From: Octopus sinensis
Lineage: Eukaryota
DNA: 64,000 nt
Assembly (NCBI RefSeq): GCF_006345805.1
Contig: NC_042999.1
Location: 122,698,001 to 122,762,000, forward strand
Reading direction: 5' to 3'
Shown: positions 1 to 64,000 of the stretch, piece by piece
How the letters are laid out: every line of letters begins with the position of its first letter
Position numbering within the stretch: position 1 is the first letter of the stretch
Position numbers and translations under genes: made by a program
The notes under the pieces: model-generated
What the model was told of the DNA's origin: nothing
The model's database searches: none
Seen by the model: the letters and a program-made list of their open reading frames with translations, nothing else

Positions 1-69
1 GGCGTGTGATTGAGTGGATTTCATCCAGATAGTTTTGGCCGAGGAGCTACAAGTGGGTTTTTTGTAAGT
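1..69 (+). other. candidate exon end and 5' splice donor (TTT|GTAAGT, intron would start at 64)
   Basis: GTAAGT at 64-69. The first ~200 bp contain several CpGs, unlike most of the window. No coding identity is visible. Confidence 0.3.
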
Positions 70-268
70 AAAATTACATTTAATTCATTAATAGCGAAAC
101 AATTGTCCCAAAATAATCTGTATTTTTGTTATTTTTTATTTGCCCTGTTCGTGTGAGCTAACAATCGTACTGACTTTCACGGGAAACATGTATTTTTGTG
201 GTTGAAACCTTTTGGATTTTCTAGTGCTAGAATGAGCCACATAGTGACCATTCTCTTATATTTATTTT

Positions 269-307
<39 letters not shown>

Positions 308-1054
308 TATGCACATGTGGGTGTATATTTATATATATTATCAAACTCATATATATGACATAGACATTTCATCTCTTTCTTCTTTCTTTCATTTCATATT
401 TGAGAGTTTATTTTGGGAAGTTTAATTTAGTAGAAACTGTTGACAAGTTTTTTATCTCATTTTCACAATCATCCACCTGCACACTAATAGACAAATAAGC
501 AAGAATAGATTTGAAGCTTTACCAACGGAATCTAATTTAAAAAAGACACAATTTCAAAGCAATCCAGAAATTGGTGGGTATGGAAAAAGCTACTGTTCTG
601 TTTAGAAGATACTTTAAACAAATTGTAAAATTTTTATTTTCCAAATTATGAAGAATTTTCTCCAATGAAAAAATACAGCAGATTTTTCTATATGTATGCA
701 ACATGCCAGAACATATTTCCTAACAAGCCAAATTTAGTAAACTTCATTTCAGCTTGGTGCTACAAAATATAAATCACTGACATGAATTTGGCATCTATGA
801 AATAACAAAAGAATATGTTTTTGAAGACTTTTTCTCCAAAGACCTCATCTACTTACACGAAAGATATTACAAATTTGAGTACTGAACACTACTCAATTTG
901 AATTCTCTTTGACTACAATCCTTGCAAAAAGAAACAAAAATACTGAATGTGTTCCTGTAACATTCACTCATGTATTATCTCACCATATATTTATTCCAAC
1001 TGAAATATTTTAAAATTGCTATTTAAGATATATTTCTATAACAGAATACTTTAT

Positions 1055-1230
1055 ATAGGTGCATGTATGGTTGTGTGGGAAGATGTTTGCTTCTAAACCA
1101 TGGTTTCAGATTCAGTGCCACTCTGCAGCACCTTGGGCAAGTATCTTCTACTATAACCCCCATGCCAACCAAAGCCTTGTGAGCAGATTTTGGACAGGAA
1201 CTGAAAGAAGTCCATCATATATATATATAT
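1055..1230 (+). mobile_element. tRNA-derived SINE, family A (ttgggcaag...ccaaagccttgtgag core), decayed
   Basis: Shares the core ttgggcaagt.tcttctactata...ccaaagccttgtgag...aactgaaagaag with copies at 26169 and 62917, and ends in (AT)n. Confidence 0.8.
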
Positions 1231-1268
1231 AGTGAGAGAGAGACAGGCAGACAAACAGAGAAAGAGAG

Positions 1269-1389
1269 AAGTGTTATATTTAATTTGTTTGTCCTCATGA
1301 TTGCTTTTCTCTCTCTCTCTCCCTTTGTAGATATATATATATATATATATATCATAGCCATCAGAACTTACATGGTTTAACCCACCTTG
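1269..1389 (+). repeat. local direct duplication, copy 1 (copy 2 at 2678-2830)
   Basis: aagtgttatatttaatt...cctcatgattgcttttctctc...(AT)n...gccatcagaacttacatggtttaacccaccttg occurs twice. Confidence 0.85.
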
Positions 1390-1807
1390 AGGAACCAATA
1401 CTGGATAGAAAATACTTAGTAGTGCTCAAGTAACTCAAACTTAGACTCCAATGTCTTTATGAGGGACCACTTCCATGGCGAAAAGAAAAATCCTACAGTT
1501 CAGATCTCTGCATCATGATCTGAACTGCAAAATTTTCTCCTACTTTGATGATAGAGGCTCGATTTATCCAATGTTTAACTGTTTCCATTACTGGTTGTAT
1601 ATTTTGGTGAACTACATCTAACAGCATTATGATGAGTCTCTGAACCCCCAGAAATAGTTGTTAGACTTATAACACCTTACTCCCTCCCTTTAATTTTTTC
1701 TGACATTTGTACTCTATGTAAGTTTGATCTATTAATACATAAATATCTACATGTTTATTCTTAAATATCAAAATCTAAAATTCTTCAGTCTTTGCTTTCT
1801 TCCTGTT

Positions 1808-1851
<44 letters not shown>

Positions 1852-2345
1852 AACTGTCTGATAAAATTAAAAAGTCAATAAAAGAAGATGGCGAAGAAAA
1901 ATATAAAAGATGTTTGGTTCATTTTATTTGTATCAAAATTGGAAAAGTAATGCAAATTAAAAAATTAAAAGATATACCTATAAGAATAAATATAAAAGGA
2001 ACCACATCAACAAAACAATCCAAAAATATCCATAAAAATTCTACATATGTTTCAATCTAACAATATGTTTGAATCATCAATAATTGTAACTTTTATAGAT
2101 GTAATAAACAATATATTGTTAGATCTCTTCAGGAAAAATAAGTATATTTTCTGTCTTGAGTAACGAAATGACTATTTAAGGTCTATGTTTGAGAATTTTC
2201 AAATGAGACTGTTTATACATATATATTGAACTTTCTTTCAATATATTTGGTTAAATCCAGTTAGCATCTAGATTGTTTTTAACAATCCCTTACGGGGATA
2301 TTGCTTCCTCAAATTCTGAGTATATATATTTATATATATATATAT

Positions 2346-2500
2346 AGGGAGAGTTTATGAAAAAAACAAAAGACAAAGACAGGTGGTGTACAAAACAAAC
2401 AAATGTATCAGTATAACGCTCAGGAAAAGAAAAAGTCTTTTAGTTTCGAGCCTACGCTCTTCTACAGAAAGGAACACAGAAAAGACAAGGAGAGAAACAA
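2346..2500 (-). mobile_element. Penelope-type terminal-repeat fragment
   Basis: Carries a hammerhead-like motif on the minus strand and is bounded by (AT)n. The layout matches the fragment at 17195-17380. Confidence 0.5.
2437..2471 (-). ncRNA. degenerate minimal hammerhead-ribozyme motif
   Basis: Minus strand reads CUUU-CUGUAGAA-GAGC GUAG GCUC-GAAAC-UA-AAAG. Stems I and II pair perfectly, but the core has A6 replaced by U and stem III is one nt short of ACGU. Confidence 0.45.
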
Positions 2501-2677
2501 GGCTATATATATATATATGTATATATATGTATATATATATGTATATATATGTATATATATATATATACATATATATACACACACATATATATATATACAT
2601 ATATATATATATACATATATACACAAGGATATATATTTATATATTGTATATTGATATATATATATACATCAAACCCA

Positions 2678-2747
2678 AAGTGTTATATTTAATTCGTTTA
2701 TCCTCATGATTGCTTTTCTCTCTCTCTCTCCCTTTCTATATATATAT

Positions 2748-2796
<49 letters not shown>

Positions 2797-2830
2797 AGCC
2801 ATCAGAACTTACATGGTTTAACCCACCTTG
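2678..2830 (+). repeat. local direct duplication, copy 2
   Basis: Near-identical to 1269-1389 apart from a longer (AT/AC)n tract. Confidence 0.85.
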
Positions 2831-3644
2831 CCCAGACTTGTACCTCAGAGGGTAGCTTTCTAGGTGCAATCCCATGGTCATTCATGACCGAAGGAGGTCA
2901 CAATGATATATTATGTCACATGCCTCTTTATTACACATTCTTATACTAATCCACTATATCTTTATTCTATAAATAGTGAAATGTTTGATAGTCCAGCATA
3001 TGCCTTCCAAACTCTATGACTATGATTTATTGATTGTATTTTTATTATATTATATATATATATATATATACTTCTTGTATTATTACTTGATATCATATTA
3101 TTTGGTTTATATTTCTATGTTATTTATAACTATATGATGCGGGTTGTGTATGTGTGTGTGCACATCTGTATGTATATACACAGGTAGATGTGTTGTCAGT
3201 TATGGGGTGGTTGCCTCTCCTGTCAGCATGTGTGTATGTATATACACAGGTAGATATGTTTTTACATGTAAAGTATGTACTTACATGAAAAGTAAACAAA
3301 TGTATATGTCTAAAATTGTGTGTGTGTGTTCTAGTGTGGAATGATAATGGCAGTTTTATGTCGTTTTATGTCGTTCATTGTCTGATGTCTTATCTATCTG
3401 ATCTTGTTGAGTTGTTTTGGATGGCCTGTCCTTCCTCACAGCTGGTCAGGGCTATAAACGAATTAAGATAACAAATTGAAAAATAGGATTGTTTTGACCT
3501 CTTTGCACCTAGGATGTTCATTTACTTCACTTTCTCTATAAATTTGATTGTTCTTTCTTAAAATATCACTTATTCATCGTACTAGTTGTTGAATAGGTCA
3601 TATTCAAGGTTTTACCTTGCTTGTTTATAGCTGTTTAAACTTTT

Positions 3645-3720
3645 ACCTGAGGATGGTGGATTTATGCTATGATTTAATCTGTGAGTGCATCAAGAAAATG
3701 CTACCAAAACAGCTGTGGTT
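3645..3720 (+). ncRNA. decayed hammerhead-like motif
   Basis: AC-CUGAGGA-U-GGUGG...CUACC-AAAACAGCUGU-GGU: stem II pairs and stem III is the palindrome ACAGCUGU. G12 and the cleavage nucleotide are mutated. Confidence 0.35.
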
Positions 3721-4211
3721 ATTTCCAATCCTTATTTCTGGTCTTTGCTATATATACATATTACATGCAAGTTTGGTTGTTTTTATTTAGTATTTTTCAT
3801 AGATTCTTATTAATATTTTAAGTTTGATTTATAAAAATAATTTTCCTCAACCCTTTAGTCTGAAGTTTTAAGGCTTTTGAAATTAAACTGTTGTAAAGGT
3901 GATAGTCATTATTGTTTTAAATCAATATAAAGGCCTGCGAAGGTAATATGAAAAGATCAAACTTGAACATGGTTGTATTTTTAATTAATGTTTGAAATGA
4001 AAACTCTTTCTTTCATTGTGCTTACTTGATTCTTTTTTGAAAGAATTTGAGAGATGGGTTCAGTTAAGGTGTAAATGCATCACTTGATGGAGAATAGATT
4101 GAGGAGGACAGTTGCAGAGAGGATTAGTTACTCTACCAATATTTGTAATTCAAATTAAAACAGTTAATAAAATAATTATGCTCACTTGTACATTACTTTC
4201 AAAACATACCT

Positions 4212-4309
4212 TTGATCTATCTATCAATCTATCTATCTATCTGTCTGTCTTCCTGCCTGCCTGTCTGTCTGTCCGTCCGTCCATCCGTCTGTCCGTCCAT
4301 CTGTCTGTG

Positions 4310-4371
<62 letters not shown>

Positions 4372-4392
4372 ATCTATTTACTTATCTATCTG
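4212..4392. repeat. (TCTA)n/(TCTG)n/(TCCG)n compound tetranucleotide microsatellite
   Basis: Directly visible. Confidence 0.95.
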
Positions 4393-4479
4393 TGTGTGAG
4401 TGTATGTGTATAAGATATTAATATAAACTGCTAGGCGCAATGTAATACCATGATAAAATATTCAATTGTCTCTAAGTAT

Positions 4480-4775
4480 GACTAAGGGTTCCAGAGGACG
4501 TCACGAAACATGTGCAACAAAAAATACGAAGTACAAGTACATGGAACATGAACTATTCTTTTGAACAACGAAAGACACAAATGGAAAACAAGACAACGCA
4601 TGGAACGACCCTTCATCAGTTGTTGGCAGTTTTTCTACTCTCGTATTTCGAGCATTTAACAACAAAATACACTTTTGATAAAACAGTTGCTCCTGCAAAA
4701 CAAATTAAATAAAATTTGGTATTTTGCGGAGGGTCGAAATTGATAACACTAACAGGACAGTGAAAACAAACAGAG
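4480..4775 (-). mobile_element. Penelope-type terminal-repeat fragment, homologous to 16205-16897
   Basis: The reverse complement of 4490-4630 matches 16205-16352, and that of 4650-4772 matches about 16758-16895. It contains CUGAUGAA and GCUCGAAA half-motifs. Confidence 0.55.
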
Positions 4776-4960
4776 ATTCAACAAGTATGTTAAAAAATGG
4801 AGAAGAGATGTTCAAATTTGAAATAATTTGAGCAGTCCTCACCAACTATGCCTTGAAAATTACTTTCAAATTTAAGCATCTTCTCATCTCCTTTTTTAAC
4901 ATATTTGTTGAGTTTCTATGGAATACTTTTCCATATATTCTCATAACACACTATATATAT

Positions 4961-5003
<43 letters not shown>

Positions 5004-5256
5004 CATCATCATCATCATCATCATCACACACACATGTATATATACACATAAAGACACATGTGCATATATAATGTAATCTATTACAGATAAGCAAAATATT
5101 TCCTCAACTCCTTTGGAGGTGTCTTTTTCCTAATTGGCTTCAGTGATTTCAAATTCAAGGCATTGTAATCAAAACTATGGCCTCAGTAATTTTTTATCCA
5201 AAACTTACCCATTGCTCTAAGGGACTAGTACCATTTAGTAAGACTGGTCTACAATT

Positions 5257-6913
5257 CATCATCATCATCATCGTTTAGCGTCCGTTTTCCATGCTAGCAT
5301 GGGTTGGACGGTTCTACTGGGGTCTGTGAAGCCAGAAGGCTTCATCAGGCCCAGTCAAATCTGGCAGTGTTTCTACGGCTGGATGCCCTTCCTAACGCCA
5401 ACCACTCCGTGAGTGTAGTGGGTGCTTTTTACGTGCCACCTGCACAGGTGCCAGACAGAGCTGGCAAACGGCCACGAACGGATGGTGCTTTTTATGTGCC
5501 ACCGGCACGAGGGCCAGGCGAGGCTGGCAACGGACACGAAATGGGGCGGTGCTGGCAATGGTCGCGAAACGGAAGGTTCTCTTACATGCCACCGGCACTG
5601 GTAACACATCTGCAATTTCCATTGATCGATTTCGATTCTGATCCTCACTTGCCTCAACGGGTCTTCACAAGTAGAGTTTCGACATGCCACCGGCACTGGT
5701 AACACATCTGCAATTTCCATTGGTCGATTTCGATTCTGATCCTCACTTGCCTCAACAGGTCTTCACAAGTAGAGTTTTGTGTCCCAAGAAGGGAAGGTAT
5801 GCATACGTAGGCTGGCTCCATCCCATGTAGAAGGCCACGGGTTATGGACTCACTTGTCCTGCCGGGTCTTCTCGTGCACAGCACACTTCCAGAGGTCTCG
5901 GTCTCTAGTCATTTCCTCAGTGAAACCTAAAGTTCGAAGGTCGTGCTTCACCACCTCGTCCCAGGTTTTCCTGGGTCTGCCTCTTCCACAGGTTCCCTCA
6001 ACCGCTAGGGTGTGGCACTTTTTCACACAACTATCTTCATCCATTCTCGCCACATGACCATACCAGCGCAAACGTCTCTCTTGCACACCACAACTGATGC
6101 TTCTTAGGTCCAGCTTTTCTCTCAAGGTACTTACACTCTGCCAAGTATGAGTACTGACATTACACATCCATCGGAGCATACTGGCTTCATTTCTTGCGAG
6201 CTTATGCATATCCTCAGCAGTCACGGCCCATGTTTCACTGCCATGTAGCATGGCTGTTCGTACACACGCATCATACAGTCTGCCTTTCACTCTGTGCGAG
6301 AGGCCTTTTGTCACCAGCAGAGGTAAGAGCTCTCTGAACTTTGCCCAAGCTATTCTTACTCTAGCAGTTACACTTTCAGCACACCCGCCCCCGCTGCTGA
6401 CTTGGTCACCTAGGTAACGGAAACTATCAACTATTTCTAGTTTTTCTCCCTGGAAAGTGACGGAATTTGGTCTCAGAGCATTTTCAGTGTTTATTGTTCC
6501 TGAGCATCTGCCACATACAAAAACCATCTTCCTAGTTAGCCTTCCTTTGACATTGCTGCACCTCTTGTGTGTCCATAGCTTACACTTGGTGCATCTTATA
6601 GAGTTTCTACCTACACCTTTTCTACAGATCGAGCAGGGCCATCTACCTGAAGGTGTTTGTGATTTGTCTACCTTCCTACTGATTACGACTTTGGTTATAG
6701 CTAGATTGACTCTGAGGCCCTTCGATTCTAATCCTTGTTTCCACACCTGAAACTTCTCCTCCAGTTCTGATAGCGACTCAGCAATTAGAGCAAGGTCATC
6801 AGCATAGAGGAGCTCCCAAAGGCATCCTGTCTTGAATTCCTCCGTTATTGCCTGGAGGACTATGATAAATAGGAGGGGGCTGAGTACTGAGTACTGAGCC
6901 TTGGTGGACCCCT
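5257..6913 (-). mobile_element. RTE-clade LINE, 5'-truncated, young (copy 1)
   Basis: RT motifs GVHQGS, LLYADD and FRYLG; RTE C-terminus RLRWYGHV and RGRPRKTW; 3' UTR with an internal 98-bp tandem repeat; (ATG)n tail at 5257-5272. Near-identical to 48434-50544. Confidence 0.95.
5850..6887 (-). pseudogene. RTE reverse-transcriptase C-terminal half with inserted PHD-type finger (truncated ORF)
   Basis: The provided ORF 5850-6746 extends upstream in frame through WELLYADDLALIA to a 7-bp duplication near 6881-6894. The endonuclease and N-terminal RT are absent. Confidence 0.9.
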
Positions 6914-7016
6914 TTATTATTTTTTTAATTATTATTTTTAAAATATTTTGTATTGAGTACTGAGCCTTGGTGGACCCCTTTATTATTTTTTTAATTATTA
7001 TTTTTGAAATATTTTG
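6888..7016 (+). repeat. 66-bp-period tandem duplication across the LINE 5' junction
   Basis: tgagtactgagccttggtggacccctttattatttttttaattattattttt(a/g)aaatattttg occurs at 6888-6950 and 6954-7016. Confidence 0.9.
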
Positions 7017-8176
7017 AGATGATTTTTTTTCTCATTTGTTTACAGTATGATTCCACATTCTGGCATATAGAATATGATTCTATATCCCAACACTTATTTG
7101 GTGTTCAGTTATTGTTTGAAACATTTCTAGATTGAAGTATTTTGTTGTTCATATTTTATTCAAATTCTAAATATTCTGTACAATTACTCAGCTGTTTTCT
7201 TGCCTATAACTGTCATGAACTTAGGAGCTTAACCCTTCCATTAGTTGTCAACATTTTTCTCTATACTGATTTAATCTCACAGCTCACAGCTATGTTTCTT
7301 TACTATAACAACATTGAGTTATTTAAATAAGCTGACTTTAAAAAACGTCTACATTCTGTTTTTAATTGTTACCTTCAGAAGCCTGTCAGCTATTACTTTG
7401 TTCCTTCCAGCATGGTATAGCATTTATATTGTAACACTGAAACTACAAATCTCAACTACATAATTAGTTATGATATTGTTGACGTTACATGAACTAATAT
7501 AAAGTCCTCATATGATAATTATGATGAATGTGTGATTTCTGTTTTTATTTTAATACAACTCAGAAAAATATTATGAAGTGTAGGTGTAGTGAATTAAGAT
7601 CTTTGCCAGATAACAATAAGACAAAATATATAATGCATTTGCAATTTTTCTGTGTTAATGTCTGTACCCCCTAAGGGAAAAGTTATCAGAAATGACTCAT
7701 TGGTTCATATTATTGGATTAAAATCTAGAGAAGTTTTATAGTATTTAAATCTGATTGCCTTTCCCTGGCTTGTTATCTGAGGAGATTTCATAACATGAGC
7801 ACTTAAAAATTTATTTATCAAAGCTTGATAGCATCTGCAACTTGATGGATAATTCTTAAAACTTAGAATGTGTATTCTTAATATTAGTAATTTGAAGCCC
7901 CAAGGCAGGTGTTTTCTTAAATAGAATTCTTTACCAGACTTGATGATTCTAGGTTAATATCTTAGACAGACTTTTTCAAAACGATTTTAATATCTAAAGC
8001 ATACAGAAAAAAATATACTACAATAAAAAAAATATGGCTATCATATGTTCCCAAATACAAAAATCATGGCTTTTAACCAAAAATAAATCATACATGATAA
8101 ATGGTTAATTTAGAAAATCTATGTTGGCTGTTGATTTGAAGAAATAATTAAAATCTTTTATGGGAAAAATTTGCTG

Positions 8177-8227
8177 CTAATATTTAATTAAATATATTCT
8201 CATATATTTCTTTCTTTTCAGGTAAGT
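8177..8227 (+). promoter_or_regulatory. juxtaposed 3' and 5' splice sites (candidate recursive-splicing ratchet point)
   Basis: CTAAT at 8177-8181, 13 uninterrupted pyrimidines at 8207-8219, AG at 8220-8221, then GTAAGT at 8222-8227. No other AG occurs between 8142 and 8219. Confidence 0.55.
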
Positions 8228-8727
8228 AAACATTTGCAGTTTGAAATATGATAAACCTGAATTGACATATGAACATGAAATCTAAGTTGTAAGTATTCCC
8301 ATAACATTGATGGCATTGCTTTAAAGTAAACATCATTTCACAACATTTATGTGTGTACGTATATTAGAAATTAGTAGTACAGTGAAGGTTGTAAAGTCTC
8401 AACTAATTTAGGAGAGAACATATTTACCTTGTACTGACAATAGAAATGATAATTTCATGTAATGAACTTTCAATGAATTGGTTAAAGTTTTATAAAGCTG
8501 TACACACACGTGTGTGTGTGTGTGTGTGTGTTAGATTTAGTTGTATTTGTCGCAGTGCTAACTTCATTTTCTGACACTGTTACCATGTTGGATATGTCAC
8601 TGTTATTGCTTCTATCACAATGTGCCTGCAGCAGGTGTTTTTCGTTTTGGTTGGTATTTCCTTTCTTGACTGATAGATAGATAGATAGATAGATAAATAT
8701 ACATGTATATATCTATCTGTCTGTGTC

Positions 8728-8973
8728 CTAGTGGTTAGGCTGTTGCACTCATGATTGCTAGATGATGGGTTTGATTCCCTGATTGGGTGGCTTGTTGTGT
8801 TCTTAAGCAAAACACTTCATTTCACGTTACTCCAATCCCTCTTTCAGCTGGGAATGCTGGTCTGCTTACCTAGCCAGTGGGGTGGTATCATTTGAAGGCT
8901 AAAACAATGTAAAATGCATTGTGACCAGCGATATATAACATCTGAGAGCCTGATTGGTCAAGTGATAACATGA

Positions 8974-8975
<2 letters not shown>
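8728..8975 (+). mobile_element. tRNA-derived SINE, family C, decayed
   Basis: tagtggttagg A-box, gtttgattcc B-box, and a gtgttcttaagcaaaacact core shared with 14195. Confidence 0.7.
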
Positions 8976-9042
<67 letters not shown>

Positions 9043-9056
9043 CACACACACACACA

Positions 9057-12000
9057 CTAGCACTATGACCCAGCAACACTAGTGCAGCTCAAGAACGGTG
9101 AGCTTGTGTCTGTTCTGTGGTTTTGGCTGCCCTTGCATTGGCCATGGCAGCAGCATCTCAAGAACAGCAGGCCTGTGTTTGTTCTGCAGTTTCGGCTGCT
9201 CTTGCATTGGCCATGGCAGTGGCATTCCAAGCTACTCGAGTAGCTCTGTCTTGGGGTGCCTTATTAGCCCTTCTGGCCCTCTTAGCCTCTGAATCAGCTG
9301 TCCTTCTTCCAATGCAGGCTCTCTTCTTTCAGAGCATTTTGGCAATTTATTGGTTTTTGTGGACTAAGTGAGATAATTTGGGACAACTGATAAGCACATG
9401 ATTTTAAGTAATGGCAAAGCAATAATCAAAACGATAATGACAGAAGTGGTACACAAATGGAAAACAAAGGGCTATTTAAAAATAGCAAAAAATCGTAGTC
9501 AGGTTTCAAGCACAAAAACTATTTACTGTGCTTGTAAGTTGGTGAAAACAAAAAGCGTTGGCTGCTCGAAAGAAGCAGTAGTCAAAAAGTGATATCAAAC
9601 ACAAAAACGTCTATTATTTTTACTCAAAAATTGATGCGGAACTACGAAAAATTCTCTAATTAATACTTTGGTTAATCAAAAGAAGCAGTAATCAAAACGT
9701 GAACTGATATCAAGCACAAAAAGGCTATTTTTACACAAAAAAATTGGGGTCAAACTGCAGCAGATGCTTTAAGTGTTAATTGATGAGTTGCTAGGCAAAA
9801 ATATGGCCAGGCAACCCAAATAAAAGTGATAGGTAAAGTGGAATTTTATGAACAAAACTTGAGGTTTGTAATGGAACCCAAGCCATGAAGCATAATTGTG
9901 AAAAGCGTTTGAGTCTGGGCACCAAAGCATGCATCCTCATGCTTAATTAGCGCACTGAATCTTATTGGATAATGATCTAGTATGCACAAATCCAAGGCCA
10001 CGCGTCCAAGGTCAAATGTTTACATGTCCCTCAGTAGCATTGGCCAGTACACACACGCACGCACGCATAAGCACACATGTTCAAGATCATATGCAGTGCC
10101 ATGCTCATGCACATACATGACTAAGTGTCTACACAGGAAAACGCTTTTTGTGGTGTTTCATGCATGAGGAAATTAATTAGTGGAAAGTGGATTCAAGTTT
10201 TAAAAAATTAGGGCATTTGGGAAGTGGAAAAACCCAATCAATTTGCAGTAGCAAACAAAGAGCTTATTATGTGTAAGTTAAGGCTAAAAGAACACGGTTG
10301 TAATTCAATTTGAATGGGGAAGCCTGTAAGGGATTGTTATGGGCAAACTCTAATCAAATTAAGATTTCACGCACCATAAGTAATAACCTGAGTACCTTTG
10401 TCACCTGCTATGTAGATAGCGAATGATTCGACCTCAGGCTGAATGCAAACTCAACAAACGATGGTTATGTGTATTTTCAAAATCATGCTGTGGTGCAGTC
10501 AAATTCGAGTCTTTCACTTTCTTCTTCCTCCCTTTTTGTCTGACTATGACATGTGCACAGTCCCGCTAACTGAAAGCTTCATATCATGTGCTTATTGTTC
10601 ATTTCTAGTGTTTCATAAAAAAGTTGTTACTTAATCAAGGTAGTGCAGAAACACCGTATGACTCATGAGTTCTAGCCTTGAATTGTCTTAGGTACTGGTG
10701 TGCTTCTGTTTGGTTAGCTATAAAATAGGTAAGAACAAAACTCAGGCTTTTTACAGATAAAGATTGCTTCATTTTGTGCAAAAATCTCTTTCTTTGTTTT
10801 CAGAAATTATGTTTGCCTTTCCATCACATATCTTTTATAAAGCGTTTGACTGAGCCTCTGCAGATTCTGAGCCCATCCCAGAGGTACAGCTGCACTGGGT
10901 AATTAATCATCGCAAATTTGGCAGCTTTGTTGAAGGTGAAGGGGGAGCATGTTAGAAAATCGATAAAGACCACCATGAAAGCAAGGCTTCACCAACAAAA
11001 TGAAATGAATAATGAGGGCTGACAAAGTTTTCAAATTTCCTAGCAAGTGGAAAAATGTGACTGGAAATTAATTAGCATCTCAATTTTCACTTGTATCTCA
11101 AAACACAAAAGAATGAAATTTTGCTTAAGAAAGTTTTTGTATCTTAAGTCATTCGTACCTCAAATTAGGGCTTAAAGAAAAGGTTACAGTCAATTTAAAT
11201 GCGGAAACCCACAAGGAATAGTTTTATTGAGTTTCCACTGATTGATTGGCAATTTTGGTAAACTTGAATCAAATTAAGATTTCTTGTACCAAAAGGATCA
11301 CCCTGATAACCCTATGCCCCTGTTGTGTAGGTAGCAAATGATTTGATCATAGGCTGAATGCAAACAAGTAAACGTTTTCTTATGAAAATCCCTTGGGTGG
11401 GGTCAACTTACCCATTTTTCATTTTTAATCCTACTTGAATAAAACATCCTGGGCTCTCGCTGGATAATTTAAATCAACCGAAAGCATAAAAGCAAAGCCC
11501 TTCCTTCCTAGATAGATTCATAGAATAGGCTCCAACTGCTTTTGTAGCATATTTAATAAATGATAGCATATCAAGCATATTTGGTCTTTCTTGAAAATCC
11601 CACTCTCTTGTCATTCACTTGGTCTAACTCGTTAATTATTCCCTGCATTTCTCAAATCAAAAACGCATGCACGTTTGAAAGCCAAAACACATGATAACGC
11701 ATCTTCGCAAAACACAAAAATGCACTGAGTCATAGAGACTGTCTGCAAATGCGCATGCGCATTCAACTATCAAGGACAAAATTATCACCATCCAATCGAA
11801 AAGCAGCTGGCAATCTATTGGCATATCTAGCTGTACGTACCACGTACAAATTTCTATGTTTTAGCGATTTTGAATGGATATGCCCATAACTTATGGGCAT
11901 AAGGGGTCGGTTTATCGATTTTTTTAATGGCTTTCTGGGGTGACTGGGAAAATGAAAAGATCTTCACAATCACCCTCAGACAGTTTTGAAAGCCCATACT

Positions 12001-12062
12001 GTAGATTTGTATAAAGGACACACAGATACACAGACATTTTGCCATTTATATATATATATATA
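9057..12062 (-). mobile_element. non-autonomous Helitron derivative (~3 kb)
   Basis: On the minus strand it begins (TA)n-aaatggcaaaatgtctgtgtatctgtg, which is Helitron-like, and ends CTAG|T at 9060-9056. It has a subterminal palindrome at 11879-11901 and a decayed Rep-helicase-like N-terminus at 9337-9080. Confidence 0.65.
9080..9337 (-). pseudogene. decayed N-terminus of a Helitron-type protein with 23-aa repeats
   Basis: ML*KKRACIGRRTADSEAKRARRAN...AMANARAAETAEQTQACCS*DAAAMANARAAKTTEQTQAHRS*. The 69-bp repeat period is seen at 9125 vs 9194, and the stops are TGA at likely CGA positions. Confidence 0.6.
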
Positions 12063-12080
12063 CATGTCTGTGGTGGGTAT

Positions 12081-12126
<46 letters not shown>

Positions 12127-12189
12127 CATATTCATTATCATCATTCCATCCAAGCTTGGATAGGATATTGTTACAGAATCCAGCGAGAG

Positions 12190-12830
12190 AATTGAGGATG
12201 GCTGGGTAGATATGTGAGAGTGTGAAAGAGTGAGGGACTATAGGAAATGGGGACAGAGATGAATGCAGGAATTGGTCATGTTTCCACCCTATAGTCTGAC
12301 TCTCTTCATGGTGAATGAGGAATCTCAGTTAGGGCAAAGGAGAATAGGAGTGGATCTAGGAGAATGCAATCTGTGACAATACGTAAAAGTGGGGGATAGA
12401 GAAGAACAATATAATAAAGCCATACATAGACTAGAAATAGGGAGATGACATGGAGGTCAGAGGCACATAGGAGTGCATATAGAGAGTGACAAAAATGGTA
12501 TGGTGGGGGCATCGATGCTAGATATGAGAGAATGTTCAGAGAACAAGGGAGTTAAGTAGAAAATGAAGTGGTAAGGAATGATGTTGAGAATGCAGGATGG
12601 GTAACAAGGGAAATGGTTCCAAGATGAGGGATAACTAGTAGCACAAAATGGCATGATGGTGTGGAATATGAGCAGTTCTACTCTCATATAAATACAGCAG
12701 GTGAGAAAATAGTGTTTTATTCAGAAGGGTGAAGAAGGTATGGGTGTTACAAGGATGAGCCGTGACAAGCACAAGATTGGGTGTTGGGGCATAGACATTA
12801 ACCCTGTCACATCATATTTCAGCAATAACA
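12190..12830 (-). mobile_element. heavily decayed Penelope-like 3' region (probable)
   Basis: GA-rich + strand composition resembling the 20.3-21.5 kb GIY-YIG element; only weak motif traces remain. Confidence 0.3.
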
Positions 12831-12955
12831 AGAATAGGTTAAATGTCATCTCTGCAGGTCTCCAGTTAACACAGTAATGAACAACATACATAGAACAAAG
12901 AGATGCAACTGATTTTGTCTATTAGTTTTGCCTGCAATCATTGTTCTTGAGCTGT

Positions 12956-13170
12956 AAAGTGGCGAGCTGGCAGAACCATTAGCACACCAGGCAAAATATA
13001 TAGTGGTATTTTGCCTGTCCCCATATTCTGAGTTAAAATTCCACTGAGATTGACTTTGCCTTTCATCCTTTTGGGGTCGATAAATTAAGTACCAGTTGAG
13101 TACTGGGGTCCATGTAATCAACTATCTCCTGCCACCAAACTTCAGGCCTTCTACTTATAGTAGAAAGGAT
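12956..13170 (+). mobile_element. tRNA-derived SINE, family B
   Basis: ggcgagctggcagaa head, ctgagttaaaattcc B-box, ctttgcctttcatcctttt ggggtcgataaattaagtaccag core, and caggcctt...agtagaaagg tail. Confidence 0.85.
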
Positions 13171-13398
13171 ATATATATATGCAACTATTTACTTTTTTGC
13201 TCAGGAGCCCAAGTGGAGGCTGATGTCAGACATAGGGGCCCAGATCTGAAGGAGTTAACAATATGTTTTTAGAGCCTAAATTTTGTGAGAGATGGATGTG
13301 TCTTCTCAAGTAAGTCACCACTCTGGTCAATCCTTTGCCATATCCTCAATGGGTTCAACAATCTAAAGTTAATCTCCAAGTGTGTGTGTATGTATATA

Positions 13399-13447
<49 letters not shown>

Positions 13448-14146
13448 GTGTGTGTGTGTCTGTGTCATGGTGTTTACATAACATTAAAGGACAACTAAAC
13501 TCATATATTTTAACATAAAAATTTAGATTTGTGAGTGTTGGAATAGGAAGGAATGGTAAATAAAATAAGCCATGTCCTGAATAATGTCTGTAAAAGAGAA
13601 TTAGATATTGTTCAGATGGTTACTTTTTAATATTGTTAAGCAACAGTATATATAAACAGAATAGATTAACTGCTTAAAACAGCTTATAGTTAGTATAAGA
13701 AATTTAAACTGATATTTACATGCTTGTAAAATAAATTAAAAATAGGATATTAAGAGGACATACATCATAGAACTAATAAATAAAAGAAAGAAATATTACT
13801 TCATGTTCAAACTTTACTGTATTAACAGGGAAATTATGAGAAAAGAAAAGAGAAATAAATAAAAAAATTAAATGAGAAAAACTTATCGTGAGAGATCATA
13901 TACTGGTTGGAAAAGCCATCTGCAGGAAGTCTAAGGAATTAGAGAAAGATAAATTGAAATCATTTATTTAGATATAAGATTAAACAGTAAAAACAAAGAA
14001 GTTTAACAGTGTTTGAATTATACAGGTTCAATGCTATGGATTACCAGCTAGGAAAATAAAATAAATAAAGGTTAATAATATTCATAGTGTATGTATCATA
14101 ATACAGACTCTGAGATTTATGAGTGCATAATGTGTGTGTATGTATT

Positions 14147-14179
<33 letters not shown>

Positions 14180-14194
14180 TTGTTTGTTTGTATA

Positions 14195-14434
14195 GTGGAG
14201 GCATGTAGCTTAGTGGTTAGGGTGTTGGACTCATGATTGTGGTTTCGATTCCTGGACCGGGCAATGTGTTGTGTTCTTGAGCAAAGCACTCATGTCACAT
14301 TGCACCAGTCCATGAAGCTGGCAAAAAGGAGTAATACTGTGACAAAATTGGTGTCCAGTCCAGGTGAGGAGTTTATACATCACTGAAACCGGGAAACTGG
14401 CCCCTATGAGCCTGGCATGGCTTGAGAAGGAAAC
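14195..14434 (+). mobile_element. tRNA-derived SINE, family C
   Basis: tagcttagtgg A-box, gtttcgattcc B-box, and gtgttcttgagcaaagcac core. Confidence 0.8.
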
Positions 14435-14452
14435 ATTTCTTCTTCTTTGATA

Positions 14453-14489
<37 letters not shown>

Positions 14490-14527
14490 AAGTATGTATA
14501 TACATATCATATGTATGTGTGTGTATG

Positions 14528-14561
<34 letters not shown>

Positions 14562-14988
14562 ATATACAAATGTATGTATCCAGCTGTTGGTGGTCCAAAC
14601 TGGAAATGCAATTTATGTGGGTGTCTTTTCGAAACATTGTCTGGTTTAAAAAGCAACATCAGATGCCATGATGGTTCTAAGGTGTTGGTACAGGAGGTGA
14701 TCAAACTCTGCATTAGGAGTAGACAACCACCATATATATATGTATGTATATGTGTGTGTGTGTATATATATATATATGTTTGTATACATACATGTACATA
14801 TGCACTGTACATAATGACTCACTTTAAAAGCCTGTAATTTCGATTTACCTGATATATAACCTTATTAATTATATAGTATGTCCCAACTCTTAGGAATATG
14901 AGATAGCTTGACAGAGTATGTATCATTGTATGTATATGTCTGAATATCATCTGCGTATGTATGTGTATGAATATGGATGTGTTTATAT

Positions 14989-15042
<54 letters not shown>

Positions 15043-15264
15043 AATAATGATATAGATTGAAACAAAATTATGAACTTCTACTATTTATGAAATTACTATT
15101 TTGTGCGTAAGCATGTGTATGTGAAGATATGTGTATAACTGTATGCATGTGTCTAAGAATATTTATTTGAGGTGTATGTATATGTTGGTGCCATTATCAG
15201 TCTTCTAGGAATGGCAATGTGTTTCTGAATGTGCTGTGCATGTAGTTTCAAAAGATTAGGCCTT

Positions 15265-15340
15265 TTTGCTATGTACCTAAATACTTCTAGCTTTGCTATG
15301 TACCTAAATACTTCTAGCTTTGCTATGCACCTAGATACCT
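15265..15340. repeat. 27-bp minisatellite, about 2.8 units
   Basis: tttgctatgtacctaaatacttctagc twice plus a diverged third unit. Confidence 0.9.
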
Positions 15341-16108
15341 TTCCAACAAATCTGGCTTCCTATCTTGATATTGAAGCCCCTGTTTATTTTTCTTTACTTT
15401 TGCTCATTTTCTTCTTACTTTTCATTCTATTTATATGTTTGTATATTTGTTCATTTATTTATCTTATTCTCTAATGTTTATCATATGGTTTATTCATTTA
15501 AGTACAACAGGGTGGTTAACCAAATCTTTGGAAAGCAAATCTTTGATAAACTTGTTCTTTTTCACTTTATATATCATTTAAAAAAAAATTTATTACATTG
15601 TATTTATTTAATATATTTTATTGTATTTTTTTTACTGAATTCATATTGTTATCACTTCATTAATGCACTCCATATACGGTAACTCTAGTATTTGTAAAGA
15701 GTGAAATCTGCCAAATACATTTATTGTCTGTAACTATTATGATGCAACTCTTCGCAATTTATAGCAGAGTCTGGTGTTTCAACAGCTGAAATGCAAACGG
15801 TGACATAACTATTTGTAGCTGGGCTGCAATCAGTGATGTTTATCGACATTTCCTGTCAACATATGTGGGTTCCTGTCAACAGAGCAGGTGTGGGTTGACG
15901 ACAAGAAGACCATCCAGCCATAAAGTTCATACTTCACATTCCTCCTTATCTAACTATTGCTAGCATAGAGAAATATATTAGACAAACCAACAAATATAGA
16001 TAGATAGATAGATAGAAATATGTATATACATACACACAATATCTATATTATATGTAATTATATATGCTATCTATTTATCTATCTATCTACCTATCTATCT
16101 ACCTATCC

Positions 16109-16142
<34 letters not shown>

Positions 16143-16143
16143 A

Positions 16144-16187
<44 letters not shown>

Positions 16188-16204
16188 CATTTATCTATCT
16201 ACCT

Positions 16205-16897
16205 GCAGCCAACAACTGGTGAAGAGTTGTTCTTATGTTGTTTGTTTTGTTTTCCTTTTGTGTCTTTTGTTGTTCGAAAGAACAGTTCATGTTCCATGTA
16301 CTCATGCTTTGTACGTTTTAGTTGTACACATTTCGTGACGTCTTGTACCCACATATGCATATATATATTTATACATATAGATGTAAGTATGTACATATAT
16401 GTATGTATATATTTATATATATATATATATTATTTATATCATTGTATGGTAGAATGCCATGCATCCTCTTCTAAGTAACTTTTATCTTAATATTTCTGAT
16501 GCGCACTCTATATGAACTATTTACTCTTTCCTTTTTCTCTCTTTTTCTCTCTCTTATTCTTTTACCTCCTTTTCTACCACTATTCTATCCTATTACTTTG
16601 TCAATCTCTCTCCCTTGCTCATGTGGCTCCCACGTGACCATCAACCATCTTTCTCTCACTTGTACCCGGAACAAAGAAGATGCGTTCTTGTTTGTCTCCT
16701 GTCCAAGCTTGATTTACGCATTTGCCACTACAACCTCATTTAGGCTTAGCAGCCCTTCCTGTTTGTTTTCACTGTTCTGTTTGTGTTACCAATTTTGACA
16801 CTCCACAAAATCCCAAATTTTATTTAATTTGCTTTGCGGGAGCAACTGTTTCATCGAAAGCATATATATTGTTGTTAACTGCTCGAAATATTTGCCA
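16205..16897 (+). mobile_element. Penelope-type terminal-repeat region, modules in permuted order relative to 4480-4775
   Basis: Both modules of the 4.5 kb copy are present but in the opposite order, separated by microsatellite and CT-rich sequence. Confidence 0.5.
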
Positions 16898-17194
16898 AGC
16901 ATGAACAAAAGCGGATGAAAAATATTGATTTTACATGAGATCAAGCTGATAGTCAGTCACATAAATATATACATGTACAAACACACACACCTCATCTAAT
17001 ATACTGCAAGTGATATTTTCCACGGAAATCGGAGAGGGGTGGGGTAGGGTGGTCCCGCAGAAATCCCCCCTCACCTTACCCATTTGGGCCCCACACCGCC
17101 TAAGACTGGGACTGGCCCTGTGTATATATATATATATATGTGTGTGTATGTATGTATATATATATATATATATAATCAATCCCCCAAAAAACAA

Positions 17195-17380
17195 AGAACA
17201 AACAAAAGAAAAACAACAACATGAGCACGTGGTACACACAAAGGATTAGCAGATGCTCAGAGAAGAAAAGAAAGGTAATTTTACGTTTCAAGTAAAGCTC
17301 TTCATCAGAAACAGGAGACAGAAGAAAGCCCAAGAGAAAAGGAAAACAGGGAAAAAATCGCCAACGATCCACATGTGGTT
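17195..17380 (-). mobile_element. Penelope-type terminal-repeat fragment
   Basis: Contains a hammerhead motif on the minus strand and is flanked by (AT)n. Confidence 0.5.
17278..17312 (-). ncRNA. minimal type I hammerhead ribozyme motif
   Basis: GUUU-CUGAUGA-A-GAGC UUU ACUU-GAAACGUA^-AAAU: intact core, palindromic ACGU stem III and GUA triplet; stem II is weakened. Confidence 0.6.
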
Positions 17381-17385
17381 ACATT

Positions 17386-17452
<67 letters not shown>

Positions 17453-17460
17453 GCACACAC

Positions 17461-17491
<31 letters not shown>

Positions 17492-17527
17492 TAGACACAT
17501 ATATATATACATCTGGATATGTATATA

Positions 17528-17572
<45 letters not shown>

Positions 17573-18019
17573 TTACATATACATCTGTGTGTGTGAGAGA
17601 GGCAACATCGAATGGGGTAGATGGTAGGACATGATCCACTCCTTGAAATGAATAGATCCTGTCAAATTGTGTGGATATTTACAGCCTATGGTAACCACTG
17701 TTACAATTAGTGACATAACCATTTGTGAATTGGCTGCAATCAGTGACATTTATTGACATTTCCTGAGTTTTCAATTTCCTGTGGAATTAAACTACCCTTC
17801 CTGAAAAGCATGCTAGTACTTAAGGTAGTATATATGCATGTATGTATGGATGGATGGATGTAAGGGTGTGTGTGTGTGTGCGCATGAGTGCAGGTATTCG
17901 TGTGTGTATGTATGCATGCATGTATGTATGTATGACTGTGTTCATATGTACATGCAAAAATGTATGTATTTATATCTAACTATATATATGTATATATATA
18001 CACACACATACAGGTGTGA

Positions 18020-18097
<78 letters not shown>

Positions 18098-19174
18098 TTA
18101 CCGATCTATCTATATATCTAACAATCTACCTATCTATTCAATCTATCTATCTCTCTATATGAAAGGAATATATAGACATATATGTATGTATGTATGTATG
18201 TTTGTGTGTCCATGTACTAGCAGATAATAGTTTTTTTTATTTGTGTGTGTGCACATGTGTATGCATGTTCTTCCATTGAATATTATTTGTTATTTATTAA
18301 TTTCATTTTCCTAGCAACTAATCCATAGTATTGAATCAGCACAATCAAAACCAAGACATTGCTTTTCTTTTTCCTTTTTCTATTCTTTTTTTTTCTGAAT
18401 AAGTTTGCATATAACTTACTTTATTTCATTTTATCTTATCCTACGTCTGTGAACTTCCTGCAGATGGTTTTTTCTTACCCTCATCCTTTCTAGTTGAGTG
18501 GCTATCATATTCCATGATAAGCCCTTTGCATTATTCTTTTACTTTTTATATTCATATTGTTCATACATTAGTTGTACATATATACGTACTCATTTCTCCT
18601 CATTAATTCTATATGTGGAATTTTGTAAAATTTGCGGGGTTTTTTTTTCATATTATTTTACATATTTATCTGCTAATCAAACTATGCAAATATTGTCTAT
18701 ATTTCTTATATCAACTCCTAGTTTTTGTGTACATATTTAACCTATATACATAAATTACAATACGATATATGATTATAACCATTAACTTAACTTAGTCACA
18801 TAATGCTAAATTCTGTTTACAAATGCACAGTTCACTACATGATATTTACAGTTTTCTCCTCTGCATTTACAAACCTAAAATTTAAATGTCTAAATAGATA
18901 AGAATGTCATCTTTCCCCTTTCCCTCATCCTATCTTTTAGCCTTAACTATTCTCCTGGACTCTAAATTTTCAAACCCTGCTTTATTTAGACTGTCCATGG
19001 ATTTATCTTCTAGCAATATCTTACCTATAATTGAATTTGATTCACAATATTGATGCTCTCCAGTCTTCTCTTTGACATAAAATAGCTCTTTTTCCCTAAT
19101 AATTTCCTGCCATCAGGTTCACATTGATCTTGTCCCTTATTTAATAGCTTATATACATACTTGCATACATACAG

Positions 19175-19223
<49 letters not shown>

Positions 19224-19278
19224 ATAAAAATGGTAAGACAACAAAAGAAAGAAAGAGACCTCGATAAGTAGAGGAATT

Positions 19279-19519
19279 TATCTGTAAATGTAATATGTGA
19301 CAATTATTCGGTAGTCATGATAAAACTCCAAGTTTTGGATGCCGAGGTAGAAATCCACGCTGCCATCTCTTCGGTTATCCGGCCATCAGATTTTTTCATA
19401 GCATTTTTCTGATGGCTGGATAACTGAAAAGTTGGCGGCATGGATTTCCACCTTGACATCCGAAACTCAGAGTTTTATCATGGCTACCAAATAATTGTCA
19501 CATATTACATTTACAGATA
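19279..19519. repeat. 112-bp inverted repeat (17-nt loop) of a Penelope-type terminal repeat
   Basis: Arms 19279-19390 and 19408-19519 match at 98 of 112 positions; 13 of the 14 differences are transitions. Each arm holds a damaged hammerhead core. Confidence 0.9.
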
Positions 19520-19675
19520 TATATATATATCGTTTATAGAAAATAATAAATCCAGAGAAGAAGCACACTCTAAGAAGTAGAGCAGTCTATATTTTTCCTG
19601 GTGAAGGCCAGTTATGAGGTTACTCTGAGTTTCCCATCCATAAAGGGATTAACTTCATGATGTCTTGTCAGAGCC

Positions 19676-19739
19676 CAAGACCTGTTGGCCTATGACCTCT
19701 TTAAAATATTTTAAAGAGGTCATAGGCCAACAGGTCTTG
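19676..19739. repeat. perfect 64-bp palindrome, no spacer
   Basis: caagacctgttggcctatgacctctttaaaat|attttaaagaggtcataggccaacaggtcttg. Confidence 0.97.
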
Positions 19740-20759
19740 AGATCTGATGATAAGCCATAAAGTTAAACCCTTTATGGACAAGAAACCCAGGGTAATCCCA
19801 TAAATCAGCTTTTGCCATGAAAAAAAATATATATATGGTTCAAAATTGTATAAAAAGCAAAAAGCAGAGACAGGTGAGGTAACTACAAACAAGACGTATT
19901 AGCTTCATGCTCAGGCAAAATGCAAGAGTCTTTGATGTTTCAAGCATATGCTCTTCTTCAGAAAGCAATGAGGTGAGAAAAGAGATGGTGAGATGGAGAA
20001 ATAAATTGGAGAGAGAAAAAAAACGTCTGGATTAGTGAGTGCACATGTTGAATTGACTGGAAGGAAATGATTGAAGAGAAGAGTGGTTAGAGAGATAACA
20101 GTAGCCTTGCTAAAAATGTGTGTGTGTGTATGTGCGCTGGAATGTGTGAGGCTATCAGATGTGTGTAAAAGGCAGTGGAACATATGTGTGTTTGTGCATA
20201 AAGTGTGTGTGTGTGACACTGTTGTGTGCTTGTTTATTATGTGTGTTTATGTGTGAATATTGTGTTTGAGTGCATGTATGTATGTGAGAATGCGTATCAG
20301 ATGGTGTGCTTAAATGGGACTATGGGATAAAGTGTTTATATATGGAGTTGATATGTATATGTACATTCTGTGTTTGTGCATGTGTAATTATGTGTAAGAG
20401 TGATTGTGTATGTGAGGCTATCTGACATATATGTGTGTTGTAGGGGAATCTATGGTAGTCTACTAGGATAGAAGCATGAGGTGAAATTGCAGTGACAGGA
20501 GGTAGGAACTGGGAGTGTGGGTATGTGACTATATACATGCTACAATATGTGGGAGAATGCTGATGCTGGTGTGTAGTGGGAAGGAGTGTGTGTGCATGTC
20601 CATGTGTATAGGTGTGTATATATATATATATATGCTGTAGTGGTATGGAGTGAGTACTGAGTATAATAGTGTAAAGAATGTGAGAAGTGTAGAGGAAGAG
20701 GAGTGGAAGGTGAGGTTTGTGTGGTCTGTGTAAGCATTTACACAGAAGCAGGTTTAAAT

Positions 20760-21500
20760 GAAGGGGAGCAATGGATTGAGACCATATGGGATTGAGGAAT
20801 GCAGAGAGAAAATAAATTCCTGTTCTCAATGGAGGTGGGAGTCTGGGTGACCTCTGTACAAGGCCAGTCCAAATGCAAATTGATGTTGTAGCAAGTGACT
20901 GGAGGAGCTGAAGTGATACAAGACTGAGATGTCATTGCCAAGTCTGATGTCTCAGAGATGTTCAGCAAACAGATAGCTAATTGCCAGCCAGTTTGACCAA
21001 TGTATAGAATATTACATAGAGAGCAGAGGATACAGTAGATTACACTGCTGGAGATGTAGGTGTATGAATCAGTGATGTGGAGGGGCAGTGCTAGATTCCA
21101 GAAAGGTGGGGTTAAGTGTGGAAGTGCAAGGAAAGGTGCGAGCAAGTAAGGAACCAGGTTGGATGCCAGGAATGGGGAAGAAACTATTGACTAGAAGGTC
21201 ACAAATGTTATGGGCACATTTGAAGGAGGGGTGGGTTGAAGAAGATATGGGAGATGTAAGTGTCAGGTCTGAATGGGCAGAAATCCTGAAGAATGGTCCG
21301 TTGAAGGAGTAGGATGGAGGGGTTGTGGGTGAGCAGGAAAGAGAGGCATATAAAGGTGAGATAGATATAGGGAGAGAGAGTAGATGCACAGTCAACAGAT
21401 CAGGCACATGTGAATGTGGTTGGGATAATAGTTGGGGTACTTCTTTTGGGTGAAATGGTGAGCCATGTGTTCAGACTGTCTTGAACCATGCCTTTGGGAA
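20760..21500 (-). mobile_element. Penelope-like element fragment encoding a decayed GIY-YIG endonuclease
   Basis: ITDSYTYISSSVIYCILCSLCNILYIGQTG in ORF 20738-21145, preceded by PGSLLARTFPC. Both match Penelope-type EN context. Confidence 0.75.
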
Positions 21501-21899
21501 TCATTGACAGGGAACGAGATAGCCTACTATAAGATAGCAGAGCTATGATATTATAATAAGAAAAATAAAATGGTAAATATAAGGTGAAAAGTTAAAAGGT
21601 ACTTAAAATTATAAAAAAGAAATTTATCACAATATAAAAATTTTAAAATTGAAATTTTAAAGAAATATAAAGTATTTAAAAAAATATTAAGATACGTAAA
21701 AAATATGAAGATATAGAGAATTTATAAAAGAGATATCAGTAAGAATAAAAAATAAAAAGTTTTTAGATCATATGAAGGCACTATAGGAATATTATTTGGC
21801 CAGTACTTCTGTACTAAAGTTGATATTTACATAATTATGTGTATATATTATTCTGACCTAATGAGGTGCCTCAACTTAAGTACCTATTTCAACTGACTC

Positions 21900-21938
<39 letters not shown>

Positions 21939-22501
21939 AAAACAAAACTTTGAGAATGTTGCTGAATAAAACAACCAACTTCATTGTCAGTACATTATAA
22001 TATATATCAAAAGCCCATGTTAAGTCTGCATCACCATAGACAGTTGATATTCTTTTAATAATATGCAGGTACCACATGACCAAGAAAAATATGGATGTGT
22101 AAAGCTAATGTAATTTAAAGTGGTGGAAGAAGAGAAAGAAATATAAACTGACATTTCAGACAATGGTTCTTCATCAAGACTAAAATGAGTCTATAACATC
22201 CAGCTCATAAGTTGCTTGTCTGCTAGCTCTGTTACAATATTTATTGGCTGGTTCAGACCAGAACCCTAAGTGGTTAGGAACTGGTTAGAAGCAAAGTAGC
22301 CAGTTTCACTCAGAAGATGTTATCTCTAAAAGGTCAGGTACAAGTGTCAGATGCAGATGGCATTTATTATTGTTACTGCCTGACTGTCATGCCATGCCCC
22401 AGTCTTCACCTGACTCAAATGGAAAATCTGCTCTTTTGCTTCTTACTAAATCACCTTTACACATTCTTGAATTGGTTTTGGGAAGCAGGTGTATGTTGGA
22501 T

Positions 22502-22736
22502 AAGGCAGCGAACTGGCAGAGTTGTTAGCATGCTGGACGAAATGCTTAACGGTATTTTGTCAGCCGTTATGTTCTGAGTTCAAATTCCACTGAGGTCGAC
22601 TTTGCCTTTCATCCTTTCGGGGTCGATTAAATAAGTACCAGTTATGCACTGGGGGTGATATAATCGACTTAATCCATTTGTCTGTCCTTGTTTGTCCTCT
22701 CTGTGTTTAGCCCCTGGTGGATAGTAAAGAAATAGG
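22502..22736 (+). mobile_element. tRNA-derived SINE, family B
   Basis: ggcagcgaactggcagag head, gagttcaaattcc B-box, and gtcgactttgcctttcatcctttcggggtcga core. Confidence 0.9.
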
Positions 22737-23559
22737 TGTGTGCTGGATGCTAACATTGGCATACTGTACAAGAAAAATTTTGACAGAAGTTATTGTAATA
22801 AATATAGAAAAATATTTCTTCTTCATATAGTTAACAATGTCTTTAGATGAATAATCCTGCAAAAGTTTCAGAAACTCATACACCAAGTATATTCAGAATC
22901 GCTATGTTGTTCCTGCACCAAGAAACCCAGCTTAGACATGGTATATTTTATACTGTCTTAGCTTCAAGAAAAGTGTCAACTTTAACCTTCATTGTCCCAA
23001 CAAAGCTTTAAACCTCATCAATAGAGAAGGCATAGTGAAAATGTTACCACTCATTGATCATCTACCAAAGCTGCTAAACTTTATAAGTTCTTTTGATGAT
23101 GTTGTGATGAGTGCTGTAAAAGATTTATGTCCAAATAATTTAGAGTGACGAAAGGAAGCAAGTGACTGTGTGCTTTTGCATGACATACTTTGTTAGCTTT
23201 CACACTGCGCCTGAAACACATATTCATATCCTCAAATGGTAATGCCTACACATAATCACTTAAACTTTGATGCCTGGCTCTTCAGTATTGTTATACAAGA
23301 GGTCAAAAATAAGATAAGTAATCATCAGATGCATCTTACTTCCTAATGATGCAGCTAACACCTTAAACTCTGAAGAATGGTTATAAAACGTATCATACAA
23401 ACTCTCAGAAGTTTGAGGCCTATTTTATCACATAGTCAGTTGCAAAAAGGCCCAAGTCATGAAATAAGACATACCACCACTGCCTTACATTAAGATCAAA
23501 GGTAATGAAGTGGATGCCTAAGATGTAAAACTCAATAAATGTATTGACAAAGCAGCTAC

Positions 23560-24010
23560 TACTCTCTCAAGACTTGCTATGAAAGTATGAGGGAATAAAC
23601 AGATCAGATTATCTATCAAGGCTCTAGTGTCTGATGTCTGTGTTCTCTGTCTGCTTCTGTATAGTAGTGAAGCATTGACAGTGTACTTTTCACAAGAACA
23701 CATGCTTCATTTGTTTCATTTGATGTAACTTTACAGAACACTGAGGATCAAAATGGTAGGAGAGGAAATGAAACAGATTTACTTAACAGAGCAGTTTATT
23801 TTCCCACACCAATCATAACTTTGATGGTTCAGGAATGTTTAATGCATATATGGTGGTCATATTCCAAAAGAACTGATATATGGTAGACTGGTACCCGACC
23901 CAATACATAACGGTTCCTCACATCTAAAATACAGAAACATGTGGAAGTATGACATGAAAGCAACCAATATTAATCATCTGGAAACAGTTACATCCACAAC
24001 CAAATCTACA
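23560..24010 (+). mobile_element. ancient RTE-type LINE C-terminal fragment
   Basis: GHIPKELIYGRL at 23855-23890 and YSSEALTVY...LHLFHL near 23660-23720 resemble RTE motifs RIPKxLLYGEL and YGSEAWT. Confidence 0.55.
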
Positions 24011-26168
24011 GCTGCAGGCCAAGCATTGAACTTCAAAAGGTGTACTTAATCTTCTTTCATAGGTGCATTCATTTTCTGTAAGACTTACCAACTATACACA
24101 CAAACACACATACTCATGCACTCACATACATTTGACTTTTAATGGTTATACTATGTTTTTATAATACATATAGTATAATACATATTGTATTTTATGCATT
24201 CCCATTTGTAAATTTTGTTTTGTTTTGTATGGTGTACTTAAGATGAATAAGGACTATTCAAAGAGTTGTTATGAGTAGATGAAAACTATTTGACCAATGG
24301 AACCAGATATCATTTTGCCTTTCATCCTTTCAATGTTGATAGAATAAGTACCAGCCAAGTATCGGGTCAAATAAAGCACATAAACTCTTGTCTAAAAATT
24401 TGTAACTTCTTTAACTTCTTGTTCATCTTTATTGTGTTCTATATTTAGCCTTAGTATTTTCTCTTGATTATACTTTAATATATTTTTATTGGTACATTTC
24501 CCAATGTAATAAATTTTTTCATTGATGTACCTTAAGTCTTTTCTTATTTTTCAAATAGGTGATTCTGTTGGAAAAAAAAAGCAAGTTTTTTCAGTAGGTT
24601 TTATCAGGCATGTGTTCACTAGAATCATTTTTTAAAAACTTTTCCTTCATATCCAAGGTACCTTCTTTTTACTCAAAATTATGATTCTTTTTTTTTTTTC
24701 AGTTTTTACACTTACTATTTTATTATATTATCCTCATTCCTACTATTCTAGTTTTCTGAGTAAGGATAGATATGTCGACTCTTTCTTTATATTGCTATTT
24801 GTATATTAGTACTTTCTCCTACTATCTGCTATATTTCAGCAGGGTTAGTTGAGAAGTAATTTTCTCTTTTAGTATTGAATAGAGTTTCCCATGATAGAGC
24901 AATGGTTCTGTGTCTATTAGGTTAGTTAACCCATTGATGTTCAGATTTGTTTCTATGGAAGGGTTTTCTTAGAGATCTGGTTATATTTAGCTATTATTAG
25001 CTGGCATTATTTGTTTACTATTAACTTTGGAAGGTGTTTCCATTGATTTATGAGAACTGCTTTTGTCATGATCAGTTTTTTTTTTTATTTTTTGTTTACT
25101 ATTTCTGTTAGATGTTCTTCATGGTTGTCTCTGTTTATTCTATTCTTATAAGTGGGATAATTCTGTTTGTTGCAAAATGTGTGGGTTGTAACTATGTTTC
25201 CCTGAGGTTAGGTATTCAAATGGTTGAATACACATGTGTTCATGTGTGTTCATTATTTTATTTTTAGTCTTTTATATTTATTTTTGTTTCTGCTTTTGTT
25301 TTGCTATGATGGCTTGTTCTTTTGTATGTTGTCAAATCTGATGTGTTATTTTCACTATGTTGAGAGGAATGATCCATTATATGTATGGTTGATTCTGTTG
25401 TCATATTTTCATTGTGATGTTAGGGTCATCTGTTCTGTGTATGGTTGGTTCAATGAATGTTTAATTCTGTTATACTTCTTTCATTGGATTATGAGAGCTA
25501 GTATTTTTGTGTATGGATGGTCCTTTTGTTATATTTTTTAATGCATATTCTTTTAGGAGTTTTCTATTTCTATTATATTATAAAGTTGTTTTTATTTGCT
25601 AATTTATTTCAGTTAAAATGTAGTCTGACATCATTTTTTTAATTCTCCATATTTCATAAGTTTGTCTTAAGATGATATGTACTGGGAATAGTATGGGTAG
25701 CATTTGTAAGTGTTATTCTTTGGTCATCAATGTTTTCTGAATTTTGTTTTATTTTGATTAACATTACTAGTTAAAAGCAGGTCCTCTTGAAAGGACAATG
25801 TAAGAGATATTTATGTGTATATCAAACATGCTATCATGTAGATTTTCTCTAAGAACCTACAACTTAGTGACTCACAGCATTAGTTCCCGACTTCAAAAGT
25901 TTGTCTTGCACCCAATTTTTATTCAATATACAAAATAAAATATAAAAAGTGTGCAAGATATTCGTATTTTGGTTCTTTAACAGTTCTTCCTGAGAAAGTA
26001 AACCTCTTGCAGATTTTGCACCTGAAACAGCTTTTTGCCACCTATTTATTTATCATGGCTATACACAAAGTTATAGTTCTGTTCTTCCAAAATGTTTTCT
26101 TGGATCAGATTAATTTATTGCTAGTATTTTTTCATGCTCTCATGTAAAATAAATTAAAATGTATCTTT

Positions 26169-26538
26169 GGATGTGTGGTAAGAAGCTTGCTTCCCAACCA
26201 CATTATTCCAGTTTCAGTCTCACTGTGTGACACCTTGACCAAGTGTCTTTTACTATAGCCTTGAGCTGACCAAAGCCTTGTGAGTGAATTTGGGAGACAG
26301 AAACTGAAAGAAACCTCTAGTGTGCATGTGTGTGTGTGTTTGTCCCCACCACCATTGCTTGACAATTGATGTTGGTGCATTTACATCCCCATAACTTAGC
26401 AGTTCAGCAAAAGAGTCCAACAGAATAAGTGCAGGCTTACAGAGAATAAATCCTGGGGTTAATTTCTTCAACTAAAAGGTGATGCTCCAGCATGGATGCA
26501 GTCAAAATGACTGAAACAAGTAAAAGAATAAAAGAATA
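26169..26538 (+). mobile_element. SINE family A with long 3' tail
   Basis: Family A core, then (GT)n, then a tail ending ctccagcatgg..cagtcaaaatgactgaaacaagtaaaagaataaaaga. Confidence 0.85.
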
Positions 26539-28891
26539 TCATAAGTTAGCTTTACCCTTCACTCTTTTGGAAATTGATGACCATAATCCCAAACCAATGC
26601 AGTGGATTGGCAGAACCAGTAGAATTTTAGGATGCAACTCATTGTATTCTGACAGTGATGCCTACAATGACACCTGTGCCAAATGTCCTATCCCTTGTAC
26701 TGGTGGAAAAAAGAGGTTAGATTTGCATATGTGGGTAAATATTTGTCTTCCATAAAAACCCTTGTCCCAGCCTGCACCTAGGAAAGTATTTCTTGATGTA
26801 GATCCATGGTCACACTAGACTTATTAGATGTTCAGACACGGATTAGTCATATTACATATTAAATCCTTGAAAAAAAAAAATTTTATCAAAATTATTTTAG
26901 TGCTATGCTAGCCAACGAAATTATATTTTAAAAGTGAAACCATTGTATTCCTTAGTCATTTTCTGAAAAGAATTAGATATGAAACTATTCATGTGTAAGT
27001 ATTTAACTGTTCAGCTAGAATAAATTTAATATTTTGTTCATATCTATTTCATATTTACTAGTATATCATTCCTGTTTTTTTTTATATGTACTGCATCTTT
27101 GAAAATATTTCAAAGTCAGAAATTTAAGAGTGGAAATAACATTTTTCTCCATTACCCACAAAAATATTTCTATCAAGGAGTTATTAAATCAATATATTGA
27201 TTAGGTAATATTATTCCCTCTGCAATTGTCTTCTTTTATCTAAAGTGTAAAATATAGTGTACAAACTATGATACTCAAAATATTATTATTATTATTATCA
27301 TTATTATTATTGATGATGATGATAATAATAATAATAACAATAATAATATTAATGCACAGTTATATACTACCAAATACTGACTATATAGAAAATGGAACAC
27401 CAATGTGGATGACATAAAATAGAGACTGCAAATACAGAAGGATACAGAAAAGGGAGGTAAATTCAATACTTATAGGCCTTTTACATGCTTACTATTACTC
27501 TTGAAATTAACTGGCCTCGTAGTTGATGAAGTATTTAGCTTTCTGAAGAAGAAGAAACTATTATGAGAGCAGCAAAGGGATTCACAAAGGAGTTATGGGA
27601 AATTGTTGATCTGTTGTATATTTATGGCATGAGGTACAGATAAAAAAAAAGAGCTTAGCTATTAATGGAAAGACTACAAAAAAACTTAAGATAATTTCCA
27701 CGTTGTTGGCTGTTGGTGTGAGTCAGAAGTGCTGGTGGGGAGGGGTCAATGCAAAGATAAACAGTTTTTCAGAAAAAGTAATGAGATCATGGGAGGTAGA
27801 ACTAACATGCACAAATGATTTGTTAGAAAATGTGAAAATATGCTCAGTGATATTCAAAGGAAACTTGCTCTCTGCATCACGTTTCATCATTGCATTAATC
27901 CCCCCGATAAGCATACTGACAAAATCCAGGCCTGCAGATGTGTTTGATAAACCAGGGTGAAAATATGGGGTAGCCTCAAATTGTATATCAGAAATGAAAA
28001 AGACCTGGATATTGTAATCCAGGCAATAAATGTATTCAGCAAGGATATTGGCATACAGTTTGGGGTAAGTAAGGACATAATGAAAACTATGAAAGGAGAT
28101 CAAAATATAAATATTCTGATGGTATAAAATTACCTCAAGGGAGAATTATTAGATTTCTGAGAAATAATGAGGGATACAAGTGACTAAGAGTGCAGCAGGA
28201 TGATAGGATAAGGGAAAGGAAAATGAGAGTGAAAAAATCTCCAAAGTGTACAGGAGAAAAATTAGGAGGGTATTTTTTAAAAGATTAGAGGGAATATTAT
28301 AAAAGCAATGAACACATGAGCTATGCTAGTATTAAGATACTCTGCTCTCTTTCTAGAATGGACATTGTTACAGGAATTAGATAGAACTAGGAAGCTGCTC
28401 ACAATGCACACCACCCTCGAAGTAATATCAACAGCTCTACTTACCAAGAAAGGAAGGAGGAAGAGGATTGTTAAACCCAAAAGACACCATTAGTACTGCA
28501 ATATTGGGCTGAAAACTATATTTTATGTAGTGAAGAAAGAATACTACTGGCAGATAGAAATAACAGAAATGTTACAGAACAGTGGAAAAATTCAAGAACA
28601 GAAAGGAAAATGACAGAACAAATAACTGTAAAGAGAATGAATTACATGGCCAATTCACATAACAAACTGAGGACATTGAAAGTAAACAACACTGGTTGTG
28701 GCTAAAAGAAGAAAACTTGAAGTGAGAAATCAGATCACTAATTATAGCCACTCAAGAACAGGCCATTATAAAGAATTTAACAAAGAGAAAGTTTTATAAA
28801 ATTGATCAGAGAGCAAATGCAGAATCTACAGGAAAGAAGACAAAAGTATTAAGCATCTCATAAGTGAATACAGAAAGTTTTCACAAAAACA

Positions 28892-29357
28892 TTGGGTTGG
28901 TACATAATTATTGCAGCTTTTTTTCAACAAATTTTATTCAACAATAACAATATTTAACAAAAACGTTTTAACCCTTTTGTTACCATATTTCTGTTGGGAT
29001 GCTCTGTGTTTCTTTCAATTAATTTTAAATATTAAGAAGAATTTAGTAAAATAACTTAGTTATCATTAAGCTAGTGTTAGGAACATAAATTGTGACTAAG
29101 GTTTAGTGGAAGATTTTAATTCAAAACTTATGAAAATGAGACATTTGTACTCAGAGCCAGAGGCAGTTTCAGCTGGGTTGGTAATGAAAGGGTTAAATGA
29201 CGGTCTGATCGTCTGCCAAGCAAATGGGAAGCAGTAATTGAAGTAGATGATGAATATGCTCCGGAACAATCATTTAAAGATGTTTTTGTTCCATGTTCTT
29301 GTTTTTGTTAAATAAAATTTGTTGAAAAATAGCCACAATAATTATGCACCAAACCAA
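28892..29357 (+). mobile_element. mariner-derived non-autonomous element (MITE-like)
   Basis: About 45-bp imperfect TIRs, ttgggttggtacataattattgcagctttttttcaacaaattt on the left and aaatttgttgaaaaatagccacaataattatgcaccaaaccaa on the right. It retains the transposase C-terminal remnant RLPSKWEAVIEVDDEY and has CA on both flanks. Confidence 0.8.
28972..29192. mobile_element. TTAA-flanked MITE (piggyBac-type ends)
   Basis: TTAA|CCCTTTTGTTACCA ... TGGTAATGAAAGGG|TTAA: TIR matches at 12 of 14 positions, with TTAA at 28968-28971 and 29193-29196. Confidence 0.85.
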
Positions 29358-29861
29358 CAGAAGTGCAGGCATGAGACTGTGTTGGTGAAAGAACGCACTT
29401 GGAAACTAGGTGAGTTTGTGGATTTAGGGTATTAGAGAAGTTGTGTAAATATGAGACCGAGGCTATGATGAAGGATAATAATGACAGGATTTTATGGGAC
29501 TTCTCCATAGAGACTGATCATACTACTGAAGCAAATAGACCAGATATGATTCTAGGGAACAAAGGAAAAAAAGCAAAATCATAGACTAAGAAAGAGAGTA
29601 AGATTGGACGTATCCAGAGAAACAAAGATTGTAGAAGACTGGGGTGATAATTTGTTCTGTGGTAATCAGTGCTCTTGAGACAGCACCCAAACTGCTAAGT
29701 GGCTGAAGAATATTAGAAATGAGGCATGCATTGTCAACCTGCATAACAGTGCATTCCTGTATTTTGTAAGAATCCTAAGAAAGATTCTTGAGAATTCAAG
29801 TGACTTGTTTTTACCAAACTGCAAAACAACATCCCTGCTAGCTAATGTAACATGTAATAGC

Positions 29862-30057
29862 TACACAAGGCTTGAAATTTTAGGAAGCGGGGCTTGCTAA
29901 TTACATCAGCTTCAGTGCTCAACTGATACCTACTTCATCAACCCCTAACAGGATGAAAGGCAAAGTTGACCTTAGTGGAATGTGAACTCAGAACGTAGAG
30001 ATGGGTGAAATGCCACTTAGCATTTTGCCCAACATGCTAACAATTCTGCCAGCTTGA
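29862..30057 (-). mobile_element. tRNA-derived SINE, family B
   Basis: Reverse complement of the family B head and core (ggatgaaaggcaaagttgacc, gaactcagaacg, ttctgccagct). (AAT)n follows its 5' end. Confidence 0.85.
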
Positions 30058-30315
30058 CTAAGAATAATAATAATAACGTCTTCAATGACACCTGTACCAA
30101 GCTTACTTTCTCTTGTAGCACATCAGTGGTATGAGGAGACTGGCATTCATAGAGGATTGCTTGCTTTCCATAAATAAATCTTTGCCTCAGCCTCTTTCTT
30201 GAATAGAAACTTCTCTGGTGTAAATCCATGGTGAACAATAAATGCAAGATTTTATGGGATTTCTCCATAAGAATGTGTTGAATCCAGGAGGAGAGAAAAC
30301 AAAATGGCATAAGAT

Positions 30316-30495
30316 CAGGCCTTGTGTAGCTATTACATGTTACATTAGCTAGCGGGGATGTTGTTTTGCAGTTTGGTAAAAACAAGTCACCTGAATTCTC
30401 AAGAATCTTTCTTAAGATCTTTGCAAAATGCAGGAATGCATTGCTATACAGGTTGACAATACATACCTCGTTTCAAATATCCTTGAGCCACTTAG
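30316..30495 (-). repeat. inverted copy of the Dong-type LINE 3' end (29695-29870)
   Basis: The inner 95 bp are 93/95 identical and the outer part is clearly more diverged. A third, diverged direct copy lies near 30620-30750. Confidence 0.9.
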
Positions 30496-32158
30496 ATAAC
30501 AGCGGCTTTCATATCCATTTTACTATCATATGAAACTTAAAAAAAGGCATGAGAAATATCAGGATATTACCTAAGAAATGAAGAGATTGTGAAACACAAA
30601 AATGAAAACTGTTACTGTGGGCACAACGCCCAAGCTGCAGCTTAAGAGGCTGAAGGATATTAGAATTAAGTAACATACTGCTGTCCTGCAGAAAAGTATC
30701 ATCCTGTATTCTACAAGAATCTTAAGAAAGATTTTTGAGATTTGGGGCTAATTGTCGCCAAACCTCAGGATGATATCCCTGCTAATTAAATTAGTATGTA
30801 ATAGCTTTTGTGTAGCAATGCCAATAAGTATTTCTAATTTAGGCACAAGAGCAGCAATTTTGAAGAAAAGGGAAATTTTAAATAGTCCTCTATACCTGCA
30901 CATCTGATGTTGATGGCACCATCTTATGTTGTGTATGTATGTATATATGTATGTATGCATGTATGTATATATATGTATGTATCTATGTATGTATGTGTGT
31001 ATCTATCTATTTATCTATATATCTATCTATTTAACTATGTATCAATGTATGAAAAATTTTAAACATACATACATAAAATTTATATAATTCTATATAATTT
31101 TATATATAATCTGGGTAGAGATGCAGCAGAGGCAGTTTGTATTTTTTAAGCAAATGTGTGTGTGTGTGGGAGAGAGGGAGAGAGAGAGAGAGCGAGAGAG
31201 AATTACAGATGGGAAATTGATAGGATCTCATACCTACCAGTTTCAAAAATTTCTGTAACACTGATGTTACAGAATTAAGACAACAAGAGTTAAAGCACCA
31301 CTTGGTTTAAAATACAGTCTAAGCTATAACACATTCTCAGCAAACCTACTGCCCATTCTCAATAGTTAAGCAAACTTACTCAGGGTTATACAATTAAGAG
31401 TTAAATCTACATATATTTTATTCATTGTTAGTCATTCATTTAGTTTTTCTATCTTCTTCCTTAGTATTTCACATTTATGAATCCAGAAATCTATCCATCT
31501 GAAATGAGATAATAAGTGAATAATATTGAATGTTTTTAACATGCGAGTTTAACTGTAATTTTTAATGTCACTTAAAATGTTCAAGTTTAAATGAAGAATA
31601 TTCTCTGTGAAGTAAACAATTCAGTGTTCTTGATGTTTGATCAATATTTTAAATGTTAAGAAATGTAGTGTAATTTTCTTTTATTCTTCTGAACACATAT
31701 CAGGCTATCTTTAATTACTTTAAGACATTCCTCTATGGAATTGGGTTTACCGAACCAATTTCTATTGATTCTTTGAGAGAAAAAAAAATGATCAGTTGGA
31801 ATAGCTTTTTACATTTTCTTTCTAATTGCTTTTGTGAAATAAAAGCTGAAGTGCTTTATTTCTTGATTTATTTGATTTCCTATGCAATTTGTTTATTTCA
31901 GAAAATTATCAGAAGAATTGACACTCATTCAGGAAAATATTAACAGACATTGTTATTTCCATTCTAATTTTTAAGAATTTAGAAAACCTTGATAAGTTTT
32001 ATTTCAAAAGATGTCTTCTGCTTCCATTGAAGTTATCTACTTCATCAGATGCTTTTCTTATGACAAAAATAATTGAATGAAAGAGTCAGTTGATGTATAT
32101 TTACAATTGCGTATATTCATCTGCTTTGTATATTTGTATTTGTGTGTTCCAGTGTGTA

Positions 32159-32208
<50 letters not shown>

Positions 32209-33033
32209 GGGTTGGTTGATGTAAATTTACAATTGAATATATTCATTTCCTTTGTATGTGTATTTGTATTCTTACGTATGAGCATGTATGTATATAAGTT
32301 GGTTGATATATATTTACAATTGCTTACATTCAGCTGTGTGTGTGTGTGTGTTTTCCTATGCATATTAGAATGTGTATATATATATGTTCAAGTGAGTAAT
32401 TGTGTATTTTATTCTTGTATACGTATGCAGGTTTTTCTTTTAGTACAAAGGCTTTTTAAAATTTTATTATAAGATTGCATTTTCTTCTGCAAGAAGAAGC
32501 TTCTGGTAGAAGCATTTATTTGTCTTTGTATAAGAATACATTCAAGTTGTAAGTGGAGAAACTATTCAACTATTCCTCATATATTTTACTAAAAACTTTC
32601 AAGAATTTTGCATTTTTTTTATGGTCATCTCTTGTTTTAACTATGAAATCCCTGAGATCATATAGCATATAGAGCTCATTGATATATTTAACAGTACATG
32701 AAAGATAATGATTGGAAGGGTTAATCTACTAGAATTTTCTGATACACACATACACATAAGCATGCATGGTCATGCATGCAGACATGCACACATACACACA
32801 CTGACATGCTTTTGGTTTATGAAAAGAGAAAAATGCTTAATAATTATAATAAAGTTCATTCATTAGAAGCTGAGACTTAGCAACTCTGAGTAGTGAAGGA
32901 GAAATGAAAATTATCATCAAAAATGAATTATAGATGTGTGTGTGCGTGCGTGTATATATGTGTGTCTGTGTGCATGTATATATGTGTGTGTGTATGTGTG
33001 TGTGCATGTATATAGATGAATATATATGAGTGT

Positions 33034-33121
33034 TTATTAATGACATAGGGGTTTCATAAAATATCTTAAATCAGCTTACAGATGTTAACCAATTAAGAGT
33101 TTCATAAAAAATTCTACTTCT
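33034..33121 (+). repeat. ~90-bp direct repeat, also at 37548-37637
   Basis: ttattaatgacataggg.tttcataaaa.tatcttaaatcagctt.cagatg.taaccaa.taagagtttcat...ttctacttct occurs at both positions. Confidence 0.85.
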
Positions 33122-33161
33122 AGTATTTATACATATGCGTATGTGTATTTATTTTCATTTA

Positions 33162-33192
<31 letters not shown>

Positions 33193-33550
33193 ACTTAATA
33201 TAGATGTGTGTGTTTACATGCATATGGAGAATTGATGTATAAATACCATAGGATGTACCCACAGTAATTAAGAGATCAATTAATAATAGATCATTAAACT
33301 CCAAAATATTGCAGTAAATCTATGTAAGATTGACATGTATGTATGTACATAGTTGGTTAAAATTATCTCTATGAACAACATATTTAAAATAAAAGCAGAA
33401 AAGCTTAAATTTCAGATATAGTTCATACTATAAGCACAGAAAATGTATATATTTAGTGTTCAACAAATGAATGTGTGTATGTGTGTGTGTGTGAGTGTGT
33501 ATGTATATATGTATGTACATATATATTTAATTTAGATAGACAATATAAAC

Positions 33551-33611
<61 letters not shown>

Positions 33612-33636
33612 CATATAAATATATACATACATATAT

Positions 33637-33668
<32 letters not shown>

Positions 33669-34261
33669 ATATACATGTATGTATGAATGTATGTTTATAT
33701 TCTCTATCTAAATTAAATGTCCTTTTCAACTGACACAAAATATTTTTTGTTTTTCATTTTTACTTTAATATATATATGTGAATTTTTATGGCATATTGTA
33801 GAGTTATAAGTGCATAAATGTACTGATGAGTGTATGTATGTGTGCATGTGTGTGTGTGTGTGTGTGCATATATATGTATGTGTGTATATCTTTACGTCTA
33901 TACATCTTTGTAGATTCAAAGTTGATTTTCTCTGCTTCCACATTAAATTTTGGCATGTGAAATGAGAATACTTTTAACTTTCAAGTTTGAAAAATTATAA
34001 TCTTATTAACAACAACTTGTCTCAGACATTTAATTTATACATACATTTAACAGTATATTGTTTAATATGTTGTTTAAAACATTGTTTAACACAAACACAC
34101 ACACACACACCGTGTGTGTATTGAAGCCCATCAGGTGTGTATATGTGAGCTCATCTTATATTTTGGCATAGGTTGGATTGTTGACAGTAACCAATGAACC
34201 AGAGACTGAATTTTTTTCTAATATCTGCTTTGAAAAACATTTCTGTTCATGGGGACGTATT

Positions 34262-34392
34262 ATCTTAATTGGAGACAGGTAAGAGTTGGGGACAGGAAGG
34301 GAATCCACGATAGAAAATCTGCCTCAGTAAATTCCAACTGACCCATGCAAGCATGGAAAAGTAGATATTAAATCAATGTTGATGATGGTGAT
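34262..34392 (+). mobile_element. decayed RTE-type 3' tail fragment
   Basis: caggaagggaatcca...acccatgcaagcatggaaaag..gatattaaa...gatgatggtgat resembles the RTE 3' end seen at 5257-5400. Confidence 0.55.
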
Positions 34393-37300
34393 ATACTTAA
34401 TATTCAAATAAATGTCTCTGATGACCAGTTTATATCCTATGATAAAGATCTTCAGAGGGATGATTTCTTTTTGTTTTGTTTTTTTCTATACCCTTCTTGG
34501 CTAACTTTTATGAGTGTTGACAGTAGAATTATATTAGTGGTAAGTTTACCTCCTTGATAGCTTAAATGTATTGTGCCTTTACCCCTTGCATCTCCAAAGC
34601 CTGCACACTACACATTGTTTAATCTTGATTTTACTACTTTAAAATGAACAGCAATTTTAAATTCCACTAAATATCATTGTAATGCAACATTTACAAATAT
34701 TTTTTCCACTATTGCTTTATCATTTGTGAATACAGACTGCATGCAATTATAATAAAAGTTCTGTGAATTTCACATCAAAACTGACATTTGAGTAGATAGT
34801 AAAAAAGAGACCATAATATGATGACTGTAATTGAAAAGGATAATCAGTTAATATATAGATGATACACGCAATGAAAGACCTTCTTGATCTTTGTGTATAA
34901 TTTCAGAATTGTCATTTGCATAACTCTTTTTAATGTTCTTCATTAATATCTTATCTATTTATGGCTTCCAAATACTCATCCTTCATAACTGCTCTAGCCA
35001 TTTTCAATTCCTTATTCATTTTTCTATCATCACTAGCATCTTATAAACTTAGTAATTTTTATTAGCTGATTCAATAACCTTTTACTATTCCCTTTCAGAA
35101 ATCAGAATTTTCTCCATAGCTAAAGTCATTGTAACTGTTTTGTGGTCTAACTTCTATATATCTGATCATCTCTACTGCAAAGAACATATTCTAAATAAGC
35201 TAAAGATATCACCTCTGTGCAAGTACTTGACCTCGTAGAAATAACAGCCAAATTTCTGCAGATAACTGCCATATTAAAAAGGAAAGGATTCATGGTAATC
35301 CATGTTATAGAAGATGAAATAGTCATTGTTGGTATGTTGCTGAATAGTTAATTGCTCAATTAGAACTGTCTTTATGTTAAACTACGGCATTATAATACAT
35401 TGTAAATTTAGTTACTTTTAGAAAATTGATTTCTTTTTTACAGAGCTGATATGCATGGCACCTTTAGCTATTAGAAAACTGTTGATTAAAATATTATCTG
35501 CAAATGAATTATAATCTTGATATACCTTACAATATTATTCACATTATTGAAAAAGTCAATGGTCATCAATGTCTGTCTTTCTTGCCCCTTCTTTTGCTTC
35601 CTCTTATTTTTGTCATGCTATTTATTCCTAATTTGGATGTACTCAGTCTTCTAAGCCTGTTAGGTGAACACAGGCAGTCCTTTACAGCTTTTATGGGTTC
35701 AGTGATCACCAAGTGCAGTATTGTACTTCATGAGTACATAAACATGAAATAAATTGGTGTAAGCAAATGTATATGAAATGACACAAATTTAACTTATAAT
35801 ATTACTTATTCCACTTTATTTGAATTGTAAAATATCTTGCATCTCACCATATCGAAACATATCTCATGGCCCCAGCAGACAAAACAGAAAAGGCATTGCC
35901 CCAGTGGATGGCAAGGGAGAAATGCTGGAAAATATTGAACACTGGTCTTCATATGCCTTCTTGCAGTGCTTTTTCCTAACATTTATATTATGAATCCCTT
36001 CCTGTATACATTCTAATCAATTCTGAAATATCAATTAAGTTACAATAATGGTTCAGCAATTCTTTGAGATTTAATTATTTTCCATGATAACCTTCTGCAA
36101 CTAGCACCATCTATGCATAAAGTTAAAGAAAACCCCAATAGGAATCCATGGTATCAGTTCTCTCCCTTGATACTAGTAAGTTAAAATCTAATACACCATT
36201 TGAGCTGTAATTCAATTTTCCGTGTTTTTGTTTGATTCTAAACATTCTACATCCTTTCTGCTTGTATCTTTCTTTCATCCTCTTACACACACATGCACAC
36301 ACACTACTGTATAAGGGTGTGGTTGTGTATGTGTGCATGTGGATAATAGATATGTCTCAGTTCTTCTAAAATGAGGCATTTTACACTGTTGTGCTCTTAA
36401 TTAGAACTATAAAGACAGCATCTCTGTAAGTGAAAGAATCTTGATTCCATTATATAAACTTAATATGTATGTTATTACTTTGCTGTGGAATATAATTTTG
36501 TTTTATTTTTGATATGTAAGTTCACTGTTACAGTTTGTCCACTTTTCTGTCTGCTTCTGTATTTTGTCTCTAACTTTAACCCTTCCTTCATCTTTCTCTG
36601 TCTCTTTCTCGCTCTCTCTGTCTTTCTCTCTCTTTCTCTGTCCCCCCTCTCACTTTCTCTTTGCATTTTTTTTCACCTTTTATGCTAGCTGACAAGCATA
36701 GACATAAAGCAAATAAGTGAATTTTGAACTGATTTTCAATTCCTATTAACATTAAAATATTCAAAATGCCAATTTCTTTCTTTCAATGTAAATTTGAATT
36801 TTATTCCAATATCTTTCAATATACTTTGATGAATATTTATTTACATGCCAATCCAACCCTTGCCAGTATAGAAAAATAGGTTTTAAATTGGTAATGATGA
36901 TAGTAGCAATGATGATGATGTTAGAAGAGAATTTATTTATTTATTTATTTATTAGTACAGAGGTATGTATGCAAAAATTGTACCATGTTATTCTATCATT
37001 TCAATCTTTGAATGCAAGTTATATAATTGTCCTGAAAAAGCATACAAAAGAGATTTCATGCCAATATGCTTATTTATGCTGTACTAAAATATAACAAAGG
37101 AAGCAGACTACCCCTCTTAAATTATTGATGTTGTATTTTGAGCAATTTCATACCCTAGCATTTTCAGGAGCCACTTTACATTGATATGCCTTGCACAGGT
37201 AGATAGTCAATACATTTTGGTCTTGCTAATGTCAGAAAGAGACATAGAATTATTCAGCTACAAAATTATCTATCAAGATCAATATTAAAAAAAAAGAGAC

Positions 37301-37975
37301 GCTTACTCATTGTTATTATCTGCAATATAGCAATGTCCAATATTATATGTAATAGCTTACATTTATCGTAACAAGGACTTAAGAGTTACCATACCTGAAC
37401 ATTTGTTCACAGGTCTTGCAGCAACCTGGAAACTTTCTTTAAACATGTTACTTTCTTTATTTTTGTGTAAGTACATATGTGATTTAGAACTGTAATTTCA
37501 ATTGTCAATTGTTATATATACACCTGGTAATTTTAAATCAAGTTATTTTATTAATGACATAGGGATTTCATAAAATATCTTAAATCAGCTTGCAGATGCT
37601 AACCAACTAAGAGTTTCATTAATAATATTCTACTTCTTCCAGTAAGTGTGTGTATGTGCATTTGTTTTTACTTAATTTTGGCTGAGCTATGATTGATTTC
37701 ATCTTTAAAATGCTATTTTTAAGTTAATTTCCCTTATACATTTAAAAAAATCTATTATAAATAAAGGATTTTGCATCATGATAGTCTACATATCTAAATA
37801 CATAGAGAGGAAAACAGAGTCCCATAGTATTACCACATAAAATTTGATTTGTTTTGGTCGAGTCATTTGAAAATACATTGGAAACAGTCAGAGATACAAA
37901 GGATTTTATATATAGATAGAGAGACTGGCAGAGATATAAGGCATTGCTTGGGAGTAAAATGGCAGAAATTTTTAT

Positions 37976-38165
37976 TGTTTTACTTGTTTCAGTCATGTAA
38001 CTGAAGCCATGCTGAAGCACCACCTTTAGTCGAACAAATCAACTCCAGGATATATTCTTTGTAAGCCTAGTACTTATACTATTGGTGTCTTTTGCCAAAC
38101 TGTTGATTTACAGGGATGTAAACACAGCAACACTGGTTGTCAAGCAATGGAGTGGATACAAGCAC
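37976..38165 (-). mobile_element. SINE family A 3' tail fragment
   Basis: tttacttgtttcagtcat...ccatgctgaagcaccacctttagtcgaac is the reverse complement of the tail at 26340-26530. Confidence 0.75.
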
Positions 38166-38168
38166 ATA

Positions 38169-38227
38169 GTGAAACTATTAAAAGTGAAACAATATAAAAG
38201 TGAAACAATGTAAGAGTAAAACTATTT
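38169..38227. repeat. short imperfect 15-16-bp tandem repeat
   Basis: gtgaaac(t/a)at...aaa repeated four times. Confidence 0.7.
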
Positions 38228-39759
38228 ATAACTGTTACTCCATTGAAGGTTTCACTTTTATTCTTTGAGCTTTGAGACCTAATAAAGAACCAGCACCAAT
38301 GTTGCCTTGTATTTATCAAAAAAAATTACACGTTGATACTCCTGGTGTCTCATAGTATTGCCATGTAAAATTTTATATGATTTGATTGAGCCATTTGAGA
38401 ATGCATTGGGAACAGACAGAGAGACAGAAATACAAAACATTTTATATTTATAGAGAGATTATGTGAAAAATAATTATAGTTTCCATAACACTCATATTTC
38501 TATATTAAGACAAGTGTATAAGGTTATTTCATACTCGGTGAAAATTAGAGAATAGACTAGCAATAAGGTAGCCAGTGTATAATCATTTGACCTGTTAAAA
38601 AATAAGAGACAAAATCTCACTTAAATCATGCCCTTCTAATTTACAATAGACACACATTGGATATTGCAAATGTAAACAGAATGTCTGAGTTAAAAAAAAA
38701 TTGTCATAATGGATTGAATACCTTTAATTATATGTCTTCTTTATCAAGATTAACCTGATTGTTAAACAACGATTAATGAATAAATACAAAACAAAAGGAT
38801 ACCTGAAGATATGTCATACAAGTTGTAATCATATTTTTAATAGTTATAATTTATGAGATATCAGACAACTGCTATTTGTTAAATATGTACAATTTAATGT
38901 TAAATTTAATAATGAAATATTTACTGAAAAAAATTAATGTAAATAATAGTATTAATTCAAATTATCACAGCAGCTAAGAAATACTGATTTGTGTATTATA
39001 AAAATTATAACTTTCAGAATTTAAGTATTACAAAGTCCATAACTGATTACTATTATAATTTGAGGGTAAGCAAAGAAAGTATTATCTAGGATTCTGGAAT
39101 ACTTAAAGTAATGAGAAAATCATATGTAGTATAATGGTATTTTTACAATGCTAACAATGAACCCCATCTGATATCACAATTAACGAACAGACATTTACAA
39201 AATGCCAATGAATAACACAATATTATAAGGATAAGTAAGCTGACATTTTACTCTCTATCATTTTGTTTTGAAAGCTGAGATTAATCATAACTTGCTTTTT
39301 TGTTTTTTAGAATATTACAAGAAAATAGATTCAGCAATCTATAAAACATTGATATTTCTTTTTATAATATTTTAATATTTTCCAAGAAGACTAAAGAATA
39401 AAAGTGTATCATTGTGAGATCATAGAAGTGTGTTTGTTTGGCACATTGATTGAATGAACAGAGCATGTATTTAATTTATTTGTTTGTATCGTGCATTAGT
39501 AATTGTTTTATTATTTTTCTGAAGATAACCAACAGATTGAACTAATATTTAAAATTCAATAGGTGCTGCACTTTCTCTAAACATATGGCCAGTGTCTTTT
39601 GTTGCTATTAAAAACTCAATAAGAATTATAGTCAATATATGAAATATGTAATTTATTCTCCTAGAATTGGTGGTGTACACACATACACACACACACACAC
39701 ATGCACCTGCATTATGCATTTTGTTCGTGTTTAAGTATGTGCATATAATTAGGAAGTTT

Positions 39760-41250
39760 TGCTTTTTTGAAACGAAACTTGGTCCATGGATTTATGAATT
39801 CATAGGATTGTGTAGTCAAAAGTTTGTGTATATATCTACTCTGTGAATTATGTGATGTCAAGAATATGTGTAATGCATATATTTTTGTGTAATGAGTTGG
39901 GGATGCAACTGTAGATAACTTTAACCATATTTCTATTGAAGATTTTGTGGTATTTGTGTTTGAAGGAAGTGGTTATTTTTGAGTTTTAGCAGTTTTCTAG
40001 CTGTTTAGTGGCTACTTCCATACTACATGGGAAATTCCATAAGATTTTTCTCTGCTTACTTCTTTTTGGTCTACATTCGGTTCAGCATAATTTATGCTGC
40101 TATTAAAGTTGGACCTTTCTAATGCAGTGATGAATTATGAGGCAGTTTTTCTGAAAGTAGCTTTATCAGCAGACAGGTTAGAAACATGCTTATATAAGGT
40201 ATCTTTATTTGGTTTATGGCAAGGCTTAAATTTGCCTTAAGTATTAATTCTAGTTCTTAGGTTCAATTGTCTACATGTTCAGCATAATTGCTTTCTTATC
40301 TTATCTATATCATGTCCATTTTTGTTATGTATCACTGCAAGATTGTTGTCAATATATAACCCTATATCTGCTTCTGTTACGTCTTTTCTAAGAACATCTG
40401 AGATATAAAGGCCAACCAGATCTGATATATCTGCACCATCATAGATCCCCATAGTGATATCAAATAGCTCATCACCCATTCTTTTCACCCAATAGGAATT
40501 GTCACAAAAAAGTAATGACTTCTTTGAATTCCTTGTTATGTCTATATCAGCATTAGTGACAGTTACATATGCTTTACTAAGCTCAAGTGCTTTTTGAAGC
40601 AGGATTTTGGAAACTGAGGGATAAAACTCCACAATATCAAACTGGATGAATTTGGATTTTGGTTTATCTTCAATTTTTTTGAACCATTCAATAGTTTCCC
40701 AGCTACATATCCATTCAGTAGAGTTTGAGGAGGCTCTGATGTGTCTTATGATGTTGTCTAATATAGATTTGCTAATAATACCTAGTTTGCTTTTCGAGGG
40801 ATTTATCAATCTGCAGCTAGTGTTTTGCATAAAATTGTCTTTGTAGTCTTCCAGGGTTACAAAATGTTTTTGTGGGGTGAGTCATTCTATTCTACTTTGA
40901 TTTAAAGTTTCATGGCCAAATTGTTTGCCTTAAAAATGATTAAATTATAAACGTTGGGGTTCAGTTTCTTATATGTTTTTGTAATGTTATCAACTAGCAG
41001 CTTGTTATATGTTTTATCTACTTTTATAAATGTGTTAAAAGTTTCAAGAAATGTTTGTAGTTTGTGTGGGAATCTTTTGGATTTATGGTTGAACTTGACA
41101 CTTTGAACTGATTTTATGAGGTCATCTTCAAATCCATCTAGATCTTTAATAGTGCAGTAGGTTTATGGAAGACCTAAAACCCCAACACCTCCAAACAAAG
41201 CAGGTCATACTTTTATCACAAAAGTAGGCTTCCCACTTCCTTCACTTCAG
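39760..41250 (-). pseudogene. Penelope-like element reverse transcriptase, decayed
   Basis: SCRLINPSKSKLG, FIQFDIVEFYPS, FDITMGIYDGAD and GLYIDN (catalytic DD damaged) in ORF 40279-40830, with HKIFNRNMVKVIYSCI downstream at about 39900-39950. Confidence 0.85.
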
Positions 41251-41339
41251 GACGCTTTTTGTTTTATTGATGAGATGCGTGAAATAGACTTTCCTTGGTG
41301 GTATAGGAATATTCTCCAGTGACGTTTTCACTTAATGTT

Positions 41340-41588
41340 TTTCAAATTATGAAACTGACTTATTGGAAGTCCACCTGAAGATTGTCGATCAAGACAAGAA
41401 ACGATTGTAGTGGCGGTTTTTTTGACTATTTATTAAAATTTTATGTATTGATTAAGTCTTTCCTTGTTTGTTTTGCAAAATAGTGGTTTTGTCTCTAATA
41501 ATATTTTATAATATTTTACTATAAAATTGGATTTAATCCTAAATCTGATTTTTTTTCCTGTAAATTTGGATTTATTCCCTAATATTTA
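41340..41588 (+). mobile_element. Penelope pseudo-LTR, inverted relative to the adjacent RT
   Basis: Same family as 63101-63430; carries a hammerhead motif; abuts the 5' side of the minus-strand RT. Confidence 0.75.
41371..41413 (+). ncRNA. type I hammerhead ribozyme motif, intact core
   Basis: CCAC-CUGAAGA-UUGUC GAUCAA GACAA-GAAAC GAUU GUA^-GUGG. All three stems pair and the predicted cleavage is after 41409. Confidence 0.75.
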
Positions 41589-42870
<1,282 letters not shown>

Positions 42871-43154
42871 GAGAAAATTTAATTATACCATATACAAAAA
42901 AATTACATACTATAGAAAAAATTAAATATAAGATAAAACATATACCAATGATTAAGTAATGGGCAAAATAATATATACGTTTTATTAATTATTTTGTGCT
43001 AACTCTCTTCCTAACTTTCAACTTATTTTAGAACATGGTTGAGTCCATAAAATAGGATCTAACTACACCTTCATTTAAAGCACAGTTTAAGCTATCTTTT
43101 CGTGGAAGAAGGTTTATGTTCCTATAACTTGTGTTAATTCTGTGACCCTTTAAA

Positions 43155-43537
43155 ATGGAAGCTAAGAAAGTTCCTTTTTGGCACTTGATGCTTTGGGAAC
43201 CAGACAAAAATTGCTGCAGCTCGACTGGGATGTATTACCCCACCTTCCATATTCACCAGATATTGTTCCTTCAGATTTCCACTTATTCAGGTCTATGCAG
43301 AATAGTCTTAATGGTAAGAATTTCAATTCCTTGGATGACGTAAAAAGATACCTTGATGAATTCTTTGCCATGAAACCACCTCAATTCTGGGAAGAGGGTA
43401 TTTTCAAGTTAAAGGAAAGATGGAGATGCATTGTGCAACAAAATGGTTAATATTTGGTTGATTAAAAATGTAATGGCAAGTATTTATTTACCTTTTTCTT
43501 TCCTTTAAAAATCGGCATGAATTTCTGGACAACCCAA
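43155..43537 (+). mobile_element. internally deleted mariner element
   Basis: The N-terminus MEAKKVPFWHLML joins directly to the C-terminal RQKLLQLDWDVLPHLPYSPDIVPSDFHLF...LKERWRCIVQQNG. The 3' TIR is ggcatgaatttctggacaacccaa|TA; no 5' TIR was found. Confidence 0.85.
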
Positions 43538-45965
43538 TATTTATATTTACGTGTATATATGTTCACAATACCTATGCATGTCCCTTTGAACAAGGCTACA
43601 TAGATGCAAAAGCCAGAATAGTTATAAAAGCTAACTGGAGTAATTAAAAAAAATTTGATCTCTTTATAGTGATTCTGATGTTACAAAAGGTTTTAGTTCA
43701 GAGTTATTATTTAAATTTGAAAACTTTTTATTCAGTCACTGATTTCCTAAGTTATTTTATTAGAACTATCTATGCAGTTGTACAAAAACCAAAAATTATA
43801 TGAACAACTTGTAGAAAAATATATCTAAAATATATCTTGCAGCTATAAAATCCTTATAAAACAGAAGTTTTCAGTGTTCCCTGGAGCAGTCATTATTAAT
43901 GAGCAATGACATTCATTAAGTATGACAAAAGAGTCAAAATAATTCAAAATCTTTGTCACCTTGATATAGCAATCCTTTACAATCCCCCTTCTGGCTCTAT
44001 CTCAGAAACTAGTGATTCAATTTAAATTCTGAGCAGAGTATTTGTATTGGAATTGAAATAATGATATACATGCTGGGAAGAAGATAAAAAGTTGATGTAT
44101 ATTTGCAAAAATGTTGATTTTCTACCATTTCAACTTACTTAAACAATCAGAAAATATATGAACATTGCTGATTTACAAAGATCCTTCCAATGAATATATG
44201 AAAAGGTTTGTCTGACACACTAACTCTATTATGTAAATAACTAAAACGTGAAATACCATAGCACACAATACTATATAAACTTGAAAATTAATTAATTTTT
44301 TTCTGTACAAGAAATCTCCCTTCAATATAAAATAAAATGATATAAAAATGTCATAGCTTTAACTATAGAGTTGGATAAGGAATGAACTAGATGTTTATTC
44401 TATTGATAAACTATTTATCAATTTGTCGATTTAGCGTCATCTGTGAGATATATTTTTAGCCTATATTGACCTAAATGTTGTTGCTTTTATAATCTATTTT
44501 AAACAAACACCATAGAATCCTAAAATATAATTCAGATTCTTCCTGCCAGAAAAAAAGTTAATTCACACCAAAGATTTCTAATAACAGAGATAGAAAATAA
44601 TTTGGAGGGATAACAATTTCATTGCTGTTAAATTTTCTTTCTGCTTCCTCAAGATACAATGTAATATTTACAATAGAGATTTAAAGTAACTGGCAGATGC
44701 AGAAATATGAGAGTTGAACAAGAATATCAACAATCGATATTGTCCATTCATCCTATGATCCCTTGTGGCCTACTTCAGTTAGAGCATGATAGAAACTGAA
44801 GACTCTATTTCAATTTGTTGACGACCGCTTGCAAATTTAATATGAACTGGACACAACTATTAGCTGATTTCAATGATATTCTTATATGATGCTTTGTAAA
44901 GAAACTAATTAGTTGATCTGTGGTCATCTATATATTAGCTTTCAGATAATGAATAATAAACAATGAAACTGAAATAAGACACCTTCAATAATAATATAGG
45001 TTTCTTGTGATCTTGCATTAATTAATTATATTATTTAGAGAGAGGAAACTTAAGGCAATATCATGTGAACAAATTTGGCTGTTGGACAATTTACTATCTA
45101 CAAAAGGAATCACTTGAATAAGGATGAGTGATGTAACTTCCTTGCAAATACAATGAATACAAGAATCAAAGACAAGAATTTAATTTCAATGCTAAAATAA
45201 TTTAAACAAGATAGAAATACTTGATGAGTTACTTGTAATCATTGCATTTAGAAAAATTAATAATCCATGATAAGAGAAATAATTTTATAAATTGGTAATT
45301 ACAGCATGGAAGACATATAGTAGTCATTTAAATACACACAAAATCTATTAAATTATTTTATTCCTTCATCGTTTGGTGTCAAAATTTTCATTGCAGTCTC
45401 TGCAACCTGCTCATTGATAAAGTTCTACTACAATTTGTCTGAGATGAGGCCTTAATGTTGTAAACCTATTTTTTTCTTCATCGATGTAGGTCAATTGTTA
45501 TCATTCGGTGCTCATAGCAGGTCAGTTAATTTGGCTTTTGGTTGAAATTCATGTACTCCCTTTTCCTTCCTTCTCTCAGCGAGGGTACTTCTGGCATTGT
45601 GCAATCTTGCAGAACCAGGAATTTATGACTTCAAAGACAAGAATCTAACAGTCCACGACCACAGAACAGAGATAATAGAGAGAAGGATTGATGCAAACTG
45701 TACAAGAGGGTAGGAGTTGTTGTAGTATCAACAACGATAGTAGTAGTAGTAGTAGTAACTGCAGCAGCAGATGCAGTGGAGGGGTGTATAAGTAGTAGTA
45801 ACAAATATAGTAAAACCCAATAATTTAGCCAAATAACAAAAATTCTAGAAAAGAATATTTATTAGTAATTATTTATTTGTAATTAAATAAGTAAATAAAG
45901 GGATAGATAAAGAAATTAAAAACAAATAAGTAACAGGATAGATAAAGACACTAAATAATAATAAT

Positions 45966-46826
45966 CCTTTCTAATATAGGCATAAGGCCTGAAATTTTGG
46001 GGGAATGGGTAGTTGATTACATCAACCCCAGTGATTCACTGGTACTTAATTTATCGACCCCCAAAAGGATGAAAGGCAAAGTTGACCTCAGTGGAATCTG
46101 AACTCAGAACGTAGTGACAGATGAGATGATGCTAAGCGTTTCACCACACATGCTAACGATTCTGCCAGCTTGCCTCCTTTCATTGAATATTTATAATGAT
46201 AATATTTCTTTCCAATTTTAGGCACAAAGCCAGCAGTTTTGAAGGGTAAGGACAAGTCTATGACATTGTCACAATATTTGACTGGTACTTTATTTTATAA
46301 ATCCTGAAAGAATAAACAGTTGAACATTGAGTTTGAGTTTAGAATGTAAAAACCCCAGAAGAAATGTCCCTATGCATTTTGTCCAATGCACTCATGATTG
46401 TGCCAGCTTGCTATCACCACCACCACCACTATCACTACCACAACAACAATAATAATTGTAATCCTTCCTACAAAAGGTACAAGGCCTGAAATTTGGTGGG
46501 AGGAGACAAGTTGGTTACATCGACCTTAGTGTTTTACTGGTACTTAATTTGTTCACTCTGAATTTGAACTCAGAACATAAAGACAGACGAAATGTTGATA
46601 AGCATTTTTCCTAGCATGCTAACGATTTTGCCAGCTCACCACCTTAATGATAATAATAATCATAATAATTCTTTCTACTGAAGACACAAGACCTAAAATT
46701 TGACACAAGACCTAAAATTACACCAACTCCAGTATTTCACTAGTACTTAATTTATCAACTCCGAAAGGATGAAAGGCAAAATCAACCACAGCAGAATTTG
46801 AACTTAGAACATAGCGATGAGCAAAA
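45966..46826 (-). mobile_element. stack of four head-to-tail family B SINEs
   Basis: Copies at about 45966-46177, 46207-46412, 46463-46643 and 46670-46826 (truncated), each preceded by an (AAT)n-type tract. Confidence 0.85.
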
Positions 46827-47665
46827 TTCTTATACTTTCTCCCTTCTCAGAGCACATCTTACACTGTGGTGAGTGAGTGCCTTTATCAATGTGAAATTTG
46901 GAGTAGCTTGTCCTAAAAGCTTGTTCTTGAGCGCTGTATACACTAATGCCTCAGTGGACCCTTTTAAGTCTCCTTTCTGCAGCCATTGCCAGGTTCTATT
47001 CCAATGAATCTCATCTTAATTCTTCAAGAACTGACTGTGCATTTTCTTGTCTTACCAAATTTTCTTCATCTGCTCTCTCTGGCCTTTCTTAAATTGTGTT
47101 GGATCTACAGCTTCGTTCACTTTTAAGGTTCCCTGCATTTCCACTGCTTCAATCATTTCTTCTTTACTTCTCTTGATATACCAAGCTAAGCTATTCTCCT
47201 CTTCCCTTACACAACCTTCACAACACATTAATCCCCATCCTCCTTCTTTTCTCTTTACATACAATCTTGACACATCATTCTTTGGGTGTAGTCCCTCTTT
47301 TCATTGTCATTAATTTATATGTTCTCCAGTCTATCTCTTGTAATTCATGCTTCTTCCAAGATAATATTCCTGCCCCATATCTCATCAAAGCAACAGCCCA
47401 CGTGTTAATTGCTCTAATCTTATAGTGGCTATTTAGCTTTGATTGGAGCACAAGCTGAGTTCTCCTCAAATACTTTCCTGTACATTTCTTTCATCTTGTG
47501 TTCATTCATCTTATCTCTTTCAATGATATCCAAGCATTTATATCCTTCCTCTCTGACTTCCTCTATAGTTTCATCACTTTCCAGCTTGATCCCATAGCTT
47601 TTACTGATTTTCCCCATTTTGAGAGTCATTACACCACATTTCTCGATCTTAAATTTCATGCCAAT
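46826..47665 (-). mobile_element. R4/Dong-type LINE fragment, decayed
   Basis: KIRAINTWAVALMRYGAG, RLYVKRKEGGWGL, WLQKGDLK and CKMCSEKGESI. The 5' end abuts (TAA)n on the element strand. Confidence 0.85.
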
Positions 47666-47731
47666 ATTATTGTTATTATTATTGTTATTATTATTATTAT
47701 TATTGTTGTTTGTTGTTGTTGTTGCTGTTGC

Positions 47732-47762
<31 letters not shown>

Positions 47763-47770
47763 ATTATTAT
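47666..47770. repeat. (TTA)n-(TTG)n-(CTG)n compound trinucleotide repeat
   Basis: Directly visible. Confidence 0.95.
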
Positions 47771-48433
47771 ACCACCACCTTTGTGGCACTAGTTCCAGCT
47801 CTTTATATTCAGAGCTCAAATCCTGCCATTGTCAATTTTGCATTTCATTTTTTTTTTTTGTGGACAATAAAATGAAATGTCATCAAGTGCTAGAGTTAAT
47901 TTAATTGACTTGTCATTATCATTAATATTATTGATGATGTCATTCATTTGTGAAACTCAAGGTATCATCATTATATCTCCAATTTATTCATTTCTATTTC
48001 ATAAATGTTTAAGAAAAAGGGTGAGTGAAATAAATGACTTGATCATAACTATTTCTTCATTTAGAAAAATTTCTTATATATAGCCACGAAACAGGTGTCA
48101 TTATTCTACCAAAGTATTTCAAGATATTTTTATGAAATTTTGGTAAATATATGTCAAAATGAGATGTCACTGTTATTTTCATTTTTGCGTAATTTAGATG
48201 ACAATTTATTCACTGCACCCTGTATATATATATATTAAATACTGTATATTATAAACTTATAATTCATCACAATTCAAATATCAGCATATTACCTCTATTG
48301 AAAATATGCTATAACTAATTCTTGAATGAGCTATGTTAGGTGTGTAGATGTTATTAAATATATATTTATTGCTTATATTTTGCTTCTAACTGTATTGTAT
48401 ATTTATCTTATGATTATGCTGTACATGTACTGT

Positions 48434-50544
48434 CATCATCATCATCATCATCATTTAGCGTCCGTTTTCCATGCTAGCATGGGTTGGACGGTTCTACTGG
48501 GGTCTGTGAAGCCAGAAGGCTTCATCAGGCCCAGTCAAATCTGGCAGTGTTTCTACGGCTGGATGCCCTTCCTAACGCCAACCACTCCGTGAGTGTAGTG
48601 GTGCTTTTTACGTGCCACCCGCACTGGTGCCAGACAGAGCTGGCAAACGCCCCGAACGGATGGTGCTTTTTATGTGCCACCGGCACGAGGGCCAGGCGAG
48701 GCTGGCAACGGACACGAAACGGGGCGGTGCTGGCAACGGTCGCGAAACGGAAAGTTCTCTTACATGCCACCGGCACTGGTAACACATCTGCAATTTCCAT
48801 TGATCGATTTCCATTGATCGATTTCGATTCTGATCCTCACTTGCCTCAATGGGTCTTCACAAGCAGAGTTTCGACATGCCACCGGCACTGGTAGCACATC
48901 CGCAATTTCCATTGATCGATTTCGATTCTGATCCTCACTTGCCTCAACACGTCTTCACAAGTAGAGTTTTGTGTCCAAGAAGGGAAGGTATGCATACGTA
49001 GGCTGGCTCCATCCCATGTAGAAGGCCACGGGTTGTGGACTCACTTGTCCTGCCGGGTCTTCTCGCGCACAGCACACTTCCAGAGGTCTTGGTCTCTAGT
49101 CATTTCCTCAGTGAGACCTAAAGTTCGAAGGTCGTGCTTCACCACCTCGTCCCAGGTTTTCCTGGGTCTGCCTCTTCCACAGGTTCCCTCAACCGCTAGG
49201 GTGTGGCACTTTTTCACACAACTATCTTCATCCATTCTCGCCACATGACCATACCAGCGCAAACGTCTCTCTTGCACACCACAACTGATGCTTCTTAGGT
49301 TCAGCTTTTCTCTCAAGGTACTTACACTCTGCCGAGTGTGAGTACCGGCATTACACATCCATCGGAGCATACTGGCTTCATTTCTAGCGAGCTTATGCAT
49401 ATCCTCAGCAGTCACGGCCCATGTTTCACTGCCATGTAGCATGGCTGTTTGTACACACGCATCATACAGTCTGCCTTTCACTCTGTGCGAGAGGCCTTTT
49501 GTCACCAGCAGAGGTAAGAGCTCTCTGAACTTTGCCCAAGCTATTCTTACTCTAGCAGTTACACTTTCAGCTCACCCGCCCCCGCTGCTGACTTGGTCAC
49601 CTAGGTAACGGAAACTATCAACTATTTCTAGTTTTTCTCCCTGGAAAGTGACGGAAGTTGGTCTCAGAGTATTTTCAGTGTTTATTGTTCCTGAGCATCT
49701 GCCACATACAAAAACCATCTTCCTAGTTAGCCTTCCTTTGACATTGCTGCATCTCTTATGTGTCCATAGCTTACACTTGTGCATCTTATAAGTTTCTACC
49801 TACACCTTTTCTACAGATCGAGCAGGGCCATCTACCTGAAGGTGTTTGTGATTTGTCTACCTTCCTACTGATTACGACTTTGGTTTTAGCTAGATTGACT
49901 CTGAGGCCCTTCGATTCTAATCCTTGTTTCCACACCTGAAACTTCTCCTCCAGTTCTGATAGCGACTCAGCAATTAGAGCAAGGTCATCAGCATAGAGGA
50001 GCTCCCAAGGGCATCCTGTCTTGAATTCCTCCGTTATTGCCTGGAGGACTAAGATAAATAGGAGGGGGCTGAGTACTGAGCCTTGGTGGACCCCTACCTC
50101 TACCCGGAATTCTTCACTGTACTCATTTCCAACCCTCACCCTACTAGCGGCGTCCCTATACATGGCCCGCACAGCTCTCACTAACCATTCATCTATCCCT
50201 AGTTTTCTCATTGCCCACCAGATAAGGGATCGGGGGACCCTGTCGAAGGCTTTCTCCATGTCACAAAAAGCCAGGTACAGGGGCTTATCTTTGGCTAGGT
50301 ATTTCTCCTGCAGCTGCCTTACCAGGAATATAGCATCAGTAGTACTTTTCCCTGGCACAACCCAAACTGCATCTCATCTAAACTAACTCTCTCTCTAATT
50401 AGTTGGGCTATGACCCTCTCCGTAACCTTCATCACCTGGTCCAACAGCTTGATACCTCTGTAGTTATTTGTATCTAGGGCATCACCTTTACCTTTGTAGC
50501 AGTTGACTATTATACTGCTACACCAGTCATTGGGTATGACCCCT
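48434..50544 (-). mobile_element. RTE-clade LINE, 5'-truncated, young (copy 2), frameshifted
   Basis: NYRGIKLL, MQFG/GKSTTDAIF, DMEKAFDRV, GVHQGSVLSPLLF, YADD and RLRWYGHV motifs; several 1-bp deletions split the ORF; (ATG)n tail at 48434. Confidence 0.95.
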
Positions 50545-53500
50545 TTATAATTCTTTTCAAAAGGAGCACCATCTGTACCAGTGCATTTGTACTCTTAACT
50601 TTAAAATCAAATAGTTAGTGAATGTGGTTGAGGATTTTTATGTTATTTTATCCACAATAATATAGCTTTCAAGTTTTGTCGTTACTTACCAAGCTTCTAA
50701 TACTTTGCAACTAAATAAAACCAAAATAATTATTCTGACACTTTCACTCTATATATAACCAAAAGAATTGTTAGAGATTTATTTCATTACCTTTTCAACA
50801 TATGTTGCTATCTTTAGTTTATTGTGGCTCATTTGCGTACAGAATTTAATAGTGTGACAAATATATAGTAATCAAAATTAGTATCGGGTACAATGATTTT
50901 ATGTTGAAGACAGCAGGTGAGAATGCAAAGTTAGAAGCAATTATTTCTATCTCTTAAATCAGTTTGTCATGACTTCAAGCAAGAGTGTTGTCATTGATCC
51001 TATATAGCAATATATTATTATTAATAAATGTTATATCATAAAGAGTAATTGATATTTGAGAAAAATTCAGCAGAGAATGGTAATATGCCAAAGGACATCA
51101 CAATATATTGTGCAGTTTAAATGATTAAAATTACATCAATCATAAATATTTGATCCTTATATTGTTTCAGAGTGAAAGAGTTCAGCACTTGGTACCATTT
51201 CTCCAATATTCAAGTGAATGAATATTTCTATCCTTATATATATATATATAATAACATAAAATTATTGTCATGCTGTTGTGAAATTTGGTTGTCATTGCAT
51301 TTAAATAGATATACATAAAAAATAAATAAATTGTATTTGGGAATAAGTTCACTAACATACAAAGACCTCAGTATTATCTTCTTAAATATTAGCATAACAC
51401 ATACACATATGTGTGTGTATGTGTGAGTGCATATATATAAGTGTGTGTGTGTAAGTGTATGTATGTGTTTGTATATGTTTGTATATACATATATATATAT
51501 AAACACACACATAAATATATGTATATCTCTGTGTGTATATATGTATGCATGTGTATAGGTATATATAGTATATATATTCATATATACATATAGTTATATA
51601 TATATAGATATATATCACACATGTATATATGTATATATATATATATATATATATACATATATACACACACACACATACACACTTATGCATGCATACATAC
51701 ATACATACACACACATACATACATACATAAATATGCAAACTACTATCTTGAATCACAAGGAATCCCAAGAGAAGAATATTTCTTTTACCAAAATGATAAA
51801 GAACTAATTCAAGTTAATCCCAACAATATTTTAATATTGCTTCTATTTCTGTCCTGTTTCTCATATGAACACTGTTTATTGAATTTGTTTAATTATCTGG
51901 CTTGCCACACAATTCTCAGTCTGCTTAAATAAACCGTTGGCGTGATTGTTTTCAAAATCAGTTATTTTTTTTTTCTTCTGGCAGTTATTCAGAATATACA
52001 TAGAATAATTATAGAATTCCTGTGTTTCTGTGTTTGTTTTTATTTATGCTATGTGTATGTGTGTAAGTGTTTCTGTGTGTAAATTTTCTCACTAGAATGT
52101 TTAGAATCTACTATCTCTGAATAAGCCATAAGATGAATGCCAATCTTCAGCAAGTAAATCAATAGGATGTCTTTACTACTCTCTGGATTTGTTACACAAA
52201 CTGTTACTAGGGAAGTCAGCGGAGTTAAATCTCAGTTGCATGCTATTTCAATCCAGTTTTAGTAGCTCATAAATTCTAGCACCTTTCTAGTTATGCCATA
52301 TTGAATTCTTTATTTTTGACTTGCTTCACAATATTTTCATATTTCAGACTACTTTCCTTTTTGCCATTCTTGAAATTGAAGAAGTTTTCTCCAGCTTTTG
52401 TCTTGTACCATTTTCTTTTTATTTTGAATTTAACTGTTAATTTATTTTAGATTTTAAAGGCTCAATAGTTATTTAGTTGGACAATTTCAAATTATGTTTA
52501 TATATTTCTGTGCAGATGAAGATTAAGAAAACCAACATCTTTATATTCTGAACTTAATATATTTCTTTCATAATATAAGAATATACTAGCTTAAATTATA
52601 ATATAGAAAATGCTTTTAAGCAACTGTATGTATTTTTGTTTTAAAGATGTATGTTTAAGAATACAATAAATAATATTACTTTAGTTTATATGGTGACCAG
52701 TAATAATGAAAAATATTCCAAAATACAAGTATAGATGTATGACCTTTTTATTTTCTTTTTTCAAAGTAATTCAGTTAGTACAGTGAAATTTTAATTAGGG
52801 ATATATCAGGGATGAAATAAATGATATCAACCAGTTAGAATAATTTTATTATTTTGCTTGCTGTATAATACAACTGTGCAAAAACTAAATAAGTTGACCA
52901 TGCTATGTTAACAATATGTGCTTGACATTTTCAAATTTCAAATGAAAGAATGAGAAGTATAAAAATTTAAATCAGAGTAAATAATTTGATTCGATTTTAA
53001 GGTCTCAAACCACCCTAAAAAAATTGTAGTTTAGATTAGTTTGTTCTCTTTTACTTCATACTAAAACATATTGCAAATTGCAAAATATTTCACCAAAAGA
53101 TTATTTCATTTGTTTTTATTCGTTTTTTATGTCTAATATTCTTAATACAGTTATATAGTAAATGATAGTCTGGTAGTTCAAATTCTATATCATTCATTAT
53201 GTTTGAATTACAAGTCCATAACTTTGCAAAGATACTTAGAAAGAAATTCTTTATTTATGAAATTTCTTTAAATATTTTAATTATTACTGTTATATTAGTA
53301 TTTATAAATCATATCAGTTACTTCAGTACAGAAGTTTGATACCAATAAAAAGTTATGCTATCCTTGCTAAATTTTCACCTCAGTAACAAATGTCAAACAA
53401 AAACAATTATTTTTTTAATTATTCATTTGTTGACATTATAGATGAAACCAGAAAAATCAAAATTAATATAATAATACTATACTATTAATAGATCTAAAAG

Positions 53501-54446
53501 TGAAAAGACAGGTTAATACCAGAGTATTTTGTTGTTGATATTGAGTATTTTTTCTTACTGCTATTCAAAGATTTCCAATTAAAGCTTTAGATAATCTTTA
53601 ATCCAAAACTTACATGTGAGATTTGTAAGATATCAAAAGTTCACAGATATTAAAATGATACTTAACACTGAAAAAAGCAATGTATATTGATGTGTTTTAT
53701 TTGTTTTTAAAGCATATAAAACAGAAAATTTGGTTTCTTAGATGCTAGTCGTCTATTAAAGTTTAGAAATTATTTTATTTTCCTTGTATGGTGTTGGACA
53801 AATAGCACTTTTCTGTAAATAATACTGGAGTACATTACCTAATCATAAAAGGACATAATTTATCAAAATGTAAATTAATAGGTTTTGCCTTTTGAAGGCA
53901 GGAAATTATAGACTTTAATTTAGTGCAGAATGGGAGATATCTTTTTGAATTAAACAATTGAAATACTATAAAGTATTGAACTGAGAGTTATTTCATTGGA
54001 ATCACATGAATAATTTTATAGACTACAGAATATTTTTCTTTAAAAAAACAAGCAAAAATTTCTTTTGATTAAATAGAATGATTTTTCAGTTATCATCCAT
54101 AGCTTCTTTTTAATCACTCTGACAATTAAATTTAGTAAATTTATTGTATAAACATTTTATACACTACACAAATAATTAAATAAATAATATTCATCTAATT
54201 CTTTTTTCAAAATTAATGAAAGATAGAAGTTCGTTTGTATTTACAAGCGTGTGCATATTACCTACTCTCCATATTATATATTCATTGAATTAGGATCATT
54301 TACTTAGCAGATATGACTGAGATAAATATTTACCAATTTAGAACTGAACAAATCAGGTTTTGTGCTATAAATCCATTGTATATCTATAAAAAAAAGTAAG
54401 TGAAGCCCTTACAGAATTAAAGCTAGTTACAAAATAACTCATCTAG

Positions 54447-54577
54447 GTCTACTGCTGCTACTACAACTATTACTACTATTAACGCAGCTACTACTACTAC
54501 TGCCCTTGCTGCTGCCACTACTGCTATTACTACTACTATTGCTGCTGCTACTACTACTACTATTGCTGCTGCTATTA
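54447..54577. repeat. compound (ACT)n/(GCT)n/(ATT) trinucleotide repeat
   Basis: Directly visible; stays in trinucleotide phase. Confidence 0.9.
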
Positions 54578-54916
54578 TACAAGAGTTAACTACACCCTCA
54601 TAAGAGTAAGCCATTTTGATACATAAATTAAAAGAAAAGGCAAAAATAATTACTTCAATAGTTTTGCTACATAAATGAATTCAAGATTCTTGCTGTTACC
54701 CAAGGTCAGCTTCAATTGATCCAAAATCCTGATATGCAAGCAGTTGCGTAGACACAATCCACAGAACTATTGTGATATACAATGACTCAGCCTAACCGAG
54801 GCCCATAACAGAATAGTGTTACATCAAACAGTGCATAATCTGTATGATACAGTGTTAGTTTCCAAGTGTTGTTTGGGTAACTGTGAATTGGAGGCATGGT
54901 TCTAGGTATGTCATGT

Positions 54917-54979
<63 letters not shown>

Positions 54980-54988
<9 letters not shown>

Positions 54989-55562
54989 CCTCACAGAGGC
55001 AATGACAAGTGACTGAGCCCTTTGGAAATATGCTGTGTTGAAGACCTGTGGAACCAAGTGAAATCATAGTTGTGGCTAATGCCAGTGCTGCCTGACTGGC
55101 AGCCATGCTAGTGATATGTAACAAGCATCATTCAAGCATGAATGATTCTAGTGCCGCCTGACTGGCACTCATGTTGGTGGCATGTAAAAATCACCATTCA
55201 AGCATGGCCAATGCCAGTGCTACCTGACTGGCTCCCATGCTGGTGACATGTAAAAAGCACCCACTACACTCACAGAGTGGTTGGCTTTAGGAAGGGCATC
55301 CAGCTGTAAAAACCTTGCCAAATCAGATTGGAGCCTGATGCAACCTTTCAGCTTGCCATTCCTCAATCAAATTGTCCAACCCATGCCAACATGGAAAGCA
55401 GTTGTTAAACAACGATGATGATGATGTATGTATGCATATTACTGTATCATCATCCAAATCAGATTGGAACCTGGTGCAGTCTCCTGGCTTGCCAGTTCTC
55501 AGTTCAGCTATCTAACCCATGCCAGCATAGTAAGCAGACGTTAAACATCAATGATGATGATG
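54980..55562 (+). mobile_element. older RTE-related 3' UTR or RTE-tailed SINE with internal repeats and a duplicated tail
   Basis: 55240-55425 matches the reverse complement of the RTE 3' end (aaaagcacccactacactcac.gagtggttggc.ttaggaagggcatccagc...gatgatg). It has three gccagtgc.gcctgactggc units and a second tail at 55453-55562. Confidence 0.75.
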
Positions 55563-55660
55563 TATGTTTGTTTGTATGTATATTACAGAATCATCATACA
55601 TCACAAAACTTACTGAATGAAAAAGGTTATACTCATTGATATGTCTTAGACGACATGCTG

Positions 55661-55700
<40 letters not shown>

Positions 55701-58700
55701 TCTACAACATGTACAACATGCAATACAAAATTATTTGTAATTCAATATTTATTTAGATACTGTAATACAGTAAATTTTTATTTTTATAGTTCCTTATTAA
55801 ATACAATGGCTAATATCCTAAGTGGTAATAATCTGGACTATCTTGATTTAAATGTTATGTAGGATGATACAATTTTTTTTAGTTCCATAACACTGTTTTT
55901 TTACCATTAGTTTTATGTGGCTGTATTTTTCAAGTGTTTTTATTGCATACAAGGATAATTTTGTGTGTGAAGTGTTGAGATTTTCTTCATGTAATGATGT
56001 GACACTGAGAAGTGAAATAGCAGCATTACTTTCTGTTTTTCCTGGAATTGTCATTATTATTCTTTGATTGTATCTATGTCAGTATTATATTGAAAAATAT
56101 TTACCCTTTTAAAGTCCTGCTCCTTTCAGGGTAATGTTGTTACTTTCAAATTTTGCCCAAATTCGCCAAACTTTTTGAAATATATGTTGAGCAACTATTA
56201 CTATGTTAAATTTGCATTGTTTGACTTGTAAACTGTGATTTCGAAGAATAGGTATTTAACTGTAGACACATTTCACCTTTCAAATACTGACATCTAACAA
56301 ATCTGGTTCATCTACTGCCCATGATAAGTAGCAAACACACATGTGTACCGGGATTCCTATCGTCTCGCATAATCCTACTGTTAGGAATTAACATAACAAT
56401 ATTAGACATTTAGAGAATATCTTCTCTTACATTTGCCAGACATCAAAGAGCATTTAGAACAAATGTCAAAAAATTAAGTCATCTGTAAGTAAATCAAAAC
56501 CTAGTAATTAACAGCACAGAATATAACAAAGGAAGCAGTCATTGTTTATCATTAAAACATATAATCAGTAAAGTAGGCAGGCATTCTATTGTTCTTTTTG
56601 GTCTGTTAGGAATGTTTACTGAAATTGTAATGAATTGATTTGTCATCATTTGTTTCCAAGATTATATTATTATTCTATGAGTTGTAAGTTGCATTTACTT
56701 AAATAAGAGAACAGCTTATTGAAAGATTTTCAATTTTCCTCAAAGCTGTCTTGGGCTTCAGATTCAAGGGTTTGAAGAAAATGGCTTAGTGAGACTGTAG
56801 CATATCTCTCAGTATCAAACTGAATTGGGATGTAATGGTATGAGAGAATGTCAGTCAATGGTATCTGTCATCTTTGAAACTAATGGGTCTTTTCTAATTG
56901 CTAAACTATTTTTATGATAATTCATTAGGCCATTCCTGTGGTTAATGAGGTGTAAAGTAGCTTTGAGTTGATTATATCTTTAAAGCTATAGAACAGAATG
57001 ATCCAATATTTATTAAAGCTAGAGGGTATCCACCATTCCATGAATTTAACATTTTGTTTGCATTAGGTGAAACTGAGTTGTTTTACATATCAATAGAATG
57101 TAGCATTCATTTTGTTCAGAAGAAATCGTTCTAATCATCTAAACATTCCATCAATTTAAAATTTCCAAATTCAGAGCTTTTAAATTGAATGCCATGGTTA
57201 CAGTGAATAAATCATAAAATACCAAAAAGGAGAATATTGAGGAGAAGCATTGAAAACTTGAGAAGTTGCTTTTCTTAAGGCAAATGGGAAAAGGTTAATG
57301 CATAAACTCATCGAGTAATGCCAAAATGTAAGAGCTGCCCATTTTAATATTTGGTTTTGGTTCTAGAGTATCAAGTGAAAGTTACTGCCAATCTCTTTTT
57401 TCAAGTGTATAAGTTAGCTAGTTGTAATTTTGATGAGTCAGTCTGCAAATACTCAACATCTTGAATGTTTGTTAAATACGTTAGTAATGCATTTCGGATC
57501 AACATATGCAGATGAAACATTCAAAGGTTGAAGATTGCCCTTAAATGCAATCTTAAGTAGCCAAAATTATCAGAATTAAGGCATCCTAGAGATAATGAAA
57601 TCTATTGTATATAGAAGAATATAAGAGTAATTTCATTTATGAGATAGCAAGTCTTTACTTCAACATTAACAATTGTTTTTACAATTATGTTAACTTTGTT
57701 TTTGTCAATCGATCTTGCCTTTCGATATAACTTGGAGAAAGGTTTAATACCAAACTATTTTTCAATATTTTTACTAATTAATGACAATTTAGTAACATTA
57801 TGAGTACACATTTACCAAATGTACAATCTACCAAATTGTACACATTTACAGTTCTCAGAAGCAGTTGTTTGACAGATGATTATGTTGATGATATTAGCTT
57901 TGTAAAATGTTTTTGACATAATTTTGCAAAAGGTTTTCGACATATCTGTAAAATGTTCTGTTATTTTATATTTAAGAGATTGTTTATCAACAGCAAGACA
58001 TTCTTTATTGTTGTGTAGAGCTTTTGATCCACATCAAAAGTAAGTTTTAACCTAAATGGAAGTTTGTTTCCCATAGAAGCAGCATATGGTTTATGGTTAT
58101 TTGTTATATTGTCCACCACACTAAAACTGGACTCTCCCATCTCAACTATAGAAATGACATTCTAAAATACAATGGTTTTCTCAGCTTTATGAAGCAAAGC
58201 AAAGATAAAATAAACTGCTTTTTGATCACTTACCATGTCTAGACTTCAGCAATATACCATCTCTCATAACCTTTCTTACAAATAATATAGGAAATTTTTT
58301 TATGTGCAAGAATAGTGATGAAGTCATGAATAGGTTGTCCATACTGCACAATAAAATAGTTTTTTTCATTCATTGAGTGTATTTTCCCTGCTAATAAATT
58401 TAGATACAATTACATATTTTACTCTTGAACCAAATGATATGACACCATCTTCCTCTTTTGCAATTTCAGATCACTGTTTTCCTGTTGCTATATCTGTCAG
58501 TCTTAATAGAAATAGATATAAATCCATTTTATCATATTCATTTGGTTTCATATGTCTAAAATATTTTTCAAACTGAATAATAAATTATCAAATGATTCTT
58601 CAGAATTATCCTTTAACATAAGGGAGTTGATTTGTATTGTTAACATATTTGTTAATAGCAACTTATGAAATAGGAAAATTATTGTTATCCATTGGATATC

Positions 58701-59259
58701 AATGTTCAGTATCCAAACTAAAAGTGTATTTCATACTTCAAATGTTGTCAACTAATGAAGTTGTTTCATCCACTTTTCATAATAAATGGTAAACACACAT
58801 TGTAACTTCACATAATTCATCTAACAGTAATTAACATAACAGTATGAGGCAATTACAGAATTTCCAATATTACATTGGAAGTCACTTCGTGACTATCACA
58901 TCTTTTCTGTTATATTATAACAAAGAGCAATTTACCGAGTACATTTATTTGTAAGACAGTAGGGTAAACTTTGAAAGAGATGTAGCTGTTAATTCTAACA
59001 GGTTGAAGGACTGCATACAGGTTCTTTCATTTACAAATCAACAGAATATTAAACAGTTTGAGGAAAATATGTCATGACTTTGTAGTACAAAGTTATCCAT
59101 TAAAGCAGTTAGAAAGTACCAGATACCATCAAGCACAAAATATCAGAAAACATGTCCATATTATGTTAACATACAAAGAAGAAACTGAAAAGAAAGAGGA
59201 TGAGAACATGACAATGATAATTATTATGACTCAAATAAATCATGCTTAGTGTAGATCTA

Positions 59260-60539
59260 TCAGGTCATCCCATAAGTTCTGTCTGATTTTCCCTTTTTTA
59301 AATTGAATGAAATTTAATAGTATTTTAGAATGTCTAATGGAAAAAAAAAAATTTATGCATTTGTGTACATTTAAACTAATTAAATATTATTTTACAGAAT
59401 AATAGAATTAAAATTTCTTTGATTAAAACCCTTTCTAACATGGAAGTATCCAAAGAGCATTTAAGGCTCATAATGCTTTATGAGTACATAAAAGGAAACT
59501 CTGCAACTGAAGCAATTCGAAACACACAGTTTATTGGAAAGAATGCTTGAATGAAAGAACTTGCAGAAAATGGTTTGCAAAATTCAAAAGTGGAGATTTC
59601 AGCCTTGAAAATGAAGATTGGACAGGACGTCCAGTTGAGTTTGATGATAAGCTCCTTGAGGAATTACTTCAAGAAAATCCTGCATTATCAGTTGAAGAAT
59701 TGGCAATAAAGCTTAGTTCAAACCATACAACTGTTCACATGTCATCTTCAACAACTTGGAAAGGTTCCTAAACTTGGAAACTGGGTGCCTCATGAATTGT
59801 CCGAAAGCAACTGCAAATCCCGAGTTGACATCTACTCTTCCCTCCATTTCCATAAACTCATTTCGCCCTTTTTGGACAGACTTGTGACTGGTGACGAAAA
59901 ATGGATCTTCTATCGAAATGTTAAATGTCATAAACAGTGGCTTAGTAAAAGGGAAAAGGCTCAGCCACAACCGAGAAGGGAACTTCATGGAAAAAAGGTT
60001 CTTCTCTCTATCTGGTGGGATTACAAATGAGTGATTCACTTTGAATTGTTACCACCTAATGCAACAATCAATGCTCAAGTCTACTTTCAGCAATTAGAGT
60101 TTTTGAACCAAGCTTTGAAGAAAAAAGACCCGCTTTAGTGAATCAAAAAGCAGTGATGTTTCATCAGGACAATGCACGACCCCATACGGCAAAGATCACA
60201 TCACAGAAGATCGAAGAGCTTCGTTGGGAAAAAATTGCTCATCCACCTTATTGTCCCAACCTTGCTTCTTCAGACTACCATTTGTTTTGTAGTTTACAGA
60301 ATCATTTAGAGAACATAACTTTCGCAAGCCAGGAGGTGGTTGAAACTGACATTTCAGAGTTCTTTGCATTGAAGCCAAAAGAGTTTTACATTGATAGGAT
60401 TAAAAAGCTTGTAAATAGATGGAAGGAAGTCATAGATAATCAGGAAAAGTACATTGATGATTAAATTTCAATTAAATATAACATTTGACCACTTGTTTTC
60501 TTTATTCAAAATTCGTACAGAACTTATGGGATGACCTGA
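59260..60539 (+). mobile_element. full-length mariner (Tc1/mariner, DD34D) element, 1280 bp
   Basis: Perfect 23-bp TIR core TCAGGTCATCCCATAAGTTCTGT at both ends, with TA at 59258-59259 and 60540-60541. Confidence 0.95.
59440..60464 (+). pseudogene. mariner transposase pseudogene
   Basis: MEVSKEHLRLIML, WFAKFKSGDF, WVPHEL, VTGDEKW, HQDNARPH...34 aa...SSDYHLF. Frameshifts and an internal TGA at 60028-60030 disrupt it. Confidence 0.93.
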
Positions 60540-61094
60540 TATTTTTATCCCTTCTTGAATCTCTATTTTACAAGGCATTAAGGAGAGATGGACTTCATCC
60601 AGTATAGGCTGCCAATTTGTTTCCAGTAGATTATTGTGCTCTAGGAATTGAATTGAGGTATTAGAATACTCATAAGTTCCATATTGATGCTACTTCTTAC
60701 TAGTGAAAATTACACTAGATGTAGGTAGACTTGAATATAGAGAATTAAGTATCCTGTTCACAAACATCATGCAGTACCATTGACAGAACATGAAATGCCA
60801 GTCTGGTTATCCAAATCAGTCGTGGTGTCTACCAAATCAGCTGATGTATGGTTGGATATAATTCTCATTGAGCAAAGTTTGATGGCTAGTTTGAGTTCTT
60901 CACTGAAGTTTTATTATTTCCTTGAGTAACAATCTCATTTAATTTTAAATTATATCACAAAGATTTCAATAATGCACAGCCTTCAACTTTTGAATCTTGA
61001 ATTTTTCTGTTTAGTAAATAAAACATGATGTCTCACAGTACATAGATGGTGATCAGAAATAGAAAAACAGGAAATAACCTTAATAATTATTTTT

Positions 61095-61290
61095 AATTTA
61101 GACACAAAACAAGCGGTTTTGAAGGAAGGGATTTAGTTGATTGACACTTGAACTTCATTGGTACTTTATTTTATCAACCCTGGAGGATTAAAAAATAAAG
61201 TTGATTTCAACAAAATAGTAATCAAAATGTCAAGAGCCAGAAAAATACTGTATGGTATTTTTACTGGAACTTTAACAGTTCTACAACTTC
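61095..61290 (-). mobile_element. decayed family B SINE
   Basis: ttggtactttattttatcaaccc..gaggat resembles the reverse-complement family B core. Confidence 0.5.
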
Positions 61291-62262
61291 ATACTTTGAA
61301 TTATAACCAAATGGGGAATTTTCTCTATAAACTCTGACAAATTTTAGTCATTATTACTATTATATTTATGAATGTCCTCTTATTTATGTGGCTGCTTAAA
61401 GAAACCTGTTAAAGATATAGCAGCTAATAGTTTGAATTTTAGAAAAAGGATGGATTTATTCAGATGCATTAAAAATAAGTCAATAATTATTAAATTCAGA
61501 TATGAATTACAAACTGATATTTAGTAAGAGTGATGTTTTAGAAATTTAAACCAATATGATAACACATATCTATGGTTTTATAATTGTTAATTGCATTTAA
61601 ATTCAATCTCGGTAACTGTGCGTCTGTGCAAATCTTCTACTTATTAATAATTCTTTTTTTTTTAAATTAACACTAGCTTTTCTTCAGACAAATATTTTAT
61701 AGCATGATATATGTGTTAACATTTAACATTCAACTGTGAAATAGAACTGGCATATATTTGACATGCAACCAGAATAAAACACAGTTATTTTCCAGGTGTA
61801 TATTCAAACTACTATTCTCAACATGTCTATGTAGAAGCTCAAAACAGTTGTGTTTTATGAAAAAGTTTAATATTGATTTCTAACATAAGCACAAAACTAC
61901 ATGATGAGATCACCTTCAGTGTTTGACTGGTAGCTATTTCATTGATTCTCAGAAGAATGAAAAGCAGCATCAACCCTCACATCTTTTGTACTCAGAATGT
62001 AAAAGTATGCCACTTAAACTTGGATTGTCTATTATATGTTTCCTTGAGTGGACAGCAAAGCCTACTTTGCTTCATACCACAAAAACCACAGTGACAGGTA
62101 AGGTTTCCATTGAAAGGAGCAGCATTTTGCCAGCATACCCTCATGCTTGCACGAAGTTGGTCTCAACATTGAAGGTGAGTTTGCTAAAATCTGTGAATTG
62201 AGAAATAGGACCAGTGCCAGGTCCTGCCTTATGATGCTTTGTTTTCTTCGGAACAAAACATT

Positions 62263-62293
<31 letters not shown>

Positions 62294-62304
62294 TATATAT
62301 ATAA

Positions 62305-62857
62305 AATAAGTGGAAAATTATGTAGTAAATGCACAAATGAAAAACATATAATGAATGCGCAGACGAATAGAAGTAAACATATATTCAATGCACAAATGGA
62401 CAGAAAACAAAAACAGTTATCAACCACATGGTAGCAACCAGATGGTATTACTCAGTTATCAACCAGATGGTTTTACTCAGTTTTGCAGCATTAATGAAAA
62501 GACTGAGATGCTTCCCATGCTTGTGGTGCCCATTAAAGTTGCAGAGAATATTGGACTGCGAACAAACAATATATGGAATACAAGCGATACCAAAGTAGAC
62601 ATATGAAAGGAAATAAATGTAATTTAAGATGATGGACACAGCTTTCACCAGCACCACCAACATGGGAAGCACCTCAGTCTTTTCATTAATGGTGCAAGAC
62701 TGAGTAATACCATATGGTTGATAACTGATGAAAAATTAGGGATCTTCTATTTTTCTTTTCCATCCATTTGTGCACTCAGTATATGTTTTTCCTTTCGTCT
62801 ATGCATTCATTATACATTGTTTCATTTGTGCATTTACTATACATTTTTTCACTTATT
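62305..62857. mobile_element. fold-back (MITE-like) element with ~210-bp imperfect inverted arms
   Basis: Arms 62305-62529 and 62651-62857 (e.g. cattaatgaaaagactgag.tgcttcccatg / catgggaagca.ctcagtcttttcattaatg) surround a ~120-bp core. Confidence 0.75.
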
Positions 62858-62916
62858 AAGTAACAGAACTCAACACACTCTGGTTTTTATTAACAGTAAG
62901 TTATTGGTCGTGATTT

Positions 62917-63100
62917 AGCATATAGGAGTGGCTGTGTGGTAAGTAGCTTGCTTATGAACCACATGGTTCGCGGTTCCGTCCTACTGCATAGCACTTTGGG
63001 CAAGTGTCTTCTACTATAGCCTCAGGCCAACCAAAGCCTTGTGAGTGGATTTGGTAGACGAAAACTTAAAGAAGCCCCTCGTATATATATATATATATAT
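62917..63100 (+). mobile_element. tRNA-derived SINE, family A
   Basis: ggagtggctgtgtggtaag head, ggttcgcggttccgtcc B-box region, family A core and (AT)n tail. Confidence 0.88.
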
Positions 63101-63430
63101 ATAATATAATTTGAGACAAAACCACTATTTTAAAACCAAACAAGGAAAGACTTACTCAATACATAAAATTTTAATATAAATTAAATAAACCGCCACTACA
63201 AATGTTTCATGTCTGTTCCGACAATCTTCAGGTGGATTTTCGATCTTCTAATCAGTATCAAAATTTATTTAATTTATATTAAAATTTTATGTATTGATTA
63301 AGTCTTTCCTTGTTTGGTTTTAAAATAGTGGTTTTGTCTCGAATTATATTATATAATATTTTACTATAAAATTGGATTTAACCCTAAATCTGATTTTTCC
63401 CTGTAATTTTGGATTCATTCCCTAATATTT
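63101..63430. mobile_element. two Penelope pseudo-LTR fragments in inverted arrangement
   Basis: Arms 63101-63189 and 63264-63352 are 87/89 identical. 63280-63430 matches 41440-41590. Confidence 0.8.
63193..63235 (-). ncRNA. type I hammerhead ribozyme motif, intact core
   Basis: CCAC-CUGAAGA-UUGUC GGAACA GACAU-GAAAC AUUU GUA^-GUGG, homologous to 41371-41413. Confidence 0.7.
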
Positions 63431-63432
63431 AT

Positions 63433-63494
<62 letters not shown>

Positions 63495-63714
63495 ATATGT
63501 TCGTGTTTCTGTGTTTATCCTCCCAACATCACTAGACAATGTATATATATATATACAAATCTTTATTTTACTGTCAATTTGTAATAAAAACAATTAAATA
63601 TTAAATGAAGAGTAACTCAATAATTTGGGGCTAGAGTCATCACTGGATTGTGACGGTTAGTGTGCTGAAACTTCAAAGTAACAGTGATCCCCATATTTTA
63701 AAAGTATAACATAT

Positions 63715-63772
<58 letters not shown>

Positions 63773-63868
63773 GTGTGTGTGTGTATAGCAAGGGAGAGAC
63801 AGAGAGTAGTTATTGGTTATGGGCGGTCAGAAAGTTACCATTAGGTTCATGTCTATTTTCGCTCTTAG

Positions 63869-63926
63869 TAATATTCATGACTCATAGGCCTGTTGCCAGA
63901 GGCACATAACCTCTTTACTAATGGAG
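63869..63926 (+). other. candidate 58-nt exon ending ATGGAG|GTAAGA
   Basis: Acceptor tctattttcgctcttAG (63867-63868) and donor GAG|GTAAGA. All three frames contain a stop before a terminal ATG-GAG, so it could only be a UTR or first-coding exon. Confidence 0.25.
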
Positions 63927-64000
63927 GTAAGAATAGTCTTGATCAGCAATGGTTATGAAAAAAAATCCCAGAAACAAAATTTTTCAAAGCAACAACCCCT

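What the first reader, a model, noticed from the sequence alone, without database searches (positions are those of the whole stretch)
8142..8227. Textbook recursive-splicing (zero-length exon) signature AG|GTAAGT in unique sequence
Seen: a complete 3' splice site (CTAAT branch-like motif at 8177, a 78-nt AG-free zone, 13 consecutive pyrimidines, CAG) is followed with no gap by a perfect GTAAGT donor, and it lies in non-repetitive DNA. Established: such ratchet points let Drosophila and vertebrate genes remove very long introns in pieces. Inference: this window may be one huge + strand intron (candidate donor at 64) processed recursively. I am not aware of this being described in cephalopods.
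Basis: partly seen in the sequence, partly recalled or inferred. Interest (0 to 1): 0.72.

Follow-up and report, generated by a model that had tools for sequence, protein, structure and literature searches.

The report
Unverified recursive-splice-site look-alike in octopod DNA
A stretch of probable octopus DNA matches the "ratchet point" signal that flies and vertebrates use to cut very long introns out in pieces, but nothing available here shows the site is transcribed, conserved or used, so it is a candidate and not a discovery.

Summary
It is the only AGGTAAGT on either strand and ranks first of 361 AG|GT sites in the window.

Two further features of fly ratchet points are present. TT sits at -5/-6, and a second GTAAGT lies 67 nt downstream, bounding a possible out-of-frame cryptic RS-exon.

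A motif this strict is expected about 0.01 times per 64 kb, so it is unusual for one window. It would still occur a few hundred times by chance in a genome of about 2.5 Gb.

The interpretation cannot be tested with these tools. No RNA data, annotation or orthologous cephalopod sequence was reachable. The proposed donor at 64 is TTT|GTAAGT, one of 27 composition-level hexamers, behind sequence closed in all frames. No coding exon was found on either strand, and no second RS-like site lies in the remaining 56 kb. Strand-skew hints for + transcription are weak.

My estimates: unused chance match about 0.55, real recursive site about 0.30, ordinary cassette or poison exon acceptor about 0.10. Recursive splicing in cephalopods does appear undescribed, but this single motif does not establish it. 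Interest is low to moderate.

The parts
8142..8219 (+). AG-free (AG exclusion) zone upstream of the acceptor, 78 nt
   Evidence: The previous AG is at 8140-8141. Only 4 of 37 pyrimidine-rich AGs in the window have an AG-free zone of at least 78 nt.
8177..8181 (+). CTAAT branch-point-like motif (A at 8180 = -42). Other candidates are TTTAAT 8183-8188 (A at 8187 = -35) and CTCAT 8199-8203 (A at 8202 = -20).
   Evidence: Read directly from the sequence. Fly recursive branch points lie mostly at -36 to -21 (Duff et al.). 8187 therefore fits better than 8180. None is tested.
8207..8219 (+). Polypyrimidine tract TTTCTTTCTTTTC, with TT at -5/-6
   Evidence: a 13-Y run, 17/20 Y. TT at -5/-6 is present in 99.5% of fly ratchet points.
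8219..8221 (+). CAG acceptor
8222..8227 (+). GTAAGT, a consensus donor abutting the acceptor (the putative ratchet point is 8221|8222)
   Evidence: It is the only AGGTAAGT in the window on either strand and ranks 1 of 361 AG|GT sites.
8222..8288 (+). Putative cryptic RS-exon, 67 nt, out of frame, with stops in all three frames
   Evidence: Translation. Fly ratchet points need a short (about 50 nt), usually out-of-frame cryptic exon (Joseph & Lai 2021).
8289..8294 (+). Second GTAAGT (context GTT|GTAAGTATT), a possible donor for the cryptic RS-exon
   Evidence: A GTRAGT falls 30-120 nt downstream of only about 3% of simulated sites. The + strand density in the window gives about 6%.
64..69 (+).
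   Evidence: It is preceded by TTT. Bases 1-63 have stops in all frames and no ATG. It is one of 27 + strand GTAAGT hexamers, which is the level composition predicts.

Best explanation
The most likely single reading is a fortuitous juxtaposition. A short T/C-rich tract ending in CAG, next to a GTAAGT hexamer, sits in AT-rich (24% GC locally), transposon-laden, non-coding octopod DNA. It is not used by the spliceosome because it is intergenic, antisense to any transcript, or ignored inside an intron.

Shown: the motif exists and is about a 1-in-100-windows event.

Inferred: at genome scale such events number in the hundreds. Without evidence of transcription, conservation or an enclosing intron, chance copies probably outnumber functional ones.
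For: - The expected frequency of the strict motif is about 0.01 per 64 kb. That gives about 400 per 2.5 Gb genome (genome size from my own knowledge).
- The pyrimidine tract looks like a degenerate (TTTC)n microrepeat in a window full of simple repeats.
- There are 557 AGs with at least 14/20 upstream Y and 47 GTAAGT hexamers in the window, so the raw material is abundant.
- No coding exon was detected on either strand among the ORFs searched, so no gene context is established.
- The proposed upstream donor at 64 has no exon features.
- No second RS-like site lies in the 56 kb downstream. Fly recursive segments average about 18 kb and reach at most 63.6 kb.
- No Rfam or tRNA feature indicates a host transcript.
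Against: - The match is perfect on every position that defines fly ratchet points, including TT at -5/-6.
- It is the clear outlier among the 361 AG|GT sites.
- It has a long AG-free zone.
- It is followed at +67 nt by another GTAAGT, as the cryptic RS-exon model requires. Strict motif plus downstream donor is expected only about 4e-4 times per window.
- Strand skews and antisense LINE orientation are in the direction expected for + strand transcription.
Confidence: 0.55

Rival explanations
1. It is a genuine recursive splice site (ratchet point) inside a long + strand intron.

Proposed mechanism:
1. The 3' splice site is recognised: a branch point around 8187-8202, the Y-tract, and CAG at 8221. 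Exon definition across the 67-nt cryptic RS-exon (8222-8288) and its donor at 8289 would help.
2. The upstream exon is ligated to 8222. This regenerates a strong donor (exon|GTAAGT).
3. That donor outcompetes the one at 8289 and is used to remove the rest of the intron.
4. Nothing from this site remains in the mRNA.
For: - All sequence-level hallmarks are met: juxtaposed consensus 3'/5' splice sites, a strong Y-tract with TT at -5/-6, and an AG-free zone.
- A downstream cryptic out-of-frame exon with its own donor is present.
- The site is rare by chance in a single window.
- It lies in non-repetitive DNA.
- Weak + strand transcription hints exist.
- In flies, recursive sites occur in most introns longer than 40 kb (Pai et al.), so long-intron invertebrates plausibly use them.
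Against: - There is no evidence of transcription, of an enclosing intron, or of conservation.
- The suggested donor at 64 is not credible.
- There is no other RS-like site in 56 kb downstream.
- The two donors share an identical GTAAGT core, so dominance of the ratchet-point donor is not assured.
- Cephalopod genomes resemble vertebrate genomes in size and intron length (my own knowledge). Only nine fully suppressed intronic ratchet points were noted definitively in mammals.
- Chance copies of the motif are expected in the hundreds per genome.
Confidence: 0.3
2. It is the ordinary acceptor of a small expressed non-coding, UTR or poison cassette exon (for example 8222-8288). That exon merely happens to begin with GTAAGT. 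This corresponds to an 'expressed RS-exon' in vertebrate terminology, and the exon is included in at least some transcripts.
For: - A 67-nt segment is flanked by a strong acceptor and a GTAAGT donor.
- It has stops in all frames and a length not divisible by 3, as in poison or UTR exons.
- Mammalian genomes may harbour more than 6,400 expressed RS-exons but very few pure zero-nt sites.
Against: - There is no transcript evidence.
- With an upstream exon ending in a typical ..AG, the regenerated donor at 8222 should be at least as strong as GTT|GTAAGT at 8289. That would favour skipping.
- The gene-context objections to the recursive-site reading apply here too.
Confidence: 0.1
3. The motif belongs to an unrecognised dispersed repeat (a SINE, MITE or old transposon remnant). 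Its consensus happens to carry the sequence, so many copies exist genome-wide.
For: The window is rich in transposon fragments and simple repeats. Genome-wide copy number could not be examined.
Against: - There is no second copy of 7050-8480 inside the 64 kb window.
- No terminal or inverted repeats lie around it.
- It is not part of the neighbouring LINE copy, whose homology ends at 6913.
- There is no match in the metagenome contig collection.
Confidence: 0.05

Closest known systems
Drosophila zero-nucleotide-exon ratchet points (Ubx, kuz, Bx, luna and others; Burnette 2005, Duff 2015, Pai 2018, Joseph & Lai 2018/2021)
   Same: - (Y)n-NCAG|GTAAGT with TT at -5/-6.
- A plausible branch point at about -35.
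- A short out-of-frame cryptic exon followed by a second donor.
- Location in non-coding DNA.
   Different: - Fly sites are defined by RNA evidence (junction reads, sawtooth, lariats) and by ultraconservation. They lie in introns of 11-133 kb of known genes. None of that is known here.
- The taxon is a lophotrochozoan whose genome is roughly 15-20 times the size of the fly genome (my own figures for both). The motif alone is therefore far less predictive.
Vertebrate recursive splice sites and RS-exons in long neuronal genes (Sibley 2015; Blazquez 2018)
   Same: An AG|GTAAG motif with a downstream donor that defines an RS-exon. The genomic context has very long non-coding stretches.
   Different: In vertebrates most RS-exons are expressed or annotated exons, and only a handful of fully suppressed intronic sites are documented. 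Here no gene, expression or conservation data exist.
Cryptic or pseudo splice sites and pseudoexons in long introns and intergenic DNA
   Same: Consensus-quality splice motifs that arise by chance in AT-rich, repeat-rich sequence and are normally unused.
   Different: The exact abutment of two perfect sites, plus a second donor at +67 nt, is rarer than typical pseudoexons (about 4e-4 per 64 kb).

Membership tests
Recursive splice site / ratchet point (zero-nt exon type) | Juxtaposed consensus 3' and 5' splice sites around AG|GT | tested here: met
   TTTCTTTCTTTTCAG|GTAAGT at 8207-8227. It ranks 1 of 361 AG|GT sites.
Recursive splice site / ratchet point (zero-nt exon type) | Prominent pyrimidine tract with TT at -5/-6 (99.5% of fly ratchet points) | tested here: met
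   Positions 8216-8217 are TT, and 17/20 upstream bases are Y. The criterion comes from Duff et al..
Recursive splice site / ratchet point (zero-nt exon type) | Short cryptic RS-exon (about 50 nt, usually out of frame) with its own downstream donor | tested here: met
   8222-8288 is 67 nt with stops in all frames, and GTAAGT follows at 8289. The criterion comes from Joseph & Lai. This is sequence-level only.
Recursive splice site / ratchet point (zero-nt exon type) | Ratchet-point donor stronger than the RS-exon donor | tested here: inconclusive
   Both have the GTAAGT core. The strength of the regenerated donor depends on the unknown upstream exon end. The downstream donor has a poor exon side (GTT|).
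Recursive splice site / ratchet point (zero-nt exon type) | Lies in the sense orientation within a long intron (over about 11 kb in flies) of a transcribed gene | tested here: inconclusive
   - No exon was found on either strand among the ORFs searched.
- The source contig and its annotation were not retrievable.
- Only weak strand-skew hints exist.
- The donor at 64 is not credible.
Recursive splice site / ratchet point (zero-nt exon type) | Evolutionary conservation of the motif above its flanks | not testable with these tools
   - No cephalopod genome collection is available.
- ORFs flanking the site have no relatives in the protein collection.
- The only cephalopod-like locus retrieved (L001) is an unrelated, diverged transposon copy.
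- The exact-pattern scan of metagenome contigs found nothing.
Recursive splice site / ratchet point (zero-nt exon type) | RNA evidence: exon-to-ratchet-point junction reads, sawtooth read density, recursive lariats | not testable with these tools

The most novel reading that the evidence does not exclude
This is a functional ratchet point in a very long octopod intron. It would be the first documented case of recursive splicing in a cephalopod, or in any lophotrochozoan. It would imply that exon-definition-assisted stepwise intron removal is either ancestral to bilaterians or evolved repeatedly wherever introns became very long.
Probability: 0.3. Interest if true: 0.55.

Novelty: not a real feature. 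Interest (0 to 1): 0.28.

Why it matters
If real, it would extend recursive splicing from flies and vertebrates to cephalopods. Their genomes have very long introns and large nervous-system genes. It would also give a concrete site to test whether the cryptic RS-exon mechanism is shared.

I found no paper in the searchable library linking recursive splicing to octopus or molluscs, so the gap is real.

One motif in one window cannot establish the phenomenon. The useful step is the genome-wide test it suggests: an excess of the strict motif in sense over antisense orientation in long introns, combined with total RNA-seq. As it stands, this is an ordinary candidate that a motif scan of any large AT-rich genome would produce by the hundred.

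Tried and rejected
1. Retrieving the source contig and annotation. Exact look-up of four window ORFs (76, 183, 298 and 190 aa) found nothing on record.

2. Finding orthologous DNA through ORFs flanking the site. 18 ORFs from 7131-8571, concatenated, gave no protein hit.

3. Exon discovery.
- All low-complexity-masked ORFs of at least 45 aa in 1-16 kb gave no hit.
- All ORFs of at least 30 aa with GC of 0.40 or more across the window gave no hit.
- A Pfam scan of ORFs of at least 45 aa in 16-44 kb gave no family.
- Not covered: ORFs shorter than 45 aa with GC below 0.40, and AT-rich ORFs of 44-64 kb for Pfam.

4. Positive control. The reverse-transcriptase ORF finds 51,742 relatives. The nearest named ones are from Octopus bimaculoides and Argonauta hians. 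The collection therefore does hold cephalopod proteins and the negatives are meaningful.

5. A cephalopod-like ENA contig (L001) reached through a reverse-transcriptase relative is only 67% identical at the transposon and shares nothing else with the window. It is useless for conservation.

6. An exact 26-nt pattern scan of JGI metagenome contigs gave 0 matches.

7. Rfam and tRNA scans, run to find an intron-hosted RNA that would give the strand of a host gene, found nothing.

8. The first Markov simulation timed out. It was rewritten and completed.

9. Rejected readings.
- A coding exon ending at 8221 or starting at 8222: stops in all frames on both sides.
- Part of the adjacent LINE: homology ends at 6913.
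- Any - strand feature at the site: only short chance ORFs.

Full report
**Observation**

The sequence is exactly as described.
- The last AG upstream is at 8140-8141.
- 8142-8219 is free of AG (78 nt).
- CTAAT is at 8177-8181.
- TTTCTTTCTTTTC at 8207-8219 is 13 pyrimidines.
- CAG at 8219-8221 is followed directly by GTAAGT at 8222-8227.
- 17 of the 20 bases before the AG are pyrimidines.

It is the only AGGTAAGT on either strand of the window. It is the top-ranked of 361 AG|GT sites by a clear margin. The flanking 7050-8480 has no other copy in the window and no terminal or inverted repeats. It is not part of the neighbouring LINE copy, whose homology with its sister copy ends at 6913.

**Is it more than chance?**

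- GTAAGT alone is not unusual: 27 on + and 20 on -, against roughly 23 expected from base composition.
- The window has 37 AGs preceded by at least 17/20 pyrimidines. The window's own Markov statistics give P(GTAAGT after ..CAG) = 1.7-3.3e-4. That predicts about 0.01 strict sites per 64 kb, both strands together.
- Simulating 30 Mb gave 0 (order 3) and 0.013 (order 5) per 64 kb.
- A looser definition (at least 14/20 Y, GTRAGT) gives 0.18-0.47 per window.
- The strict site is therefore about a 1% event for a single window. Octopus genomes are about 2.3-2.8 Gb (my knowledge). That implies roughly 400 chance copies per genome, most of them outside sense-strand introns.

**Extra features I checked against the literature**

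- Duff et al. report TT at -5/-6 in 99.5% of 197 fly ratchet points, and branch points mostly at -36 to -21. Here -5/-6 are TT.
TTTAAT (A at 8187, -35) fits the fly range better. CTCAT (A at 8202, -20) is another candidate.
- Joseph & Lai show that fly ratchet points require a short (about 50 nt), usually out-of-frame cryptic RS-exon with its own donor. Here a second GTAAGT lies at 8289-8294, giving a 67-nt segment (8222-8288) with stops in all frames.
- A GTRAGT 30-120 nt downstream occurs at about 3% of simulated sites and about 6% by the window's own + strand density. This is a modest independent point in favour, with a likelihood ratio of roughly 3-7 by my estimate.
- This check was made after seeing the site, and the second donor has a poor exon side (GTT|).

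**Context**

The window is probably from an octopod.
- Its LINE reverse-transcriptase ORF has its nearest named relatives in Octopus bimaculoides (86% over 71 aa) and Argonauta hians (77%).
- The window is 32% GC and dense in (TA)n and other simple repeats.

Recognisable content is all transposon-derived.
- Two 96.5%-identical LINE 3' parts lie on the - strand, at 5256-6913 and 48436-50095.
- Mariner/Mos1-type fragments lie on the + strand at 59.5-60.5 kb.

No non-transposon ORF matched any protein or Pfam family.
- ORFs next to the site gave nothing.
- All ORFs of at least 45 aa in 1-16 kb gave nothing.
- All ORFs with GC of at least 0.40 in the whole window gave nothing.
- ORFs of at least 45 aa in 16-44 kb gave no Pfam family.
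- The reverse-transcriptase positive control shows the collection contains cephalopod proteins.

The window therefore has no detectable coding exon on either strand. That is compatible with a giant intron and equally with intergenic DNA. Short or AT-rich exons would have been missed.

**The proposed intron**

- The 'donor at 64' is TTT|GTAAGT. Bases 1-63 are closed in all three frames and contain no ATG. At best it could be a non-coding first exon, and nothing supports even that.
- There is no other AG|GTRAG site with a pyrimidine tract anywhere in the remaining 56 kb on either strand.
- Fly recursive segments average 18 kb and reach at most 63.6 kb. This is a mild negative.

Weak positives for + strand transcription:
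- T>A (2.9%) and G>C (2.4%) on the + strand, the sign seen on mammalian sense strands.
- AATAAA 83 on + versus 130 on -, largely explained by the T/A skew.
- Both Pfam-confirmed LINE reverse-transcriptase fragments lie antisense to +.

All of these are confounded by repeats and vary by block. Rfam and tRNA scans found no hosted RNA that could give a strand.

**What could not be done**

No RNA-seq, no annotation and no cephalopod genome collection are available.
- Attempts to reach the source contig failed.
- Attempts to reach orthologous DNA failed.

Conservation and usage, the two defining properties of real recursive sites, are therefore untested.

**Weighing**

Cephalopods may use recursive splicing as flies do; recursive sites occur in most fly introns longer than 40 kb. 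In that case a strict motif inside a sense intron would usually be real. They may instead resemble vertebrates, where only nine fully suppressed intronic ratchet points were noted definitively. In that case chance copies dominate.

I combined five things:
- a prior leaning towards the vertebrate-like regime;
- the roughly 20-30% chance that a random site is in a sense-strand intron;
- the downstream-donor bonus;
- the lack of gene context;
- the weak strand hints.

This gives:
- real recursive site, about 0.30;
- unused chance match, about 0.55;
- ordinary cassette, poison or UTR exon acceptor, about 0.10;
- unrecognised repeat, about 0.05.

These figures are judgement, not computation.

**Comparison and novelty**

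At the sequence level the site meets every testable criterion of a fly-type ratchet point. The criteria that actually define membership are untested: a long sense intron, conservation and RNA intermediates.

I found no paper in the library connecting recursive splicing with octopus or molluscs. One paper contains both 'recursive splicing' and 'cephalopod', each occurring once and neither in the title or abstract.

If real, it would be a new member of a known kind in a new phylum. That would be interesting but not surprising to specialists. As evidence stands, it is a motif-level candidate of the sort any scan of a large AT-rich genome yields in the hundreds. I score it low to moderate.

Noticed in passing
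window 5256-6913 and 48436-50095 (both on the - strand): Two copies of the 3' part of one LINE are 96.5% identical over 1672 nt. Each carries RVT_1 and a PHD-like zinc finger, followed by a SINE-like GC-rich tail with 63-98-nt internal tandem repeats. This points to a young, recently active family. The nearest named relatives are in Octopus bimaculoides and Argonauta hians.
   Followed up: partly
window 41582-42867: A (TA)n microsatellite about 1.3 kb long (about 650 units, 81% matches). Dozens of shorter TA, TATC and TGTA arrays are scattered through the window.
   Followed up: no
window 59511-60461 (+) and 43166-43447 (+): Frameshifted Mos1/mariner-type transposase fragments at 59.5-60.5 kb (HTH_48, Transposase_1 and DDE_3 hits). 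The 43.2-kb ORF looks mariner-like by eye but had no Pfam hit. These are dead copies.
   Followed up: partly
window 20300-21500: A block with strong G-over-C skew (GC skew 0.50 on +) has long overlapping ORFs in all three - strand frames (203, 150 and 133 aa; P/S/T/H/L-rich). None has a protein or Pfam match. It is probably stop-poor C/T-rich non-coding sequence, but it is unexplained.
   Followed up: partly
window 40279-41162 (-): ORFs of 183-200 aa and 86 aa whose sequence looks transposon-like to me (e.g. 'FIQFDIVEFYPSV') have no Pfam hit and no exact record. They may be remnants of an unclassified retroelement.
   Followed up: partly
window 46807-47788 (-): A series of ORFs that look to me like the C-terminal region of another LINE. 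No Pfam family reached its threshold. If they are LINE-derived, every LINE-like piece in the window is on the - strand.
   Followed up: partly
whole window: Strand asymmetries: T>A and G>C on the + strand; AATAAA 83 (+) versus 130 (-); GTGAGT 21 (+) versus 6 (-); AG|GT with a pyrimidine tract 18 (+) versus 8 (-). The direction fits + strand transcription, but the asymmetries vary by block and are confounded by repeats.
   Followed up: partly
L001 (ENA ERZ25084522, contig ctg57916, 118.9 kb): A record in the tool's ENA collection (described there as metagenome assemblies) carries a contig with a related LINE (67% nt identity) and prokaryote-style ORF calls. This shows the protein collection holds DNA with related elements, and random ORFs called as 'genes', under non-obvious labels.
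   Followed up: partly
window 55078-55567 and 9084-9219: GC-rich tandem duplications (66-nt x2.8, 136-nt x1.8, 69-nt x2). Their translations resemble the SINE-like tail of the LINE copies. They are probably further fragments of the same repeat family.
   Followed up: no
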